64,000 bases of DNA from positions 192,001 through 256,000 of IMG/VR virus record IMGVR_UViG_3300028048_000001; one strand, 5' to 3'. The translations under genes and the position numbers were made by a program. Positions within the stretch are counted from its first letter, which is position 1. Every line of letters begins with the position of its first letter. The notes beneath the pieces are model-generated. The model saw nothing but the letters and a program-made list of their open reading frames with translations. It did not search any database and was not told the DNA's origin. Positions 1 to 64,000 of this stretch are shown here, piece by piece. The stretch comes from a virus (Duplodnaviria > Caudoviricetes).

Positions 1-119
1 GGAGCTATTAATTCATCAACTTCAAAACATGTTTGTCTTTTTTCTTTACTTTCTATTTCTTCATCTGTATCGTAAGATGTAGAAAAGTAATATTTATAAT
101 CTTTTGTTAATAAAAACAT
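1..119 (-). CDS. Hypothetical protein, runs off the left edge (MFLLTKDYKYYFSTS...)
   Basis: ATG at 119 preceded by AAGGAG; frame open to position 1. Confidence 0.6.
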   Translation of the reverse strand, partial: MFLLTKDYKYYFSTSYDTDEEIESKEKRQTCFEVDELIA

Positions 120-122
120 TAT

Positions 123-548
123 TTATTTTTTCTCCTTCTCATAATCACAAATGTCTATGCATACACTCATATCTTTACTTCTGGCAATATCAATCATATT
201 TCCTGTTCCCTTAGATTTACCATTCCAAAATGCTATTAAAACACCAGTAGCATTATCAGATGTTGCATATTCTGCCATCTGAGCATTTCTAATAATACCA
301 GCTTTTCTACCATATTTAAACCAATCTGCAGGAAATATTTGTAAATTATATCCTTTCATTCTTGCATATGATTCACCTAGTCTATCTGTTCCTTTTGCGT
401 TTCCTGATATAATAGTAATATTAATATCGTCATTATAATATCCAGATATTACTTTATCACAAGTTTGTGATAATCTTTTAAAATCATTAAATTCTCTTCC
501 ACCAGCAATAATAATTCTAACATCATTGGGATTTTTCATTTTTATCAT
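123..548 (-). CDS. SLOG-superfamily (DUF2493/YspA-like) protein
   Basis: IIIAGGREF, IISGNAKGTDRLG, FPADW..YGRKAG.IRN, IAFWNGKSKGT motifs. Confidence 0.85.
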   Translation of the reverse strand: MIKMKNPNDVRIIIAGGREFNDFKRLSQTCDKVISGYYNDDINITIISGNAKGTDRLGESYARMKGYNLQIFPADWFKYGRKAGIIRNAQMAEYATSDNATGVLIAFWNGKSKGTGNMIDIARSKDMSVCIDICDYEKEKK

Positions 549-585
549 CCTTTTTCTTGTTTAGATATAAATAAATTCTGTTACA

Positions 586-978
586 TTATGCGATAAGATA
601 TTTTTCAATAAAATACAAATATCCATATTTAGTAAATGGGGTATATAAATATCTATATCCATCCATAATTAATATATTATTATATTCATCTTTAAATATA
701 AAATAATAATTAGATTTAAATTTTTTATTTTTATTATAAATACCAAAATCTACTAATTTCCATTTAATATGCTTTTTTGATTCATAATTTGGAAATAAAA
801 TTCTTTTTATAAGTATATTTACTTCTTCAATAGCAGATAAAATAATATTATTATCATAATATGAAGCTCTTTTTATTTTTGATGGGTATTTATATGGATA
901 TTTATTATAAGTATTTTTATTAATGTTTTTATTTTTTTCATATTTAATATCGATATCATTTTTATTATTCATTATCAT
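586..978 (-). CDS. Hypothetical protein
   Basis: ORF with AGGAG RBS. Confidence 0.6.
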   Translation of the reverse strand: MIMNNKNDIDIKYEKNKNINKNTYNKYPYKYPSKIKRASYYDNNIILSAIEEVNILIKRILFPNYESKKHIKWKLVDFGIYNKNKKFKSNYYFIFKDEYNNILIMDGYRYLYTPFTKYGYLYFIEKYLIA

Positions 979-993
979 TCTCCTTTAAATTAA

Positions 994-1037
994 ATATTAT
1001 AATACTGAAGAGCATATGCTCTTCAGTATTATAATAT
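994..1037. terminator. Perfect 44-bp palindrome, probable terminator
   Basis: atattataatactgaagagcat|atgctcttcagtattataatat just downstream of the polymerase stop. Confidence 0.65.
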
Positions 1038-1049
1038 ATTTTTATAATA

Positions 1050-3305
1050 TCATAATTTTATTACATTAGTGTAATTAGGTTTTTTATTACCAAAACTACT
1101 TAAACCTACCGATTCTATAGGAAATGTAGTTAAATTATCATCAATAATAGATTCATAATCAATAAAAGGAATTAAAAATTCTGGTACTGGTAAATCTTTA
1201 GGAAGTGCAATACATTCTAATTTTCCTTTAAATATTTCAGAAAGTTTTATATCATCAATCATTTTATCAGTATTAGGATCTAATATTTCGAGTAATCTAT
1301 CATACTGTGAAGGATATTGATTTTTAATTTTAATAACAGATTCTTTATCTATTTTAAGTTTAATTATATCTAAAGAATTTCTAGCTGTTAAATCAAAACC
1401 AGGTAAACCAGATTTAATATAATTCCATGCTAAACTTGCTTTAATCCCTTGTATTCTTAATGGATTTTCATATGCATTTGCAGCTTTTATAACCATTGGT
1501 TTAAAGTATTTTTTACTACCACTTTTAAGATCATTATAAATTTCTCTTTCAAGTATAGCTATATCTTTTATTAATTTTAATTGATCTACTTTTCCTGTAA
1601 GAATATCTTCAAGTAAAATTTTTCTTAAAGCTTTCTGTGTATCCTTAGATACAACAGATTTTGTTAAACATGGAATACCTTTACAATCTAATATTCCGCC
1701 ATTAAGATAATTTCCTTCTTGTAAAATTTGTAAAGAAACATAATTCTTTTTAGTTGAAGTTAACAATATCCTGGCTAACATAAATTCATTTTTCATATTA
1801 ATTCTACATAACTCATCAGACCTATAAGATCCAGATTGTTTTGTAAAATCAATCATATAAAGATTAATAATTGTAGATAATATATAACACATAATATTTA
1901 TTAAAGCAAATTTCATATTATCTTGTGGTATAATTTCTAAAGCATTTATTAATCTTTTTCTTTCAATAATTTCTTGATTATAAAAATCATAATCTTTTTC
2001 ATTATCTAAAAATTCTAATCCTTCTAATCTAGAAGTATCTATTATATCTCCAAATTCATCAGTTTCAAGAATTTCAATTCCTTGTCTTTTATCAATAGAA
2101 TTATACCAATCTGGAATTTCTTTATCTTTCCAATAAAAATCTTTAGATTTCTTTTCTTTTTCTAATTTCATGAAAAGATCTAATTGTTGATGGATAATTG
2201 GACAGTCAATATCTTTAAGATATTCCATATTATAATGATACCATGCATCTAGAGATACAAAAGATGAATCTGTATCTGATACAATAGAAATATTCTTAAT
2301 CATATTTTTATTTCTATCCATTCTATCCATCCATTGATGATTATAGAATACATATTCAACCAATAAATCTCTTAATTCATTTAATTGAGGAATAATTTCT
2401 TTAGGTGGTTTTGCAGGTTCTATATATGGAGTCTGCATATTTGAGATAATAGAAATCATAAGATTTCTTGCTATTGGAAGATCCATAAAACAATATAAAT
2501 TATTTTTATAAAACAAACGATTTAATTCTATTTGATTACAATTTTGAAGAATTTTGTATATTGTATCCATATCTTCATAAGAAGGTATATACTTATATCC
2601 ACAATTCATCATGAGTTTATTAAAGCATTCTTCTAAATTTACAAAACCAGAAGATTCTAATATAGAATAATCGTTATATTTCCAAGATGAATATTCTAAT
2701 CTTACATTATCAATAAAAATAAGAATATCATTTAATGATGAAAATTTTACATTATTACCAAGAAATCCTTCAAAACACAATATAGCAGAAGATATAAGAG
2801 ATCTTCCTGTTGAAGTAACAGCAGGTGCTATATTAAGATCAAAAAGAATAGATACATAAAGGCCGATCAACCCATATATGCCATTAACATCTATTTTACT
2901 AAGTGCTTGTAATAAATTATATTTTTCAAATTGTTCACTTCCTTTTGGATATTTGAACATTTCTTTTTTATATTGTTTTCTTAAATCTAGAAAGCTTTGT
3001 ATAACTTTAGCCATTGGATTAGGTACTGTTTCATGTCTTTTAAACATTGTACCATAACTAGTTATAATAGGCTCTCTATTTTTTATATAATCAAGTATTT
3101 CTAATGCTGTCATATTTGCAGTTTTTTCATTGTATTTATTCTGTATTTTTAAATCAAAATCTTTAAATCTTTTTTGTATACTATATTCTACAGCTCTTTC
3201 TATATCTTCTTTATTCATCAAAGGATATTTAGAATTTATAATTCTTGTCATCGTATCTCTATATTGTAATAATATAGAATGATCTTTAATTTTTACCTTA
3301 TTCAA
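1050..3305 (-). CDS. Family B DNA polymerase, C-terminal polypeptide of a split phiKZ/AR9-type polymerase
   Basis: Motif B QALSKIDVNGIYG, motif C SDTDS, MKNEF and KKNY..KGI; no exonuclease motifs or motif A (DxxSLYP). Confidence 0.85.
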   Translation of the reverse strand: MNKVKIKDHSILLQYRDTMTRIINSKYPLMNKEDIERAVEYSIQKRFKDFDLKIQNKYNEKTANMTALEILDYIKNREPIITSYGTMFKRHETVPNPMAKVIQSFLDLRKQYKKEMFKYPKGSEQFEKYNLLQALSKIDVNGIYGLIGLYVSILFDLNIAPAVTSTGRSLISSAILCFEGFLGNNVKFSSLNDILIFIDNVRLEYSSWKYNDYSILESSGFVNLEECFNKLMMNCGYKYIPSYEDMDTIYKILQNCNQIELNRLFYKNNLYCFMDLPIARNLMISIISNMQTPYIEPAKPPKEIIPQLNELRDLLVEYVFYNHQWMDRMDRNKNMIKNISIVSDTDSSFVSLDAWYHYNMEYLKDIDCPIIHQQLDLFMKLEKEKKSKDFYWKDKEIPDWYNSIDKRQGIEILETDEFGDIIDTSRLEGLEFLDNEKDYDFYNQEIIERKRLINALEIIPQDNMKFALINIMCYILSTIINLYMIDFTKQSGSYRSDELCRINMKNEFMLARILLTSTKKNYVSLQILQEGNYLNGGILDCKGIPCLTKSVVSKDTQKALRKILLEDILTGKVDQLKLIKDIAILEREIYNDLKSGSKKYFKPMVIKAANAYENPLRIQGIKASLAWNYIKSGLPGFDLTARNSLDIIKLKIDKESVIKIKNQYPSQYDRLLEILDPNTDKMIDDIKLSEIFKGKLECIALPKDLPVPEFLIPFIDYESIIDDNLTTFPIESVGLSSFGNKKPNYTNVIKL

Positions 3306-3335
3306 TTTATCACCCCTTATTATAAATATAAATAA

Positions 3336-3659
3336 TTAATAAATCAATACTACATTATCAGAATCGATTAAATATGTTATTCCATTCTCAAAAGTTATTT
3401 GAATTTGATCAGATTTTTTATAATTTATATAATTTTTAATTTTCCCTTCTATTACTTTATCATTTGGTAATTTTATAATAGCTGTACGAAAATCATTAAT
3501 ATGTACAGTGGTTCTATCAATAATAATATCATTTATTATTGCATATCCAAGTAAAATAGCTAATATAACAGCTAATATAAATTTAGTATTAAAAATAAGA
3601 TCTATTAAACTATACCAAAAATAATCTTTTATATAATTATTATCCTTTTTATCTTTCAT
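3336..3659 (-). CDS. Small membrane-anchored hypothetical protein
   Basis: Hydrophobic segment FILAVILAILLGYAII. Confidence 0.6.
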   Translation of the reverse strand: MKDKKDNNYIKDYFWYSLIDLIFNTKFILAVILAILLGYAIINDIIIDRTTVHINDFRTAIIKLPNDKVIEGKIKNYINYKKSDQIQITFENGITYLIDSDNVVLIY

Positions 3660-3711
3660 AAAAATATCCTTTTATAATTTATTATTATAATATTATTTTA
3701 TTAATCATATT

Positions 3712-4038
3712 TTACCATGCAGAAATTTTTTGCTTTTCTATAATTAAATCATATCCAGACGGTGCATCATCTTCTATTTCATATCCTATTATTAAAGCAT
3801 TATTATATAAATCTGTATCTTTATTATTTGGATATATTGCTGTTTCACAATCCCATTCATATATTCCTCTAAATAATATATCTACAATTCCATTTTCTAT
3901 AGTATAATCTGTTTCGTTTCTATCAATAGTTACAATTTTACCATCATTTCTTTTAATAGAAATTGTATTAAGATATAAAGATTCTTTTTCAACAATTTTG
4001 TTTTTATAAGTTCCTGTAAATTCTATTTTCATTTTCAA
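3712..4038 (-). CDS. Hypothetical protein
   Basis: ORF with GGAGG RBS. Confidence 0.6.
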   Translation of the reverse strand: MKMKIEFTGTYKNKIVEKESLYLNTISIKRNDGKIVTIDRNETDYTIENGIVDILFRGIYEWDCETAIYPNNKDTDLYNNALIIGYEIEDDAPSGYDLIIEKQKISAW

Positions 4039-4063
4039 TCCTCCATATTATTAAATTAAATAA

Positions 4064-4091
4064 ACCTCAAGTGTATTTCTACACTTGAGGT
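4064..4091 (-). terminator. Intrinsic terminator hairpin
   Basis: acctcaagtgta/tacacttgaggt 12-bp stem. Confidence 0.7.
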
Positions 4092-4102
4092 AAATTTTTA
4101 AT

Positions 4103-4570
4103 TTAGCACATACATTTTTTACAATCAATAAGATTCATACTATTAGCCCAGGAAATAACTTTTGCTTTAGTATCATAATCTGGAATTTGCTCAATAATAA
4201 TTGGACCAAATACCATTATAAGATTAGGAATTCCTTGACCATCAGGATCAAATTTAAGTTTATCAAACATTCTACAAGTTTTATAACCAACTTCAATCAT
4301 TTCTGATTGAAATCTGTCATCAAACTCTTTTTTGTAATTATCTCTTACATTTACATAATGCATATATGGATAAAATAAAGCTAATCTCTCTTTAAAACTC
4401 ATTTTATCCCAATTATCAATTAACCATCTCCATCTTTCATAATTCTCATTAATTATAGAAGAAGATCCTTTTCCATTACAATTACAATCACAATCTGGAT
4501 TAACTTTAACAGTATTGGATACAGGATTAAAAAATTCTCCTTTTACATCTTTCTCAATATAGTTACCCAT
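4103..4570 (-). CDS. Hypothetical protein with Cys clusters (CDCNC; CKKCMC)
   Basis: ORF with RBS. Confidence 0.6.
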   Translation of the reverse strand: MGNYIEKDVKGEFFNPVSNTVKVNPDCDCNCNGKGSSSIINENYERWRWLIDNWDKMSFKERLALFYPYMHYVNVRDNYKKEFDDRFQSEMIEVGYKTCRMFDKLKFDPDGQGIPNLIMVFGPIIIEQIPDYDTKAKVISWANSMNLIDCKKCMC

Positions 4571-4575
4571 AGCTT

Positions 4576-5070
4576 TTATTCCTTTTCAGTGCAGAAGAAT
4601 ACTCCTTCTTCTTCACCAACAAGCTCTGTAGCAATATCCTGATAAAGAGTAGATCTTAATCCATTAATATCTTTAAGACTATCAATACCATACTGAACAA
4701 CTTTATTCTTAAAAACAACATAAGTTACAGGATTTGTAAAAGCTCCAGTAACGGTCTTCTGATATAAATATGCAGGGTTTCCTTTAAATGCTGCCTCAAT
4801 AATTCCAGCTCTTGTATTTAAAAATTCATTAGAAGGAATTATATTGATCTTAAGAATAACATCACCAAAAGCCTGTTCTGAAGGAAGAAGTTTTTCTATA
4901 GCATTAGCTTTAGTATCACCATTTACATAAAGTTTAAGAACCAAATTATCATTATCATAAACAATTTTAATATCAGGATCTTCTCCAAAAAGAGCTTCAA
5001 TTTCTTTAGTATAACAAACCCATGGAGAATAAATATTTAAGTTTTTACTATTGATATTATCAGACATCAT
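4576..5070 (-). CDS. Hypothetical phage protein
   Basis: ORF with AAGGAGG RBS. Confidence 0.7.
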   Translation of the reverse strand: MMSDNINSKNLNIYSPWVCYTKEIEALFGEDPDIKIVYDNDNLVLKLYVNGDTKANAIEKLLPSEQAFGDVILKINIIPSNEFLNTRAGIIEAAFKGNPAYLYQKTVTGAFTNPVTYVVFKNKVVQYGIDSLKDINGLRSTLYQDIATELVGEEEGVFFCTEKE

Positions 5071-5086
5071 AATAATATCCTCCTTA

Positions 5087-5749
5087 TTATTCTTCTGTTT
5101 CAGTTTCTACCTTAGCTTCTTCTGAAGTTGTATTAACCTGGATATCATCAGCAATATCAGAATTAATATTTTCAGTTACTTCTGCCTTTTCTTCTACAAC
5201 AGGAGCAAGAGGAGTTCCTTCTTCAGGAATAACTTCAATACTAGAATTTTCAGATTTATTATCATCATTCCACTGGAAAAGATGACGATAGTTTTCCATA
5301 ATATTATCAATTCTATTATGAAGTTCTTTCTTAAAAGAGGTCTTCAGTCTTTCCTGAATATAAAGAATACGAATATTAATTCTATCACCACTTACATAAC
5401 CACTTCTTTGAGCGTTAGCAAGATCCATCATAATATAATTGAACTGGGAAACAGTTTTAGTATCATCCTGAGCAAAACCTTTATCATTAACAAGATAATT
5501 CAAAATCTCTTTCATAGTAATTTTCTGAATATTACTAGTATTTGAAATATCTGTATTAGCAATATCGTTATCAAGATATTCAGCTACAGCTTCAATCATA
5601 TCAAGATTTGCATTCTGCTTTGCAATAATCTCTTGCTTCTTGTTATACTGCTGATTATTGTTTCTATTGTTATTACGATTATTAAAATTTCTGTTACCAT
5701 TGTTTCTGTTGTTATTAAAATTTCTCTTATTGTTACCATTGTAACTCAT
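5087..5749 (-). CDS. Hypothetical protein with N/R-rich low-complexity N-terminus and acidic C-terminus
   Basis: Start moved to ATG 5749 (MSYNGNNKRNF) following AGAAAGGA; early-type promoter motif at 5907-5916. Confidence 0.7.
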   Translation of the reverse strand: MSYNGNNKRNFNNNRNNGNRNFNNRNNNRNNNQQYNKKQEIIAKQNANLDMIEAVAEYLDNDIANTDISNTSNIQKITMKEILNYLVNDKGFAQDDTKTVSQFNYIMMDLANAQRSGYVSGDRINIRILYIQERLKTSFKKELHNRIDNIMENYRHLFQWNDDNKSENSSIEVIPEEGTPLAPVVEEKAEVTENINSDIADDIQVNTTSEEAKVETETEE

Positions 5750-5960
5750 AACAAATGTCCTTTCTTGGGTTTTGCCCATATAAAATTAAAAAGTTTTTGT
5801 AATATATAGTGAATAATATATTATTTTTTAATTTACAACTTTTCTATAATGATTAGTATTATATTTATGAGATAATAAAACGAGCTCAATTATTTCATAA
5901 TCAATATTATAATATCTAATTATTCTAAATATTCTACATGTAGAAAGGAAAAATTATATT

Positions 5961-6425
5961 ATGGGACTGTATTCTAGTAATGAAGATGAATATTATGGTA
6001 TTGATGAAAATGCTCTTATAGAAGCTTTTCTGATTGATGATCTTACACATAATTATGGGGAAGATGCAATCCATGAGTTTTGTGCTCCTGGTGGAGTAGC
6101 AGATGCTTTACTTGAAGCTAAAGTTCTTTCTAATAAAAGAACTGTTATTAGACTTGACAAAACTGCTGATGCTTTAAGGCGTAAAGTTATTACTGCTATT
6201 ATGATGGCAAAAGCTAAGAAAGATCCTCTTTATGCTAAGCTTGTTAAATATCAACTTCTTCGTAAACAAACCAGACAAAAGATTGTTGATAAATATGGAG
6301 CAAAAGCTACTAAGGCTGCAATCAAAGGTCAGAAAGCTTATGTTAAATCTATGAGAGGAGTTAATATTTCTAATAATGTTAATTCTTCTATTTCTGATGC
6401 TATTTCTAAAGATAAAAATCGTTGA
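5961..6425 (+). CDS. Probable virion (head) protein
   Basis: Acidic N-terminus with LxE sites, basic C-terminus; late-type motif at 5837-5848; terminator 6443-6471. Confidence 0.55.
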   Translation: MGLYSSNEDEYYGIDENALIEAFLIDDLTHNYGEDAIHEFCAPGGVADALLEAKVLSNKRTVIRLDKTADALRRKVITAIMMAKAKKDPLYAKLVKYQLLRKQTRQKIVDKYGAKATKAAIKGQKAYVKSMRGVNISNNVNSSISDAISKDKNR

Positions 6426-6516
6426 TCTCTCCTTTTTCTTTTATCCCGATAGGTTTTATACCTATTGGGATTTTTAACTTCAATATAATATTATTAAAAT
6501 TTAGGAGATATCAAAA

Positions 6517-6960
6517 ATGCATCTACCTGAATTGGGTTCTTATCCATTAACATTGAGAGATTTTGACATAAGTAATCCTAGGCGAGGAGAATTACTTCTT
6601 GATTATAGTAAATATGAATTGTATTATGTAAATAAATATACTGGAGAACTGGTATCTATGGCTCAAGATATTTATCAAAGAATACTTAGAGCCAAAATGG
6701 AAAATACCAATATTATAAGATATGATAATACAGATAATCCTTCTCCAGTTATTGGAAAAAATTTATCATTACAAAATGCTACAGTAATAGGAACTACAGT
6801 ACAATTAGAAGAATCTAAATATACATATGCTCAATTTAGAGAAGATGTAGAAAGATATACTCTTTTTCTTGATGATAGTATGTATATGCATCCTCCAATT
6901 TCTGAAAGAGAATACAATACATTTTATTATATTATTAATTCTGCAACTATTGTGAATTAA
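6517..6960 (+). CDS. Probable virion/tail-associated protein
   Basis: GELLLDY..YELY N-terminal motif resembling fibre-anchor domains; late-type motif at 6476-6487. Confidence 0.45.
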   Translation: MHLPELGSYPLTLRDFDISNPRRGELLLDYSKYELYYVNKYTGELVSMAQDIYQRILRAKMENTNIIRYDNTDNPSPVIGKNLSLQNATVIGTTVQLEESKYTYAQFREDVERYTLFLDDSMYMHPPISEREYNTFYYIINSATIVN

Positions 6961-6964
6961 AAAC

Positions 6965-6998
6965 AATCCCAAGAAGGAATCAATTCCTTCTTGGGATT
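6965..6998. terminator. Bidirectional terminator between convergent genes
   Basis: 16-bp stem aatcccaagaaggaat/attccttcttgggatt. Confidence 0.8.
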
Positions 6999-7001
6999 TA
7001 A

Positions 7002-7631
7002 TTAACTTATACTAATATTGATTCCTATTTTATTTGTGAATTTAGCTCCAGTATTTTTCTGAGTATATGGTATAGATACTCTTCCATATTTTGATTTATA
7101 AATTATTTCATTTGTAGATCTTTTAATAATTACCGTACAAGGACTTGTATCACAAATATTAACAGCAGCTTGATAATCTGGTGTTTTGTCTATAATATTA
7201 GAATTTCTTGTATTTTTTATAATATATAATTCCGAAGATTTAGGTATCGATTTTCCATTATTATCTATAAGATTAAGATACATAGCCAATAATGTAGACA
7301 ATTTTTCTTTGTTTAAATCAATAGCATCAGAAATTATAATATTCTTTTTTACTTTATTTGTATACCATACAGAATTTGGTGAATTACATATTCTAAAATT
7401 ATATCCACCAAAATTTAAAATTTCTTTTAATTTAGTCAATTCTTTTATTGTTGGAACAACAATATCATATTCTTTCATATGTGTAAATACACAAAACATA
7501 GAAGAATTATTTTCTATTAATTTATGAATATCCGAAATTACAGATCCTAATAATACTTCAACTTTTCTTGTATCTATTTTTTCTGGCATATCTATTCCAG
7601 TATTATTATCAAACATATATATTTTGCCCAT
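7002..7631 (-). CDS. Hypothetical protein, possibly with a degenerate cell-wall-binding domain
   Basis: GAAAGGA RBS; directly downstream of the GH73-like gene. Confidence 0.55.
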   Translation of the reverse strand: MGKIYMFDNNTGIDMPEKIDTRKVEVLLGSVISDIHKLIENNSSMFCVFTHMKEYDIVVPTIKELTKLKEILNFGGYNFRICNSPNSVWYTNKVKKNIIISDAIDLNKEKLSTLLAMYLNLIDNNGKSIPKSSELYIIKNTRNSNIIDKTPDYQAAVNICDTSPCTVIIKRSTNEIIYKSKYGRVSIPYTQKNTGAKFTNKIGINISIS

Positions 7632-7645
7632 ATACTATTCCTTTC

Positions 7646-8632
7646 TTATCTAATATTGATATATCCATATATAAGATTAGGATCTGGTTTCATATTTTCT
7701 ATACCTTTTACAGTAGTAATTTTAGCTCTACCGTTATATACTATATTATCATAAAAATAGAATGTTCCAGATACGTATCTATCTGGTTTAGAAGATATAG
7801 TATTTTTATATACTGCTCTTTTATTTAATATTAGTTGTTTACCAGTTTCTGGTTTTACAACAGGAATAGCTTTTGGAGTATTATCTGGTTCTACAATAAC
7901 AGATCTATCCCAAGGATCAAAGAAAATTTCACCATTATCATTAATAAATACTTTATAACCTTCATGTTTAAATGCCATCTTTAATGCATCTTCGTATATT
8001 GCTGAAGCATATATTTGAGAATCTGGATTATCCCAACTTAATCTTACTCTATACATATTCATATTAATTTTATTCTCTTTTTCTATAATATTATTTTTTA
8101 TTACTTTTTCTTTAATTTCGGAATCCCATAAATATAATTTATATTTTTCTATAATATTTATCATCTTATCTTGTATAAATTTTATATCATCATTTAATCT
8201 AAAATAATCTTGCATAAATCCTGCTCTTATTAATTTATCAATACAGGATTTATAATTAAAATCTTCAATAGCAAATTGATATTTTAATGGACCATTTTTA
8301 GATCTTCTCTTTGTAACAATGTAATTTATAAAATCTTCAATAGATTGATTATAATTTTTATAAGCTTTATATAATATTGGTCCAACCTCTCTACATTCTG
8401 ATCTTTTATTATAAATTTTACCAGAATTTTTTGAATAGCACATTCCAAACCATAATTCATCTATCGGTAAGTTAAATAAATTTCTAGCAAATGCGGCTTC
8501 TCTAGTAGTAGCAAAATTTGATTTTATTATAGATATCATTGCTACTATAGAAGGACAAAATCTATTTTTATTGCATTCATTAATTATTGTAGGTTTTATC
8601 ATATTAAGAAATGTTTGTTCGTTATTAGTCAT
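7646..8632 (-). CDS. GH73 glucosaminidase/muramidase-like protein, apparently catalytically degenerate, with Clostridia-type cell-wall-binding domains
   Basis: PSIVAMISIIKS..RNLF and YKAYKNYNQSIEDF align to the GH73 pattern; MYRVRLSW..SQI..GYKVF module; C-terminal GTFYFYD..NGR module. Confidence 0.65.
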   Translation of the reverse strand: MTNNEQTFLNMIKPTIINECNKNRFCPSIVAMISIIKSNFATTREAAFARNLFNLPIDELWFGMCYSKNSGKIYNKRSECREVGPILYKAYKNYNQSIEDFINYIVTKRRSKNGPLKYQFAIEDFNYKSCIDKLIRAGFMQDYFRLNDDIKFIQDKMINIIEKYKLYLWDSEIKEKVIKNNIIEKENKINMNMYRVRLSWDNPDSQIYASAIYEDALKMAFKHEGYKVFINDNGEIFFDPWDRSVIVEPDNTPKAIPVVKPETGKQLILNKRAVYKNTISSKPDRYVSGTFYFYDNIVYNGRAKITTVKGIENMKPDPNLIYGYINIR

Positions 8633-8754
8633 ATTACATTCCTTTTATATATAAGATTATAAAGATGTTTTGGAAATCTATGATTTATAAATAGATATTA
8701 TAAATATGGAAGACAGTGTAGCTTCCACTATAATAGCGAAAGGGACTTATTAAA

Positions 8755-8901
8755 ATGTGTAACTTTAGATCTTATTTTGGAGAAGATACTACGACATATG
8801 GTTATGAATATGATCGAAGTATATTTGAAGATATAGGACCTAACGATACAGATGAAGGAGGTGATGTAGAAATTCGTTTTAGCCTAGAAGATGAAAAATA
8901 A
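8755..8901 (+). CDS. Small acidic 48-aa peptide, not in the ORF track (MCNFRSYFGEDTTTYGYEYDRSIFEDIGPNDTDEGGDVEIRFSLEDEK)
   Basis: Early-type promoter GATATTATAA at 8694-8703, 5' hairpin, GAAAGGGA RBS, terminator 8929-8959. Confidence 0.65.
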   Translation: MCNFRSYFGEDTTTYGYEYDRSIFEDIGPNDTDEGGDVEIRFSLEDEK

Positions 8902-8965
8902 TATAATAATAATCTAATATTGATAAATATGCCAAAGGATAAAAATTATCCTTTGGCATTATATA

Positions 8966-9667
8966 TTATTTTTTATATTTTTTCTTTTTTCTAAACGTAG
9001 GTTTAATATTATTTAAATTTAATTGTTGAAAACTATGTTGAATATTTTCTGTATTAGTATCTGTGGTTTCTTCAAAAGTATCATCTTCGTCTTCATTATC
9101 ATTAATTTCTATAGATTCTTCATTCTCAACTTTTTCTTGATTATTATTTAAATCAATTTTTTCTTCATCTTGCTGTTCTACAGCTTCTTCAGAAGTTAAT
9201 ATTTCTGGAATATTATTCTCATAAGTTTCTGTTTGTGTATATTTTTCTTTTTCTGATATATCATCTGATGGTATAGAAACTGATTGAATTTCTGAAATTG
9301 TATTATTTGTATTATTTTCATCAATTTTATCATTATTAGATTCTACTACTATTTTTTCTTTTTCACATTCTTCAATAGTACCTTCTCTATTAATAATAAT
9401 ATTAGTTTCTTTTTTATCTTCTTTATTATAAATTTCTTCTAATTTATTATAATCCATATTTCTTATAAATTCCCAATTATTATTTATTAAAACTTCAATA
9501 TCGCAAATTGTAAGAATTCTTTTTGCATATGCATAAGGAACAGAATTAAGATAAATATTAGAAGATTTTTTCTCAATATTACGTCTATCAATAATTCCTC
9601 TAGAAATAAGTCTAAATAAATTACTTTTATTAATTTTAATATTTTTTCTATTCATAAAAATACTCAT
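8966..9667 (-). CDS. Hypothetical protein with long acidic disordered region
   Basis: ORF with AGAAAGG RBS; late-type motif at 9710-9721. Confidence 0.6.
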   Translation of the reverse strand: MSIFMNRKNIKINKSNLFRLISRGIIDRRNIEKKSSNIYLNSVPYAYAKRILTICDIEVLINNNWEFIRNMDYNKLEEIYNKEDKKETNIIINREGTIEECEKEKIVVESNNDKIDENNTNNTISEIQSVSIPSDDISEKEKYTQTETYENNIPEILTSEEAVEQQDEEKIDLNNNQEKVENEESIEINDNEDEDDTFEETTDTNTENIQHSFQQLNLNNIKPTFRKKKKYKK

Positions 9668-9782
9668 TTTGAATACCTTTCTTAATTTGAAAAATAATAT
9701 TATTTTATTTATCTTAAGGTTATTAAGATAAATTCTCCCATAGAGGTTTAACTCCTCTATGGGAGATAATATTTATTAAATA

Positions 9783-10865
9783 TTACATTTTAACAACTTC
9801 TACAGTTCCATTATGAGCTTTTTCTGCTTTATATCCTTTTGCAATATAATCTTCATTTTCAAGATTACTAAACTTACCACCATAAATAAAGTTCTTGCAA
9901 TCGGATTCAGGAGTAAGGGTTTTAACCGCTTCTTTAGCAGAGAATACTCCACCATAAATTCCAATGGTAGTATTTTCAGTAGCTACTCCGGTTTCATTCG
10001 GATCACCTTCCATAAATGCAGCACCATTAGCTTTAAACTTACCGCCAAGAATCTTAACTTCAATAGGAAGTTTGGTACTATGCTCAGCTACAGAGATACA
10101 AATATTTTGTCCAGTAGATCCGTTACCATTCTTCTTCTGAGTAGCTTCTCCTTCTCCAGTAGAAATATATTCTCCACCTTCAATAGTAAGTTTTCCTGCA
10201 CGGATTTCAACAGGAAGGAAAGATTCAACTTTAGAATTTCCACCAAGGAAATATTCACCATCACCAGCAAGATAAATACCATTTGGTTCATCTGCTGCTT
10301 CTGCTCTAGTAATAGCAGTACCATTAAAATTAAGTTTAGTTCCAGTAGATGTACCATTAGTAGAAAAACCATACCAAAATCCATCAAGAACTACATCTTT
10401 ACCAATATTAATAGTAGCGTTTTTAGTTTTACTATTAGTAAAAACAGCAGCATTGGCTATAACTCTAATCTTACCATCAATATTAAGAATTGGATTCCAA
10501 TCATCATAGATGTTAGACATAATAAACAGATAATCGTTATCCATATCAGATGCTTTTATGGTACCTTCTCCTACAACATTAAGAGTTTTATTCCAACAAT
10601 AAATTGGTTGATTACAAGTAAGACTAGCTTTATTTAATTGGATGGTGACATTATCATATTTATATATCTGAATATAATTATTCATAACAGTATTTTTATT
10701 AATAACAATAGTACTACCATCTCTAACTCTCTTAAATGCATCTTCAAAAGAATCAACAGCAATACCATCTACAGTAATAGGATCGAGACTTGCTTTATCT
10801 TCTTGTCCAACAATTATGTCTTCAGTTACAGCAAGTCTATTATCAAACATAAAACTTACATTCAT
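9783..10865 (-). CDS. Beta-helix/pectin-lyase-like adhesin-type protein, probably virion surface
   Basis: Repeated (L/I)xIxGGxF/Y strands and NFIYGGKFS..YIAKGY tail resembling clostridial surface proteins; terminator 9734-9766. Confidence 0.55.
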   Translation of the reverse strand: MNVSFMFDNRLAVTEDIIVGQEDKASLDPITVDGIAVDSFEDAFKRVRDGSTIVINKNTVMNNYIQIYKYDNVTIQLNKASLTCNQPIYCWNKTLNVVGEGTIKASDMDNDYLFIMSNIYDDWNPILNIDGKIRVIANAAVFTNSKTKNATINIGKDVVLDGFWYGFSTNGTSTGTKLNFNGTAITRAEAADEPNGIYLAGDGEYFLGGNSKVESFLPVEIRAGKLTIEGGEYISTGEGEATQKKNGNGSTGQNICISVAEHSTKLPIEVKILGGKFKANGAAFMEGDPNETGVATENTTIGIYGGVFSAKEAVKTLTPESDCKNFIYGGKFSNLENEDYIAKGYKAEKAHNGTVEVVKM

Positions 10866-10884
10866 ATTTTTAGACTCCTTTTAA

Positions 10885-11592
10885 TTAGATTCCACTATTG
10901 TCACCAGAATCCGTATTTCCGTTTCCAGAGTCATCTGGATTGGTTTCGGTATTATCATCTTCACTATCTGATCCCTCACTATTAGTAGGGGTATATTCTG
11001 CAGATATAGAAATAACTTTAGAAGATACATCAGCTTGAGATATTCCCATATAAATATAATTCACACCATCTTCAAGCTCTTTTTCTTCACCAAAAAGTTT
11101 AGCCTCAGTATATCCTTCTTCTGCTGCACCAGACTTATCAAATTTAATAGCAAACCAATAGCCATTCTTATCAATAGCATCTATTCCAAGCTTGGTATAA
11201 TCTTCAACTTTAACAAGTTTACCAGAAAGTATACCATTATAAATTTCAATCTTATCTTGAATTTTATCAAGACCTTCTGCATCTTCATTTGAAGGAATAG
11301 AGAAGAAATAATCAAGTTTCTTAACACCAAAATTATGATCTTCTTCAACAGTAAGCTCTTCACCAGCAGAAATGTGATCATACTGCTCATAAACATTAGT
11401 CTCATCTACAGGATAATATTTATCATCCTTGACAATAGCAACATGTGCAGTATCAAGAAGAGCAATAACTTGTCTAGGTACATTGACTTCAGCGATATCA
11501 ATAAATCCTTCTTCATTTTTAACAAGAACTTTATCAATAGCCTTTCTAGTAGGATACTTAGGCTTTACAGCAACAAAAATCTTTTCAGCCAT
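10885..11592 (-). CDS. Probable virion decoration protein
   Basis: In late structural operon; acidic tail. Confidence 0.45.
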   Translation of the reverse strand: MAEKIFVAVKPKYPTRKAIDKVLVKNEEGFIDIAEVNVPRQVIALLDTAHVAIVKDDKYYPVDETNVYEQYDHISAGEELTVEEDHNFGVKKLDYFFSIPSNEDAEGLDKIQDKIEIYNGILSGKLVKVEDYTKLGIDAIDKNGYWFAIKFDKSGAAEEGYTEAKLFGEEKELEDGVNYIYMGISQADVSSKVISISAEYTPTNSEGSDSEDDNTETNPDDSGNGNTDSGDNSGI

Positions 11593-11626
11593 GATATTAA
11601 ACTCCTTTTATATTTAAAATTTTAAT

Positions 11627-11974
11627 TTAAATATCATCAACAAGTTCATTAACATTAACATCTTGTGTTATATTATCTTTATCGCTTCCAATTGCGATAT
11701 CAATAACTTCATCATCTTCGAAAGGATCAAATGCAATATCTCTCTCTGCAGCTATAATATCATCTGCATCTACCCCTTCAATAGAATTATCAACTTCATC
11801 ATCTATATAATCTATATTTGTATCAACAATTTCATCATCTTCTTCATCACTTAAAGAATTATCATCTAATTTAATATCATCAATATTATCATCTACTGCT
11901 AAAGCAGTATCTATAGCATCTTCAAAAATATAATTTAAATCATCATATTCAGGAATAGCTTTTCTATTGTACAT
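11627..11974 (-). CDS. Highly acidic small protein (possible head/scaffold component)
   Basis: Asp/Glu-rich; AGGAGG RBS. Confidence 0.55.
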   Translation of the reverse strand: MYNRKAIPEYDDLNYIFEDAIDTALAVDDNIDDIKLDDNSLSDEEDDEIVDTNIDYIDDEVDNSIEGVDADDIIAAERDIAFDPFEDDEVIDIAIGSDKDNITQDVNVNELVDDI

Positions 11975-11991
11975 AATAATCTATTCCTCCT

Positions 11992-12285
11992 TTAAAAATC
12001 AGAATCTAAATCTTCATCAAAAAGTTCATCTAAATCTTCATCACTAAGTTCATGTTTATCATATTTATCACTAAGAAGATCATCAACATCATTTTCTAAT
12101 TCACATTCTTTTTCAAATGTTTTATAATCTTCATCAGTAAATAAATGATCATTAGACTCAGTTTTAAACCTATCTTCAATCACCCCAATAAGAAGATCTT
12201 CATCATCACTTACTATACTATCCATATCTTCGATAGCATCTTGCATTTCAATATCTTCTTCAAAGAGAGAATCTAAACCTCTCAT
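11992..12285 (-). CDS. Highly acidic small protein (possible head/scaffold component)
   Basis: Asp/Glu-rich; translationally coupled to the upstream gene. Confidence 0.55.
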   Translation of the reverse strand: MRGLDSLFEEDIEMQDAIEDMDSIVSDDEDLLIGVIEDRFKTESNDHLFTDEDYKTFEKECELENDVDDLLSDKYDKHELSDEDLDELFDEDLDSDF

Positions 12286-13577
12286 ATCTTAATCCTCCTG
12301 GGAATATTATTATGAAGTTCCTCTCTAACTTCAACTCTAGTCATTAAATCTTTAATATAAAATTCAATAACAAAAATAAGCATGGGAATAAGAAAATAAT
12401 TTTCTGTATTATTTTCAGTTTCAGTTATTCTTTCAATAGGAATGATATCCTCTACTCCTAAATCAATATGATTAAAATATTTTATAATCATATTGTATTT
12501 AGTATATTTTGTATCTTGATCAAATAACTGATTTTCTAAAATATGCCCAATTACTTGAGGATCAAGGATATCAATAGAATTAGCAAACATTTCTGCTACA
12601 GGATCTGGATCATTATAAGTTAATTCAAAATAATCTTCATATCTAGTACTAAATATTGTACCAGGATCATCAATATATACAGCAGCAGATGAATGTTTAC
12701 AAGCAGAAAGTTCATATTTTTCTCTTGTTTCAAATACTTTCCATATAGATTTATTATATTTAATATTAAAATCTGGCATTAATGTAGTTTTATGATCAAC
12801 AAAATCATATTTAGAATCTACATTATCTAAAAGCTTATTTCTAATAATAAATTCCATCATATATGGATCATAGAAATAATCAGAATTCATATTCCATTGA
12901 CAAACTCTATATAAATATACAAAAGTATAAGTTTGTACTTTATTATTATAATATAATCCCTTAAATAATTGCTTCATATTTACTGCAGCATCATCTAATT
13001 GTTTACAAACATTATATTTTGTTTTATGTAAAACAGAAGCATAATTGGTTCCAATATTACCAGATATGAATTCAAACTCATCTACTACCAATTCATATAA
13101 TTCGTGATCATCAAGATGATCAAGTTTATATTCTATTCTAAAATAATTACTACCATTATCAAAAGTATCAGTAGTAACTGACGTTACATTAAACTGATAT
13201 CGTTGATCAATCATAGTTATAACAAAATTATCTCCTACATATGGATGAATAGTATTAGGAAGTATTATAGCATCACCAGTAATTTCTGAAGTCTCTAATC
13301 CATAATCACCATTCTCTAATGTAGTAGATATTCTATCTATCCCATATAAATAGAAATTTCTAATTAAATTAAATCTTAATGACGACTCTGGGCCGTGGTC
13401 AGCATACGTTATTCTTAATGATGGATCAAGTGTGGTTCTTGTAGTATTAATATTATAATAATCTACAGGAGTACCTTTTTTATCATTAAATAAATAAAAT
13501 GGATTTTTTAATAGATCTTTTTGGAGACCTATTAAAGATTGGGTCACTACTTTATGTTCAGTATTTATTAAGCCCAC
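12282..13577 (-). CDS. Conserved jumbo-phage virion structural protein
   Basis: YYNIN..TTLD, S.LRFN.I.NF.LYG and AIILPNTI.P..GD.F motifs recalled from phiKZ/AR9-like structural proteins; GTG start at 13577 after GGAGG; AACA-N6-TA at 13605-13616. Confidence 0.6.
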   Translation of the reverse strand: MGLINTEHKVVTQSLIGLQKDLLKNPFYLFNDKKGTPVDYYNINTTRTTLDPSLRITYADHGPESSLRFNLIRNFYLYGIDRISTTLENGDYGLETSEITGDAIILPNTIHPYVGDNFVITMIDQRYQFNVTSVTTDTFDNGSNYFRIEYKLDHLDDHELYELVVDEFEFISGNIGTNYASVLHKTKYNVCKQLDDAAVNMKQLFKGLYYNNKVQTYTFVYLYRVCQWNMNSDYFYDPYMMEFIIRNKLLDNVDSKYDFVDHKTTLMPDFNIKYNKSIWKVFETREKYELSACKHSSAAVYIDDPGTIFSTRYEDYFELTYNDPDPVAEMFANSIDILDPQVIGHILENQLFDQDTKYTKYNMIIKYFNHIDLGVEDIIPIERITETENNTENYFLIPMLIFVIEFYIKDLMTRVEVREELHNNIPRRIKI

Positions 13578-13604
13578 TATAAGGACCTCCATATTATATT
13601 GAAT

Positions 13605-13616
13605 TATAATGATGTT
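13605..13616 (-). promoter_or_regulatory. Representative late-type promoter motif AAC[A/T/C]-N6-T[A/G]
   Basis: Recurs at 5837(+), 6476(+), 8658, 9710, 13605, 21358, 26751, 31341(+), 34323, 34343(+), 41071, 49117, 49197, 54966(+), 62358. Confidence 0.7.
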
Positions 13617-13637
13617 TTTTGAGACCTTATTATGGTT

Positions 13638-14138
13638 TTAATATTTATTAAAAAATGAAATATATGCAGCTTTTTTTATAATATCATCCCCAAATGTTGG
13701 TAATATCTGAGATTTTACAATATCTTCAATTTTATTAATATCATCTGTATTAAATAATTTAGTGGAAGAATTTTTAATAATATTTGTAAGTCTAATTAAT
13801 ACATCATTATCAGTATATCCATCAAAATGCGGTGCATGAGGAATTTCTGGTATTTTAAATAAATCCCAATATTCTAAATCATAATGATAAGATACCATTC
13901 CTGTAGGTGTTGGAAATCCTGTAACAAACATACCATCATACATAGTTCCATCTTCATGAATTTTAGATTTCCAAGAATATGGAAAATTTAAAAATAATAA
14001 TGCTGATAAAATGGTTCTATGCTTGTATAAATCATCAAAAGAATGATATGTATCACTTAATTCTCCAACAGATTCATTAGGATTTTCTTTTTTAAAATTA
14101 TCTATTAATCTCTGAATATGTTTTAATTGTATATTCAT
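13638..14138 (-). CDS. WDGH-domain phage protein
   Basis: SDTYHSFDDLYKHR, WKSKIHEDG, SYHY, AP.FDGYT..DVL.RL. Confidence 0.75.
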   Translation of the reverse strand: MNIQLKHIQRLIDNFKKENPNESVGELSDTYHSFDDLYKHRTILSALLFLNFPYSWKSKIHEDGTMYDGMFVTGFPTPTGMVSYHYDLEYWDLFKIPEIPHAPHFDGYTDNDVLIRLTNIIKNSSTKLFNTDDINKIEDIVKSQILPTFGDDIIKKAAYISFFNKY

Positions 14139-14139
14139 T

Positions 14140-14631
14140 TTAATTTCTCCAATAATTATCTATAGCAATTTTATCTATATCTTTATAATTATTTAATACA
14201 AACATCATAATATCACTCCAATTAGAATACATTTCTTCTATTAATTTTATCATATTATCACATTCATTTAATATATTTTTTGATTCTTCATCATTACTAT
14301 TATTAGATATATTATTTATCAAATCATTCATATCTACTGCTAATGTATTTTCAACAATAAGTCCAATAGGATTAGCAGGATATTCTTTAGCCTCTTCATA
14401 TTTAATTTTTAAGTATTCTAATATAGATTGATATTTATTTTCATTTGTTCCTTTGTCTAAATTATACCAGAAAATAGAATTAAATGGTCTAATTTCTTTT
14501 GTATAAGGATTAAATTCAAAACAATGATTACAAGAATAAAGTACCATATGTAAATCTAAATTATTGTTTTTTAATCTTGATTTATAAGCTTCGATATAAT
14601 TTTTCAAGCAGATTCTATCTTTTGATTTCAT
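14140..14631 (-). CDS. Hypothetical protein
   Basis: ORF in operon. Confidence 0.55.
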   Translation of the reverse strand: MKSKDRICLKNYIEAYKSRLKNNNLDLHMVLYSCNHCFEFNPYTKEIRPFNSIFWYNLDKGTNENKYQSILEYLKIKYEEAKEYPANPIGLIVENTLAVDMNDLINNISNNSNDEESKNILNECDNMIKLIEEMYSNWSDIMMFVLNNYKDIDKIAIDNYWRN

Positions 14632-14707
14632 AACATATTAAGCTTTAACTCCTCCTATCTATTAATATAAAATATTGGCCCAGAATTCCTTTAATAATAA
14701 GTAAATT

Positions 14708-15493
14708 TTAATCATCAAAGAAACTTTTTATTTTAGAATTTCTGTCTAATGGTTTATTTTTTATTATATTTACAGAATTATTATCAGACATATAATCTTC
14801 TGGTTCATATGAAGTTTCTATATTATATCTTTTATTAGAAGAATATTGAGTATCAGATAAAGCATTTCCTACTAATTGTGTAATATATGGACTAATCAAT
14901 TGTGATGCCCAAAGATATAAATCACATGTTTGAATTATATATACAAATTCTTTCCATTTAGTTATAGATCTTATTGTAAAATAGTATTCTTCATTTAATC
15001 CAATATTTACACCATAATCTAAATCATTTTTATCTTTTCCTTCATATAAAGAATGACTAAATTCTATACTATAATTTCTCATTGGTCTAGATGTTACAGT
15101 TACAATTTTATCAGAAAGAATTTGTAAAGAATTATCTGATTTTAAATAATACGGATCAAACAATATACTATCAAATTCTTTTACTTTATCTCTCAGACCT
15201 AATATTGCATAGACAGGAATCATTACACTTTTTACATTATATTCTGATTCTCTTGATGGATAATCTATTCTTAAATAATAATTAAAATTTCTTTTTGCTG
15301 TTATAAGTGATGATTCATTTCTATATTTATTAGAATTATATTTAAATTCTTCATATACCCTTTTCTTGTTATTATCTTTATCTTTAAATCCTAAATCTAC
15401 AACCAATTTTAATGATACACCATTATAGAAATCTATAACCGTATCTATCAATCTTTCATATTGAAATAATAATGCTGCCCTTAATTCACTCAT
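14708..15493 (-). CDS. Hypothetical jumbo-phage protein
   Basis: ORF with GGAG RBS. Confidence 0.65.
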   Translation of the reverse strand: MSELRAALLFQYERLIDTVIDFYNGVSLKLVVDLGFKDKDNNKKRVYEEFKYNSNKYRNESSLITAKRNFNYYLRIDYPSRESEYNVKSVMIPVYAILGLRDKVKEFDSILFDPYYLKSDNSLQILSDKIVTVTSRPMRNYSIEFSHSLYEGKDKNDLDYGVNIGLNEEYYFTIRSITKWKEFVYIIQTCDLYLWASQLISPYITQLVGNALSDTQYSSNKRYNIETSYEPEDYMSDNNSVNIIKNKPLDRNSKIKSFFDD

Positions 15494-15553
15494 TTATTTT
15501 CTCCATATAGTATATATAAAAAACGATTTAATTAAAGGTAAAAAAAGAAATAA

Positions 15554-15589
15554 AAAAATATTAGGGGAGATATCTCCCCTAATATTTTT
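15554..15589 (-). terminator. Terminator (perfect 36-bp palindrome)
   Basis: aaaaatattaggggagat|atctcccctaatattttt followed by a U-tract on the minus strand. Confidence 0.75.
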
Positions 15590-15594
15590 AAAAC

Positions 15595-17367
15595 TTAATT
15601 ATTATTTATAATGCCGAAAATATAATTAGAATCTTTATATTTATCGACATCATAATCTACCCAGAAATTACCCTGGGCTGCTTTGATGTGTGATTCTTCC
15701 TGACCAAGTGTAGATTTATAGAAAATCTGCACTTTATCATCACATATCATTTTAAAATGATTGCAGTCTTTAATCTCTGTAATCCTGAATCTGCAAACAG
15801 GAATTTCAGAGTTCTTGAATATATTTGAAATATTGATGATCAGTTTTTTCCACTCATTAAAACTGATCGATCTTCCATCTTCTTTCTTCGTAAGTTCCTG
15901 AAGATTATGAAGATCGATTCTATCTATGAAGATATATTTATCTTTATAATCTCCTAAAACTCTAGGAAGCTGATCCATGTTCTTTTTTCGATCATCTTTA
16001 TCAAAAGTACCTTTGATGATCTTTTCTACAAGGTCCTTTTGCGAAATAGCAACAAAAGTACCTTTTCTTGCTCCTTCATGATCTTTCATATGGATTACTC
16101 TTAATGTATCTCCATATATAATACAAGGATCAAGAAGAACATATCTTTTATCTTCTGGATTGGTTCTACTGAAGATGAAAGCCTGAACCAGATTAGGATA
16201 CCACTGATTATTACTATAGAATACAGAGTATCCATTGTTTCTGCAGAGATTGGTAAATCTATCTAACTTATTTACAAATCCTTCTGCATCTTCATTGTTC
16301 TTTTTAATTGTTTCATCAGGCTCATCAGGTCTTTTATAAATCTTTTTCTGAAGAGTCTCTTCTTTCTTTTCCTCCTTTTTAGGAGTAGGATCTTTTACTT
16401 GTTCAAATTTACCGTCAATAATTTTTTCTTCTTTCTTTTCATTATTGACGATATCAAATACTTTATTTACAGCTTCTGATATTGTATCTGAAGAATTATT
16501 AACAACCACCGCTTCTTCAAACGGTGTTTCTTCAGATACATTTTCTTCTACAGCTCCGGGTTCTTTATCATCCATAGGATGTTCATCCATTACTGGATCT
16601 GTAGAAATATACCCTGTAACCTGTTTTACTTCTCGATAATCTTCATTCTCTTTAAGAGTCTCATTCTTGTAGTGATACGTAAATGGAGATTCACATTTTT
16701 CATTAAGAATATAATATTTCTTAACAATATCAGGAATATCCTCCATAGAATTAATATAACTATTCCACAAAGGAACAAGTTCCTGATGCTTAGGAATCAA
16801 TCTGTATTGATAGTTCTCATTAAAGAACCTATCAATTACATAAGAATGAACTACAATCCAAGCAGCCTCTTTAAGAGGATTTTGCTTTCCATTACATTTT
16901 CCTGTATAATATGCTTTTCTTACAGCTCCTGCTATAAGTTTATCACCAAGAGAATCATATTCTTTATACAGATCATTATTCACCTGGCGATTTAATACAT
17001 TGAAATGTCTTGCTAAATTCGCAAGATTTTTATCGGATTCTTGTGTATTGATTCTGGATTCAAAAAACCTTTTTACAAGCCAGTAGACATCTCCATCCTT
17101 CTTTGTAAAATATGGTTCCGGTTTCAGTTTTCCATTAATGAATTTCTGAAAGTATTCATTAACAATTGCAGGATCTCTATATCCTGTTCTTATAATAAAT
17201 ACTTTAGAATATTCAGGATATTCTTTGGTATTAGAAGATTTATCTTTGTAAAAATCAGAAGAAAGTCCCATTTTGTTGTACTCAAATTCTTTAGGTAGAT
17301 TGTTAAAGAATTCGAATAAGTTTTGACTCTTGTTTTTGGCTTCAACTGCAGCTACAAATTTGCTCAT
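15595..17367 (-). CDS. Large early hypothetical protein (two domains joined by an E/K-rich linker)
   Basis: 590-aa ORF, AAGGAGG RBS, early-type motif at 17443-17452. Confidence 0.7.
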   Translation of the reverse strand: MSKFVAAVEAKNKSQNLFEFFNNLPKEFEYNKMGLSSDFYKDKSSNTKEYPEYSKVFIIRTGYRDPAIVNEYFQKFINGKLKPEPYFTKKDGDVYWLVKRFFESRINTQESDKNLANLARHFNVLNRQVNNDLYKEYDSLGDKLIAGAVRKAYYTGKCNGKQNPLKEAAWIVVHSYVIDRFFNENYQYRLIPKHQELVPLWNSYINSMEDIPDIVKKYYILNEKCESPFTYHYKNETLKENEDYREVKQVTGYISTDPVMDEHPMDDKEPGAVEENVSEETPFEEAVVVNNSSDTISEAVNKVFDIVNNEKKEEKIIDGKFEQVKDPTPKKEEKKEETLQKKIYKRPDEPDETIKKNNEDAEGFVNKLDRFTNLCRNNGYSVFYSNNQWYPNLVQAFIFSRTNPEDKRYVLLDPCIIYGDTLRVIHMKDHEGARKGTFVAISQKDLVEKIIKGTFDKDDRKKNMDQLPRVLGDYKDKYIFIDRIDLHNLQELTKKEDGRSISFNEWKKLIINISNIFKNSEIPVCRFRITEIKDCNHFKMICDDKVQIFYKSTLGQEESHIKAAQGNFWVDYDVDKYKDSNYIFGIINNN

Positions 17368-17506
17368 TTTTATTCCTCCTTTTAGAGAATTAATATTGTT
17401 ATTAATTTAAGCAAATATTCCTTTCTTAATATTTACTCATAATAATAATATCTCATTTAAAAATAATAAAAAATAAATTGGAAGGGTTATATAACCCTTC
17501 CAATAT

Positions 17507-19141
17507 TTAATTATATTCATTATCCCCAAATATGATTCCAGAAATCATTTTTTCTTTGGTAAATATAATAGCTTCTCTCATTCCAATACAATTAGGTTCT
17601 ATTGCTTCTTTAAATCTGTTTTTAATATTTAATTTTGTTTCTTCTTGTATATTGTACATTTTTAAATTATCTATATTTAAATTTTTACATTCAGAAGCAT
17701 ATTTATTAAATACAGGTTTTTTAGCATTGTAATAAGCATTTAATTGTTTAAATCCAACATCTACTAATTCAATATATATTGTATTATTGTCTCTTGTTCT
17801 TCCTAATGTTTGTCTAGCTAACACTTCAGATTTAAAAGGTTCTGCTAATACTACAGAATATTTTAAATGTGGAATATCTTCTCCAGCTCCTGCTGATTTT
17901 GTTGTTGTTAAAATATATTTTTTATTTTTCTCTTCTATTTTATTTTCACTAATAGATGTATATATTCCAATATCATATTTTAATTCAGGATAATTAAATA
18001 AAATTCTTTGTTTTACTTTTAGTATTGCTGAATTTGTTCCTATATAAAATAATGCTCTTCCACCAGATTTATATATAAGAGAAAATATATAATCAAACAT
18101 TATCCAAAATCTTTCATTTCTCATTAAATAATCTATATACAAAGGATTACTAATTCCATAAACAGATGTTTTACATTTAGCAATCTCTGATGGTTTTGGA
18201 AATGAATTATATTTTATAGCTATATATTTAGTATGAGCATCCACATCAGGATTAAATAAATCTATAGATGGTACATTTTTCATATATAATTTATATATTT
18301 TATTTTCTGTACTATCAGATCTTGATGGCGTTGCTGTAACATAATATGTTCTCCATACATCTCTAGCAGCAAAATCTATTAAACTCATATTAAGAAAATT
18401 TTGATGAGCTTCATCAAATACTTTAATTCCTATTTTAAGAGTTTTAAATAATTTGCCAATAGATTCCCATCCATGTGTATTAGCATAACTTTGTAAAGTA
18501 GAATGGGTACAGAGATATAATGATTTATTCAATATTGTACTTTTATTTTCCAATATTCTTGAAATCATTGGACCACCTTCTATCTTTACAATTTCAGAAT
18601 CATCTATTGTTGTATATTCTTTTATTCTTTCTATCCATTGATCTAAAATACCTGTTTGTGCAGTAATTACTATAGTTCTTATTCCTAAGTAACTTATAGC
18701 AGCAGATATTACAAATGTCTTACCCTTTCCAGTAAATAAATTTAAAGCAAATTGTGATTTACCAGAATTTTTATAATATTTATCTTTACATAATACAAAA
18801 TTTAAGGCTTCTATTTGTATATTATCTCTTGGAGGAATTTTTAATTTAATAGGTTTTTTATTGTAAGAATATTCATAATTATGAATTATAGTAGAAGAAA
18901 ATTCTTCTATATCCATATTAGAAGAAATTTTTCTTTTTACATAATCAACATCTATTCCTCTTGGTAAATATAATTTTCTATTATTTTTATCATAATAAAT
19001 TCCAACATAATCTTTCTTAAATCTTAAAGGATCCCAGTTAGAAAATTTATTTGTTAAAGTTGGATAATCTTCCCAGTTACAATCATTAATAACTATTGCA
19101 GAATTATGCAATACCATTTTATAGTCATCTATAGTTTTCAT
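17507..19141 (-). CDS. Superfamily 2 (DExH, UvsW-like) helicase
   Basis: TGKGKT, FDEAH, TATP, QTLGRTR; adjacent to RNAP beta'-C as in phiKZ-like phages; terminator 17477-17504. Confidence 0.9.
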   Translation of the reverse strand: MKTIDDYKMVLHNSAIVINDCNWEDYPTLTNKFSNWDPLRFKKDYVGIYYDKNNRKLYLPRGIDVDYVKRKISSNMDIEEFSSTIIHNYEYSYNKKPIKLKIPPRDNIQIEALNFVLCKDKYYKNSGKSQFALNLFTGKGKTFVISAAISYLGIRTIVITAQTGILDQWIERIKEYTTIDDSEIVKIEGGPMISRILENKSTILNKSLYLCTHSTLQSYANTHGWESIGKLFKTLKIGIKVFDEAHQNFLNMSLIDFAARDVWRTYYVTATPSRSDSTENKIYKLYMKNVPSIDLFNPDVDAHTKYIAIKYNSFPKPSEIAKCKTSVYGISNPLYIDYLMRNERFWIMFDYIFSLIYKSGGRALFYIGTNSAILKVKQRILFNYPELKYDIGIYTSISENKIEEKNKKYILTTTKSAGAGEDIPHLKYSVVLAEPFKSEVLARQTLGRTRDNNTIYIELVDVGFKQLNAYYNAKKPVFNKYASECKNLNIDNLKMYNIQEETKLNIKNRFKEAIEPNCIGMREAIIFTKEKMISGIIFGDNEYN

Positions 19142-19207
19142 AATTAATCCTTTAATAAAAATATAAGGGAAGTATTATAACTTCCCTTATATTAATTTTT
19201 ATTTATT

Positions 19208-21319
19208 TTAATTATCACAATCATTAGGTTCTTCATTATCTATAAAATATATAGCATCTCTCATTTTATTAACTTCATTATCTTCAATCATATTATATTT
19301 ATCTGAAATCATATCATTATTTTCTAAATAATTTTGAGGTTTTTCCATAAAATATAAATCAAATACTGACGGTTTTCTTTTTCTTGTAGATAATGGACTA
19401 ATAAGAGTTTTACCTATTCTCTGATATTCAAGATTTACAGTAATAGAAGGACTATTATTTAATGCTGAACCTAATGTAAGAATTTTATATGGAGCATTTT
19501 TAATTGACCAATTTGGCATAGATAATATATCTTCTGGATCTCTCATTTGATTAGATACAATAGTTTCAAGATGAATAGCAGAAATATCAATACCACCATC
19601 CATATTAGCAGTAATAAATTCTTTAACTATTTCATCTTTTGTATAACTACTAGTATCTTTTTCTCTATTAATAATATTTTTTGATCTTTCTAGAGTTCTT
19701 TGTAATTCTTTATTTTGAATTTTTACAGTAAATACAACAGGAATATTTTTTAATTGGTCTAATGGTATAATATAAATACCATCATCATTTTCTTTTGTTT
19801 TCTTTGATCTTAATAATTTATTTAAATCTTCTGTAAGATAAATATTGTCTTCTTCAGATGTATGGAAAGTAATAATATTTCCATTTGGATATCTAATATC
19901 AAACGATGGAGTATATTCTTCATACTGAATAGTAGAGTCTTCTGAATCATCTTCATCATCTGACGTAAATTTATTTGAATCTAATATCATATAATATCCA
20001 TCTAATTCTACATCTTCTTGTATAGATATCATATTAAGATTTAATTCAAAAATATCAAAAAATTCAGAATTCCATTTCATTTCAATTACAGAAGATTCTA
20101 GTAAATGCTTTGCTGATAAAAGCATCTGTGTATATTTTGAAGATAATAATTCTGCTGCTATTTTACCAGGGTTAATATCTCTATTTACATAATAAAGATC
20201 GCCATAGCATTTCTTGCAAATTCCATTTCCATGAGCATAAGATGCACATGTAATTGGAGATCTAAAATATAATGTCTGACCAATTAAATGATAATCTCTG
20301 TCTTTATCTAATAAATAATCAATACCTTCTGGATTAAATTTATAATATCTTTTATCATATTTAGATAACCAATTAGAATCTTTAATAAATACTTTAATAA
20401 AATTTTTTGTATCACAAGAATATTCTGAATCTGGATTAAAGAATGTATCAAGATTATTAGTTTCAAGTAATCTTGCAAAAGCTCCAGATGTACCAACATT
20501 CATTTTTTGTAATATCTGTGCTGTTCTTCCAACAGATGAATCTATAACATAAGATTCTGGATTAGATACACCACCATTCATAAATGAATTATTAATAATA
20601 TATGGAAATATACCACCATGCCCATCTGGTTTAGTACCAATATTTACAGATACTTCTTTAAACTGCTTTGGAGATATTGCTTCTTGTGATATAAATGAAT
20701 CTCTTAAACAATGATCATTATTTTTAATATAATTAATTTGAGTTTGAGTATATTTCATTCCAATATCTTTTACATCTTCAATCGGAACGTTAGATAAATC
20801 TGCATGTATAGATTGATTAAATTCTGGATATTTTTCCATTAAATCTAATGTATCTTTAAAATTTACTGTATTTGATAAATACATAGCAAATTCATCTATA
20901 TATTTAAATTTATAAATAGTTTCATCAATAAGATTGTTTAATGTAATAAAATCTACATCTTTTGAATGTAATTTTATTAACATATTAAAATATTCTTTTA
21001 TAGTACGTTTAGTTATTTGTCTTGTATCTATTAAATGAATTACTGTAATAGGATCTTTTATATAAATAGGAAAAGTCCAAAAGATTAATTGAAAATAAAA
21101 TTCTGGAATTGTTAATCTCAAATAATTTCCATCATCTAAATGAATTCCTATTTTAAGAGATTGTACTTCTGGATCTTCTATACCATCTCTCATAATATTA
21201 AGTAATCCATTAAAATAATCAACATAATTTTTAGGAGTTATATCTTTTGTATATAAATCCATATATTTGTTTTGAATAAGTGTAACAAATGGTCCATAAT
21301 TTTCAAAGTATTCTACCAT
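19208..21319 (-). CDS. Phage multisubunit RNA polymerase beta' C-terminal subunit (non-virion RNAP type)
   Basis: Bridge helix GRTAQILQKMNVGTSGAFARLL, RSPITC...GICKKCYG zinc site, trigger loop GKIAAELLSSKYTQMLLSAKH, HLETIVSNQMR; no DFDGD (on a separate subunit). Confidence 0.9.
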   Translation of the reverse strand: MVEYFENYGPFVTLIQNKYMDLYTKDITPKNYVDYFNGLLNIMRDGIEDPEVQSLKIGIHLDDGNYLRLTIPEFYFQLIFWTFPIYIKDPITVIHLIDTRQITKRTIKEYFNMLIKLHSKDVDFITLNNLIDETIYKFKYIDEFAMYLSNTVNFKDTLDLMEKYPEFNQSIHADLSNVPIEDVKDIGMKYTQTQINYIKNNDHCLRDSFISQEAISPKQFKEVSVNIGTKPDGHGGIFPYIINNSFMNGGVSNPESYVIDSSVGRTAQILQKMNVGTSGAFARLLETNNLDTFFNPDSEYSCDTKNFIKVFIKDSNWLSKYDKRYYKFNPEGIDYLLDKDRDYHLIGQTLYFRSPITCASYAHGNGICKKCYGDLYYVNRDINPGKIAAELLSSKYTQMLLSAKHLLESSVIEMKWNSEFFDIFELNLNMISIQEDVELDGYYMILDSNKFTSDDEDDSEDSTIQYEEYTPSFDIRYPNGNIITFHTSEEDNIYLTEDLNKLLRSKKTKENDDGIYIIPLDQLKNIPVVFTVKIQNKELQRTLERSKNIINREKDTSSYTKDEIVKEFITANMDGGIDISAIHLETIVSNQMRDPEDILSMPNWSIKNAPYKILTLGSALNNSPSITVNLEYQRIGKTLISPLSTRKRKPSVFDLYFMEKPQNYLENNDMISDKYNMIEDNEVNKMRDAIYFIDNEEPNDCDN

Positions 21320-21492
21320 TTTATTTCTCCTTTTCTGTATAAGGTGCCAATACCTTATATATTTAAGTTTTTCAATTTATAAATTTCAAATTTAAATATT
21401 TACTACATATCAAAATTATAATATATTTATAAAAAATAATTTATAAATATAGAAGAAGGAGATTTTTCTCCTTCTTCTATTATAAGTATTAA

Positions 21493-21720
21493 TCAAAACC
21501 ATTCTACTTTGTCTGGTTGTTGTTCATGAATAAATCCGCAATCTTTTCCTGTATCAATATCAACAATTCTAATTCCTGTTGTTGGTAATCCTAATCTTTT
21601 AGCATTAAAATATTCTTGAGATTTATATATTATATCTCCTCCAATTGGATAATAATCTGCGTTTTCATGACAAAGTTCTCTTAATTTTTCAATCAGATTC
21701 TGTTTAGTTTCTAAAAACAT
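21493..21720 (-). CDS. Small hypothetical protein
   Basis: GGAGAAAATAAAAATG start; terminator 21449-21480. Confidence 0.65.
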   Translation of the reverse strand: MFLETKQNLIEKLRELCHENADYYPIGGDIIYKSQEYFNAKRLGLPTTGIRIVDIDTGKDCGFIHEQQPDKVEWF

Positions 21721-21741
21721 TTTTATTTTCTCCTTTTAATA

Positions 21742-22572
21742 TTATTTATCAATATATATTCCTGATAAAGAATCTTTTAATACTTTAACAAATGCTTTAT
21801 AATTTTTACTATTGCTATCTGGAATAGCAAATATAATATTTGTAAAATTATATTTTTCTGATAATAAATATTCTTTAAATAAATGTGCTACTTCTTCAGG
21901 ATTTTGTCTAAATACTCCACATCCAAAAGCTCCTAAAATAAGAGTTTTTAAATTTTCTGTTTCTGCAATATCTAGTACAAATTTAATTCTGTTAGATAAT
22001 GCAACAGTATTAAATTTTTCTAATATAATTGCATCAGCATTTCTAATATTAGGTGCAGCTACAGTAATAACTGCTACATTTATAATATTTTTATTTTCTC
22101 TTAGAAACATTATATTTGGACTATAAATTCCTCTATCTAAATAGATAAAATTTATAGTTGGATTCATTTTACATTCATATCTATTTGCTAAATAATAAGT
22201 ATTACTAAAGGATTTTAAAGTTTCATATAAATTGCTTTCATGACATAATGCTTCTTCTTGTGCAGAAGAACCTTTTAAAAACATTCCACCTGGATATTTA
22301 AAAGAAGCAAAATTTAATATTCCAATGTTACTGTAAAAATTGTTAATCATATATAATGCAGATACTGTATCTGTATCTAAAATCTGAATAATAGGTTTGA
22401 TTCCTGTTTCAGATCTTTTACACATTTCTGGTGTATATATTTTAGAATTAGCAATAGATATATTTGTTATATCTTGATAATTTTCTTTTATCATTTTATG
22501 ATGATTTTTAGCTTTTTCTGCTAATTCTAATTTGTATAGATCACTATTTTTTGTTCTAAAAACAAAATTCAT
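21742..22572 (-). CDS. TIGR02452/DUF2263 macrodomain protein (bacterial PARG-like ADP-ribose glycohydrolase)
   Basis: LNFAS.KYPGGMFL.GSSAQEEALC, IYSPNI, ITVAAPN, LILGAFGCGVF.QNP. Confidence 0.9.
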   Translation of the reverse strand: MNFVFRTKNSDLYKLELAEKAKNHHKMIKENYQDITNISIANSKIYTPEMCKRSETGIKPIIQILDTDTVSALYMINNFYSNIGILNFASFKYPGGMFLKGSSAQEEALCHESNLYETLKSFSNTYYLANRYECKMNPTINFIYLDRGIYSPNIMFLRENKNIINVAVITVAAPNIRNADAIILEKFNTVALSNRIKFVLDIAETENLKTLILGAFGCGVFRQNPEEVAHLFKEYLLSEKYNFTNIIFAIPDSNSKNYKAFVKVLKDSLSGIYIDK

Positions 22573-22834
22573 ATTATTTCTCCTTTTTTTGATAATAAAA
22601 ATAATTTTATTTAGAAAATAGTATATAATGAATATATTATTTTGAATTTTTACAATATTCTCCTTTCTTATATTATATAATATTGAATCAGTATTATAAT
22701 ATCTTTTTAAAAATAAAAATAGTTATATGGTTTTTAAAAATATTTTTTATTTTTTCTTCAGAAAAAATGAAAATACCCCATTGGGTTATTATTCCATATG
22801 ACGTTTATTAACTATTCATTATTAATATACATCA

Positions 22835-23074
22835 TACTATTATTATTAATATTATTTTTATTATTACATTTAGACTAACAAATACTATTATTATTAATAT
22901 TATTTTTATTATTACATTTAGACTAACAAATACTATTATTATTAATATTATTTTTATTATTACATTTAGACTAACAAATACTATTATTATTAATATTATT
23001 TTTATTATTACATTTAGACTAACTAATACTATTATTATTAATATTATTTTTATTATTATATTTAGACTAATAAT
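22835..23074. repeat. Tandem array of 5 x 48 bp (tactattattattaatattatttttattattacatttagactaacaaa)
   Basis: Units start at 22835, 22883, 22931, 22979, 23027; the last two slightly degenerate; no spacers. Confidence 0.95.
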
Positions 23075-23210
23075 AATATTAAATTTAATATTATTATTAT
23101 ATTATATCATGGATATAATAACTAATTGAAAAATTTTTTACTACCCCTATTTTTAGGATTTTATATAAAATAGGAGAGGACAAATAAGTCCTCTCCTATT
23201 GAATATTATA

Positions 23211-25751
23211 TCAATTACCATCATCAGCATGATAGAAAAGTTCACCATCAAGTACATTTTCTGGTCTTGCAATATTTTCAGTAGTAGGAATATAGTCCAA
23301 TAATTTATCATGATCCGGAAAGATTGTAATAAGCTTGATAATATCTTCATTATCAAGATCTTCATTACCACTATATCTACTATAAGGATCCCATTCTGCT
23401 CTTTCAAAGTCATAAACAAATGCTTCTCCAGTAGCTGCTTCATTTCTTACAAGATAATAATCTATAACAATATCATAGAGAATACTTCTAAGTCCACCAA
23501 AATATGTTTTATAATTGATTTCAATATCTTGATCTTCTATAGCAAAATATCTACCATAAATACATGATAATCCATCTTCTATATTAGTTCTTTGAAGATT
23601 CTCTATATAAGTTCTCCAAGAATCATAATTACCATCTTCTAAATAAGTTGGTAATTCTTCATCTCCTTCTATATATTCCATAACAGTTATATTGTTGATA
23701 GATGGAATATTATATTTAACAGTTTCCCAATATCCATAATTATTGATTTTATTACCATATTCATCTCTTACATATTTATCTACAAAGATGAGCATTTGAT
23801 TCATATCAATATCTTTAATTTCTAATGGATTTACTTTATACCCGTTTATAAATATCATTGTTGTATATTTAGAAAATGGATATTTTGTTGGATATTCTTC
23901 TGTTAATTGTAATAATCCATCTTTTTCGATAGTGTCTAATCTATAACTCTCTTTAAGAATCATAGGGATATAAAATATATCTACATAATCTCCTTCATCT
24001 AATATTGTAGAGAGATATAAAATTAATTTATCGAAAGGTCTATGTTTATTCATAATAGTAACAGTATATTCTGTTCTATCTATTTTTTTACCATTAATAA
24101 ATATTAGATATCTATTTGGATCATGGCAGTAATTAAATTGTGTAGGAAGTATAATCTTAAATTGTCCATCTTTTTGTTTAAATCTATAATGTTTAAATTG
24201 TCTCTTTGGAACTATTTTAAGATTTTTTCCATAATAATATTCATTATCAAAAAATATTTTATAATATCCTTCTTTATTTTCTATTTTCTCAAAAGTATAA
24301 TCTGGAATATATTGTTTTCTATGTTCTATACTATCTGGAACACTATAATCAGGATCAGCACAAGTTTCTGACATAATATACGCATCATCTAAATTATATT
24401 CTGGATGAATATATATTTCTTCATCAGATGAATTTACTTTAAGATCTAATACAAGATTATTACATTTTGTAAATAATATAAGCTCTACATGATCATCATC
24501 CATTATTCCAAATATTGGAATATTAATAATATTATTTGTATAACTTATATCAATAGAATATTCATATAATTTACTATTCACAAAAACCATTGCTACATCT
24601 TGTATTGGATAATCATGTCTTCTTGATAAATGAATATATCCTTTATCATCAGACATATTTTTGTATTCTGATCCTTTATAAGTATATATTTTTATTGGCT
24701 CATCATTAAAAAACGATGTTCTCCAAAGTCTATAATCATATTTACTTATATAATTAGCAGCATTAAATATATTTATATCATAATTGATTCCAAATTCATG
24801 ATCAAAATCAAATTTTTCTATTAATCTTGCTACTTTGTTATTCCAATCTTCAGAACCATATTCTACTGAATCTAATAATTCATGTATTTTATTTTCATCT
24901 AAATCTTCCATCCTATCATATAACGATGCTAATGATTTAGTATGTGAAGTATTATATAATAAAATACATACACCTACTGAATCATTATTAATAACTTTAA
25001 ATTTACCAAAATTACCATTGTATATATCACTAAAATATTCTGATGCATCATTATGTATAAATTTTCCATCTATATCAAATAATAAAATATTATCTAAAGA
25101 TGGAATAAATCCTTTTGGAAGATCTGTAAATTCTATATTACTAGAAAGATAATTTGATAAATCTATTTCTTTATAATATATATCATCATCAAGAATTTCT
25201 AATCTTACAATTATTTCTGCAAAATCAGCATCTACAAGTCTAGTTCTATCTTTTCCAAAATAAAAACCTTTTCTATCAGATACTCCAGCTAATATATCAT
25301 CATCTTCGCCATATCTAATATGTTTAGATCCTATAGGAAATACTATCATATCTGTATAAAAAGAATAATCTGGACCATAATTATCTATTCTCATATAAGA
25401 ATAATCATAATCATGAATAATAGTAATATCTGACCAAGGTATTACTTCTCCATTAATAAATAATAAAAATGGCCATACTTTATCTTCATCAACAAGATCT
25501 TTAAGATTTCCTTGAAATACTGTATTTTTTATATCATTATCATAACAGTATGGAATTTCTTTAACAGCATAGATATGTGTATTATCTTCCCAAAGATTAT
25601 ATTTATATCCATCATACCAATATTCAAATTGATAATTCATATAAATATTTTTATTAATCATTGGACATAAATTTTTTTGTAATGCTTGAATTCTAGAGTA
25701 AGTATGATGTCTTAAAGTTTCTATTCTGTCAATAAACTTTTGTTCCATCAT
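23211..25751 (-). CDS. Large virion structural (tail/baseplate-type) protein
   Basis: Repeated (L/M)xF(I/V)NGxx beta modules seen in jumbo-phage structural proteins; terminator 23169-23200. Confidence 0.55.
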   Translation of the reverse strand: MMEQKFIDRIETLRHHTYSRIQALQKNLCPMINKNIYMNYQFEYWYDGYKYNLWEDNTHIYAVKEIPYCYDNDIKNTVFQGNLKDLVDEDKVWPFLLFINGEVIPWSDITIIHDYDYSYMRIDNYGPDYSFYTDMIVFPIGSKHIRYGEDDDILAGVSDRKGFYFGKDRTRLVDADFAEIIVRLEILDDDIYYKEIDLSNYLSSNIEFTDLPKGFIPSLDNILLFDIDGKFIHNDASEYFSDIYNGNFGKFKVINNDSVGVCILLYNTSHTKSLASLYDRMEDLDENKIHELLDSVEYGSEDWNNKVARLIEKFDFDHEFGINYDINIFNAANYISKYDYRLWRTSFFNDEPIKIYTYKGSEYKNMSDDKGYIHLSRRHDYPIQDVAMVFVNSKLYEYSIDISYTNNIINIPIFGIMDDDHVELILFTKCNNLVLDLKVNSSDEEIYIHPEYNLDDAYIMSETCADPDYSVPDSIEHRKQYIPDYTFEKIENKEGYYKIFFDNEYYYGKNLKIVPKRQFKHYRFKQKDGQFKIILPTQFNYCHDPNRYLIFINGKKIDRTEYTVTIMNKHRPFDKLILYLSTILDEGDYVDIFYIPMILKESYRLDTIEKDGLLQLTEEYPTKYPFSKYTTMIFINGYKVNPLEIKDIDMNQMLIFVDKYVRDEYGNKINNYGYWETVKYNIPSINNITVMEYIEGDEELPTYLEDGNYDSWRTYIENLQRTNIEDGLSCIYGRYFAIEDQDIEINYKTYFGGLRSILYDIVIDYYLVRNEAATGEAFVYDFERAEWDPYSRYSGNEDLDNEDIIKLITIFPDHDKLLDYIPTTENIARPENVLDGELFYHADDGN

Positions 25752-26719
25752 GCATTTTCACTCCCTACTCTCAATAATTCATTAGTGAATATTGTAAAAT
25801 TCTTTCCTACAATTTTTTCAATAGTATTTTGTTGATTTAAATATGCACCAACATAAGTATCAGTAAGCATCTCAGCAAATGGAACAAAACAATCTAAAGC
25901 AAAGAAAGTATTTGGACCATAAGAATACATCCAGCGTTGAACAAATGATTCTGTAGTTAATTTTGCTCTATTTTTAGGACTTATTTGTGTATTGTCTTGA
26001 TCTAAAAATACTTCTGCAAATTTACTAAGAAATTTATCAAATGTAGTTTCTTTACTGATACAAGAATTAAAAAGAATATGAAGATGATCGCATATTCTTT
26101 TCTCTTTTATTCCAGATACATTTTTTGATAAATTGTATGTGGTTTCTCCATTATCTTTTCCTATTACACATATTTGATAATATTCAGCTAAAGCAAAACT
26201 CATCCTTTCTTTATTATCATTATATGTAACAGGTACTTTTAAATATCCTAATACATAAAGCATTAGGTCTACAAAAGCTTCAGTAGAGGATTTCATTAAA
26301 GTATTATTTGACATAATAACTTTTGGTATATTATAATATACAACATAAGTCATAGCTGTAATTAAATATGATATTAAGGTACCGATTTTTTTAATTTTAT
26401 ATTCATTATTTTCATATGTAATTACACCTGTACAATCAATAAATACTTTCTTTTTACTATTTTTTCCTTCTTTAGGATCTATAGAATAAATTACTTTAAA
26501 AGCTCTTGATACTCCTTTTTGATCAATCATTAATACTACTTTATTACTTAATAGAACTTTTACTAATATTGGAGAAACAGCTTGTCTTTTTACATCATAT
26601 ATAATATCTGTAAAAGTTTCATTTTCTTTATTTACTCTATGTGCACCAATTAGATAAGCTGTTAATGGCTTATCATAATCTATTTTATCATAAAAGCAGG
26701 AATCAGAAAGAACTTTCAT
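25748..26719 (-). CDS. Hypothetical jumbo-phage late protein
   Basis: GGAGG RBS; AACA-N6-TA at 26751-26762. Confidence 0.6.
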   Translation of the reverse strand: MKVLSDSCFYDKIDYDKPLTAYLIGAHRVNKENETFTDIIYDVKRQAVSPILVKVLLSNKVVLMIDQKGVSRAFKVIYSIDPKEGKNSKKKVFIDCTGVITYENNEYKIKKIGTLISYLITAMTYVVYYNIPKVIMSNNTLMKSSTEAFVDLMLYVLGYLKVPVTYNDNKERMSFALAEYYQICVIGKDNGETTYNLSKNVSGIKEKRICDHLHILFNSCISKETTFDKFLSKFAEVFLDQDNTQISPKNRAKLTTESFVQRWMYSYGPNTFFALDCFVPFAEMLTDTYVGAYLNQQNTIEKIVGKNFTIFTNELLRVGSENA

Positions 26720-26816
26720 TTTAATGAATCCTCCATCAAAATCAGAATATTATATTAATGTTTTTTATAACAACAAAAAGCCACTACTGATAATATCAGT
26801 AGTGGCTAATTTAAAA

Positions 26817-27407
26817 TTACATAGGTTGTATATCAGTAGAAGGAATACTTGGCATTGCTTTAGCAATTGCAACTTGATCAAAATAAAGTGTAGAATTATT
26901 ATTAGCAAGAGCTATAATTTTAATTTTAAAACAAGCAGAAGATTTATAAATACCATAAAAATCAGATATAAAAGAATATTCTACATATTTATTTATATCA
27001 CCAATATTTATTCCTGTAATTGTTTTTGTTTCAAGTAAATCTCCTTCTATTTCATCAAGTGAATCATAATAATAAATTTCTATTTTTGCAAGTTCAATAT
27101 TATCTATATTATTTGATTTCATCCTAATATTTACAGAAACATTTCCAAAAGGAATTCCAGCAACAGATGTCTGAAATAAAATCTTATTTGTAGAAGGAGA
27201 TGATATCATAATAGCAGAACCGTTATTTGCATATTCATCAATAGTTTTAGTACCTTCTGTAATAGTAACAGATCCGCTGGTAATATCAGTAGTAGCATCT
27301 TCTGCATCTATAATTCTACCAGCTAAAGAAGATCCAGACTGAGTTTCGGGATAATATATATTTCCTTCCCAATCTTCTATTCTAATATTTCTTCTTTCAA
27401 TAGCCAT
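26817..27407 (-). CDS. Tail-fibre-associated protein with beta-sandwich (carbohydrate-binding-like) domain
   Basis: N-terminal IYYPET motif; directly downstream of the long fibre gene; terminator 26779-26807. Confidence 0.45.
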   Translation of the reverse strand: MAIERRNIRIEDWEGNIYYPETQSGSSLAGRIIDAEDATTDITSGSVTITEGTKTIDEYANNGSAIMISSPSTNKILFQTSVAGIPFGNVSVNIRMKSNNIDNIELAKIEIYYYDSLDEIEGDLLETKTITGINIGDINKYVEYSFISDFYGIYKSSACFKIKIIALANNNSTLYFDQVAIAKAMPSIPSTDIQPM

Positions 27408-27439
27408 GTTTTATTTATCTCCATAATATATTTTATTAA

Positions 27440-30400
27440 TTAATAAGCAACTTCATTACCATCAATTATAACACCAGTAATTTTTTCTCCTTTGACCCAA
27501 GCAGTCTTATCAATAACAATATCACTAGGCACAGCAGTACTATCTGTCTGAGATTCAAGAGTAGCTGCTTTAATTACAAACCCATTTGGATAATATCCGG
27601 CTTGAACAGTAACACTATCTCCTGCATTAATTGTAACATTACTTCCAGTTCTTATAGGTATTGTACCAATTAATTTAACACCATTAGCCCAAGCTATTTT
27701 ATTTTCTAATATATCATTTACAGTAGCATCTCCAGGAGTTTGAGTATCCGTTCCAGCTGCTATAACCGTTCCAGTACCATCATGATATCCTTTTGGAATA
27801 ATATATGAATCTCCTCCATTAAGAGAAATATCAACAGTTCCAATATTAGGCATTGTACCAGTTATTTTAGTACCATTAACCCAAGCAGTTTTATTAATAA
27901 GAATATTATCAGATATAGCATCACCAGGAGTCTGAGATGCTAAAGTAGCAGCAATTATTTTACCAGTACCATCATGATATCCTTCTGATATAGTATGAAT
28001 AGAACCACAATTAATAGTATCATTTTCTGATCCTATATCTGGCATTGTACCAGTTATTTTAGTACCATTAACCCAGGCGGTTTTATTAATAAGAATATTA
28101 TTAATTACAGCATTGCCAGGAGTTTGAGATGCTAAAGTAGCAGTTGTTATAACTCCAGTACCATCATGATATCCTGCTGATATAGTATGAGTAGAGCCAG
28201 CAAGTAACTCTTCCGATTCAGAACCTATATTAGGTATAGTACCAGTTAATTTAATACCATTAGCCCAAGCAGTTTTATTTATTAAAATATCAGAACTTTC
28301 TGCAGTAGCTGATGTTTGAGATGCTAAAGTAGCAGCAATTATTTTACCAGTACCATCATGATATCCTTCTGATATAGTATGAATAGAACCACAATTAATA
28401 GTATCATTTTCTGATCCTATATTAGGTATAGTACCTGTAATTTTTTCACCATTAACCCAAGCGGTTTTATTTATTAAAATATCAGAACTTTCTGCAGTAG
28501 CTGATGTTTGATCTGATAAATTTGTAGCTACTATAACTCCATTACCATTATGATATCCTTCTGATATTGTAAAACTTTCTCCGGCGAGTAATTCTTCATA
28601 TATTGTATCTATAATTGGTATCGTACCAGTTAATTTAATACCATCAACCCAAGCAGTTTTATCTTTAATAATATCATCTGCTGTAGCAGTACCAGGAGTT
28701 TGAGTATCTGTTCCAGCCGCTATAACCGTTCCAGTACCATCATGATATCCTTTTGGAATAGTATATGAATCTCCTCCATTAAGAGAAATATCAACAGTTC
28801 CAATATTAGGCATTGTACCAATAAGTTCAATACCATTAACCCAAGCAGTAGATCCTTCTATTATATTATCTTCAGTAGCAGTACCAATGGTTTGTTCATT
28901 TAAAGATTCTGAAGTTATAACTTCAGAACCATCATGATATCCTACCGGAATAGTATATGACTCTCCTGCAGATATTGTTTGACTTTCTGGTTCTACTATT
29001 GGAATCGTACCTACAACTTTTTCACCATTAACCCAAGCAGTTGATCCTTCAAGCATATCTGTTGCTGTAGCTGTACCAGATGTTTGATCTGATAAATCTG
29101 CAGAAGATATTGTAACTTGAGTATCATGATATCCAGTACGAAGAATAAATGATTCATTAGCATACAATACAGTATCTGAATCTGTAATTGTAGGCATCGT
29201 ACCAGTCTGTTTACTTTTAGCATTTGTATTATAAAAAGTTTTTCCAGATACTACATGTTCTGGATATGCATTTCCTGTTAATTCTAATGTACCAGTAAGT
29301 TTTTGACCATCAACCCAAGCTGTTTTTGGAGATAATATATCTGAAACAGTAGCAGTACCTTCTGTTACAGATTCTATAGAAGGAGCTGTTATTTTACCAG
29401 AACCATTATGATATCCAGCTGGAATAGTATAAACTTCACCAGAGTCTAATCTCTTTGTAATTGCTCCTCTGTTTACCATTGTTCCAGTTTCTTTAAAATC
29501 TGGATAAGTTGTATAAAAAGTTTCCCCTTCTAATACATGTGCTGTTTTAGCATTACCAGTTAATTCTAATGTACCTTCTAATTTTGTAAAAGGATCATCA
29601 GAATAAAATTTATATCCTCTTAGCACTTTATCTGCAGTAGCATCTCCAGTAAGTTCAAGCTCACCAGTAATTTGTTGATGTACATTATTATTGTAAAAAG
29701 TTTTTCCTTTTAATACTTGTACAGAAATTGCAGTACCTGTTAATTCTATATTACCAGTTAATTTAACTCCATCAACCCAGGCAGTTTTATCTTTAATAAT
29801 ATCATCTGCTGTAGCAGTACCAGGAGTTTGAGCATCCGTTCCAGTTGCTGTAATTATTCCAGTACCATCATGATATCCTTTTGGAATAGTATATGACTCT
29901 CCTCCATCAAGAGAAATATCTTGATGATTTATAACAGGTATAGTACCTGCTATTTCTGTACCATTAACCCAGGCAGTTGATCCTTCAAGTAGATCATTTG
30001 CTGTAGCAGTACCAATAGTTTGTTCTTCTATAGATTTTGTCCAAATACGATCATTACCAGTATGATATCCACTTAAAACACTATAAGATTCTCCTGGCTG
30101 AAGTAATATTTCTACAGTTTGACGCAATGGCATTGTACCAGTTAATTTGACTCCATTAACCCAAGCAGTTTTTCCTTCAAAAATATCAATAGATTTTGCA
30201 TCAGCCACAGTTTGAGAAGCTAAATCTTTACCTTTAACAATACCATTTCCAGAATGATAACCTTCTGGAATATTATATATTTCATCACAAGCTACTATTT
30301 CATTTAAATTTTCAATTTTTGGCATAGTACCTGTAATTTTTTCGCCATTAACCCAAGCAGTTTTTCCTTCTATTAGATCGTTTGGTTCCATATTAGCAAT

Positions 30401-31282
30401 TGTAACATTAGCAATACCTGTTACTTGTATTGCTGTAAGGCCATTATAATATCCTGCTGGGATATAAAATATATCATCATTTGTTAATATTCTGGTTTCT
30501 TCTCCAGAATGATCTATCATGGTACCTTCAACTACTGTATTATAAAGAGTAGAATAGAATTTTTTCCCTTCCAATACATATTCTTTTTGAGTTGTAGCTT
30601 CAGATAACCATTCTCTAACAGCATCTTCTGTCTTAAAAGTTCCAACTATTTTCTCACCATTAACCCAAACAGTTTTACCTAAAGCTATATCTTTAGCTTC
30701 TGCATCACCTACAGTTTGAGATGAGAGATCTGCAGCAGTTATAACAGATTCTCCAGAAGATAATCCATATGGAATAATATACTCTTCTCCTGGTAATAAT
30801 ATTTTATCTATACGATATAAATATGGAATAGTACCAATTATTTTTTCTCTTCTAACCCATGCAGATTTACCAGACATTATATCATCTGCAGTAGCATTAG
30901 CATCCTGTTCATTAGAATCTACATCTAAAGTTCCAACTATTTTTTCACCATTAACCCATGCTACTTTGCCAGCAGCTATATCTTCTGCTTTAGCTGTACC
31001 ATAAGTATATTCAGATATACTAGGAGCTATTACTATTCCAGTACCATCATGATGCCCTTCTGGAATTATATAATAAGATTCTCTTCCATCTTCACTTGGT
31101 TCAAGAACTATATGAACAGATCCATTTTCTGGCATTGTACCAACTAATGGTTCTCTAGTAATAGCATCTTGAAATATATATCCTGACATTACACTATTAG
31201 ATGAAGCAATAGTTCCATTTCTATTAATCTCGGTAGACCTATTTGCTGCATCATTATCATAGTATAAAATATTATCAGCCAT
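27440..31282 (-). CDS. Long tail-fibre protein built of ~64-aa repeats
   Basis: Many (G/A)xAxxxDIxxxKTAWVNGxKxTGTxP...YTIPxGYHDGTG units; 192-bp DNA periodicity. Confidence 0.8.
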   Translation of the reverse strand: MADNILYYDNDAANRSTEINRNGTIASSNSVMSGYIFQDAITREPLVGTMPENGSVHIVLEPSEDGRESYYIIPEGHHDGTGIVIAPSISEYTYGTAKAEDIAAGKVAWVNGEKIVGTLDVDSNEQDANATADDIMSGKSAWVRREKIIGTIPYLYRIDKILLPGEEYIIPYGLSSGESVITAADLSSQTVGDAEAKDIALGKTVWVNGEKIVGTFKTEDAVREWLSEATTQKEYVLEGKKFYSTLYNTVVEGTMIDHSGEETRILTNDDIFYIPAGYYNGLTAIQVTGIANVTIANMEPNDLIEGKTAWVNGEKITGTMPKIENLNEIVACDEIYNIPEGYHSGNGIVKGKDLASQTVADAKSIDIFEGKTAWVNGVKLTGTMPLRQTVEILLQPGESYSVLSGYHTGNDRIWTKSIEEQTIGTATANDLLEGSTAWVNGTEIAGTIPVINHQDISLDGGESYTIPKGYHDGTGIITATGTDAQTPGTATADDIIKDKTAWVDGVKLTGNIELTGTAISVQVLKGKTFYNNNVHQQITGELELTGDATADKVLRGYKFYSDDPFTKLEGTLELTGNAKTAHVLEGETFYTTYPDFKETGTMVNRGAITKRLDSGEVYTIPAGYHNGSGKITAPSIESVTEGTATVSDILSPKTAWVDGQKLTGTLELTGNAYPEHVVSGKTFYNTNAKSKQTGTMPTITDSDTVLYANESFILRTGYHDTQVTISSADLSDQTSGTATATDMLEGSTAWVNGEKVVGTIPIVEPESQTISAGESYTIPVGYHDGSEVITSESLNEQTIGTATEDNIIEGSTAWVNGIELIGTMPNIGTVDISLNGGDSYTIPKGYHDGTGTVIAAGTDTQTPGTATADDIIKDKTAWVDGIKLTGTIPIIDTIYEELLAGESFTISEGYHNGNGVIVATNLSDQTSATAESSDILINKTAWVNGEKITGTIPNIGSENDTINCGSIHTISEGYHDGTGKIIAATLASQTSATAESSDILINKTAWANGIKLTGTIPNIGSESEELLAGSTHTISAGYHDGTGVITTATLASQTPGNAVINNILINKTAWVNGTKITGTMPDIGSENDTINCGSIHTISEGYHDGTGKIIAATLASQTPGDAISDNILINKTAWVNGTKITGTMPNIGTVDISLNGGDSYIIPKGYHDGTGTVIAAGTDTQTPGDATVNDILENKIAWANGVKLIGTIPIRTGSNVTINAGDSVTVQAGYYPNGFVIKAATLESQTDSTAVPSDIVIDKTAWVKGEKITGVIIDGNEVAY

Positions 31283-31384
31283 TTGGGATTTTAGACTCCT
31301 TTAAGCAATATTAATATAATGTGCTCAAAGCCTAAGATTCAACTCCATAGTAATATTATGGCTATTCTATATAGGAGGAATATT

Positions 31385-32701
31385 ATGCCATTTACAGATT
31401 CTATTAAAATGGTTGATGTTGTTATATCAGATAAAGAATTAATTACAGCATCTCCTATTGATGTTGCTAATGGAAAAGTATATATTGGAACCACATCACA
31501 ATTAGAAACTGGTATTATGCCTGTTGCAGCATATTCTGGTGATATTAGTTTGCTTTCTGGAGAATCACACGTTGTACCTTTTGGAAAGATTCCACAATCT
31601 TATACGGTTACAGCTGCAGCTTTATCAAATCAAACTCCTGGAAATGCTATATCTGATAATATTCTTATTAATAAAACTGCCTGGGTTAATGGTGAAAAAA
31701 TAACCGGTACAATGCCAAGCATTGATTCTGAATCAATAGAATTACAATCTGGTGAAAGCTATACTATACCAGAAGGATATCATGATGGTACTGGAGTTAT
31801 AACAACTAGAGGAGTATCAGATCAGACTCCAGGAGATGCTGTAGCTTCTAATATTTTAAATGGAAAGATTGCATGGGTAAATGGAAGATCTATAACTGGT
31901 ACAATGCCTAATATTGGAACTGTTGATGTTTCTCTTAATGGAGGAGATTCATATACTATTCCAAAAGGATATCATGATGGTACTGGTAAAATAATTGCTG
32001 CTACTTTAGCATCTCAGACTTCTGCAACAGCAGTATCAGGAGATATAGTATCTGGGAAAACTGCTTGGGTTAATGGGGTTAAAATAACTGGTAATATTAC
32101 AAAAATTACTGCTTCTACAGAAATACTTCCATTAAATGGAACATATATTATTCCAAGAGGATATCATGCTGGAACTGGAAAAATTACACAGAATATTGAA
32201 ATTTTAGAAGGACAAACTGTTGCTTCAGCATTTGAACCTCAAATTATTCAAACTGCTGGAAAATTTATGAGTGGAGATATCACTGTAACAGGTATTAATG
32301 CTCTTAATTATAAGAGAACTATAGAAGCTGTTAAAGATAGCAGAAATATAGAAATATCTAATTATCAGATGGATGTAACAAATAATAGTTATACTATTCA
32401 TCTTAATGTAGATAACTGGCATGATAATGCTACAATGAATGTTTATCATTTTATATTTACAGATCTTATCGATTCTGTTAATAATAGTGTAGATCTTGAT
32501 ACTATTATCGTATTAGATTGGGGTAATAGTAATACTATAAATTATATTTATAAATTTGGAAATGTATCCATTACAGCTTTTCTTGAAGAAGGAACTAATG
32601 CTCATAGTTTTACTATTAATGGTATTAGTAGTGGAAAAATTTCTATAATTGAATTATTCGCATCAAGACAATTTGGAGATAGTCATGATACAAATGACTA
32701 A
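31385..32701 (+). CDS. Second, divergently transcribed tail-fibre paralogue with a unique C-terminal domain
   Basis: Same repeat type; start at ATG 31385 after AGGAGG; AACT-N6-TA at 31341-31352. Confidence 0.8.
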   Translation: MPFTDSIKMVDVVISDKELITASPIDVANGKVYIGTTSQLETGIMPVAAYSGDISLLSGESHVVPFGKIPQSYTVTAAALSNQTPGNAISDNILINKTAWVNGEKITGTMPSIDSESIELQSGESYTIPEGYHDGTGVITTRGVSDQTPGDAVASNILNGKIAWVNGRSITGTMPNIGTVDVSLNGGDSYTIPKGYHDGTGKIIAATLASQTSATAVSGDIVSGKTAWVNGVKITGNITKITASTEILPLNGTYIIPRGYHAGTGKITQNIEILEGQTVASAFEPQIIQTAGKFMSGDITVTGINALNYKRTIEAVKDSRNIEISNYQMDVTNNSYTIHLNVDNWHDNATMNVYHFIFTDLIDSVNNSVDLDTIIVLDWGNSNTINYIYKFGNVSITAFLEEGTNAHSFTINGISSGKISIIELFASRQFGDSHDTND

Positions 32702-32723
32702 AAATTGATAGGAGGAAATAATT

Positions 32724-33734
32724 ATGATAAGACCTCAGTACAATTATACTAGTCTTAGTCAATTTTTTAATTTTCTTAAGACATCTGATGGGTATCTTGA
32801 AAAAGCTAATGGAACAAATTTAGGAGATTTTACACCATCTGGTAAAGTTGTAAATGCAGGAAGTGCAAATTATACTGTTTATTGGAAATGGTATAAAGAA
32901 CTTGGATATGGAAATATGCAAGGTTCTGCTTATTGTGCTTGTGGAGTTTCTACAATGTTAGTATCTGCTTTTGGATTAGCAAAAGCTAAAAAACTTCTTT
33001 GTGGAGACCTTTTTGTATATTGCCCAACTGGGTATAATCAATTTAAAAATTCTAAAAGAATTTATACCAATCCTAAACCAGGAGATGTAGTATTTTTCTA
33101 CAGTGATAATATGGGAAGATATAGCCATACTGGTTGGGTTGTTGGAGTCGATTCTAATGGTAAAGGATATACTACCTGGGAAGCTAATACCTCTTCTGGA
33201 AATGATATTGTTATTAGAAATGGTGGTGCAACTTGTTATAAGCATTATACTTTAGGACAGAGAAAAGTAGCTTTTGGTCGTCCTGATTGGGAAGGAAATG
33301 GAATTTCTTATGAAACTTCTAAAGAAATCGAATCTGTAGAAATCGGAACAGATAGTAATAAGATTTCTTGCACTACAGAAGTTCTTAATGTTAGAGATTA
33401 TCCTTCTAATGGAAATGTAATTGATTCTATTAAAAAAGGTGAAAAAATAACTCCAACAAAGAAAACTTTTGTTGATGGTAAAGCTTGGTATTATATTGAA
33501 GAGAAAAAAGGTTGGGCTTCTGCATCTTATTTTACTGGATGGATTCTTGAAAAGTCTAATAATAGATGGTGGTATTTATTAGAAGGATATAAATATTACG
33601 TTGATAAGATTGTTAATATTGGTGGTAAGAGATATTTCTTCGACTCTAATGGATATATGTTTATAGGAACATTTCTTATTCAAACAGATTCTTCTGGAGC
33701 AATTATAGAGTATAGGAATTCTATGGAAGAATAA
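32724..33734 (+). CDS. Endolysin/peptidoglycan hydrolase: CHAP + SH3b + cell-wall-binding repeats
   Basis: AYCACGVS (Cys), SHTGWV (His), EANTS; LNVRDYP SH3; WWYL/RYFFDSNGYM repeats. Confidence 0.85.
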   Translation: MIRPQYNYTSLSQFFNFLKTSDGYLEKANGTNLGDFTPSGKVVNAGSANYTVYWKWYKELGYGNMQGSAYCACGVSTMLVSAFGLAKAKKLLCGDLFVYCPTGYNQFKNSKRIYTNPKPGDVVFFYSDNMGRYSHTGWVVGVDSNGKGYTTWEANTSSGNDIVIRNGGATCYKHYTLGQRKVAFGRPDWEGNGISYETSKEIESVEIGTDSNKISCTTEVLNVRDYPSNGNVIDSIKKGEKITPTKKTFVDGKAWYYIEEKKGWASASYFTGWILEKSNNRWWYLLEGYKYYVDKIVNIGGKRYFFDSNGYMFIGTFLIQTDSSGAIIEYRNSMEE

Positions 33735-33761
33735 TAAAAATAATAAACCCAAGAGAGTTTA

Positions 33762-34169
33762 TTAGCTCTCTTGGGATTTATATTTTCTAAGTGTAGATAT
33801 TAATTCTGATATTTCATATACAATATCTTTACTCATTTTATCCCGAGGAACATGTTTTACCGATTTATAATATATAGAATACCTAGCTTTAAAAAGTCTA
33901 TCGATTAATTTATCAATATTGTTTTTATTTTTATCAAAATCATTATAAAATTCAATGATTACATTATCTATCAAATTTTCCGGTCTCCTAAATTTAACAA
34001 TTTTTAAAAAATCTCTGGTTTTTGCATAAGTGTCAATACTAATATCTGTTATAGAATTAGTATAAAATTCTTTTTCAAATATTTTAAAAGTATCATTTGA
34101 TGTATTTATATACATTCCATATCCTGTAAAGTATAAAAGATAATCATCTTTATTATAATAAATATTCAT
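33762..34169 (-). CDS. Hypothetical protein
   Basis: AAGGTGA RBS; structured leader upstream; bidirectional hairpin 33748-33775. Confidence 0.6.
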   Translation of the reverse strand: MNIYYNKDDYLLYFTGYGMYINTSNDTFKIFEKEFYTNSITDISIDTYAKTRDFLKIVKFRRPENLIDNVIIEFYNDFDKNKNNIDKLIDRLFKARYSIYYKSVKHVPRDKMSKDIVYEISELISTLRKYKSQES

Positions 34170-34180
34170 ATTATCACCTT

Positions 34181-34321
34181 TACTTTTGATATAAATATAA
34201 ACAAGTCAAGAAGTATAAAATGTATGATAAGAAGGATTTTTTTGTTTATATCAAAAGTATTTATATATTCGGAGGTTTATAAATTTAAAAATTCCTCGGT
34301 GACTTATATACTTCTTGACTT
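34181..34321 (-). promoter_or_regulatory. Leader with two crossed 15-bp inverted-repeat pairs
   Basis: 34203-34217 pairs with 34307-34321; 34181-34195 pairs with 34245-34259; AACA-N6-TA at 34323-34334. Confidence 0.6.
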
Positions 34322-34377
34322 TTATTCAAATGTTTTAACCAAAACTTATTTATAATATATAAGGAGATTTAATATCA

Positions 34378-35574
34378 ATGCCAAAATCACCTAAAAAATA
34401 TTTAATACAAGATTCTACTATAGTAGATGAAATATATCCTCTTATAGAACAATCTGCAAAAAATGGAAGAATAACTAATGTAAAATCATGTATTCAAAAA
34501 TTTATACAAACAAGACATAAAGAATTATACGATTATGCTCCTGTAGATAGAATATATTTTAGAAAACAAGATGTAAACGATTTCTTTAAAGCTGTTAATA
34601 TTAAAGAAAATGATATTACAGATACTATAAAGAAATTATATTATTATAATAAAGATGAATTACAAGCTTGTAAAGATGAATTTTCTTTATCATGTTTAAT
34701 GCTATTAAGATATTTATTAAAAAATAAAGAAAATGATAAAACAATCATAGAATTAGTGTATATGTATCTATCGTTTTCTGGTAAATTTTATGCATCTTGT
34801 CATGCTGCATGGTTTAGACATTACATACCAAAAAGAGAAGTTATGGATTATGTAGTAAATTATATGCTTTCTCAAAAATTTGATCTTGCAAAAACGGGTT
34901 CAGTATGGGGAGCAATAAAAGAATTAACTTTTACATGGGTAGAAAGTTATAAAGAAGAGTTGTGTTCAGATATTACTGATGAAAGAATAGTTTATTTAAT
35001 TCATCAATTACATAATAGAATATATGCTTTTCTTAGAAATATTGCTAAATTATATTATGAAGCTTATGAGAAGAAATTATATCTAAATACTGAAAGTGAT
35101 AATTACAGTGAAGAAAAGTATAGAATAGCTCATAATAATTCTACTATAATAAGTGGTATAACAGAAAAAACAATAATATATTTTACTACAACACAAGTTA
35201 ACGTTTCTATTTGTTATAGTTGTGCTGGTAGTGGAGTGGATCCTTATGAATTAAAAGCTATATTTGAAAATATCCTTAATAGTAATGATTCAATTAATGA
35301 TTTAAGATCTGTAATTGTAATATTATTGTCTGATTTTATTAGAAGATATCCAGAAGAAAAAGAGATTACTGGAACTAAATTTATTGCCCATAGTATCAGT
35401 ATGAAACCTAATACTAAAGATAAAGATATATTACAATTAAAGAATATTATTTTAAATTGGTTAAATAATAGTGCTAGATATAGAAGTATTAAAACTCAAG
35501 CAACAAAAAATAATTATTATAAAGGAATATTAAGCTATATTGCAATCATTATAAATAAAGCTAATAAAGAATAA
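34378..35574 (+). CDS. Probable conserved phiKZ/AR9-like protein of unknown function (late)
   Basis: LSQKFDL..GS.W and IVYLIHQLHNRI pattern; late-type motif at 34343-34354; terminator 35580-35608. Confidence 0.55.
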   Translation: MPKSPKKYLIQDSTIVDEIYPLIEQSAKNGRITNVKSCIQKFIQTRHKELYDYAPVDRIYFRKQDVNDFFKAVNIKENDITDTIKKLYYYNKDELQACKDEFSLSCLMLLRYLLKNKENDKTIIELVYMYLSFSGKFYASCHAAWFRHYIPKREVMDYVVNYMLSQKFDLAKTGSVWGAIKELTFTWVESYKEELCSDITDERIVYLIHQLHNRIYAFLRNIAKLYYEAYEKKLYLNTESDNYSEEKYRIAHNNSTIISGITEKTIIYFTTTQVNVSICYSCAGSGVDPYELKAIFENILNSNDSINDLRSVIVILLSDFIRRYPEEKEITGTKFIAHSISMKPNTKDKDILQLKNIILNWLNNSARYRSIKTQATKNNYYKGILSYIAIIINKANKE

Positions 35575-35617
35575 AAAATAAAGAGGTAGAGATTTTCTCT
35601 ACCTCTTTTATAACTCA

Positions 35618-36187
35618 TTAATCTTTAAACTTTTCTATTCCATATATTGATTTATATTTATATAGAATATTTCTTAATTTTACTCCAGTATAATTATTTT
35701 GTATTATTTCATTACATAATACATGTTTTATTGCATTTTCACATGATGCATAATTATATAACCATTCTGTAATATAATTTATATCACAAATATTATAAAA
35801 ATTATCAAATGCTTTCTTTACATTATTTGAAATTTTAAGATCATTTTTAACTAAATAATTGTTACTATTTTCATTAATAGCTTTTTTCATTCCATCATTA
35901 TAGCATTTATCAATATATGATTTAGCAACTTCTATTCTATTAGTTGTTATATTATCCGAATTTTCTGATGATAATGCTTGCTTTATTAATTCAGACATAT
36001 TAACAATAGTAGCTACCCAACTACTAGTTTGACATATATCTTGATTATAATTAACATGCCTCCATTTAAGAGTATGCCAATAAAAAATTGTTAAAGGTCT
36101 TTTTATTTCTTTTACATCACTTTTTACTCCTTCTAATAAAGATTCTATATATTTAATATTAAAAATAGGCATTAAAATATCCTCCAT
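35618..36187 (-). CDS. Divergent DUF29-like protein (paralogue of 36715-37248)
   Basis: HTLKW...QTSSWVATI; shared NNYTG/KNYTG near the C-terminus. Confidence 0.55.
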   Translation of the reverse strand: MEDILMPIFNIKYIESLLEGVKSDVKEIKRPLTIFYWHTLKWRHVNYNQDICQTSSWVATIVNMSELIKQALSSENSDNITTNRIEVAKSYIDKCYNDGMKKAINENSNNYLVKNDLKISNNVKKAFDNFYNICDINYITEWLYNYASCENAIKHVLCNEIIQNNYTGVKLRNILYKYKSIYGIEKFKD

Positions 36188-36675
36188 ATATTATTATTTA
36201 TAAATTCTTTGGTATTATCTGAAACTTTTCTTATTTTAAAGCATTCTTTTATCATATTTATATAATATTCAATATTTGTAAGATTTTCTTTATTGAAATC
36301 ATTATTGTCAATAGTGCAATTTAAATATTTTATACATTTATCGTAAGCTATTAAATATGCTTTAGACATATCATAAAAATCAAACCTGCTATCATTTTTT
36401 AATAATATTATATTAGATAATAAATCCTGAATATTATAATCATCGATATATTCATTTTTATCATATTTATATTTTATACATATAATATCATTAAATATTG
36501 AAAATATTTTTCCTTCATAATATTTTATCATATTATTATATTCACTAATTATTATTGCACATGCTTGAGATGCAGTATCTTCTGATATTATACCAGAATC
36601 TATTTCATTTTTATTAGCACTTACAAACTCATCAAGTTCTAATATATTATTTTCATCAATATTTATTAATTTCAT
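36172..36675 (-). CDS. Hypothetical protein (paralogue of 37241-37786)
   Basis: Start MKLIN after AAGGAG; shares L..DEF..., IKY, LKND..F and NND. Confidence 0.6.
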   Translation of the reverse strand: MKLINIDENNILELDEFVSANKNEIDSGIISEDTASQACAIIISEYNNMIKYYEGKIFSIFNDIICIKYKYDKNEYIDDYNIQDLLSNIILLKNDSRFDFYDMSKAYLIAYDKCIKYLNCTIDNNDFNKENLTNIEYYINMIKECFKIRKVSDNTKEFINNNIWRIF

Positions 36676-36714
36676 TGTATTTATTTCTCCTTTTAAATTT
36701 ATATATACCCCCAT

Positions 36715-37248
36715 TTATTTATTAAATAAATATATAAAATCTCCAGTATAATTTTTCTTTATAAAATCATTATTAATTATATACTTTATCTTAGAATTAT
36801 CAGACCTTCTGATTATATAATCTATTAATTTATTAAATATTAAAAGTCTATCTATATCTATAAAATTATAATATACAGAATCATACTCATCAATATCTGA
36901 AATATAAATTTTATTATTAATATCATCATTTATCTCTTCTGCAAGACGAGTTTCTTTTATTGCTATTCTTTTTCCAAATTCATATGCTTCATTATTTCTT
37001 ACTTTTATATTATTATATACAGATCTTATTAAATCTTGTTCTCTCATCTTTTTATTTTTATATATTAAATCTACAATATGCATGTAACTAGAAGAAATAC
37101 TTCTAACCCAAGATACAGACTGTTTAGAAGGTTGATATTTCCATTTTAATAAATGACAAAATATAACCGATATATAGGATATTAAATTTTCTGTAATATC
37201 TTTTATTGATTCTTCAGTTAAATAATCTTCATTTAAATATTTAATCAT
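36715..37248 (-). CDS. DUF29-family protein
   Basis: HLLKWKYQP.KQS.SW.RSI and AY..G...A.KET.L motifs. Confidence 0.75.
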   Translation of the reverse strand: MIKYLNEDYLTEESIKDITENLISYISVIFCHLLKWKYQPSKQSVSWVRSISSSYMHIVDLIYKNKKMREQDLIRSVYNNIKVRNNEAYEFGKRIAIKETRLAEEINDDINNKIYISDIDEYDSVYYNFIDIDRLLIFNKLIDYIIRRSDNSKIKYIINNDFIKKNYTGDFIYLFNK

Positions 37249-37786
37249 ATAAAAATTCCTCCATATAAATATTTAATTTATCTAAAAAGTACTTATCTCT
37301 ATTAGTATCAGTGCAACAATTTTTAAATTCATTCAATCTTATATTTATTTTTAAGAATTTATCAATATCTGATAAGTCATTTATAATTTCTTCTGTAAAA
37401 TCATTATTATTCCATGGACTATTTTTTAATTTTTCTACTATATCTACGATTTTCTTCTTTTTAAAATCTATAGATGAAAGACTAAATTTAATATCATTCT
37501 TTAAATATGATATATTTCTTATATAGGTATTCAATGCACCAATATCTGGTCCTATATCTTTGCTCAAATATTTAATACTAAATATTGATGTTAAAATCTG
37601 CATTATATAAAAATCATATTGTTTATTTATAGAATCATATAAAGCTAAGCAAGATGAGACTAAAGGTCCAATCTCATCTTTATTTATTTCTCCATTATTT
37701 AAACTATTAAAATGATTTTTAATAAATTCTTCAAAATCTATTATTAATTCGACATCATTTTCAACTTTAAATTTTATCTTTTCCAT
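37241..37786 (-). CDS. Hypothetical protein, first gene of the DUF29 operon
   Basis: Start MEKIK after GGAGG; early-type motif at 37810-37819. Confidence 0.6.
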   Translation of the reverse strand: MEKIKFKVENDVELIIDFEEFIKNHFNSLNNGEINKDEIGPLVSSCLALYDSINKQYDFYIMQILTSIFSIKYLSKDIGPDIGALNTYIRNISYLKNDIKFSLSSIDFKKKKIVDIVEKLKNSPWNNNDFTEEIINDLSDIDKFLKINIRLNEFKNCCTDTNRDKYFLDKLNIYMEEFLYD

Positions 37787-37863
37787 CTTATATAACCTCC
37801 ATTTCAAAATTATGATATCTATTTGATTCCACTTTTATATAATCAATTAATATAGGAGCTAGT

Positions 37864-38803
37864 ATGGCTATATTTTCAATTAATAATATTCAAAAGATAA
37901 TTCCTACTTCTATTTCTTCTAATCAAAGATCTGTAGTATATTTTTACTAGAGATATTTCTCCATTAGGACTTATTAAAATTTATCAAGCTCTTAATATAG
38001 ATCTTAAACCTAATGTAGCAGTAAAAATTTCTACAGGAGAAGCAGGAAATCCTCATTATCTTCAACCTTCTCTTATTGGTCCTTTGATTCATTATCTTGA
38101 TGGAACTATTGTAGAATGTTCTACAGCTTATCCAGGATCAAAAAGAATGAAAATATCTGATTATCTTCAAACCATTAAAGATCATGGGTTTTTTGAAATT
38201 TCTAGTGTAGATCTTATGGATGATCCAGATGAAATAGAAATTCCTGTAAAAAATGGATATCATTTAAAAGAAAATATTATTGGCGCAGATTTAAAACGAT
38301 ATAATTCTTTACTTATTCTTTCTCATTCTAAAATGCATAAAATGGCTGGATTTGGATCTGCTATGAAAAATATGGCAATAGGAATTGCATCTAGAAGAGG
38401 AAAAATTCAAATTCATACAGCAGGAAAAGGAACAGAATGGGGTGATTTTGAACATACTGAGCAAGATCATTTTATAGAATCTATGGTTGATGTATGTAGT
38501 TCAGTAATAGATTTTATGGGAAAAGATAATATTACATATATTTCTGTAGCAAATAATATTTCTATAGATTGTGATTGTGATTCAAAACCACATAAACCAG
38601 AAGTTCCAGATATTGGTATATTTGCTTCTAGAGATATTGTAGCAGTTGATCAAGCATTTATTGATGCTCTTTATAAACTTCCAGATAGTGGTGGTAAAGA
38701 AAGATTACTTGCTAGACTTAAAGAAAGAAATGGTGAGCATATTTTAGATGCTGCTAAAGAAAAAGGATTGGGAAATAGAGATTATGATCTCAAAATAATT
38801 TAA
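37864..38803 (+). pseudogene. DUF362 Fe-S-cluster protein with a single frameshift near the 5' end
   Basis: ATG 37864 frame stops at TAG after TAT-TTT-TAC; removing one T from the T5 run at 37941-37945 gives VYFTRDISP...VAVKISTGE...TIVECSTAYPG, SHSKMH.MAGFG.AMKN..IG, SIDCDC, DIGIFAS.D.VA.D. Confidence 0.8.
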
Positions 38804-38816
38804 ATAGGTGAAATAT

Positions 38817-39086
38817 ATGATTCATAATAAACAATATGAAATTACTTTAGAAGAAGCTAAATTATTAAACATAGATTATAAACTTCCATTAGATTTTTCT
38901 TCTACTATTACTAATCCGATTAAAGATGGTAATAGTTTATGGATTGGAGCTTTAAGAGATAAGAGTTTTGATATTAATAAATTTAATAAATATATTGAAG
39001 CGCTTTCTGTGATAATTAAAAATAAAGGTATATTAAGCAATACTATTGCTGTAGATAAAGCTTTCAATATATGGTTTAGTATATAA
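38817..39086 (+). CDS. Hypothetical protein
   Basis: ATG 38817 after AGGTGA. Confidence 0.5.
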   Translation: MIHNKQYEITLEEAKLLNIDYKLPLDFSSTITNPIKDGNSLWIGALRDKSFDINKFNKYIEALSVIIKNKGILSNTIAVDKAFNIWFSI

Positions 39087-39099
39087 ATGCAGAAAAGAG

Positions 39100-39582
39100 A
39101 TGGCAATATTTACAATGGACTTCATAAATGAATATACTAAATTAAAATCTTCTGATAAGCAAAAGATTATATTATATAGATTACATCATGAAAATCAAGA
39201 TGGTAAATTAGCAATTCCTAAAGTACCAGATAATTACTTTACTAAAAATGGATATGAAGAAAATAAAACTCCTAGAGTATGTTTTGGTCCTAGTATAGGA
39301 AAATGCTTGATGGCATTAAGTAGAAACTGTACTAACGAAGAGTATTATGTTTATATTCCAGAGCCAGGAAGTAATTTTGATGTATATAAACCAACTTTAA
39401 ATGAAGTACCAGATTCTGGCATTACTGGAGAATTGTGGGTTTTAAATAAAGTAAAACAAAAATATATTGGTAAAATTAAAGTAATTAGTGATGACGGAAA
39501 ACCTGGTCATAAATTCAATTATGGAGATGGAAAATCTGCAGAATTATATGGCTGGAAATATAAATGGATAGAGAGATATTAA
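39100..39582 (+). CDS. MAIF-leader protein, possible ADP-ribosyltransferase-like fold
   Basis: LYRL, PKVP...E..TPRVCF..SI..CL.AL, VPD..ITGELW. Confidence 0.45.
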   Translation: MAIFTMDFINEYTKLKSSDKQKIILYRLHHENQDGKLAIPKVPDNYFTKNGYEENKTPRVCFGPSIGKCLMALSRNCTNEEYYVYIPEPGSNFDVYKPTLNEVPDSGITGELWVLNKVKQKYIGKIKVISDDGKPGHKFNYGDGKSAELYGWKYKWIERY

Positions 39583-39586
39583 TTAA

Positions 39587-40027
39587 ATGGCTATATTTTA
39601 TTTAAGTGATTCTTCTATTAATAATTATCGAAAAATAAAATCTTTAAATGAATCTAAAGATAATAAAAATAGAAAATTTAATATTTATGGTAGAGCAAAT
39701 GGAGAAAATCCAAAACTTAAATTAGATACATCTAATTTAAGTAATATGAAAAAAGATCTTATTAAAATTGCTAATAAAAATAAATTTACCGATTATGATT
39801 ATGAAATTTGGTGTCCATCAGATTATACAAAAGATCAAATAGATGATAAAAAATCTTTATTAATTGGATATTGTTATGTAGATGAAGGAGATAATTATAT
39901 AGTATATTCAAATAAAAATGATAAATTTTATTTATGTGGTGATGGTGGAGATTTAAATGATTTAGTTGAATATTCACTTAAACATATTAAAGAGATTATT
40001 GATGAATTTCAAAGTAGATATTTTTAA
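39587..40027 (+). CDS. MAIF-leader hypothetical protein
   Basis: MAIF...LNE N-terminus. Confidence 0.55.
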   Translation: MAIFYLSDSSINNYRKIKSLNESKDNKNRKFNIYGRANGENPKLKLDTSNLSNMKKDLIKIANKNKFTDYDYEIWCPSDYTKDQIDDKKSLLIGYCYVDEGDNYIVYSNKNDKFYLCGDGGDLNDLVEYSLKHIKEIIDEFQSRYF

Positions 40028-40061
40028 TATTATTTAATTTAAATAATAAAGGAGATTAATT

Positions 40062-40799
40062 ATGCCAACAATTTCTCCAGAAAAAAGAAAACAATGTGAA
40101 GAGCTTATCTATAAAACTTTTGATGCTATAGATCCTACTGGAGCTAATACAGAATACTATCAAACTCTTCTTTCTAATATGACAGATGATCAATTTACTA
40201 AACTTATTTCTGGTAGATTACCTTTTAGATATCATGTATCTCCTTTTAATAATGAACCAAAAATGCCAGATATTATTAATGCATTTAAAGTTTTAAATAA
40301 ACCTCTTATAGAAAAAGTAAAATTGCCATATTTAGCACAAGATAAAAATGGAAGACCAATTGAATCTAAAGAATGTTTAGTTGGTTATATGAATATTAAA
40401 AGACTTAAACAGATGCTTACTAAAAAGAATAATACTGCTATCGAAATATCTAATAGAGATATGAAAACTGGCAGATTATTAAGAAATGATAAAGGTGGTA
40501 CAGAATCTAATAAAGAATTTGAAGGAGCTTTAGCATTAGGTCTTGAAAGAACTACAGAAGAATATGCTAGAATCAAAGCTGCTGCTATGAAAGCTAAAGC
40601 CGAAGCTTATAATACAATTAATGTAAAAGGAGAAGTAAGTTTTAAAGATATAGATACGGATAGAGTAGATAGTATAGCTAAAAGTACAATGAATATATAT
40701 TTAATCGGAGCAGGATTACATAGTAATCTAATAGATGAAGATTATTTTACTCCACATAGTTTAGAAAGAAAGAAAAAGAGATTTGAAAGAGAATATTAA
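40062..40799 (+). CDS. Phage RNA polymerase beta C-terminal subunit (virion RNAP type)
   Basis: LVGYMNIKRLKQML.KKN, RDMKTGRL...DKGG..S..E and YLIGAGL match the split beta C-terminus (GYMYMLKL.H...TQQP.GG region). Confidence 0.75.
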   Translation: MPTISPEKRKQCEELIYKTFDAIDPTGANTEYYQTLLSNMTDDQFTKLISGRLPFRYHVSPFNNEPKMPDIINAFKVLNKPLIEKVKLPYLAQDKNGRPIESKECLVGYMNIKRLKQMLTKKNNTAIEISNRDMKTGRLLRNDKGGTESNKEFEGALALGLERTTEEYARIKAAAMKAKAEAYNTINVKGEVSFKDIDTDRVDSIAKSTMNIYLIGAGLHSNLIDEDYFTPHSLERKKKRFEREY

Positions 40800-40924
40800 A
40801 TAAAAAAATAAAGAGGGATTTATTATCCCTCTTTGTTTTTTTATTTAAATTTTTATTCTTCTTTTCTCTAATTCATATATAAAATTCTGATTTGTTATTT
40901 TACTAAATATTATATATTTTAAAA

Positions 40925-41071
40925 ATAAATGCTAGGCTCATATAGAGCCTAGCTGGGAGAAAATAAAAATGAATCAAAAGTATGTCATTAAAAAACAGGT
41001 AATAGACATACAAGGGCCCACCTCAGCACCATAAGCGAGCACTTTATATATCTGTTAAATCAAAATCTCAC
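40925..41071 (-). ncRNA. Candidate structured small RNA with anti-RBS/anti-AUG segment
   Basis: AACT-N6-TG motif at 41071-41082, G-U-rich hairpin valid only on the minus strand (41012-41044), second hairpin 40980-41011, terminator 40931-40953 with minus-strand U tail. Confidence 0.55.
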
Positions 41072-41121
41072 ATTATATAGTTATTAAAATTAATTTTAAT
41101 AATATATAATTAATATTAATT

Positions 41122-42090
41122 TTATTCATTAAATATATTTTTAAAATTAGCTTTAACTTTACCAGTATTCACATTACAATAAATCATTGTTGTGTCTAAT
41201 TTAGAGTGACCTAAAAGTTCTTTAATTTGTTCAATTGGCATACCTTTATCCATAGCATGAGTTGCCATAGTTCGTCTAAATCTGTGAGGATGAACATTAT
41301 CAACTCCGCTTTTTAAACCTAATTCTTTTAGGATAAGTTGTGCTGCTCTTATTGTTAATTTCTTTTTTGGTTTATCTAGATGACTAAATAGTGGTTCTTC
41401 TGGTTGAGCGTTTCTCTCATTTAAATAAATTTTTAACCATTTTATACATATATTAGATAAGTAAACTATTCGTTCTTTATGACCTTTACCAAAAACTACA
41501 ACTTCTCCTTCTGAGAAGTCTATATCTTGAACATATAAACTTAAAGCTTCTGATATTCTACATCCAGTAGAATAAAGAAATTCTAGAAATGCTCTATCTC
41601 TGCTATTATTACATACTGATCTTAATAAAGTTATATCTTCTTCAGTAAAAGCTTTTTTAACTTTCTTTTCAACTATTATTTTCTCTATTCTATGACATGG
41701 ATTTCTTTCTATGAATTCTTCATTTACTAGAAAATCATAGAAAGCTGATATAAATCGTATCATAGTTTGAGTTGTACTTGCTTGTAAATTATGTTCTTGT
41801 ACATAATATGATAAATAATTTTTAATATCAGATGTAGTTAATTCGGTTAAATTTCTGTTTGGATAAAATTTTCCTAATTTTCTTGCTTCTGATGTATAAT
41901 GTAATATAGAAGATTGAGATAAACCAACCAGTTTTTTATTTTGTATGAATCTGTCTATCAATTCTTCATTTGGTAGAGAGTTTCTTGTAGTTTTGAGAAT
42001 GATTTCTAATACATTTTTGAGTTTAGCCAGTTGATATTCGTTTAAATCTGGCTCCATTAATTTTAGAATCATTTCTACATTACTTACCAT
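41122..42090 (-). CDS. Tyrosine recombinase (XerD-like, invertase-type subfamily)
   Basis: SAM-like N-domain; RDRAFLEFLYSTGCRISE, GKGHKER, HPHRFRRT, LLGH and TTMIY give the full R-K-H-R-H-Y set. Confidence 0.95.
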   Translation of the reverse strand: MVSNVEMILKLMEPDLNEYQLAKLKNVLEIILKTTRNSLPNEELIDRFIQNKKLVGLSQSSILHYTSEARKLGKFYPNRNLTELTTSDIKNYLSYYVQEHNLQASTTQTMIRFISAFYDFLVNEEFIERNPCHRIEKIIVEKKVKKAFTEEDITLLRSVCNNSRDRAFLEFLYSTGCRISEALSLYVQDIDFSEGEVVVFGKGHKERIVYLSNICIKWLKIYLNERNAQPEEPLFSHLDKPKKKLTIRAAQLILKELGLKSGVDNVHPHRFRRTMATHAMDKGMPIEQIKELLGHSKLDTTMIYCNVNTGKVKANFKNIFNE

Positions 42091-42152
42091 ATTTATAAAA
42101 AATATCCTTTCTAAAAAATCATGTTTTTAAATTATTTAAGGAGGACATAATT

Positions 42153-42578
42153 ATGTCGAAAGTCATTTTATCTACTGGATATGAGTTTACCCTTGCTGAT
42201 AATGGTTATGGAGCATCTGATAATAGTGTTAATTTCACCATTATTTGTAATGATAAAACTCTTGAAGAAATTGAAACTGCTTTTACTGGTGTTGAAGAGT
42301 TTAAAGTTGCTCTTGGAAATGATGGAGAAGATCCAAATTTCATTGCTAAATATTATGGATTCACTGCAATTAGTGAAATTGCAAAATATCCAAGATTTAG
42401 TAATGGAATAGATCCAGAAACCGGAGAAGAAATATTCAATACTGCTGTTACTGTTGTATGTATTAAGAAAGCTGTTGAAGACAGACTTAATGATATTGAA
42501 GAGTCTGTTGATGATATAGTTTCTATGATTCTCGGTGGAGATGATCTTTTCCCTGCTGATGAAGAAGGTGAAGTGTAA
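42153..42578 (+). CDS. Tail-fibre-assembly/XkdW-position protein of temperate-phage type
   Basis: C-terminal coiled coil EDRLNDIEESVDDI; immediately upstream of an XkdX-like gene. Confidence 0.5.
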   Translation: MSKVILSTGYEFTLADNGYGASDNSVNFTIICNDKTLEEIETAFTGVEEFKVALGNDGEDPNFIAKYYGFTAISEIAKYPRFSNGIDPETGEEIFNTAVTVVCIKKAVEDRLNDIEESVDDIVSMILGGDDLFPADEEGEV

Positions 42579-42666
42579 GCCTATCAAAAAATTTCACTAG
42601 AATAATAAAAAATAATATATCCTAATAAATATATTGATCTTATATATAATAAGGAGGATTTTTAAT

Positions 42667-42795
42667 ATGTATACTACTCTTCTTAGAATGCGTAGAAAAG
42701 GAAAACTTACCGATCAACAGGTAGATCAAGCTGTTGCAAAGGGTTGGATCACCAGTGCTCAAGGAGAATATATTAAATCTATTCCTAATGGCTAA
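42667..42795 (+). CDS. XkdX-family small protein, not in the ORF track (MYTTLLRMRRKGKLTDQQVDQAVAKGWITSAQGEYIKSIPNG)
   Basis: AAGGAGG RBS; AVAKGWIT signature; bidirectional terminator 42814-42844. Confidence 0.8.
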   Translation: MYTTLLRMRRKGKLTDQQVDQAVAKGWITSAQGEYIKSIPNG

Positions 42796-42849
42796 TTATA
42801 TAAAAAGAATATAAAAGGGTAAGAGGATTTTCCTCTTACCCTTTGTTTA

Positions 42850-45222
42850 TTATTTAAGAATTTCTGCTTTTAAAATAATATCAGATTTTGTATTAATTAT
42901 CTTTTCACCTTTACTTATAGATGAAGCTAAATTAATATCTTTTACTTTTATTTGTAAATTATTACTTGTTGTAGTAATACTTAAAACATCATTATCTGTT
43001 ACACCAAATACTTTATATATTCTATCGTTTTTTCCTAAATCTATTACTTTACTTCCAGCTTTATTTCTTTGAGATCTTTCAAATCCACTAGTAAGGAATT
43101 TATTTACTTTACCAGATTCGGTTACTACTAATATATATTTAGTAGGATTATTTTTATCTGTGTAAATAATACTCATTCCCTCCATTGGACCATGTTTTCC
43201 TCCCATACCTAAAGTTCCAATAGTATTTCTTTTTAATAAAGATACATCTTTGGTAGATATTCTTAATGCTTTATCTACACTATAAAGAATAAGATCCATA
43301 TTATCAGAAATTATTTGAGTACTTACAATATCATCATCTGGAATTATTTTAGAATATATAATTCCACTAGGAGGTACATTAAGAAAATCTTGAATATCGA
43401 GCTTCTTTAAAGTATTATTTTTAGATAATATAGCAATATATATTTTTTGTTTAAGCTTAGATAATGTAATTAATTGTGGTTCATATATAACAGAAATAAT
43501 GTCTGCTGTAAGTCCTTTTAAAACTCCTTTAATATCAATACCTGGATCCGATTTAGATATTATTGGAATCTTATGAATAGGTAATTTAAAAACTCTTCCT
43601 TTATTATCAAATAAAATAAGATTTTCTATATTACTAACATTTACAACAAACTTTGGTCTATCTCCTTTTATAATATTTACCGGATCATTTTCCATTAGTT
43701 TTCTAATATAGTTATTTTCAGTAATAACCATTTTAAAATTACCATCTGGAATATTTCCCAAATTACTTACTTTAATTACTTTACATATTCTATTTCTTCC
43801 ATATTTTTTCTTAATTGCAATTAATTCATTTCTTACATCATCTAAAATTAGTGAATCATTTGATAATCTATCTTCAAGCCATTTCTCTTCATTAGATAAT
43901 TTATCAAATTCTTCTTTATATTTAGCAAAATATCCTCTGGATAATTGTTTAATTTGTGCATTAATAATATAAGAAGCTTGAATATTTGTTAATCCATATT
44001 TTTTGATTAATAATTCAATTAATTCATTATCTGTAGATTCTTTTCTTTTCTTAATAAGATCAATAATTTTATCAATATCTTTAGAACCTACAACTTTAAT
44101 AAATGCATCTAATCTATGTAATCTTGTTGATACAACATAATTTCTTGCTGCATATTCTTTAATTTTATTATTAATAGCAAATTGAATAAATAGATTAATA
44201 TATTCTTTATAAGATAATCTTACAAGTTCTGTTCCTAAAACAACTTCAAAATTTACTCTAAAAGATTGTTCACATGGAGTATATTTGTAAAGAGCTTCTT
44301 TAACAAAATTTACATCAGTACCTTTCTTGAGTTTAATTACTATTCTTACTCCATATTCATTTTTAGATTCATCATTAATATCTATAATTTGAGGGAATTT
44401 TCCATTATCAATTCCTTCTTCAATTTTAGATACTACATTTGAAGTGCCATAAGATGGTAATGATGTTATAGTAATATATGGATAATCATTTTTATCATAA
44501 GTGACTTCCATAGTAGCTCTAGCTCTATAATTACCTTGCCCTTTATTACAAATATTTTGCCAATCTGTATCTATAATATCACAAGGTAAGCAATGATCAG
44601 GAATTAAAATAACAGGACTTTTAGGATTATCAATTACTCTTAAAGTAGCATCTATTACTTCATTTATACAATGTGATGGAAGATCGGCTTTAACACCAGT
44701 ACCTATTCCTCCCAAAATTCCATTAATAAGAAGCAATGGAACTTTTACAGGCAAGTACTGAGGTTCATATCTTTCATTTGTATAAGTAGGGTTCCAATCT
44801 ACTACTTCTTTGTTATTTGCTAAAGATCCACATACACATTCGAGTCCAAATGGATTTAATCCACATTCGGTATATCTTGCTGCAGATTGTGGATCACCAG
44901 CTACAGATCCCCATCCACCTTGACCATTTACTATAGGCATTTTAATCTCAAAATAATTAATTAAAGTTTTAAATGATGGATATGAACTACCATGAGGATG
45001 ATAGTTTCCCATAACAACACCATCGACTTTTTGAGATTTAACTGTTTTTGGATATAATGCTTTTTCATCATTTAATAATGTATAAATAATTCTTCTCGTA
45101 ACAGGTTTTAATCCATCTCTAGCATCTGGTAATGCTCTTACCAAATTAACAGCTAACGTATATAATGCTAAATCAGATATATATTGATCATGGGCTATAT
45201 GTTTGAGTATCCGTTCTGCCAT
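42850..45222 (-). CDS. gyrA: Type IIA topoisomerase/DNA gyrase subunit A
   Basis: RALPDARDGLKPV.RR, YHPHG, AARYTE (catalytic Tyr), beta-pinwheel CTD. Confidence 0.92.
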   Translation of the reverse strand: MAERILKHIAHDQYISDLALYTLAVNLVRALPDARDGLKPVTRRIIYTLLNDEKALYPKTVKSQKVDGVVMGNYHPHGSSYPSFKTLINYFEIKMPIVNGQGGWGSVAGDPQSAARYTECGLNPFGLECVCGSLANNKEVVDWNPTYTNERYEPQYLPVKVPLLLINGILGGIGTGVKADLPSHCINEVIDATLRVIDNPKSPVILIPDHCLPCDIIDTDWQNICNKGQGNYRARATMEVTYDKNDYPYITITSLPSYGTSNVVSKIEEGIDNGKFPQIIDINDESKNEYGVRIVIKLKKGTDVNFVKEALYKYTPCEQSFRVNFEVVLGTELVRLSYKEYINLFIQFAINNKIKEYAARNYVVSTRLHRLDAFIKVVGSKDIDKIIDLIKKRKESTDNELIELLIKKYGLTNIQASYIINAQIKQLSRGYFAKYKEEFDKLSNEEKWLEDRLSNDSLILDDVRNELIAIKKKYGRNRICKVIKVSNLGNIPDGNFKMVITENNYIRKLMENDPVNIIKGDRPKFVVNVSNIENLILFDNKGRVFKLPIHKIPIISKSDPGIDIKGVLKGLTADIISVIYEPQLITLSKLKQKIYIAILSKNNTLKKLDIQDFLNVPPSGIIYSKIIPDDDIVSTQIISDNMDLILYSVDKALRISTKDVSLLKRNTIGTLGMGGKHGPMEGMSIIYTDKNNPTKYILVVTESGKVNKFLTSGFERSQRNKAGSKVIDLGKNDRIYKVFGVTDNDVLSITTTSNNLQIKVKDINLASSISKGEKIINTKSDIILKAEILK

Positions 45223-45238
45223 TATAAAATACTCTCCT

Positions 45239-45580
45239 TTAAGATATAAAAGGTTTATTAAAAATTAATCTATTTCTTAAAAAACGTTCAATAATACAAT
45301 CGATACTATCAAAATCAATTAATTGATAATATGGAACATTATCTGATCTAAACATCGGAATTAATAAACCTTTTTCAACAAGAGTAGGTTTAAATTCTAT
45401 TACTGTACCGTCTTCTTTTGATATTTTAAAAGATTCTGATACTAATATACCTTCAAAAAGTCCACCTTTTGAAAATTTAACAGATATATTTTCAAAATTT
45501 ATATTATTAGAAGAATCATTTTCTTTGTTATTTATATCATTTTCTTTACTATTTATATTATTTTCTCCCATTTTATACAC
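45239..45580 (-). CDS. Hypothetical protein
   Basis: ORF between gyrB and gyrA. Confidence 0.55.
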   Translation of the reverse strand: MYKMGENNINSKENDINNKENDSSNNINFENISVKFSKGGLFEGILVSESFKISKEDGTVIEFKPTLVEKGLLIPMFRSDNVPYYQLIDFDSIDCIIERFLRNRLIFNKPFIS

Positions 45581-45586
45581 CTCTAA

Positions 45587-46075
45587 TTATTTTAATCTGT
45601 TTATGAGTTTTCCTTCTTCTTGTGTACCAATATTATTAAGAATAAAATTTTTATCAGAGTAATCATCTATATATATACAAATATCAGAATTACCATAAGA
45701 TTTAGTAGGAATATTATTAAAAATTATATTCCAAAAATCAGCTTTATATAAATGCTCTTTTTCAATTCTGATACCTTCTAAACCATCTTTAATAGATCCA
45801 TAAGCTTCTGGAACTAATGATAAAGCCCCAGCTTGTGTAAATAATAAAGTTTGTTTATCATATTCTTTTTCAATATATTCTTTTAACACATCTTCAATAT
45901 TAAAATTTTGTTTAGTGATTATTTTATGAATCCAAATAACATTACCTTTATAATCACTATAATTACTTATATCATAAATTATAGGTCTTACTCTTTCATT
46001 TTCTATTTTTTCTGATATTTTATATTTAAAGAACTTAATAGTTCCTGAATTAAGATTAATATTTTCTGCTTTCAT
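45587..46075 (-). CDS. Hypothetical protein (weak GNAT-like pattern)
   Basis: ORF with AGGAG RBS. Confidence 0.5.
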   Translation of the reverse strand: MKAENINLNSGTIKFFKYKISEKIENERVRPIIYDISNYSDYKGNVIWIHKIITKQNFNIEDVLKEYIEKEYDKQTLLFTQAGALSLVPEAYGSIKDGLEGIRIEKEHLYKADFWNIIFNNIPTKSYGNSDICIYIDDYSDKNFILNNIGTQEEGKLINRLK

Positions 46076-46080
46076 TACTA

Positions 46081-46599
46081 TTAATTCTCCTTTAATTTCT
46101 TTTTAAGATTATTAATAACACTAATTTTAGCATTATCATCATTAAATTTTAATAATCCATCATTAATAGATACACCATTAATATCTAAAGAATAACTATT
46201 TGGTTTATTTAAATTTATACAAATAGGTTCTTGATATTCATTTGTAGTAACTACAGTAGTTTCATATAAATACCATTCTATTAAATTACCAAATTCATCA
46301 ATCTGTATCTTTCCGCGATATGTTTTGCTATTTTTATCTATATTACAAAATTCAAATTCAAAATTAAATGATTTTGAAAACGCTTTTGTAATATCACAAT
46401 CATATCTGTTTATGCTTTTTTCTTTTATATATAAAGCTCTTGTATATGAAATATTAATAATATATTCCTTTGGCTCTTCATTTACAAATAAAATTCTTTT
46501 TATGAACATATTTGCATTTTTAATTGCTGATTGAATATCAGTATCATAATCAGTAATAATAAGCTTTCCATAATCTTTTAATTTAATTTCATTTAACAT
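46081..46599 (-). CDS. Hypothetical protein
   Basis: AAGGAG RBS; early-type motif at 46666-46675. Confidence 0.6.
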   Translation of the reverse strand: MLNEIKLKDYGKLIITDYDTDIQSAIKNANMFIKRILFVNEEPKEYIINISYTRALYIKEKSINRYDCDITKAFSKSFNFEFEFCNIDKNSKTYRGKIQIDEFGNLIEWYLYETTVVTTNEYQEPICINLNKPNSYSLDINGVSINDGLLKFNDDNAKISVINNLKKKLKEN

Positions 46600-46689
46600 T
46601 TTTACTTTCTCCTTAAAAAATTAAAAGGGACTATATTTCAAGTCCCATTATTAATCATATCAATTTTATAATATCTATTTGATAAATAT

Positions 46690-49080
46690 TTATAAACCTA
46701 TTAAATCTCCTCTATCAACAGTACCGATTCTTTGTAAAATCATTTTCTTATTAGAATCGTATTGTCTAATAATTTTCATTGTCTCATTAATATCATCAAT
46801 ACTATATTGAATTAATGTTCTAGTATTTGGATTCATAGTAGATTCTCTTAATTGCCAATCATTCATTTCACCAAGACCTTTATATCTATTAACAGATCCT
46901 AATGAAGCCATTGCTGTTGACACTAATTCATAGAGACCAACTTTTTTACCATTTACTTTGAATAGCATATGATTTTGAGACATTGCTTTTCTAATAGGTT
47001 CAATAAGTGGTTCACAATCCTTTATAAATCTGTCATTATAAAATAAAGTTTCAATTCTATCGTTTATTAATCCTTTAATAAAAATTGTAGATCCTCTTTT
47101 TTCTATATTTTTATTTTCCATAAATCTAAATTCTGAAGTTATTCTTTTCTTAAGAGTATCTAATCTTTCTTTTGCTATATAAGAAGTAAGAACAATTTCC
47201 AAAAGCATTGGATTAAGTTTATATCTTTCAGAAATCGTTGTAAAATCATACATATAATCAGAATTTTCTATAAGTAATCTTGAAAACGTTGCAGAATCGA
47301 TAGGCTTACCTTTAATATCTGTAACAGTATTCTTCTTATAATATTCCTTTTGCATATATCTTACAAAATCTATTCTTTCTGAAAAATACTGCATTTTATT
47401 TTTTACAGGAATACCATAAAGAGGTGGTACTGCTTTATATACTCTACCAGATTCTACTAAACCAGGAAACATTTTTAAAAATACTAATAAAAGAAGATCT
47501 GCGATATGGGAACCATCAAAATCTCCATCGGTCATAAAAATAATTTTTCCCACTTTCATTTTATTTATATCGAAATTTTTCCCATATCCTGCTCCTAAAA
47601 TTTGTATAATAGAAGCTATTTCTACATTAGATGCTATTCTTTGTGGAGTAGCTTGAAATACATTAAGTATCTTTCCTCTAATTGGAAATATACCTTGTGT
47701 TTTTTCATCTCTTGCATTTCTTGCTGTACCTAACGCAGAATCTCCTTCTACAATAAACAATTCTATTTCTTTTGAATTTTTGCTAGTTGGTCTTACATAT
47801 TTACTTGGTAATCCACTTGTAGAAGACGTTTCATATTTTGCTGTTACTTTTATTTTTTCTGAATCTGTTTTAATTCTTACATTAGCTATATCTTTAATAA
47901 ATTTACAGCATTTTAATAAATCTTGAGGTTTAGATTTTGCCCATTCATCAAGAGCATTCATAACCACAGATTTTGCATAAGGTTTAAACTCTACATTAGA
48001 AAATATTTCTTTTGCTTGTCCTGTAAATATTGGTTCTAATGCCCATGCTGAAATCATTAATTTAAGTCCAGTTTTTACATCTACTGGCATAATTCTAATT
48101 TTTAACTTTTCTTTATCTGTAAGAAATGTCTTATTTATATAATTACAGAACCATGTGCAAATTCCATCTAATACTCCACCAACATGAGTATTTCTGTTAG
48201 CTTCTGTACTTGTTGGACACATGTTAGCATAAGCTGTAATATCTTCTCCTCCAAGATCTTGCTGATCAAATGTAAAAGACATTTCTAATTTCATTTCCCC
48301 AGTATCATTATAAATATTAATAGGACTAATCAGCATAGCTGAACTTTTACCTATAATATTTGTCATGATACCATCTTCATTTACCATTAATTCATGATAA
48401 ACTTTTCCTTTTTTATTTATACTTGTATAATCAATTTTAGTACCAATAGGTAATAGAGAAAGAGTATCTCTTACTAATAGATATACTCTACCTGGATCTA
48501 ATGGTGTTTCTCCTAATATTGTATGATCAGGTTCACATTCTACTCTAGTACCTTGGAAAAAATCTTTATTTGGTAATAATTCTTTTTTCTTAAGAATTCC
48601 TTTTTCAAATCTTACATGCATTGCTGTACCATCATATCTATAAGATATTACATCGAAATATGAAGAAACAGCATTAGTTACCTTAGCTCCAATGCCATTA
48701 GTTCCAGCAGTATAATCACCTTTTTTATTTTTAGTAAGATTTCTACCAGTATGACCTTCTGTATAAATTTGAACAATCATATCAAATGGTATGCCCATAC
48801 CATTATCTTGTATAACAAATTTATAAGTTCTTTCATCATATAATACTGATACAAAATTACAAGGAGATTCTGGATTGATAACTTGGTCTATCGAATTCTG
48901 AAATATTTCTCTAAAACCATTTAACCAACCTTGATCATGTTTACTTCCCAAATACATTCCTATCTTTGCTCTTACTGCATTGATAGTTCCTTCTATGTGC
49001 TTAATTTCATTTTTATAATTATCAATTACTTTTATTTGCTCATCTGATAATCCATGTGTATTATTTATCTTTTTAGTCAT
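46690..49080 (-). CDS. gyrB: Type IIA topoisomerase/DNA gyrase subunit B
   Basis: EIFQNSID, DNGMGIP, GTNGIG, VEGDSA, PIRGKILN, MTDGDFDG, RYKGLGEMN; start placed at ATG 49080 after GAGAGG. Confidence 0.93.
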   Translation of the reverse strand: MTKKINNTHGLSDEQIKVIDNYKNEIKHIEGTINAVRAKIGMYLGSKHDQGWLNGFREIFQNSIDQVINPESPCNFVSVLYDERTYKFVIQDNGMGIPFDMIVQIYTEGHTGRNLTKNKKGDYTAGTNGIGAKVTNAVSSYFDVISYRYDGTAMHVRFEKGILKKKELLPNKDFFQGTRVECEPDHTILGETPLDPGRVYLLVRDTLSLLPIGTKIDYTSINKKGKVYHELMVNEDGIMTNIIGKSSAMLISPINIYNDTGEMKLEMSFTFDQQDLGGEDITAYANMCPTSTEANRNTHVGGVLDGICTWFCNYINKTFLTDKEKLKIRIMPVDVKTGLKLMISAWALEPIFTGQAKEIFSNVEFKPYAKSVVMNALDEWAKSKPQDLLKCCKFIKDIANVRIKTDSEKIKVTAKYETSSTSGLPSKYVRPTSKNSKEIELFIVEGDSALGTARNARDEKTQGIFPIRGKILNVFQATPQRIASNVEIASIIQILGAGYGKNFDINKMKVGKIIFMTDGDFDGSHIADLLLLVFLKMFPGLVESGRVYKAVPPLYGIPVKNKMQYFSERIDFVRYMQKEYYKKNTVTDIKGKPIDSATFSRLLIENSDYMYDFTTISERYKLNPMLLEIVLTSYIAKERLDTLKKRITSEFRFMENKNIEKRGSTIFIKGLINDRIETLFYNDRFIKDCEPLIEPIRKAMSQNHMLFKVNGKKVGLYELVSTAMASLGSVNRYKGLGEMNDWQLRESTMNPNTRTLIQYSIDDINETMKIIRQYDSNKKMILQRIGTVDRGDLIGL

Positions 49081-49317
49081 TATTTTTATAATTCCTCTCT
49101 TAGATAAAAATATCTTCATTTATTTGTTATTACACAGGAATTTTTTAGTAGTTCTTCATTTAAAAAATATGCCTCCTCAGAATATCATTTTGTGATTAAT
49201 TAGAGGTTATTATTTATGTAAAAATATATATTATAATAAAATCTATATATTTTTAAATTAAAAATAAAAGGTGGAGGAAATTTTCCTCCACCTTAATAAA
49301 TAATTAATGCCAATTAC

Positions 49318-50217
49318 TTACTTATTCTCAGTAGTCCCAGAAGCTGCAGTATTTCCCTGCTGAGGAGCTGCTGCCTGACCAGTAGGATTCATTGCATTAG
49401 GCATATTAGTATTCATAAATCCCTGCTGAGGAGCTGCTGCTCCAACAGGATTCATACTAAATCCCTGAGTCTGAGGCTGATATCCACCAGCGAAGATAGG
49501 ATTAAACTGAGGATTCTGCTGAGCAAATCCAGCATTCATATTAGGATTAAACCCATACATCTGCTGATTAGGCATCTGAGCTGCCTGAGGCTGCTGAGGA
49601 GCCATATTAGGCTGCTGCATAGCACCATTCTGAGGATATCCATATCCATACATCTGCTGCTGAGGAGGAACCATTCCCCAACCAGGCTGAGTCATCATAG
49701 CATAAATGTTAAACGGATTAACATTATATCCATTAGAACCAGGCACGAAACTATCAATACCTTCATATCTCTTGAAATCCTGAACAGCAATATTATACAG
49801 ATCAGGAATTTTCTCAATAAACGGAATAATCTGGAAATATTCAAGAGCAGCATTAGGATCAAGAGACAGATACATAATCTTAATAGTATTTAAAATATCA
49901 AGAATATTTTCTGTAGCATTTTTAATTTCTTCTGCACTAAAATCCTTAGTATAGAAATGTGTTCCACAAAGACCACAGGTGCAACCACCAGAACCATCAG
50001 CATCTGGAATAAGGGTTGAACTTCCAGTTGCAGAATCATAGTGATTGCACTGTCCTTTTGCAAGTTCCTCTTTGGTTACAGACAATTTAAACTGAGAAAG
50101 TCCTTTCTGAAGAAGTGCAAGATCTTCAGCAGGAAGCCAGTTGATTGTCTTTTTCTGCTGATACTGATTGGGTACCATACCAGGTGCTGGCATAAAACCA
50201 TTAGTGTACATGTTCAT
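49318..50217 (-). CDS. Zn-binding protein with Q/N/P/M/G-rich prion-like C-terminal domain
   Basis: CNH...CTCGLC; C-terminal low-complexity region; terminator 49268-49294. Confidence 0.7.
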   Translation of the reverse strand: MNMYTNGFMPAPGMVPNQYQQKKTINWLPAEDLALLQKGLSQFKLSVTKEELAKGQCNHYDSATGSSTLIPDADGSGGCTCGLCGTHFYTKDFSAEEIKNATENILDILNTIKIMYLSLDPNAALEYFQIIPFIEKIPDLYNIAVQDFKRYEGIDSFVPGSNGYNVNPFNIYAMMTQPGWGMVPPQQQMYGYGYPQNGAMQQPNMAPQQPQAAQMPNQQMYGFNPNMNAGFAQQNPQFNPIFAGGYQPQTQGFSMNPVGAAAPQQGFMNTNMPNAMNPTGQAAAPQQGNTAASGTTENK

Positions 50218-50414
50218 TTTTTATTTCCTCCTTTAGAATAATAAAATATGTACTTTTTGAATCTTAGGTGAAATGTGAGATTTTAACCGTTTGATTCATT
50301 ATTATAATACATTCTTAAAATCATTTTTACAAATTGATTTTTCGAATGAATTATTCAATTCCTTCGTATTATTTAGTTAGGTGCTATTTAAAGTTTAATT
50401 GAAAAATATAGTAC

Positions 50415-50918
50415 TCAATCTTTATTAACTAAATCATCATAATATTTTGATAAACCATTAATATCAGTACTAATAGCAGATCCTTTAAATGTTCCATAAG
50501 AAGATCCAGGTGCCACATTATCAACATTTTGGAAACTTCTAGGAGACAGAGCTTTATGAATAGTATCACCTTGAAGTTCTTTTAAAATATCATCAGAAGA
50601 TTTTGTGGTTGCAAGAGGAGATAAAGATCCAATGTCCTTATTAATTTCTCCACTTCCAGGACCAATATATGATTTTACGAAAGAAATATCATCGTAATAA
50701 ATATATGTTATTACAAAAGGTTTTTCTCTTTGTGTAAGAGAAGGAATTTCGTAAGAAGAATTTGATACATTTTTCTCTACATGAACAATACAATCTCCAC
50801 CATCAAAGAGCCAATGTCCTTCAATATTACCATATATAGATTTAACATCAATAAGACCCAATTCAACGGGTCTATCTTTAAATTGTTCTAATTTTGCTAA
50901 AACAACATTTTTAATCAT
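50415..50918 (-). CDS. Hypothetical protein
   Basis: AAAGGAG RBS. Confidence 0.6.
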   Translation of the reverse strand: MIKNVVLAKLEQFKDRPVELGLIDVKSIYGNIEGHWLFDGGDCIVHVEKNVSNSSYEIPSLTQREKPFVITYIYYDDISFVKSYIGPGSGEINKDIGSLSPLATTKSSDDILKELQGDTIHKALSPRSFQNVDNVAPGSSYGTFKGSAISTDINGLSKYYDDLVNKD

Positions 50919-50933
50919 AATAAAATTTCTCCT

Positions 50934-51992
50934 TTAATATCTTTTTTTCATTTGTTTCTTATAAGAATTTAATTCATTAATAAGACTATACAAATTACTA
51001 GCATTCTTTGTAGCATTTACATAAGAAAGTCTATTAAAGAGTATACTATAAATAGCAATATCCTGATTTACAATAGCAATAGATTGAGTAATATCTCTTA
51101 TCAAAGAATCATCAATTCTAATTAAAATATTATATCTCTCAGGATCATCTATTAAATTTGCTCTTTCAATATAATCATTATAAGTATAGCCTAATGAAAA
51201 TTGTAAAGCTTTATTAATTGCAAGTTTATTAGAACAATAATTTATCAAAGTATCAATAATTACAGGCATAATTATATATTGACCAAATTTATCATAATCA
51301 ACTCTGCCAGCAATCATATCATCAATTATTCTTTCTGCATTTTTACTAACTTCTTCAGTAGTAAGTTTTCCAGACGTAAAATAATTTTCTCCTCGTTGTT
51401 CTATCATTCTGATAAACCAGTTACTAATTTTTCTTCCATTAGGTTTATCATTATTATTGATATGTAAATCTTCTTTAGTAGTAGGTTTTGGAAGCATACT
51501 TCTATCCATATTGATAGGTATAGGTTGTACTCCAAATTTATTATCATAATTAGGAACAAAATCTGATACAAGTTTATCAAAATTCATCTGTGCATTTTCT
51601 TGATTTTCATTATTTTTATTATTGTTTTTAATCAATTTATTTAAATCTAATCCTACTGAAATTGTATTTTTTACCTCTTCTGTAACTAATTTATCTACAG
51701 AAATATTATCTACAGTTTCTTCTTTAGGGTTATTAATAACTTGATCAACAACAGCATTAAATCCACTAAATACTTTATCTTTTACTAGACTCTCACTTAT
51801 ATTACCATTAAAATTCATAGCAGAAGATTCTGCACTTTGAGTAGTATCTTTTTCAATAAGACTATTAAATTTTGGTCTAGTCATCATAGCCATTCTTCCA
51901 GGAATTTGTCTATGATTACCCGAAATATTACTTTGATTATTATTGGATATCATATTAGAATAATCTTCCATATTAATATCAAATTCGTTCAT
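50934..51992 (-). CDS. Hypothetical protein with N-rich disordered N-terminal half
   Basis: AAGGAG RBS. Confidence 0.65.
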   Translation of the reverse strand: MNEFDINMEDYSNMISNNNQSNISGNHRQIPGRMAMMTRPKFNSLIEKDTTQSAESSAMNFNGNISESLVKDKVFSGFNAVVDQVINNPKEETVDNISVDKLVTEEVKNTISVGLDLNKLIKNNNKNNENQENAQMNFDKLVSDFVPNYDNKFGVQPIPINMDRSMLPKPTTKEDLHINNNDKPNGRKISNWFIRMIEQRGENYFTSGKLTTEEVSKNAERIIDDMIAGRVDYDKFGQYIIMPVIIDTLINYCSNKLAINKALQFSLGYTYNDYIERANLIDDPERYNILIRIDDSLIRDITQSIAIVNQDIAIYSILFNRLSYVNATKNASNLYSLINELNSYKKQMKKRY

Positions 51993-52009
51993 TTTTATTT
52001 TTCTCCTTA

Positions 52010-52537
52010 TTAAACTTCAAATATAGTTTTATCTCCGACATTATTTATATCGAAGTCATTCACATTAAACATATCATCACCATCTAATATTTTTTTATTT
52101 TCTCTCATTACTTTCAAGAATCTAAAAACTGTTATAGGTGATACATCATTAAAATGAATATTATTTTTTTCATTAGTTACATTATCAGACACTACATCTG
52201 AATTTATAACACTACCACCAATAATAAATGAAGTGTTAGGATCTATAGCTTCATATTTAACTAATTCTTTAAGATAGTCATATGTAGCTTGTCTACCTAT
52301 TTTGATTTCCCATTGTCTTATTATATCATCTTTAGCATCTTCAGATGTATCATATATAGATAATAATACTAAATAAGCTTTTTTATCTGGATCTTCTTCC
52401 TCAAAAGTTATTGCAGGAATTACAGCTCCTAAATTAACACCCTCTTCTTCTTCAACATCTCTAATTATTTTATTTAATTCATCATTATCTGTTATAATTC
52501 TTCCATTTTGATTGAATATTTGTAAATTATTATCCAT
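52010..52537 (-). CDS. Hypothetical protein
   Basis: GGAG RBS. Confidence 0.6.
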   Translation of the reverse strand: MDNNLQIFNQNGRIITDNDELNKIIRDVEEEEGVNLGAVIPAITFEEEDPDKKAYLVLLSIYDTSEDAKDDIIRQWEIKIGRQATYDYLKELVKYEAIDPNTSFIIGGSVINSDVVSDNVTNEKNNIHFNDVSPITVFRFLKVMRENKKILDGDDMFNVNDFDINNVGDKTIFEV

Positions 52538-52539
52538 TT

Positions 52540-52881
52540 TTATACTCCATCATTAATAAGATTTCCTAATTCATCGCATTTAGCAAATCTGAATATCTGT
52601 TTAATTTCGGGATATTTATTTTTATCTACATCAGATAAGAATTCGATCATATCTCTGGCATATACAATCCCAGTTAAAATATTTTTATAAATAACAAATT
52701 TATCTACATTTTTTACATTATCGCTTGCATTATTTGCAACAGATATAATTTTATATAAATATTTTGTAATAGGATAAGGCTTATTATTATCATCTTTTAT
52801 ATTCATTTCATATTTAAAATGAATGTAAAAATCTCCAGGTTTAATATCTCTGACAATTGCTATCGGTTTACTGTATTTCAT
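52540..52881 (-). CDS. DUF1653-family protein
   Basis: PGDFYIHFK, YKIISVA, VIYKNI, YARDM.EFLS.VDK.KYP..KQ..RF; early-type motif at 52921-52930. Confidence 0.85.
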   Translation of the reverse strand: MKYSKPIAIVRDIKPGDFYIHFKYEMNIKDDNNKPYPITKYLYKIISVANNASDNVKNVDKFVIYKNILTGIVYARDMIEFLSDVDKNKYPEIKQIFRFAKCDELGNLINDGV

Positions 52882-52920
52882 TTTTATTTCCTCCTTTTAA
52901 ATAAGTTTTGTTATTCATTA

Positions 52921-52930
52921 TTATAATATC
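52921..52930 (-). promoter_or_regulatory. Representative early-type promoter motif GATATTATAA-WWWTG
   Basis: Recurs upstream of genes in the correct orientation at 5907, 8694(+), 17443, 21416, 22694, 37810, 46666, 50302, 52921, 54929. Confidence 0.7.
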
Positions 52931-52945
52931 TTTTAGTATTTAATT

Positions 52946-54166
52946 TTACCAATATTTAGGTTTATGCTTTACATATATTAATTTATTTTTAAATCTAGTA
53001 ATTGCTGTATAATTTAAAGCATTTTGATACCATCCAGGATTACCTAAATATTCTTCAAAATAAATACCGTAATTATACTCAGAACCTTGAGCCAAATGTA
53101 CTGTAGATGAATAAGCATATTCAAACAATTCACCTTTAAGATATGGATCATTTCTAATATTTTCTCTATCGTTTTTATTCTTTGCATTTATATAATTTTT
53201 ATTTATAGCAAGATCTATAAATACGTTATAAGATAAATCTGGCAAAAAATCTATTTTTATTGTTTTTCCATCATATTTTCCAACATTAGGTTGAGAAATT
53301 ACATTTCCTGTAAGTCCATTTACTAATGGAATTCCATCAATCATAATTCCCCAATTATTTTTCCTACATATTACTCTTTCTCCATAATTTGGTGTATCAT
53401 TGTAATAATGTAATATATCTTCTCTTATTTTTTTATTTAAAAAATCCCTTGTATTATTTTTTCCACACAATATAACATCTGCTTTAGATAAAATATTATT
53501 ATCTAATTCATCATCAAATATTACAAGAACATCATTACCATATAATCCATAATCTATTGGATATCCATATCTTGCTTTATGTGCTATATATACTAAAGCA
53601 GAATCTTTTTCTTGTCTCATAATTTCTGTTAAATAATAAATATTTCCATCTATAAAATATCCAGGTTCGTCTGCTATTGGTGGTAATTGCCCTGGATCTC
53701 CAGTAGCTATAACTTTAATATTTGTATCATCTATAAATTTTCTAAATTTTTTTGGTATCATCCAAGCTTCATCAAGTATAATTAATTTTATATTAGAATT
53801 TGTAAAATCTTTTGGAACAAATTCCCATTTATATGTAACTGTATTATATCTTGTATCTATAATATAATTTCCTTTTTCATCTATTGCTTTAACTTGAACA
53901 GGATAAAATAATCCAGAATGACAAGTACAAGCATTTTTTAATCCATGCAATCTCATTACCATAGCTGCTTGTCCAGTATAAGCCATTGGTAATATTTGAT
54001 CATCTCTTAATCCTAATCCTTTTACTATTTCTCCAATTAAAACACTTTTACCACATCCTGCTTCAGATGCTATTTGAAATAATCTACTAGATGAATTATA
54101 AAACCAGTCTATAGCAGCATTATAAATTATTTGTTGGCCATTGTTTAGTATAATATCATTCATCAA
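52946..54166 (-). CDS. SF1B RecD/Dda-like DNA helicase
   Basis: AGCGKS, AYTGQAA, LDEA, GDPGQLPP, LTEIMRQ, TVHLAQGSEY, YTAITR. Confidence 0.9.
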   Translation of the reverse strand: MMNDIILNNGQQIIYNAAIDWFYNSSSRLFQIASEAGCGKSVLIGEIVKGLGLRDDQILPMAYTGQAAMVMRLHGLKNACTCHSGLFYPVQVKAIDEKGNYIIDTRYNTVTYKWEFVPKDFTNSNIKLIILDEAWMIPKKFRKFIDDTNIKVIATGDPGQLPPIADEPGYFIDGNIYYLTEIMRQEKDSALVYIAHKARYGYPIDYGLYGNDVLVIFDDELDNNILSKADVILCGKNNTRDFLNKKIREDILHYYNDTPNYGERVICRKNNWGIMIDGIPLVNGLTGNVISQPNVGKYDGKTIKIDFLPDLSYNVFIDLAINKNYINAKNKNDRENIRNDPYLKGELFEYAYSSTVHLAQGSEYNYGIYFEEYLGNPGWYQNALNYTAITRFKNKLIYVKHKPKYW

Positions 54167-54647
54167 TTTCCCACTCGCTTTGATTTATATCATACTGATG
54201 AAGATCTGTATCTGCAAATGTACCATCTAAATTAAATATAGCTTCTATAAAGCATATTATTTTATTAATATACCAATTTCCTTCAAAATTAGTACCATCT
54301 TCAAATCTTATATTAAGTTTATATTTACCATCATCTTTATTTTTATCAAAGAAATATGTAGAACACACTGGAAGATTTTCTTCTTCTACAGCATCGTCTA
54401 AATATCTTGCAAAGAATCTTTCCATTAATTTTGTACATTTAGGATCAACCGGATTAAATCTTACATCATCTTTATTTATAAACAATGCTGTGTCATTATC
54501 TATATTAGCTTTTACAGGATGATCTTCAAAAAATATAGGACTTTTAGAATTTTGATAAAATAAAATATTACTACCTTTTTGTACTTCAATTCCAAGGGAT
54601 ATTAAAATATTCCTGGTAATCTCTGTAATATTGTTGATATTAATCAT
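54156..54647 (-). CDS. Hypothetical protein
   Basis: GGAGG RBS; overlaps the helicase start. Confidence 0.6.
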   Translation of the reverse strand: MININNITEITRNILISLGIEVQKGSNILFYQNSKSPIFFEDHPVKANIDNDTALFINKDDVRFNPVDPKCTKLMERFFARYLDDAVEEENLPVCSTYFFDKNKDDGKYKLNIRFEDGTNFEGNWYINKIICFIEAIFNLDGTFADTDLHQYDINQSEWEIDE

Positions 54648-54709
54648 TTATTTATCTTTATCCTCCATTTTTATTTCATTATTATAAAAATTATAATCAT
54701 ATTTTTTAA

Positions 54710-54889
54710 TTAATTATTAACCTCATCAATGCTCTGGATAATTACAAAAAAAGCTTTTAATTTCTTTCTAAAATACTTATCTGCCATAATTGCAGCTTTC
54801 TTTTCAGTATGAGCTTCTACGATACATGTAGCAAAATTAGAAGCATCATGATTTAATTCTGCGGTTATTTTCCATTTTTTAAGTGCCAT
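54710..54889 (-). CDS. Small 59-aa early protein, not in the ORF track (MALKKWKITAELNHDASNF...)
   Basis: AAGGAGG RBS; early-type motif at 54929-54938. Confidence 0.7.
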   Translation of the reverse strand: MALKKWKITAELNHDASNFATCIVEAHTEKKAAIMADKYFRKKLKAFFVIIQSIDEVNN

Positions 54890-54998
54890 TTTTCCTCCTT
54901 TTTATAATAATAATTTGATATATCATTATTATAATATCTCAATATATCTATTTTTAACATTCTGAAACTTCTATATAATTATTAATAGGAGAATAATT

Positions 54999-55445
54999 AT
55001 GGATAGTTCTATAATGAAAAATAATTATATAAATAGCAAATCAAATACTCTTGGTATTCACTATGTAGAATTAATTAGTGAAAAAGTTACATATGATAAT
55101 AATATTGGTAAATTTGTTATGTCATATTTAACACCAAATCTTTCTAAAAATGAATATGATACTCAACTTCCAAGACAAAGTGCTAGTAATGTTATAAATA
55201 GAGATCAACTAAGTCTTGGTGTCTCTAATATCACTACATCAAATTATGTAGAATTATCCATTCCTAAGCATTTATTTTATATTACTTCTATATCTGTTTC
55301 TGTTTATCATCCTGGAGGAGATAGTTCATCTACAAATCAGGCTAATGTTACAATACATAGAATGGAATATACAAAAGGACAAAAATTTTTAGTCTCTAAT
55401 TTAGCAGGAAATTATGATAATCCTGTAATTATAGGAGTGATTTAA
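54999..55445 (+). CDS. Probable baseplate/virion protein
   Basis: Late-type motif at 54966-54977; co-transcribed with the wedge-like gene. Confidence 0.5.
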   Translation: MDSSIMKNNYINSKSNTLGIHYVELISEKVTYDNNIGKFVMSYLTPNLSKNEYDTQLPRQSASNVINRDQLSLGVSNITTSNYVELSIPKHLFYITSISVSVYHPGGDSSSTNQANVTIHRMEYTKGQKFLVSNLAGNYDNPVIIGVI

Positions 55446-55447
55446 TA

Positions 55448-55918
55448 ATGGCTACATATTCAACAATGAAATCTGATCAAACGATAACTGTTCAAGATTT
55501 TATAGCTATGAAAAATTCTGATGAGATTACTTACTATAATTTTTCTATAGTTGAATATTTAAATGGATATGATATGTTTATTACAAACATATTATATGAT
55601 TATGAAGATGAATTAAAAGATTTATGTGTATATATCAAATTATCAGATGTTGAAAGACTTAAATATAGATATAAACCATATTTATTTGTATATGATTTAT
55701 ATGGTAGCAGAGAAATGGCATTTATAATAATGATGCTTAACGGCATTATTGATCCAAAAGAATTTGATTATAATAAACTCAAAGTAATTAAATACTCAAG
55801 TCTTGCAACAGTAATAAACAGAATAGGTGCTATTAATGAAAATTTTATGAATAAAAATAAAGCTAAATTGAAAAAAGATTTTAAAAATAATGAAGGAAAT
55901 AATATTTGGATAGAATAA
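55448..55918 (+). CDS. Baseplate wedge protein (T4 gp53/LysM-like)
   Basis: YRYKPYLFVYDLYGS.E.AFIIMMLN motif; terminator 55924-55960. Confidence 0.65.
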   Translation: MATYSTMKSDQTITVQDFIAMKNSDEITYYNFSIVEYLNGYDMFITNILYDYEDELKDLCVYIKLSDVERLKYRYKPYLFVYDLYGSREMAFIIMMLNGIIDPKEFDYNKLKVIKYSSLATVINRIGAINENFMNKNKAKLKKDFKNNEGNNIWIE

Positions 55919-55967
55919 TATATAATATAGTGGTAGGAATAGTGTTCCTACCACTATATTTTAATTA

Positions 55968-57872
55968 TTAATTTTCATTACTTATAGGAAACATTTCTAC
56001 ACTATCACCTATAGAAATATCTCCTTTTCCTAATATAGTAAATGCTATTTTAGCAGAACTACTATATTTCATACTTATTAATTCTTTTTCCCAACTTGAC
56101 ATTTCTTCTGTTGGGGGTTGTAATGGTACAAGTTCGATAATTGGTTGTTGAATATCATAATTATCATATACGGGAATAGATGGTGCTCCAATTACATTAA
56201 TATTTGGATTCATTATTTCATTTATGGATACTTCTCCTGTAGATACGGTTTCATTTACTGTTGATATATTACTTTGACTAAACATATCTTCATCATCATC
56301 AACTCTTTTATTAGAAATTTTAACATAGTCATTATTGCTCATTCTTAAAGGACCAGCTTCTTTATCAATAAGGGTCCATTTATATGCTGGATAATCACTA
56401 TTTACATCTTCTATTAATTTGAGTCCATGATTTTCCATAAATGGTTGAAAGAAAATTTCAACATCACATTTAGTTCTAGATTTTATAGAACTTATTCCCA
56501 TATAATAATTACCTTTTGAATCTGTTTCTTTATTTAAAATTATACCATTATCACAATTATCAATCATCAATAAAGAATCAGATACATTATTAACTCCCAA
56601 TGACCTAATGATATCTTTTTTATTTTTATTTTCACCAATATTTTTAGCAGCTTCTCTATTTAAATGGGATATAGTTATTACAGGTATATCTTGTATATTT
56701 GCAAATGCTTTAAATTCATTAACAATATTTCCCAAATCTAATCTCATATCTTTTGACGGATCAATAGACCTTATTCTTTTTATATGATCAACTATAATAC
56801 AAATTGGTTCTTTATTTTGAGATTTTATTTTATCTACTAAAGCATATAAATAATTAGTCGATTGAGATAAATTTGGTTGATATTCCATATATAAGTCTAT
56901 ATCTTCATGCCCAGAATATGCTTTAAGTGCATCTCTAAATAATGATTTTGCAACATCATACTGAGTATACTCAGACATAACTTTACCTGTAATCATATTA
57001 AAAATTCTTGTAACATTCTCTTGTACAGAATTTTCCATAGTTAAGAATACTATACAAGGTTTCTTTGTTGGATCTTTTGTTTTATATTCATAATTATATT
57101 TAGATATTTGTAAAGCAACATCCAATGCAAAGAATGATTTACCGGTTGCAGCTGTCCCGAAAAATATATATACTCTTCCAGATTGAAATCCACCATTGAG
57201 CATTCTATTAAGTCCTATTAATCCTGTTTTTAATACTCTTGATGGACTTGTTTCTTTAGAAAATATATCTCTAAAAGTACTATCAAATGTATCATCATAT
57301 AAACTAAATTCTGGTTCTATATTTTTACCACTTTCAATTTTATTAAAAGCAGAATTTAATTTTTGTACTAAATCTCTAATTTCATTTATCGTTAGAGTTC
57401 TATTAATTCCTGTATTACTGTGAAGATCTGTAGCTAATTTAGCTATATTATTAAAATTACTATCAACAAAATATGATTCTGATAATGAACAAGATTGTTC
57501 ATTTATATAAGCTAATTCATCATCAGATATTTCATCATACATTGAAATATCTAATAATTCTTCGTTACCAATACCACCATTTATATATTGTATTATTAAA
57601 TCTTTATCTTTTAAATGTTTATTTACTTTAGCTTCTAAGCCTTTTTTGATAAAATTAATTCGTTTTACTCTTTCGATATCATTACCATAATCTGATATCA
57701 TTACTTTATCAAATAAGTTTTGTACTAATATTAAACTTGAAGTTTTAATGTTTGAATTTGTAGATATAATATATCTACAATATAGATCTAATGTTTTTAT
57801 ATCAAATAATTGAGTTATTTTTTCTTTTTTCTTTTCTAAATTATTATAATTAGCTGCTCGTCTAATGTTCAT
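55968..57872 (-). CDS. DnaB-like replicative helicase
   Basis: TG...LN.ML.GGF, GTAATGKS, FLTMEN, IVDHIKRI, TISHLNRE. Confidence 0.88.
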   Translation of the reverse strand: MNIRRAANYNNLEKKKEKITQLFDIKTLDLYCRYIISTNSNIKTSSLILVQNLFDKVMISDYGNDIERVKRINFIKKGLEAKVNKHLKDKDLIIQYINGGIGNEELLDISMYDEISDDELAYINEQSCSLSESYFVDSNFNNIAKLATDLHSNTGINRTLTINEIRDLVQKLNSAFNKIESGKNIEPEFSLYDDTFDSTFRDIFSKETSPSRVLKTGLIGLNRMLNGGFQSGRVYIFFGTAATGKSFFALDVALQISKYNYEYKTKDPTKKPCIVFLTMENSVQENVTRIFNMITGKVMSEYTQYDVAKSLFRDALKAYSGHEDIDLYMEYQPNLSQSTNYLYALVDKIKSQNKEPICIIVDHIKRIRSIDPSKDMRLDLGNIVNEFKAFANIQDIPVITISHLNREAAKNIGENKNKKDIIRSLGVNNVSDSLLMIDNCDNGIILNKETDSKGNYYMGISSIKSRTKCDVEIFFQPFMENHGLKLIEDVNSDYPAYKWTLIDKEAGPLRMSNNDYVKISNKRVDDDEDMFSQSNISTVNETVSTGEVSINEIMNPNINVIGAPSIPVYDNYDIQQPIIELVPLQPPTEEMSSWEKELISMKYSSSAKIAFTILGKGDISIGDSVEMFPISNEN

Positions 57873-57938
57873 TTTTACGATACCATCTCTTTTAATGATA
57901 AAAAGTATAAGATAGTTATAGTAAAAGTATATTTCTAT

Positions 57939-58283
57939 TTATCTTTCTTTTGGCACAAAATCAGGACACATTGGGTCCATTTTAGACCAAGCTCTTCTTA
58001 TAGCTTCAGAACATTGACTAAAATAATATTTATTTGATCTTAGAGCTAAATTAAAATCATCTTCCATATTGGTATATCCAAGAGGAGCTTTTCCCATTGT
58101 ATCTTCGTTTAAATGAATATTTAAAGGATATATTTTAATATCACCTATTACTTTCTTTTTATCTTTTAAATATTTCCTATATCCATCTGACCAATTTGTA
58201 GGCATATTATTGGGTATTCTTAAATACCCTCTTACATTGTTATTATTTGTACCGTCTTTATATTCTATAGCAACAAATCTCAT
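57939..58283 (-). CDS. Hypothetical protein
   Basis: ORF in operon. Confidence 0.55.
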   Translation of the reverse strand: MRFVAIEYKDGTNNNNVRGYLRIPNNMPTNWSDGYRKYLKDKKKVIGDIKIYPLNIHLNEDTMGKAPLGYTNMEDDFNLALRSNKYYFSQCSEAIRRAWSKMDPMCPDFVPKER

Positions 58284-58298
58284 AGATTTATTTTTCCT

Positions 58299-58790
58299 TT
58301 ATTTAATAATAAATAAAATAATGATTAATACTAAAATTAATCCAGCAATTCCAATTCCAAGTTTAGTAAGTAATTTGGAATAAATTTGAGTTGCTTTAAT
58401 AGCAGAATTTATTTCATTAATATTATGATCTGTAATTTTAATCAATTTTTCTATCTTTTTATTAATAATATCAACATCATCGGTTAAATTTTCAAATAAT
58501 TTTTTATATGTTTCAAAAAGTTCAATATAATTTTGATTTGGATTTATAAATTCAATTTCATTTTTATTAATATTATCATCTACAAATTCAGATTCTCCAT
58601 TAGAACCATCAGAAAATCCTGGTGATGGTGGAACATCTTCTGTATCATCGCCAATTTTTTTGCCACGTTCATCTGTAATAATATTTTCTTCGGTTGGGGA
58701 TTCAATATTTAATGCTCCATCTTTAAATGAAACATTTTGAAACATTTCTTTAATATCAATATCATTTTCGTTAGTACTATTTTCACCCAT
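58299..58790 (-). CDS. Tail-anchored coiled-coil membrane protein
   Basis: Acidic N-terminus, heptad region, terminal TM LGIGIAGLILVLIIILFII. Confidence 0.65.
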   Translation of the reverse strand: MGENSTNENDIDIKEMFQNVSFKDGALNIESPTEENIITDERGKKIGDDTEDVPPSPGFSDGSNGESEFVDDNINKNEIEFINPNQNYIELFETYKKLFENLTDDVDIINKKIEKLIKITDHNINEINSAIKATQIYSKLLTKLGIGIAGLILVLIIILFIIK

Positions 58791-58822
58791 TTTTATTTCC
58801 TCCGTATTAATAAATTTATTAA

Positions 58823-59242
58823 TTATCCATGACTAATATTTAAATTTAAAAATGTAAGTAAAACTAAATTTATAAAATTCGTAACAAATATAAGAATAGC
58901 AACTTTGACAAGAGTATCATAAGCTTTTCTATAGTTATTGGTAGATGCTTTAATCTCTTCATCTGATGTTATTTTTATAAGTTCTGCTATACTAGATAAT
59001 CTATTTCCCATAAACTCACAATTATTATGAAGATCTATCATTATATCTTCTATATTTGCATTTATAGCATCATTTCTTTTTTTCATTTGATCTATTTGTT
59101 TATTAATTATAGATCTTGAGATTCCACATTCACTACCATCTTTATTAATTATATTGATCTTTTCAATGATATCATCATTATTATTATCACTATCGTTATC
59201 AAAAGTATCAAATAAATCTTCTTTATATTCTTCATTATTCAT
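58823..59242 (-). CDS. Tail-anchored coiled-coil membrane protein
   Basis: Terminal TM VAILIFVTNFINLVLLTFL. Confidence 0.65.
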   Translation of the reverse strand: MNNEEYKEDLFDTFDNDSDNNNDDIIEKINIINKDGSECGISRSIINKQIDQMKKRNDAINANIEDIMIDLHNNCEFMGNRLSSIAELIKITSDEEIKASTNNYRKAYDTLVKVAILIFVTNFINLVLLTFLNLNISHG

Positions 59243-59266
59243 ATATAATATACCACCTTTTTAATT

Positions 59267-59794
59267 TTAACCACCTAATATATGTATCATAAAATAGTAG
59301 ATAATAAAAAATATTTGTATAATATTTATAATAATTAGCCAATATATAGCATTTTTTAATTCTTTTATTTTTTCTTCGATAGATGAACGTGCATCGGTTT
59401 CTAATCTGTTTACAATTTCAAGAATAGTACCAGTTTTAATATTATTATCAATAATTTTTCTATTATTCTTATCTAATAATTTATAAGTATCTTCATAAGC
59501 TATAGTAATTTTTTTAGTAAGTCTATCATAATTATATTTTGTTTGCTTATTTAATTTAATTTGTTGTTCTGCAAAATCTTGATATTCTTTTCTAACTTCA
59601 TTTGTTTTATCAATAACATAATCTTGTACATTATTCTTTAATTCATAATTAGCAGTATCAATTGTAGCAGTTGCAATTTTAGTATCTTTATTATAATCTA
59701 CCATATTATCACCATTTTCTATAAAATATTTATTTGTATTTAGTGTCGTTTTCATCATTTTTAAAAACTTAGAATTTGGAGTAAATATAGCCAT
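59267..59794 (-). CDS. Tail-anchored coiled-coil membrane protein
   Basis: Terminal TM AIYWLIIINIIQIFFIIYYF; alternative start at 59704. Confidence 0.65.
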   Translation of the reverse strand: MAIFTPNSKFLKMMKTTLNTNKYFIENGDNMVDYNKDTKIATATIDTANYELKNNVQDYVIDKTNEVRKEYQDFAEQQIKLNKQTKYNYDRLTKKITIAYEDTYKLLDKNNRKIIDNNIKTGTILEIVNRLETDARSSIEEKIKELKNAIYWLIIINIIQIFFIIYYFMIHILGG

Positions 59795-59799
59795 ATGAA

Positions 59800-60957
59800 T
59801 TACCCATCTTTAAGAATATTTTCCAATTCTTCTACAGTTAAATATTGTTCATCATTTTTTAAATAATTAACCCACATAACAAATTTTTGTTCATCTGTTA
59901 ATTTTGGGTCTAATAAAAATGAAAATTTTTCATTATCTTGTTTAATTTTTTCTTCTGCTTGTCTTGCAATTTCTCTTTCTGGAGAGAAAAATTCTAAGGT
60001 AACAGTATCATCTGTTCTAAAACTATTATTAATTGCCATTCTATTGGCTGGTTCTAAAGGAATATCAAATTTTACTCTAATATAATCTATCCCTTGATTA
60101 TTTTTAAGATTTCTAATATAATTTATGGTTTCCAAAGGATCATTACCAATTAATTTAGATAATGTAATTGTTTTATAATTATCTGATATAATCTCTTCAT
60201 AATCAAGATAATATAATCTTGTCATTGTATTGTATGACATTAATATGAATCCTTTAAAACAATCGTCATCAAATCTCCATCTATAAGGAGAACCACAGTA
60301 ATAAAAATGATTATAAAAAGTATCAGCTTTATGTATATGACCAGATATAATAGGTCCTTTACAGTTAAGAAAGTCATCAATTGTAAATAACCTTCCTTGA
60401 CCTACATTATCACCATATACAGCACCTTTAATTGTACCATGCATTATACAGATATCATAGAAATCTGAATGAAATAAGATTTTTTGATAATATTCTTCAT
60501 CTACTCCATATAATTCTGGAATACAAAGAATTCTTACTCCTTTTACAATTTCAAATCTGATGTTAGTGACTATTCTAACATCTACATCTGTTCTCTGCAT
60601 ATAATGATAATAAATTTTTAATTGGTTAGCATCATGAGAAATAGTACCTTGTAAAATAATCAAAGTAGCATTCTTTAATTTTGCTATTTCAACTAATCTT
60701 GCTACAAACATTGAAGCATATAATGTAGCATCGGATGCTGTCATTACTTTATGATCATATAGATCACCATTAACACATATAAGATCCAATCTTGGCATAG
60801 ATTCTATCTTTTTCAAAAATTGATCTTCTAAAATAGAATATTGCTTATATGGATCCATTACAGGAAAATGTAAATCGGATATATGAGCAGATATTATTGT
60901 TGTATTATTAAATAAATAATTATTATAAGTCAATTCTTGATTTGTGTTATTCATCAT
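59800..60957 (-). CDS. SbcD/Mre11-like metallophosphoesterase nuclease
   Basis: HISDLH, NGDLYDH, GTISHD, MHG, SGHIH, YCGS. Confidence 0.88.
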   Translation of the reverse strand: MMNNTNQELTYNNYLFNNTTIISAHISDLHFPVMDPYKQYSILEDQFLKKIESMPRLDLICVNGDLYDHKVMTASDATLYASMFVARLVEIAKLKNATLIILQGTISHDANQLKIYYHYMQRTDVDVRIVTNIRFEIVKGVRILCIPELYGVDEEYYQKILFHSDFYDICIMHGTIKGAVYGDNVGQGRLFTIDDFLNCKGPIISGHIHKADTFYNHFYYCGSPYRWRFDDDCFKGFILMSYNTMTRLYYLDYEEIISDNYKTITLSKLIGNDPLETINYIRNLKNNQGIDYIRVKFDIPLEPANRMAINNSFRTDDTVTLEFFSPEREIARQAEEKIKQDNEKFSFLLDPKLTDEQKFVMWVNYLKNDEQYLTVEELENILKDG

Positions 60958-61012
60958 AATCCTTTGTTAGTTTTACTTTATTATTAAAAGTTATTATAAA
61001 TTAATATATTAA

Positions 61013-61222
61013 TTAATCTATTAAATCTAATGATTGTTTAATTGTATCTTTGCTGATTAGCATATATGAAATAATTCTATCATGAACAAATGGAATCAAT
61101 AATCCTTCTTTAACAGCAATAGGTTCGTATACTTTATCATTAAGATAAATACGTCTAACAACATTATTACTTAATTCTTTTATTTCTTTATAACTGCATA
61201 ATTCTTTAGTTGTAGTAGTCAT
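61013..61222 (-). CDS. Small hypothetical protein
   Basis: GGAGG RBS; coupled to the HTH gene. Confidence 0.6.
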   Translation of the reverse strand: MTTTTKELCSYKEIKELSNNVVRRIYLNDKVYEPIAVKEGLLIPFVHDRIISYMLISKDTIKQSLDLID

Positions 61223-61662
61223 AATTTTACCTCCATATTATTGATTCCATTTTCTAATAGATTTAAATATCCATCTATATCATCTATTTTATATAATCTT
61301 TGCACTTCTTGTAGATAAATAGCGCTTTCTATAGTTCTTTCTTTATAAAAATTATCTATAGCTTTTTTTAATGCAAAATCCCAATCGATTTTTATATCTT
61401 GATTTTTCCAAAATTTTGTATTACACGAATCGTCTTTATTTATTTTCTTTGAAATTTCTAATGTATGATTAATTAATCTCTTTTTTATTTTTGGATATTT
61501 AACTTTAGTATTGATTAAATTGCTTAAACTTTTATTAGATACTATCCATTTTCTACCATTTTTATATGCATATAAAGAACCATTATTTATTAGATTATTA
61601 ATAGTTTTATAACTGCATTCTAATTTTTTCATAGCTTCAGACATAGTGATACTGTCTAGCAT
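61219..61662 (-). CDS. Excisionase/MerR-like (HTH_17) DNA-binding protein
   Basis: ITMSEAMKKLECSYKTINNLINNGSL.AYK.GRKWIV. Confidence 0.8.
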   Translation of the reverse strand: MLDSITMSEAMKKLECSYKTINNLINNGSLYAYKNGRKWIVSNKSLSNLINTKVKYPKIKKRLINHTLEISKKINKDDSCNTKFWKNQDIKIDWDFALKKAIDNFYKERTIESAIYLQEVQRLYKIDDIDGYLNLLENGINNMEVKL

Positions 61663-61753
61663 TTTATTTTCTCCTTTTTAAAAATTAAAAATTTTTATAT
61701 AAGTATTATCAATGTGATTGATAATACTTAAGGTATTCACTCTAAGTAATACC

Positions 61754-62320
61754 TTAGATTTGAATATCTTGCTTAACTTTTTTTATAAAATTTTTATTAA
61801 TATTACTATTAGAAATATCGTCTAAATAATTTTTAAGAATATTTATTATTTTTTTCTTGCATTGTAATTCAACCTTTCTTTGAGAATCATTAGTGACACC
61901 ATCTCCAGAAGAGATTTCTAGCACCCTTCCAGATTTAGTATGTATAATTGAAAAAATTATTACATTACCTGGCTTAATATCTAATATATACATTTTATTT
62001 TCTTCAATATCAGAAAAATATATTGGAATAAATTTATTTAATGATTGTGTATATGTAATATCTTTAGTGATAGAAATATCTTCAGAGTATTTTTCTAATC
62101 TATCCCAATATAAAATAAATATTTTTTCTAAATTAAATAAATATTCTACAGTCCAAGTATCTTTAATAAGATTATCTATCATATTGATTACTTGATTTTT
62201 TAATTTTTTATATTCTCTTTTTTCTTTTATTTTCAACCATCCAAAAGGTTTATTGAATTCATTATTTAAATCTCTTATCAAATCACAGCATTGAAAAATA
62301 GACAATAATGGATTTATCAT
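61754..62320 (-). CDS. Hypothetical protein
   Basis: AGGAG RBS; late-type motif at 62358-62369. Confidence 0.6.
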   Translation of the reverse strand: MINPLLSIFQCCDLIRDLNNEFNKPFGWLKIKEKREYKKLKNQVINMIDNLIKDTWTVEYLFNLEKIFILYWDRLEKYSEDISITKDITYTQSLNKFIPIYFSDIEENKMYILDIKPGNVIIFSIIHTKSGRVLEISSGDGVTNDSQRKVELQCKKKIINILKNYLDDISNSNINKNFIKKVKQDIQI

Positions 62321-62402
62321 AAAATAACTCCTATTGATTATGATATATACTTTGTTTTATATGAAGGTTTTTTTGATAATAAAAAGCAAAACTACAGGAG
62401 AA

Positions 62403-63185
62403 TTATTCCCCTGTAGTAGATATATCTTTTAATAATGATTCATATTGATATTTAGTATTCATTCTCATTATAAAAGCTGCATTTAATAGCATAAAAGTTT
62501 GTAAGCAATCATCAAAGAATTTTATATGACTGATATTATTCTTTAAATCATATTCATATGTATAATATGTATAATTTGATTTATCTAATCTAAGTATTAA
62601 AGCTCTAGAAATTTCGATATTTTTTAATTCTTTGAGCAAATATTTATATGCTGCTAATTGTAGGGCATAATTATAATTCATATGATTAGATGTTTTAAAA
62701 TCAATAAGCCAATAATTATCATCTACTTTAAGAAGACAATCACAAGTACCAGCAAAATACTTATGGATTAATGTTTCTTCAAGATATATAACTTCTATTT
62801 TTTTATAATTATTATGAATTAAATTCCACCATTTATAAAACCCAGTCATAACAGAACATACTGTTTGCTTAATTCTATCATTTGGAATTTCTACCATAGA
62901 ATCTAAATCTAAATATCCTTGTTTTAAATATCGTTCAATTGCTAAATGTGAATATGTACCTTTATCAGCAGATTCTCTCATAAAAGCAGTGTATGAAATA
63001 TGTTTAAATCCAAGATTATTAGCCCATTTCATAAGAAAATCTTCATGAAGCATAGCAGAAATAACTTCTGTTACTCTAGGTACTCTTTTACCATCATATT
63101 CATATTTAGATTTAGTAGATACAGATAATTCTATTTCACTCATTCTATCCATTATTTTTTGTAAATCTTTTTCTTTAATAATCAT
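62403..63185 (-). CDS. PD-(D/E)XK exonuclease (RecB/Cas4-like superfamily)
   Basis: VPRVTEVI, GT..H..IE, AGTCD, LIDFKTS, QLAAY. Confidence 0.85.
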   Translation of the reverse strand: MIIKEKDLQKIMDRMSEIELSVSTKSKYEYDGKRVPRVTEVISAMLHEDFLMKWANNLGFKHISYTAFMRESADKGTYSHLAIERYLKQGYLDLDSMVEIPNDRIKQTVCSVMTGFYKWWNLIHNNYKKIEVIYLEETLIHKYFAGTCDCLLKVDDNYWLIDFKTSNHMNYNYALQLAAYKYLLKELKNIEISRALILRLDKSNYTYYTYEYDLKNNISHIKFFDDCLQTFMLLNAAFIMRMNTKYQYESLLKDISTTGE

Positions 63186-63242
63186 TTTAATAATTCCTTA
63201 TATATTGATTTTATAATAAAGTATAAAAAATAATAAAATAAA

Positions 63243-63274
63243 ATGCGAGTAGAGAAAGAAATCTCTACTCGCAT
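63243..63274 (-). terminator. Intrinsic terminator
   Basis: atgcgagtagaga/tctctactcgcat stem with minus-strand U tail. Confidence 0.8.
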
Positions 63275-63278
63275 ATAA

Positions 63279-63998
63279 TTAATTCTCGTCTAATTTATCT
63301 AGAGATTCATAATCAACAAATATACCATATGCAGATTTCTTTTTATAATTTGAATTTTTAACAAGTTTATCTCTAATATCCATATATTGGATTTTAAGAT
63401 TAATCCATTTTTCTAATTCTCTTTCACTAGTACCAGCTTCTCTTTCTTCTCTAATAAAATCATCTAATATAGCTAAACGAGCATTTATTTGTTTCAATGC
63501 ATAAAATACATCGTCTTCAGTTTCTGCATTTTTAACACGGATTACATATTCATAGAAATCATTTTCTATATCTTTAAGTCCAGCATATTTTAAAGCTGTA
63601 AAAAATCCTCTTCTTTTGGATTCTGTAATATACATTTGAGCAGATTCTGTATATAAGCTAGTATCAATTCTATTTAATGCATTAATAACAGAATTAATTC
63701 TATTGATATATAATACAGAAGCAGTTAATTTTTTAACTTTATCCAGTAAATGCAGAGCAGGAACTCTTTCTTTATCTACATTACTATATAATCTCAGGCA
63801 CCAATCAAGCATAGTTAATTTTGGTTGTCTTTTTATTTCATTCTCGCATCCAGGAATTTCTCTGTAAAGTTTCTGTAATGCAGATTCAAAATTAGTAAAT
63901 CCTAAAGATTCTACAAATGTATCATTAACAATATCATCTGGTAAATATAAGCATGATGTAAGTTGATTAATTGCATCATATAATCCAAATGCTAATAT
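63279..63998 (-). CDS. Probable virion protein, 5' end beyond the window
   Basis: Frame stays open from the right edge (ILAFGLYDAINQ...) through the tracked ORF. Confidence 0.6.
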   Translation of the reverse strand: MLAFGLYDAINQLTSCLYLPDDIVNDTFVESLGFTNFESALQKLYREIPGCENEIKRQPKLTMLDWCLRLYSNVDKERVPALHLLDKVKKLTASVLYINRINSVINALNRIDTSLYTESAQMYITESKRRGFFTALKYAGLKDIENDFYEYVIRVKNAETEDDVFYALKQINARLAILDDFIREEREAGTSERELEKWINLKIQYMDIRDKLVKNSNYKKKSAYGIFVDYESLDKLDEN

Positions 63999-64000
63999 AG

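Follow-up and report, generated by a model that had tools for sequence, protein, structure and literature searches.

The window analysed here is a stretch of 64,000 nt from the genome of an uncultured jumbo phage, a genome that is AT-rich, 274,241 bp long and encodes its own multisubunit RNA polymerase. Two fibre-like genes, long gene L and short gene S, stand head to head in this window, each with its own ribosome-binding site (Table 1). The start of S was set at the ATG that has an AGGAGG ribosome-binding site upstream and at which homologues begin MPFTDS; measured from this corrected start, the spacer between the genes, put at about 100 bp by the first-pass annotation, is 102 bp long. Both genes are composed of 192-nt (64-aa) units with the consensus ...SYTIPxGYHDGTG...KTAWVNGxKITGTMP. 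In L, an N-terminal region is followed by ~15 units of 64 aa, whose GYH motifs fall at residues 75, 276...1228; shorter ELTG repeats form a block at residues 510 to 620. The protein ends ~10 aa past its last unit (...DGNEVAY) with no distinct C-terminal cassette, and its gene heads a minus-strand operon whose other members are genes of 196, 323, and 846 aa, the 196-aa gene lying at 26817-27407. S opens with a conserved N terminus (MPFTDSIK...), continues with four 64-aa units, the first degenerate and the other three clear (GYH at 130, 194, and 258), and closes with a unique beta-sandwich domain at the C terminus (residues ~308 to 435). Two blocks of the spacer, TATTAATATAATGTGC and TTCAACTCCATAGTAAT, are conserved across six relatives; they lie between the L and S ribosome-binding sites and are probably promoter elements, one per direction.

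Table 1. Features of the L/S locus and of the recombinase gene nearby (positions in the window)
Feature	Position	Strand	Remarks
Long fibre-like gene L	27440..31282	-	1280 aa; 64-aa units
Short fibre-like gene S	31385..32701	+	438 aa from ATG 31385
Divergent spacer between L and S	31283..31384	.	102 bp
Spacer block TATTAATATAATGTGC	31309..31324		probable promoter element
Spacer block TTCAACTCCATAGTAAT	31338..31354		probable promoter element
Third shared tract, degenerate first S unit	31644..31680	+	37-nt exact inverse of 27885-27921
Putatively converted tract, first half of unit S194	31892..31986	+	inverse of 27771-27865, 2 mismatches/95
S segment	31897..31986	+	inverse of 28731-28820 (L844), 1 mismatch/90
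Second putatively converted tract in S194	31965..32020	+	perfect 56-nt inverse of 27929-27984 (L1100)
Partner tract in L unit L1164	27771..27865	-	sister copy L844 at 28731-28820
Partner tract in L unit L1100	27929..27984	-	pairs with second S194 tract
20-mer GGATATCATGATGGTACTGG in S	31775, 31967	+	encodes GYHDGTG
20-mer GGATATCATGATGGTACTGG in L	27771, 27963, 28155, 28347, 28731, 29859	-	
Phage_integrase-family gene	41122..42090		XerA/C/D-like

L and S are paralogous and probably fibre or receptor-binding proteins, an assignment that draws on weak evidence, namely, on automated "Tail protein" labels in BFVD (E values of 1e-18 to 1e-5), on gene context, and on the fold of the S C-domain, which matches fibre/tailspike C-domains, and also a Csp protease domain, at Z 5.0 to 6.3. 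Both proteins are probably trimeric. S orthologues swap their C-domain, as receptor-binding proteins do. L matches PHROG 13589 (E 2e-150), a family of unknown function, and the repeat family as a whole (PHROG 13589/38337) is uncharacterized: neither protein has a Pfam or NCBIfam match, no solved structure or Pfam model was found for the repeat, and a repeat profile compared with PDB sequences gave nothing below E 0.39. A model of two repeat units was of low confidence (pLDDT 67) and had no match at Z ≥ 2, a model of whole S had no Foldseek PDB match at E ≤ 1e-3, and ESM Atlas returned only the family's own unnamed cluster.

Inverted tracts shared by S and L

The inverted matches listed in the first-pass annotation were all recovered, namely, the 95-bp match with 2 mismatches, the 90-bp match with 1, and the perfect 56-bp match, together with the six copies of the 20-mer in L and the two in S; its statement that all matches encode the same frame likewise holds for every exact S/L match of at least 18 nt (26/26). 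The first and second tracts of unit S194 overlap across the 20-mer, and the region of the second is also a 52-nt inverse of 28317-28368 in L972. S194 is a mosaic, resembling L844/L1164 at nt 1 to 80 (1 mismatch) and L972/L1100 from nt 58 to 110, and the switch from one donor to the other does fall inside the 20-mer, as had been proposed. Mosaic junctions vary in position from unit to unit. In the first S unit, the junction lies at unit nt ~105 to 120, outside the 20-mer, and the partner of this third tract is the second half of L1100. L1100 itself and L972 have a direct repeat of 106 nt in common, exact throughout, after which L1100 switches to L1036-like sequence at unit nt ~110 to 135. Since the tracts begin and end where all units are alike, the 20-mer is only one of several junctions, not a recombinase target.

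At positions encoding the same residue, the two S194 tracts have identical codons in 25/26 and 16/17 cases, for which the chance under the genes' own codon usage is ~1e-6 and 1e-5, compared with 11/19 in the remainder of the same unit and 0.68 across all unit pairs. Such identity is due to shared DNA descent and not to chance or protein constraint. Identity at synonymous sites within the tracts stands beside diverged flanks, the pattern by which gene conversion is recognized.

Relatives, strains, and probable gene conversion

The longest exact S/L matches are 58, 56, and 52 nt in this phage, compared with at most 22 to 34 nt in nine relatives that share this gene pair; on the sequences compared, the long inverted identities are confined to this phage's lineage. 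The S proteins of strains P0004 (96% identical) and P0005 (93%) have 11 to 13 substitutions relative to S here, clustered at residues 176 to 194. This is the tract that equals L844/L1164, and it is the single patch where P0004 and P0005 differ from S here. Strains with 99% identical S vary at V182I and D188E, and both states are present in other L units. Patch replacement at these residues shows gene conversion directly, the reading that the first-pass annotation had kept as a fallback, and the finding of strains 93 to 96% alike in S that differ by one patch, combined with lineage-specific tracts, points to concerted evolution of the 64-aa repeat.

The same conclusion follows within L. L here and its counterpart in relative L010 have equal length (1280 aa) and an identical unit register, yet L468/L844/L1164 (79 to 89% at the nucleotide level) and L972/L1100 (87%, with the 106-nt exact stretch) are homogenized in this phage only, which indicates conversion and not new duplication. 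Across the family, L measures 1057, 1152, 1280, or ~1730 aa, and P0141, the L tail of a close relative, has one unit fewer; such variation in length is expected of a recombining array.

We therefore consider it likely that the inverted identity reflects recent gene conversion among coding units, with no dedicated fibre-flipping switch. In this lineage, non-reciprocal homologous recombination would have acted among units within L and, probably, from L into S, possibly with help from a RecA/UvsX-like protein of the phage itself, whose genome carries a RecA-family gene, with tract ends falling in stretches common to all units. Occasional resolution as a crossover would change copy number when it involved direct units in L; between L and S, it would invert a central block of 1.9 to 4.2 kb and exchange the C termini. 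Inversions would then be at most rare by-products and not a maintained diversification device. So read, the locus is a clean, datable case in which gene conversion remodelled the receptor-binding apparatus of an uncultured jumbo phage: a sub-unit tract has been replaced whole between strains otherwise 96% identical in S, and shaft composition and length would be able to change fast without horizontal transfer. It also defines a widespread, uncharacterized 64-aa fibre repeat. The mechanism would be an ordinary one in a new family and not a new type of switch.

Possible inversion of the central block

The first-pass annotation had proposed a fibre-shuffling system in which a crossover between inverted repeats flips the central block. 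The geometry, the frame, and the C-terminal swap of that proposal stand, and two chimeric proteins have the expected build; its description as a system or shufflon is not supported, as there is no invertase and every long contig has the canonical layout. A form of the idea that needs no recombinase is that homologous recombination flips the block often and that populations hold functional, useful isomers, in which long shafts carry the S tip and short shafts the L tail. Nine exact tracts of 30 to 58 nt permit this in geometry and frame, with predicted products of 246 to 1006 and 712 to 1472 aa, and the RecA-like gene could serve it. In P0029 (374 aa) and P0094 (310 aa), the S N terminus leads into the last three L units, and their sizes are exactly those predicted for an in-register S194 × L972 or S130 × L972 crossover in an L090-like genome of a related lineage, the crossover point differing between the two. 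However, both are singletons, known as protein sequences alone, on contigs of 1.26 and 1.04 kb, whereas P0007, the canonical counterpart, counts 13 members; the two could be genuine but rare inversions or artefacts of assembly. A reciprocal long chimera was sought among proteins of 806 to 2300 aa with the S C-domain and not found, which is weak evidence, and the ~42 contigs of the phage's own lineage, which has the longest repeats, include no chimera. P0024 was considered as a reciprocal product and rejected, being a shortened canonical S that is 85% identical to the S of L010 along its entire length. The odd tail of P0140 matched nothing.

Related genomes did not bear out the alternative arrangements that the first-pass annotation had looked to them for. 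All 17 loci with both gene starts have the canonical order, L-N <- spacer -> S-N...S-C, and the ~42 contigs of this lineage, up to 282 kb, all encode a canonical S of 437 to 438 aa. Among relatives, the orientation is canonical on all long contigs, the two chimeric open reading frames being on contigs of ~1 kb. A metagenome scan returned canonical loci only, at 74% identity or less; the phage collection held no near-identical DNA, and tblastn of that collection found distant "tail protein" repeats only. Assemblies show the majority form only, so inversion, if P0029 and P0094 are real, might be frequent within populations. Against frequent, useful flipping is the fact that relatives lack the long inverted repeats, so that nothing is being maintained. 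Both genes carry their own putative promoter in either orientation; a flip would therefore alter shaft length only, without switching the tip on or off, and with both genes predicted to be expressed either way, there is no clear gain. A flip would also exchange the promoters driving the downstream structural operon and the endolysin, whose gene lies at 32724-33734.

A precedent exists in the lytic cyanophages A-1(L), N-1, and the Elbi group, in which homology drives isomerization between inverted repeats of 400 to 700 bp whose position is conserved group-wide, with both isomers seen by PCR, in reads, and in isolates (bioRxiv 10.64898/2026.02.14.705889). As in those phages, the genome is of the virulent type, and inverted repeats could flip a segment without a known dedicated recombinase. 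The repeats here, in contrast, are 30 to 95 bp and lineage-specific, and long contigs carry only the canonical isomer. On balance, we regard frequent, useful flipping by homologous recombination as unlikely. We find it rather improbable that, across this family of ~250- to 290-kb phages, general homologous recombination between inverted coding repeats yields viable inversion isomers, P0029 and P0094 among them, re-pairing N-terminal anchors, shaft lengths, and tips without an invertase (a "homology shufflon"). If the two chimeras are real, the recombination that converts the units also yields inversion isomers that exchange fibre tips.

Recombinase genes, the 20-mer, and known systems

A programmed shufflon, in which the Xer-like recombinase would use the 20-mer as its crossover site and invert between the 6 + 2 copies, is highly improbable. 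In its favour, Rci, which drives shufflons, also belongs to the tyrosine recombinases and acts on asymmetric sites, and the single Phage_integrase-family (tyrosine recombinase) gene lies 8.4 kb from the S end, adjoining a gyrA-like gene; the 20-mer is perfect eight times, with no copy outside these eight in the whole genome, and one mosaic junction maps there. But the recombinase is XerA/XerC/XerD-like, scoring 218 bits to XerA and only 39 bits, against a cut-off of 222, to the model of the invertase subfamily. It is present as one copy in each of four relatives, 10 to 66 kb from the locus, and is kept also in relatives without shared tracts and without the 20-mer in S. Family scores, non-linkage, and retention in relatives without shared sites led to its rejection as the invertase. 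Serine invertases were sought with PF00239 (Resolvase family), which had no match at E ≤ 0.1 across the complete 274-kb genome, with control genomes positive.

The 20-mer itself does not behave as a selected DNA site. Codon bias (97 to 98% TAT/CAT/GAT) dictates the codons it uses for Tyr, His, and Asp. The first-pass annotation had suggested looking for synonymous conservation above that of the rest of the repeat, and none was seen: at the two Gly columns, codons agree in 0.74 to 0.77 of pairs, within the range of the other Gly columns (0.44 to 0.88). Copies in L/S number 6/2 in this phage, 1/2 in L010, and 1/0 in both L011 and L012; in the last two relatives, synonymous variants encode the motif and S is without the 20-mer, which is not conserved at the DNA level in more distant relatives. 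Read from the sequence, the 20-mer has no arm-spacer-arm symmetry beyond ATCATGAT, itself imposed by the Tyr-His-Asp codons. Other mosaic junctions lie elsewhere, and extreme codon bias with recent common descent suffices to account for the identity of the copies. An assembly artefact, with reads of L repeats mis-threaded into S in one assembly, is barely credible: repeats of 50 to 100 bp can mislead short-read assemblers, but this mosaic S, tract included, recurs at ≥99% identity as the product of a cluster with 16 members, on >30 contigs in ENA and JGI assemblies, three of these contigs measuring 222 to 282 kb.

Site-specific fibre inversion is known from the Gin/G segment of Mu, the Cin/C segment of P1, the Min multiple-inversion region of p15B, and the Rci/sfx shufflon of R64 (surveyed in PMC9881135). 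The locus resembles these systems in having inverted repeats inside fibre/adhesin coding DNA, where a flip would join constant and variable parts in frame, and, like Min and the shufflon, it has multiple sites that would permit several outcomes. Unlike them, it has no invertase in the segment or next to it, and the genome lacks a serine recombinase altogether; its repeats, which are coding units with ordinary homology and not short sites reserved for recombination, are not conserved in relatives; and both genes carry their own putative promoter inside the segment, with no on/off switching. Set against the Rci/sfx shufflon, it lacks an adjoining Rci-type recombinase, crossover sites conserved as DNA, and silent cassettes, L and S being two complete genes, unlike one expressed N-terminal part with silent C-terminal cassettes.

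Gene conversion among coding units, the reading we prefer, has closer parallels. The tufA and tufB genes of Salmonella and E. coli are inverted paralogues partly homogenized by gene conversion, and the same intermediates occasionally invert. L and S are likewise inverted paralogous coding sequences kept partly identical by conversion, but they are repeat-built structural genes in a phage genome, with sub-unit tracts of 40 to 100 nt in place of whole genes. Concerted evolution in phage tail-fibre genes is alike in that short conserved coding motifs bound the recombination tracts, giving mosaic genes, and in that general homologous recombination operates with no dedicated enzyme; compared with known tail-fibre gene conversion, the exchange here is between divergent paralogues of one genome as well as among ~15 tandem 64-aa units.

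The divergent fibre-like genes and their surroundings

The window covers bases 192001-256000 of a virus record that is 274,241 bp long, with 26.6% G+C and direct terminal repeats. Its products include a beta-like subunit of a multisubunit RNA polymerase, a helicase and a gyrA-like protein, so we regard it as a jumbo phage. The long (L) and short (S) fibre-like genes diverge from a spacer that we measured at 102 bp, as the first-pass annotation had it (~100 bp). Both belong to PHROG 13589/38337 (function not annotated) and are composed of a 64-aa unit; individual units are named here by gene and by the residue of their GYH motif. L stops ~10 residues past its final unit, and S ends in a ~130-aa domain that is unique to it. 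All S homologues start with the same hexapeptide and are 433-446 aa long.

Features of the fibre locus and of other genes discussed (window coordinates unless stated)
Feature	Position	Strand	Size	Remarks
Microbial-type poly(ADP-ribose) glycohydrolase domain protein	21742-22572	-	276 aa	PF10021, E 5e-25
L, long fibre-like gene	27440-31282	-	1280 aa	
~30-aa repeats in L (residues ~510-620)	~29420-29750	-		three copies, ELTGxA...VLxGxxFY...
Spacer block TATTAATATAATGTGC	31309-31324			minus-strand reading CACA-N6-TA; kept in six relatives
Spacer block TTCAACTCCATAGTAAT	31338-31354			kept in six relatives
S, short fibre-like gene	start ATG 31385	+		AGGAGG upstream; homologues begin MPFTDS
DUF29-domain module	35618-37807	-	189 and 177 aa	alternating with two uncharacterised ~180-aa proteins
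Tyrosine recombinase, XerA/XerC/XerD-like	41122-42090	-	322 aa	adjoins gyrA-like gene
gyrA-like gene	42850-45222			
RecA-family match	genome 264335-264769	-	425-aa frame	beyond window

A structural model of S (48 homologues, pLDDT 81) consists of small repeated beta units and a C-terminal beta-sandwich, which aligns weakly (Z 5.0-6.3) with tail fibre/tailspike C-terminal domains and a Csp protease domain; the top BFVD matches are metagenomic entries named "Tail protein". Modelled by itself, the repeat yielded a prediction of low confidence that matched no known structure, and no solved structure was found among its sequence relatives. S orthologues have the N-terminus and three units at identical positions, but the C-terminal domains of some (database proteins P0060, P0079, P0089, and P0114) are longer and differ greatly, as is typical of receptor-binding proteins. 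L and S are thus probable fibre proteins. One neighbouring gene codes a 323-aa protein that falls in a PHROG of virion structural proteins, and a CHAP endolysin gene comes after S; weak, sub-threshold choline-binding-repeat matches in the endolysin hint at a Gram-positive host.

The three ~30-aa repeats that break up the 64-aa units of L resemble the second half of the unit and also the N-terminal segment of S, a likeness which suggests that the unit may have originated as a shorter module with an inserted hairpin. Elsewhere in the window, the glycohydrolase-domain protein could help the phage to counter host defences that work by ADP-ribosylation, and the DUF29 proteins form part of a duplicated two-gene module.

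Origin of the inverted identities

The identities from which an in-frame fibre-shuffling inversion system had been proposed were all recovered: the 95-bp (2 mismatches), 90-bp (1 mismatch), and perfect 56-bp inverted S/L matches, the 20-mer coding GYHDGTG (6 copies on the minus strand and 2 on the plus, with none in the rest of the 274,241-bp genome), and the donor switch within the 20-mer, which holds for unit S194. Every exact S/L match is indeed in frame, but this is trivial, as the repeats are homologous coding sequence. Inside the tracts, codons for the same residue are identical in 25/26 and 16/17 cases versus 0.68 over all unit pairs; the identity therefore reflects shared DNA descent. 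The proposed geometry is right, but a "system" is not supported; the locus lacks features that define shufflons and the Gin/Cin/Min switches.

The 20-mer itself does not behave as a selected site. Tyr, His, and Asp are TAT, CAT, and GAT in 97-98% of L/S codons, leaving two Gly and one Thr as its only informative codons, and the suggestion that its synonymous positions might be unusually conserved was not borne out: the two Gly columns share a codon in 0.74-0.77 of pairs, within the 0.44-0.88 of other Gly columns. Codon usage alone predicts the exact 20-mer in ~1 of 8 GYHDGTG motifs, whereas all 8 of 8 have it, because these units are of recent common descent. In two relatives' loci (L011 and L012), GYHDGTG is coded by synonymous variants and S has 0 copies of the 20-mer. 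Its symmetry is limited to ATCATGAT and is imposed by the Tyr-His-Asp codons.

It is likely that the inverted identities arose by recent gene conversion among the fibre repeats, and that inversion, if it happens at all, is only a rare by-product; lineage specificity, patch replacement, unchanged length and register, and varied junctions all point this way. Exact S/L matches reach 58, 56, and 52 nt in the window and ≤34 nt in nine relatives with the same gene pair. Compared with window S, P0004 (96% identical) and P0005 (93%) have 11-13 changes, all clustered at residues 176-194; this stretch is exactly the first half of unit S194, where the window's sequence equals L844/L1164; among 99%-identical strains, two positions of this tract vary between the states of different L units. 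The window's L and the L of a relative, L010, agree in length (1280 aa) and in unit register, but of the two only the window's L has near-identical units (L468/L844/L1164, 79-89%; L972/L1100, 106-nt exact match), indicating homogenisation without copy-number change. Junctions also fall elsewhere: L1100 resembles L972 up to unit nt ~110-135 and L1036 thereafter, and the first, degenerate S unit has an L1100-like tract from nt ~121. The breakpoint in the 20-mer is not special, because breakpoints map only to donor-shared stretches, of which the 20-mer is the longest universally shared.

The locus resembles inverted paralogues held similar by conversion, and also the T-even fibre genes, described as mosaic with conserved motifs as recombination junctions (PMC3157838 and the 1998 paper cited there). 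Another relative's locus, L095 (Ga0247611_10014563), has a long fibre frame of ~1730 aa with within-gene exact repeats of ≤71 nt but S/L matches of only ≤25 nt; here too, repeats have recently expanded or been homogenised.

Orientation of the block and candidate recombinases

Each of the 17 loci that contain both gene starts is arranged canonically, so the alternative arrangements to be looked for among relatives did not appear in this set. Within the window's own lineage, the ~42 contigs represented by the S clusters (three of 222-282 kb) all code the canonical 437-438-aa S, and no S C-domain was found on proteins of 806-2300 aa, which is weak evidence. Two singleton ENA proteins, P0029 (374 aa, contig of 1257 bp) and P0094 (310 aa, 1035 bp), are chimeras of the S N-terminus and the last three L units. 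P0029 tracks its strain's canonical S (P0007) to the GYHDGTG of S194 and continues with those units, ending ...DGNNTQY; P0094 departs at the preceding unit, in the motif KTAWxNGxKITGxMPNIG. Their sizes equal exactly those predicted for in-register inversion of an L090-like genome (L of 1152 aa; 194+180 = 374 aa and 130+180 = 310 aa). Both may be genuine inversion variants that occur rarely, but it is just as possible that the assembler jumped over the shared tract in fragments of low coverage. In lytic cyanophages, isomerisation driven by homology between inverted repeats has been demonstrated, but their repeats are conserved and 400-700 bp long, and both isomers are visible (bioRxiv 10.64898/2026.02.14.705889).

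The window has nine exact tracts, 30-58 nt long, at which a flip could take place; the products would be an S' of 246-1006 aa and an L' of 712-1472 aa. The two spacer blocks persist in relatives whose fibre proteins are just 45-75% identical, and may be divergent promoter elements that the phage's own RNA polymerase recognises. If they serve one direction each, as we read them, both genes would still be expressed after a flip, and no tip would be turned on or off; the structural operon that follows L and the endolysin gene that follows S would exchange the promoters driving them.

No gene of the Resolvase family was found anywhere in the complete genome. Its single tyrosine recombinase, the Xer-like protein, is very unlikely to be a fibre invertase: it scores far under invertase models, lies 10-66 kb from the fibre locus in related ~250-290-kb phage genomes (one copy in each of 4/4), and is kept in relatives without shared tracts. 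We therefore take it for a core gene that does something else; in this phage, which has terminal repeats, it may resolve multimers. The RecA-family match is weak (29 bits summed), and the frame is probably, by sequence similarity, a UvsX/RecA-like phage recombinase, which fits active homologous recombination.

Follow-up and report, generated by a model that had tools for sequence, protein, structure and literature searches.

A conserved minus-strand RNA gene with an exposed mirror image of a translation start site in rumen jumbo phages

We found that a jumbo phage of the rumen carries a discrete minus-strand RNA gene, in which a late-type promoter motif, strand-specific hairpins, an open stretch that mirrors a translation start site, and a terminator follow one another. 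The earlier note had proposed such a gene from the window alone (the window being the whole stretch of 64,000 nucleotides analysed, bases 192001–256000 of a 274,241-bp IMG/VR phage genome, here called G000), and a sequence comparison of five genomes agrees with it. Orthologues are present in four other rumen jumbo-phage genomes, and the five genomes form two clades, one consisting of G000 and G001 and the second of G002, G005, and G006. The gene is a conserved and well-defined candidate small RNA with a seed, in giant phages that run their own transcription.

The likeliest mechanism, at a probability that we would put somewhat short of even, is that the RNA pairs in trans with matching ribosome-binding regions and lowers translation late in infection. 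The phage's non-virion RNA polymerase would probably initiate at A41045 from the motif AACA-N6-TA, and transcription would stop at the terminator near 40922, giving an RNA of ~124 nt. Folded, this RNA would have two hairpins at its 5′ end, then an open stretch of 26 nt, and lastly the terminator hairpin. The CAU-N9-CUCC of the open stretch would act in trans by pairing with mRNAs whose ribosome-binding region matches it, the candidate partners being phage genes behind TATTATAAT-type promoters, host genes, or both. Such pairing would keep the 30S subunit off, with less translation late in infection as the outcome. If the RNA does mask start sites, it would add RNA-based translational timing to the gene control of jumbo phages, and nature would have an equivalent of the antisense oligomers with which phage genes are now silenced. 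Little is known of small RNAs in virulent phages. The phiKZ transcriptome paper states that predictions of such RNAs exist for just a few lytic phages and that what they do in these phages is unclear (PMC8244752).

The RNA gene and its predicted transcription signals

The genome of the phage has direct terminal repeats and 26.6% G+C, and its genes include those for gyrase subunits, a family-B DNA polymerase, a DnaB-like helicase, and phage-type RNA polymerase beta subunits. Its closest cultured relatives are the AR9/PBS1-like Bacillus jumbo phages, at ~34% protein identity. DNA nearly identical to positions 40000–42200 of the window was found in 20 public bovine and sheep gut runs (4 of them RNA libraries) from 13 studies, and the phage is thus widespread in ruminants. 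The RNA gene lies between a tyrosine recombinase gene and a convergent 245-aa gene (Table 1). The 245-aa gene has its own two-way terminator (40799–40845), and there is no terminator between the recombinase stop (41122) and position 40953, so that read-through transcripts of the recombinase would end at the terminator of the RNA gene.

Table 1. Positions of the RNA gene, its parts, its neighbours, and three further cassettes (window coordinates unless given as G000:C1)
Feature	Position	Strand	Remarks
RNA gene	41045 to ~40922	-	~124 nt; AACA-N6-TA, two hairpins, 26-nt unpaired stretch, rho-independent terminator
AR9-type late promoter motif AACA-N6-TA	41045..41056	-	AACA at 41056-41053; TA at 41046-41045; predicted +1 is A41045
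Upstream box	41060..41100	-	Conserved only in G000/G001; TTAAAA-16-TATAAT (sigma-70-like, 41099-41072) and AACT-N6-TG (41082-41071)
Hairpin 1 (SL1)	41012..41044	-	Three G-U pairs; loop GGUGCUG kept in every full-length copy
Hairpin 2 (SL2)	40980..41011	-	GUAUGUC/GACAUAC; present in all five copies
Unpaired stretch (seed)	40954..40979	-	26 nt; anti-start-site CAU-N9-CUCC at 40971-40956, mirroring GGAG-N9-AUG
Rho-independent terminator	40922..40953	-	Stem-loop 40953-40931, U run 40930-40922 (terminator scan)
Mini-ORF, 21 aa	40969..41034	+	Follows the mirrored start; no support as a gene
Convergent 245-aa gene	40062..40799	+	Fragment of a virion-type RNA polymerase beta subunit; matches PHROG 3233
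Tyrosine recombinase	41122..42090	-	Pfam assignment; upstream of the RNA gene, same strand
Cassette A (L021)	G000:C1 ~43612-43490, outside window	-	TATTATAAT motif, hairpins, unpaired CAUUAUUUCUCC, strong terminator; fold z -7.95
Cassette B (L022)	G000:C1 ~46415-46290, outside window	-	TATTATAAT motif, hairpins, unpaired CAUUAUUUCUCC, strong terminator; fold z -6.07
Cassette C (L023)	G000:C1 ~133270-133450, outside window	+	AACA-N6-TA; two mirrored starts, CAUUAUUUCUCC and CAUGGAUAAGGCCUCC; strong terminator

Judged by its motif, the AACA-N6-TA at 41056–41045 is probably a promoter. The late promoter consensus of AR9 is AACA-N6-TA/G, with the last A or G as the start site (PMC5312081), and the predicted +1 in the window is the first base of hairpin 1. 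Each of the five orthologues has the six fixed bases, AACA and TA, unchanged, with a variable N6 between them. Genome scans of G000, G001, and G002 revealed that AACA-N6-TA is 2.5–3.8-fold enriched upstream of genes and that its genome-wide count is below those of six permuted or re-spaced controls; enrichment before genes together with genome-wide depletion is the pattern expected of a motif in use. An extended form of the motif reads aAACA-N5-aTAAT. These sequence patterns point to use of the AR9-type late promoter motif by an uncultivated clade of rumen phages. With this motif directly upstream and multisubunit RNA polymerases encoded by the phage, the RNA gene has the make-up of an AR9-type late unit, and we infer its transcription and timing from these features. 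It also has the make-up of a transcription unit of its own, with a motif-inferred promoter, a terminator, and no protein-coding frame: a conserved ORF is absent from the opposite strand, and none was seen by eye on the RNA strand.

The earlier note had placed the 5′ end of a ~145-nt RNA near 41071, at a late motif AACT-ATATAA-TG. That motif is present, but it is one base off AACA-N6-TA/G, and the perfect AACA-N6-TA at 41056–41045 is conserved in all orthologues, so that 41045 is a better position for the 5′ end than 41071 and an RNA of ~124 nt is more likely than one of ~145 nt. We rejected AACT-N6-TG (41082–41071) as the main promoter, since it is confined to the G000/G001 clade and departs from the consensus, and retained it as a possible second start. 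It belongs to the upstream box, in which G000 and G001 share identical runs of 24 and 13 bases beside a diverged spacer and which is not present in the G002 clade. From its sequence, the box may be a second promoter with its +1 at G41071, yielding a longer isoform that begins with GUGAGAUUUU.

On the plus strand, the terminator stem has no trailing U run, and the terminator therefore works one way only. One of its pairs changes from C-G to U-A in G001, and a sheep-gut DNA variant alters terminator positions 40938, 40944, and 40946; by our reading of this variant, a T-A pair becomes C-G, which would be compensatory. Contigs of three rumen metatranscriptomes span the flanking genes and not positions 40894–41055. 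Small RNAs are usually lost from such libraries, and these contigs are uninformative on absence, strand, and ends.

Fold, orthologues, and related cassettes

The 124-nt RNA of the window folds with z = −3.9 against shuffles and the G002 RNA with z = −5.9, and all five RNAs share one fold from the predicted +1. The elements described in the earlier note were all found on the minus strand, namely SL1 with its three G-U pairs, SL2 with GUAUGUC/GACAUAC, the unpaired stretch 40979–40954, and the terminator 40953–40931 with its U run. The covariation analysis across homologues that it had proposed also came out in its favour. In SL1 (6 sequences, 14 pairs), 98.8% of cells pair, as compared to 28–53% with slid partners, and five pairs change on both sides; the observed covariation score was reached by no shuffle, and it is drawn from two clades, that is, from few independent events. 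The SL1 stem has been rebuilt between the clades with its pairing kept. G-U pairs account for 25 of the 82 paired cells of SL1 (30%); these are A-C mismatches on the other strand, so that the helix fails on the plus strand and the minus strand is fixed as the one on which the fold works. The sheep-gut variant changes a G-U pair of SL1 to A-U. In SL2, a U-A pair is replaced by G-C in G001, and the G002 clade has a longer hairpin in the same place, with changes that are G-U-compatible. Conservation of the structure is thus supported by covariation in SL1, and pairing is also kept in SL2 and in the terminator.

Neither the window nor the orthologues nor cassettes A–C gave a match to Rfam 15 at the gathering score, permissive settings returned chance-level matches only (E ≥ 0.27), and ARAGORN found no tRNA or tmRNA. 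The conserved sequence and pairing point to a real, conserved phage RNA family that is not in Rfam 15.

The setting of the gene differs between the clades. G001 (287,868 bp) was found by a recombinase search, at 89% protein identity, and has the RNA module directly behind the recombinase, while more distant relatives with 63% identical recombinases have no RNA module there. G002 was scanned for terminators preceded by a mirrored start site without a real gene on the other strand. There was exactly one match, convergent to a 247-aa gene whose protein is 76% identical to the product of the 245-aa gene in the window. In G005 and G006, the orthologue is likewise convergent to the polymerase gene. 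In G002, the recombinase lies ~64 kb from the RNA gene, and the two are neighbours only in G000 and G001. Since the RNA gene is convergent to the polymerase gene in both clades and the recombinase is remote in G002, the RNA gene travels with the polymerase gene.

This arrangement bears on whether the element is merely the 3′ end of upstream transcripts (here those of the recombinase), made of a terminator and stabilising hairpins with no separate RNA, as the earlier note had offered as an alternative in the form of a recombinase 3′ UTR. Transcripts of the recombinase must indeed read in, as no terminator lies between 41122 and 40953, and cassettes A and B are situated directly behind genes. 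We regard this explanation as quite unlikely, because the module is kept while the upstream gene differs between the clades, a conserved promoter motif stands right at the base of SL1, and a bare terminator needs neither two conserved hairpins nor a conserved open stretch. The recombinase start is also a poor partner of the open stretch (−11.3 kcal/mol, rank 194 of 289; the 245-aa gene ranks 258), so that an icaR-like contact between 5′ and 3′ ends, or any complementarity to the start of the upstream gene, is not supported. A recombinase 3′ UTR, icaR-like self-pairing, and lambda sib-like retroregulation were accordingly rejected: in the second clade the RNA and the recombinase are not adjacent, and there is no pairing with the recombinase start.

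G001 also contains a decayed partial copy of the RNA gene (L037:1501-1592 = G001:C1:80607-80698), which keeps SL1, SL2, and part of the seed and has no promoter motif, CUCC, or terminator. A 3-kb insert separates the full RNA gene from the polymerase gene, with the decayed copy on the far side of the insert, and this layout resembles a duplication by insertion at the RNA gene. An att-like recombination site for the adjacent tyrosine recombinase, or a remnant of one, might be suspected here, given that the element adjoins the recombinase in both G000 and G001 and that the full and decayed copies flank the insert like an att duplication at the RNA gene. Such a site is highly improbable, however: the recombinase is far away in G002, the compensatory pairs, G-U pairs, unpaired seed, and terminator are the pattern of an RNA and not of a DNA site, and dif-like inverted arms are not visible in the sequence.

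Searches further afield returned little. A contig with 48% identity (L095) has an ordinary gene at the equivalent place, and when viral and metagenome contigs were scanned for exact matches to the loop and the seed, the G001 contig alone came back. A covariance model built from the G002 clade (R1) missed the G000 copy, and the three of its weaker matches that we inspected were gene-end terminators; this model is too narrow. In the second clade (G002, G005, and G006), terminator hairpins of the form CCGGTAGAG...CTCTACCGG recur at several gene ends (e.g., L108:1560-1600 and L109:1520-1560), and most of the weak R1 matches are due to them. A region ~1 kb upstream of the G002 orthologue (L076:15980-17000, i.e., G002:C1:215980-217000) has no ORF longer than 86 aa and, judging from this, may hold further non-coding elements.

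Three other cassettes of G000 follow the same plan as the RNA gene, each combining a promoter motif and one or two hairpins with a CAU-N-CUCC that is left unpaired and a strong terminator. Among ~175 terminator-like sites in a scan of G000, 10 are preceded by a mirrored start site, and 3 of these 10 are without a plausible opposite-strand gene, namely the RNA gene at 41045–40922 and cassettes A and B; cassette C, whose two seeds sit farther from the terminator, was missed. Cassettes A and B are paralogous, and their stems differ in sequence yet pair. Opposite A and B lie unrelated frames of 9 aa each, and opposite C one frame of 10 aa and one of 16 aa. G001 has a conserved copy of cassette A (L024), in which the second hairpin is replaced and the seed core unchanged, and cassette C is partly conserved there (~180789–181151).

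The open stretch and its candidate targets

The open stretch is 20–27 nt long in the five orthologues, with an unpaired probability of 0.90–0.97. All five keep an unpaired CAU-N8/9-UUUUCUCC, where N stands for A/U bases, which is the mirror image of an SD, a spacer, and an AUG; UAUUUUCUCC is invariant, and CAU is found 8–9 nt upstream of it in both clades although the flanking sequence differs. A conserved and accessible seed is therefore present in all five orthologues. None of the sheep-gut variants listed falls in it. Mimicry of the 3′ end of 16S rRNA was also considered, but the resemblance presumably ends at CUCC. Read in the plus sense, the seed ranks first or second by shared 11-mers or 13-mers, a measure of likeness to a common start, against ~280 real start sites of G000, and the minus-strand seed thus mirrors the commonest start site of this phage. 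Among the start sites of G002, the mirror image of that genome's seed is no more than average (rank ~100 of 284). A general 'anti-consensus' role is accordingly not conserved, and the conserved trait is the shape of a start site rather than a match to the phage consensus.

A mirrored start site may also be read on the plus strand, where a ribosome-binding site and a tiny ORF could be what is selected, either alone or as a sense/antisense pair in the manner of a type I toxin–antitoxin or of P22 sar. SD, spacing, and start codon are present on the plus strand in every orthologue, and the G001 copy of cassette A, with CAC for CAU, still mirrors a GUG start. The 21-aa ORF that the earlier note had offered as an alternative did not survive the comparison, as four genomes gave frame lengths of 21, 11, 12, and 6 aa, with no relation in sequence between the clades and, within a clade, agreement over the first four or five residues only. 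The peptide of the window is hydrophilic and not toxin-like, so that the conserved, and for a toxin hydrophobic, small ORF of a type I toxin–antitoxin or cis-antisense system is not found on the opposite strand. Moreover, no plus-strand terminator exists and a transcript would run antisense into the neighbouring gene, the natural variant alters the candidate plus-strand promoter region with no listed change in the seed, and the G-U pairs show that the fold is selected on the minus strand. We therefore consider selection for the plus-strand frame very unlikely.

We infer trans action and target identity from complementarity to start regions. The individual matches given in the earlier note were recovered: the seed is exactly complementary over 16 nt to the start of ORF 21493–21720, and it pairs with the starts at 52881 (18 nt) and 58790 (16 nt) with one G-U each. 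Near matches are found at 51992 (one extra A), 61662 (one fewer), 50217 (one G-U and one extra A), and 17367 (11 nt exact). A scan of the phage start regions against shuffled seeds gave an excess: at ≤ −18 kcal/mol the seed pairs with 5.9% of start regions and with none of the internal gene windows (0%), and shuffled seeds pair this well with 0.2% of start sites; this enrichment is automatic and trivial for any sequence that mirrors a start site.

Indirect support comes from the distribution of the strong predicted targets, with the early or late meaning of the two promoter motifs taken by analogy from AR9, a relative at 34% protein identity. None of the 49 genes right behind a late motif is a strong predicted target, as compared to 20 of the 145 genes behind a TATTATAAT motif (Fisher p = 0.0026). 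The absence of strong predicted targets behind late motifs fits a late RNA that would spare late messages. The palindromic TATTATAAT(A) motif precedes 65 of 275 genes and has 149 occurrences genome-wide, and by analogy it may be an early or virion-polymerase promoter. A recurrent AACTATATA-type motif was not found.

The comparison between genomes does not single out a phage target. The genes with perfect 16–17-nt matches in G000 and G001 are not orthologous to each other, which argues against one specific target in the phage; the G002 seed has no long exact match in its own phage genome, and conserved complementarity in orthologous targets did not appear when G000/G001 and G002 were compared. 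It also counts against start-site masking that a stoichiometric RNA directed at a very common start site would need great abundance. The target or targets may lie in the host. When the mirrored 21-mer was compared with reference genomes, eight scattered exact matches were obtained; seven fall in Firmicutes, and together they give no consistent indication of a host.

Two other parts of the RNA were considered for pairing. The loop GGUGCUG was rejected as an mRNA binder: CAGCACC occurs at +28 of the 50217-start gene in G000 and is missing from the G001 orthologue, and we took it as chance. The leader 50262–50300 of this gene (49318–50217, minus strand) holds two complementary sequences, AAAAUCUCACA, whose counterpart is the box immediately ahead of the RNA gene (41062–41074), and AAUGAAUCAAA, whose counterpart is the seed flank. 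The recurrence of GTGAGATTTT and TTTGATTCATT at 50275–50284 and 50290–50300, mentioned in the earlier note, holds. The 5′ sequence of the longer isoform, GUGAGAUUUU, is complementary to the leader of the 50217-start gene in both G000 and G001, and the 11-mer AAAATCTCACA is found, in each of these two genomes, only in the upstream box and in this leader. Part of the match near AAAATCTCACA overlaps a promoter consensus. On these matches, the leader may be a specific target of the longer isoform, or the two may share a promoter-proximal sequence.

Another possibility is that the conserved structured RNA has a different job, in which it binds or titrates a protein (an RNA chaperone, a nuclease, or the adjacent phage polymerase) or acts as a sponge. 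The GGUGCUG loop would then be what matters, and the resemblance of the open stretch to a start site would be secondary. All five full-length copies retain GGUGCUG above a stem that has been rebuilt, the RNA is tightly linked to the gene of an RNA polymerase subunit, a conserved phage target was not found, and the seed of the second clade is not consensus-like. This explanation, which we hold to be rather unlikely, leaves unexplained why CAU and CUCC remain unpaired at start-site spacing in both clades and why CAU-N-CUCC recurs just before the terminators of three other, unrelated cassettes of G000.

A broader form of the start-site masking proposed above, speculative and with only a small chance of being right, would embrace all of these cassettes. 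The rumen AR9-like jumbo phages would then encode a set of timed anti-start-site RNAs, with at least four cassettes per genome behind TATTATAAT-type or late-type motifs, which would function as a translational switch. Each RNA would mask the sites that match its spacer; the late RNA would shut off phage, and perhaps host, messages with the commonest start, and messages behind late promoters would escape.

Comparison with known systems

Among bacterial small RNAs, the closest in design are AbcR1/2 and NfeR1 of rhizobia and the UCCC or C-rich RNAs of Firmicutes, RNAIII and RsaE/RoxS, which are terminator-ended and use an exposed C-containing motif to block the SD of several mRNAs. The phage RNA resembles them as a small terminator-ended RNA with hairpins and an exposed anti-SD motif. 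There is, however, no match in sequence or model, and Rfam gives nothing; the phage seed spans SD, spacer, and AUG (16–21 nt), whereas theirs is a short C-rich motif, and the RNA described here belongs to a lytic-type jumbo phage and lies behind a phage-polymerase promoter motif.

Phage small RNAs that hide an SD or AUG by pairing and so repress translation are known from P22 (sar) and P1/P7 (c4). These are temperate phages, and each RNA acts on one neighbouring gene (ant or icd), being encoded opposite to it or in the same transcript. In the rumen phages, by contrast, the opposite-strand frame is not conserved, the partner gene is absent, and the complementary starts are scattered across the genome. 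The icaR 3′ UTR of Staphylococcus aureus is similar in having an anti-SD stretch behind a gene and ahead of a terminator. It differs in that here the upstream start is a poor partner (194/289), the two clades do not share the upstream gene, and a conserved promoter motif lies internally.

The Bacillus jumbo phage AR9 shares with G000 the motif AACA-N6-TA/G with the last base as the start, as well as split RNA polymerase beta-like subunits (PMC5312081). Some AR9 late promoters drive antisense or internal transcripts, and the terms 'small RNA' and 'noncoding' are absent from the main text of the AR9 paper (PMC5312081). In the AR9 group, the cultured, AR9-like Bacillus phage Goe21 is without such a cassette at the equivalent place. 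Finally, synthetic antisense oligomers laid across SD and AUG silence chosen phage genes (PMC12571901). The logic is the same as that proposed for the rumen RNA; those oligomers are man-made, and the phage RNA would be a natural, phage-encoded form of them.
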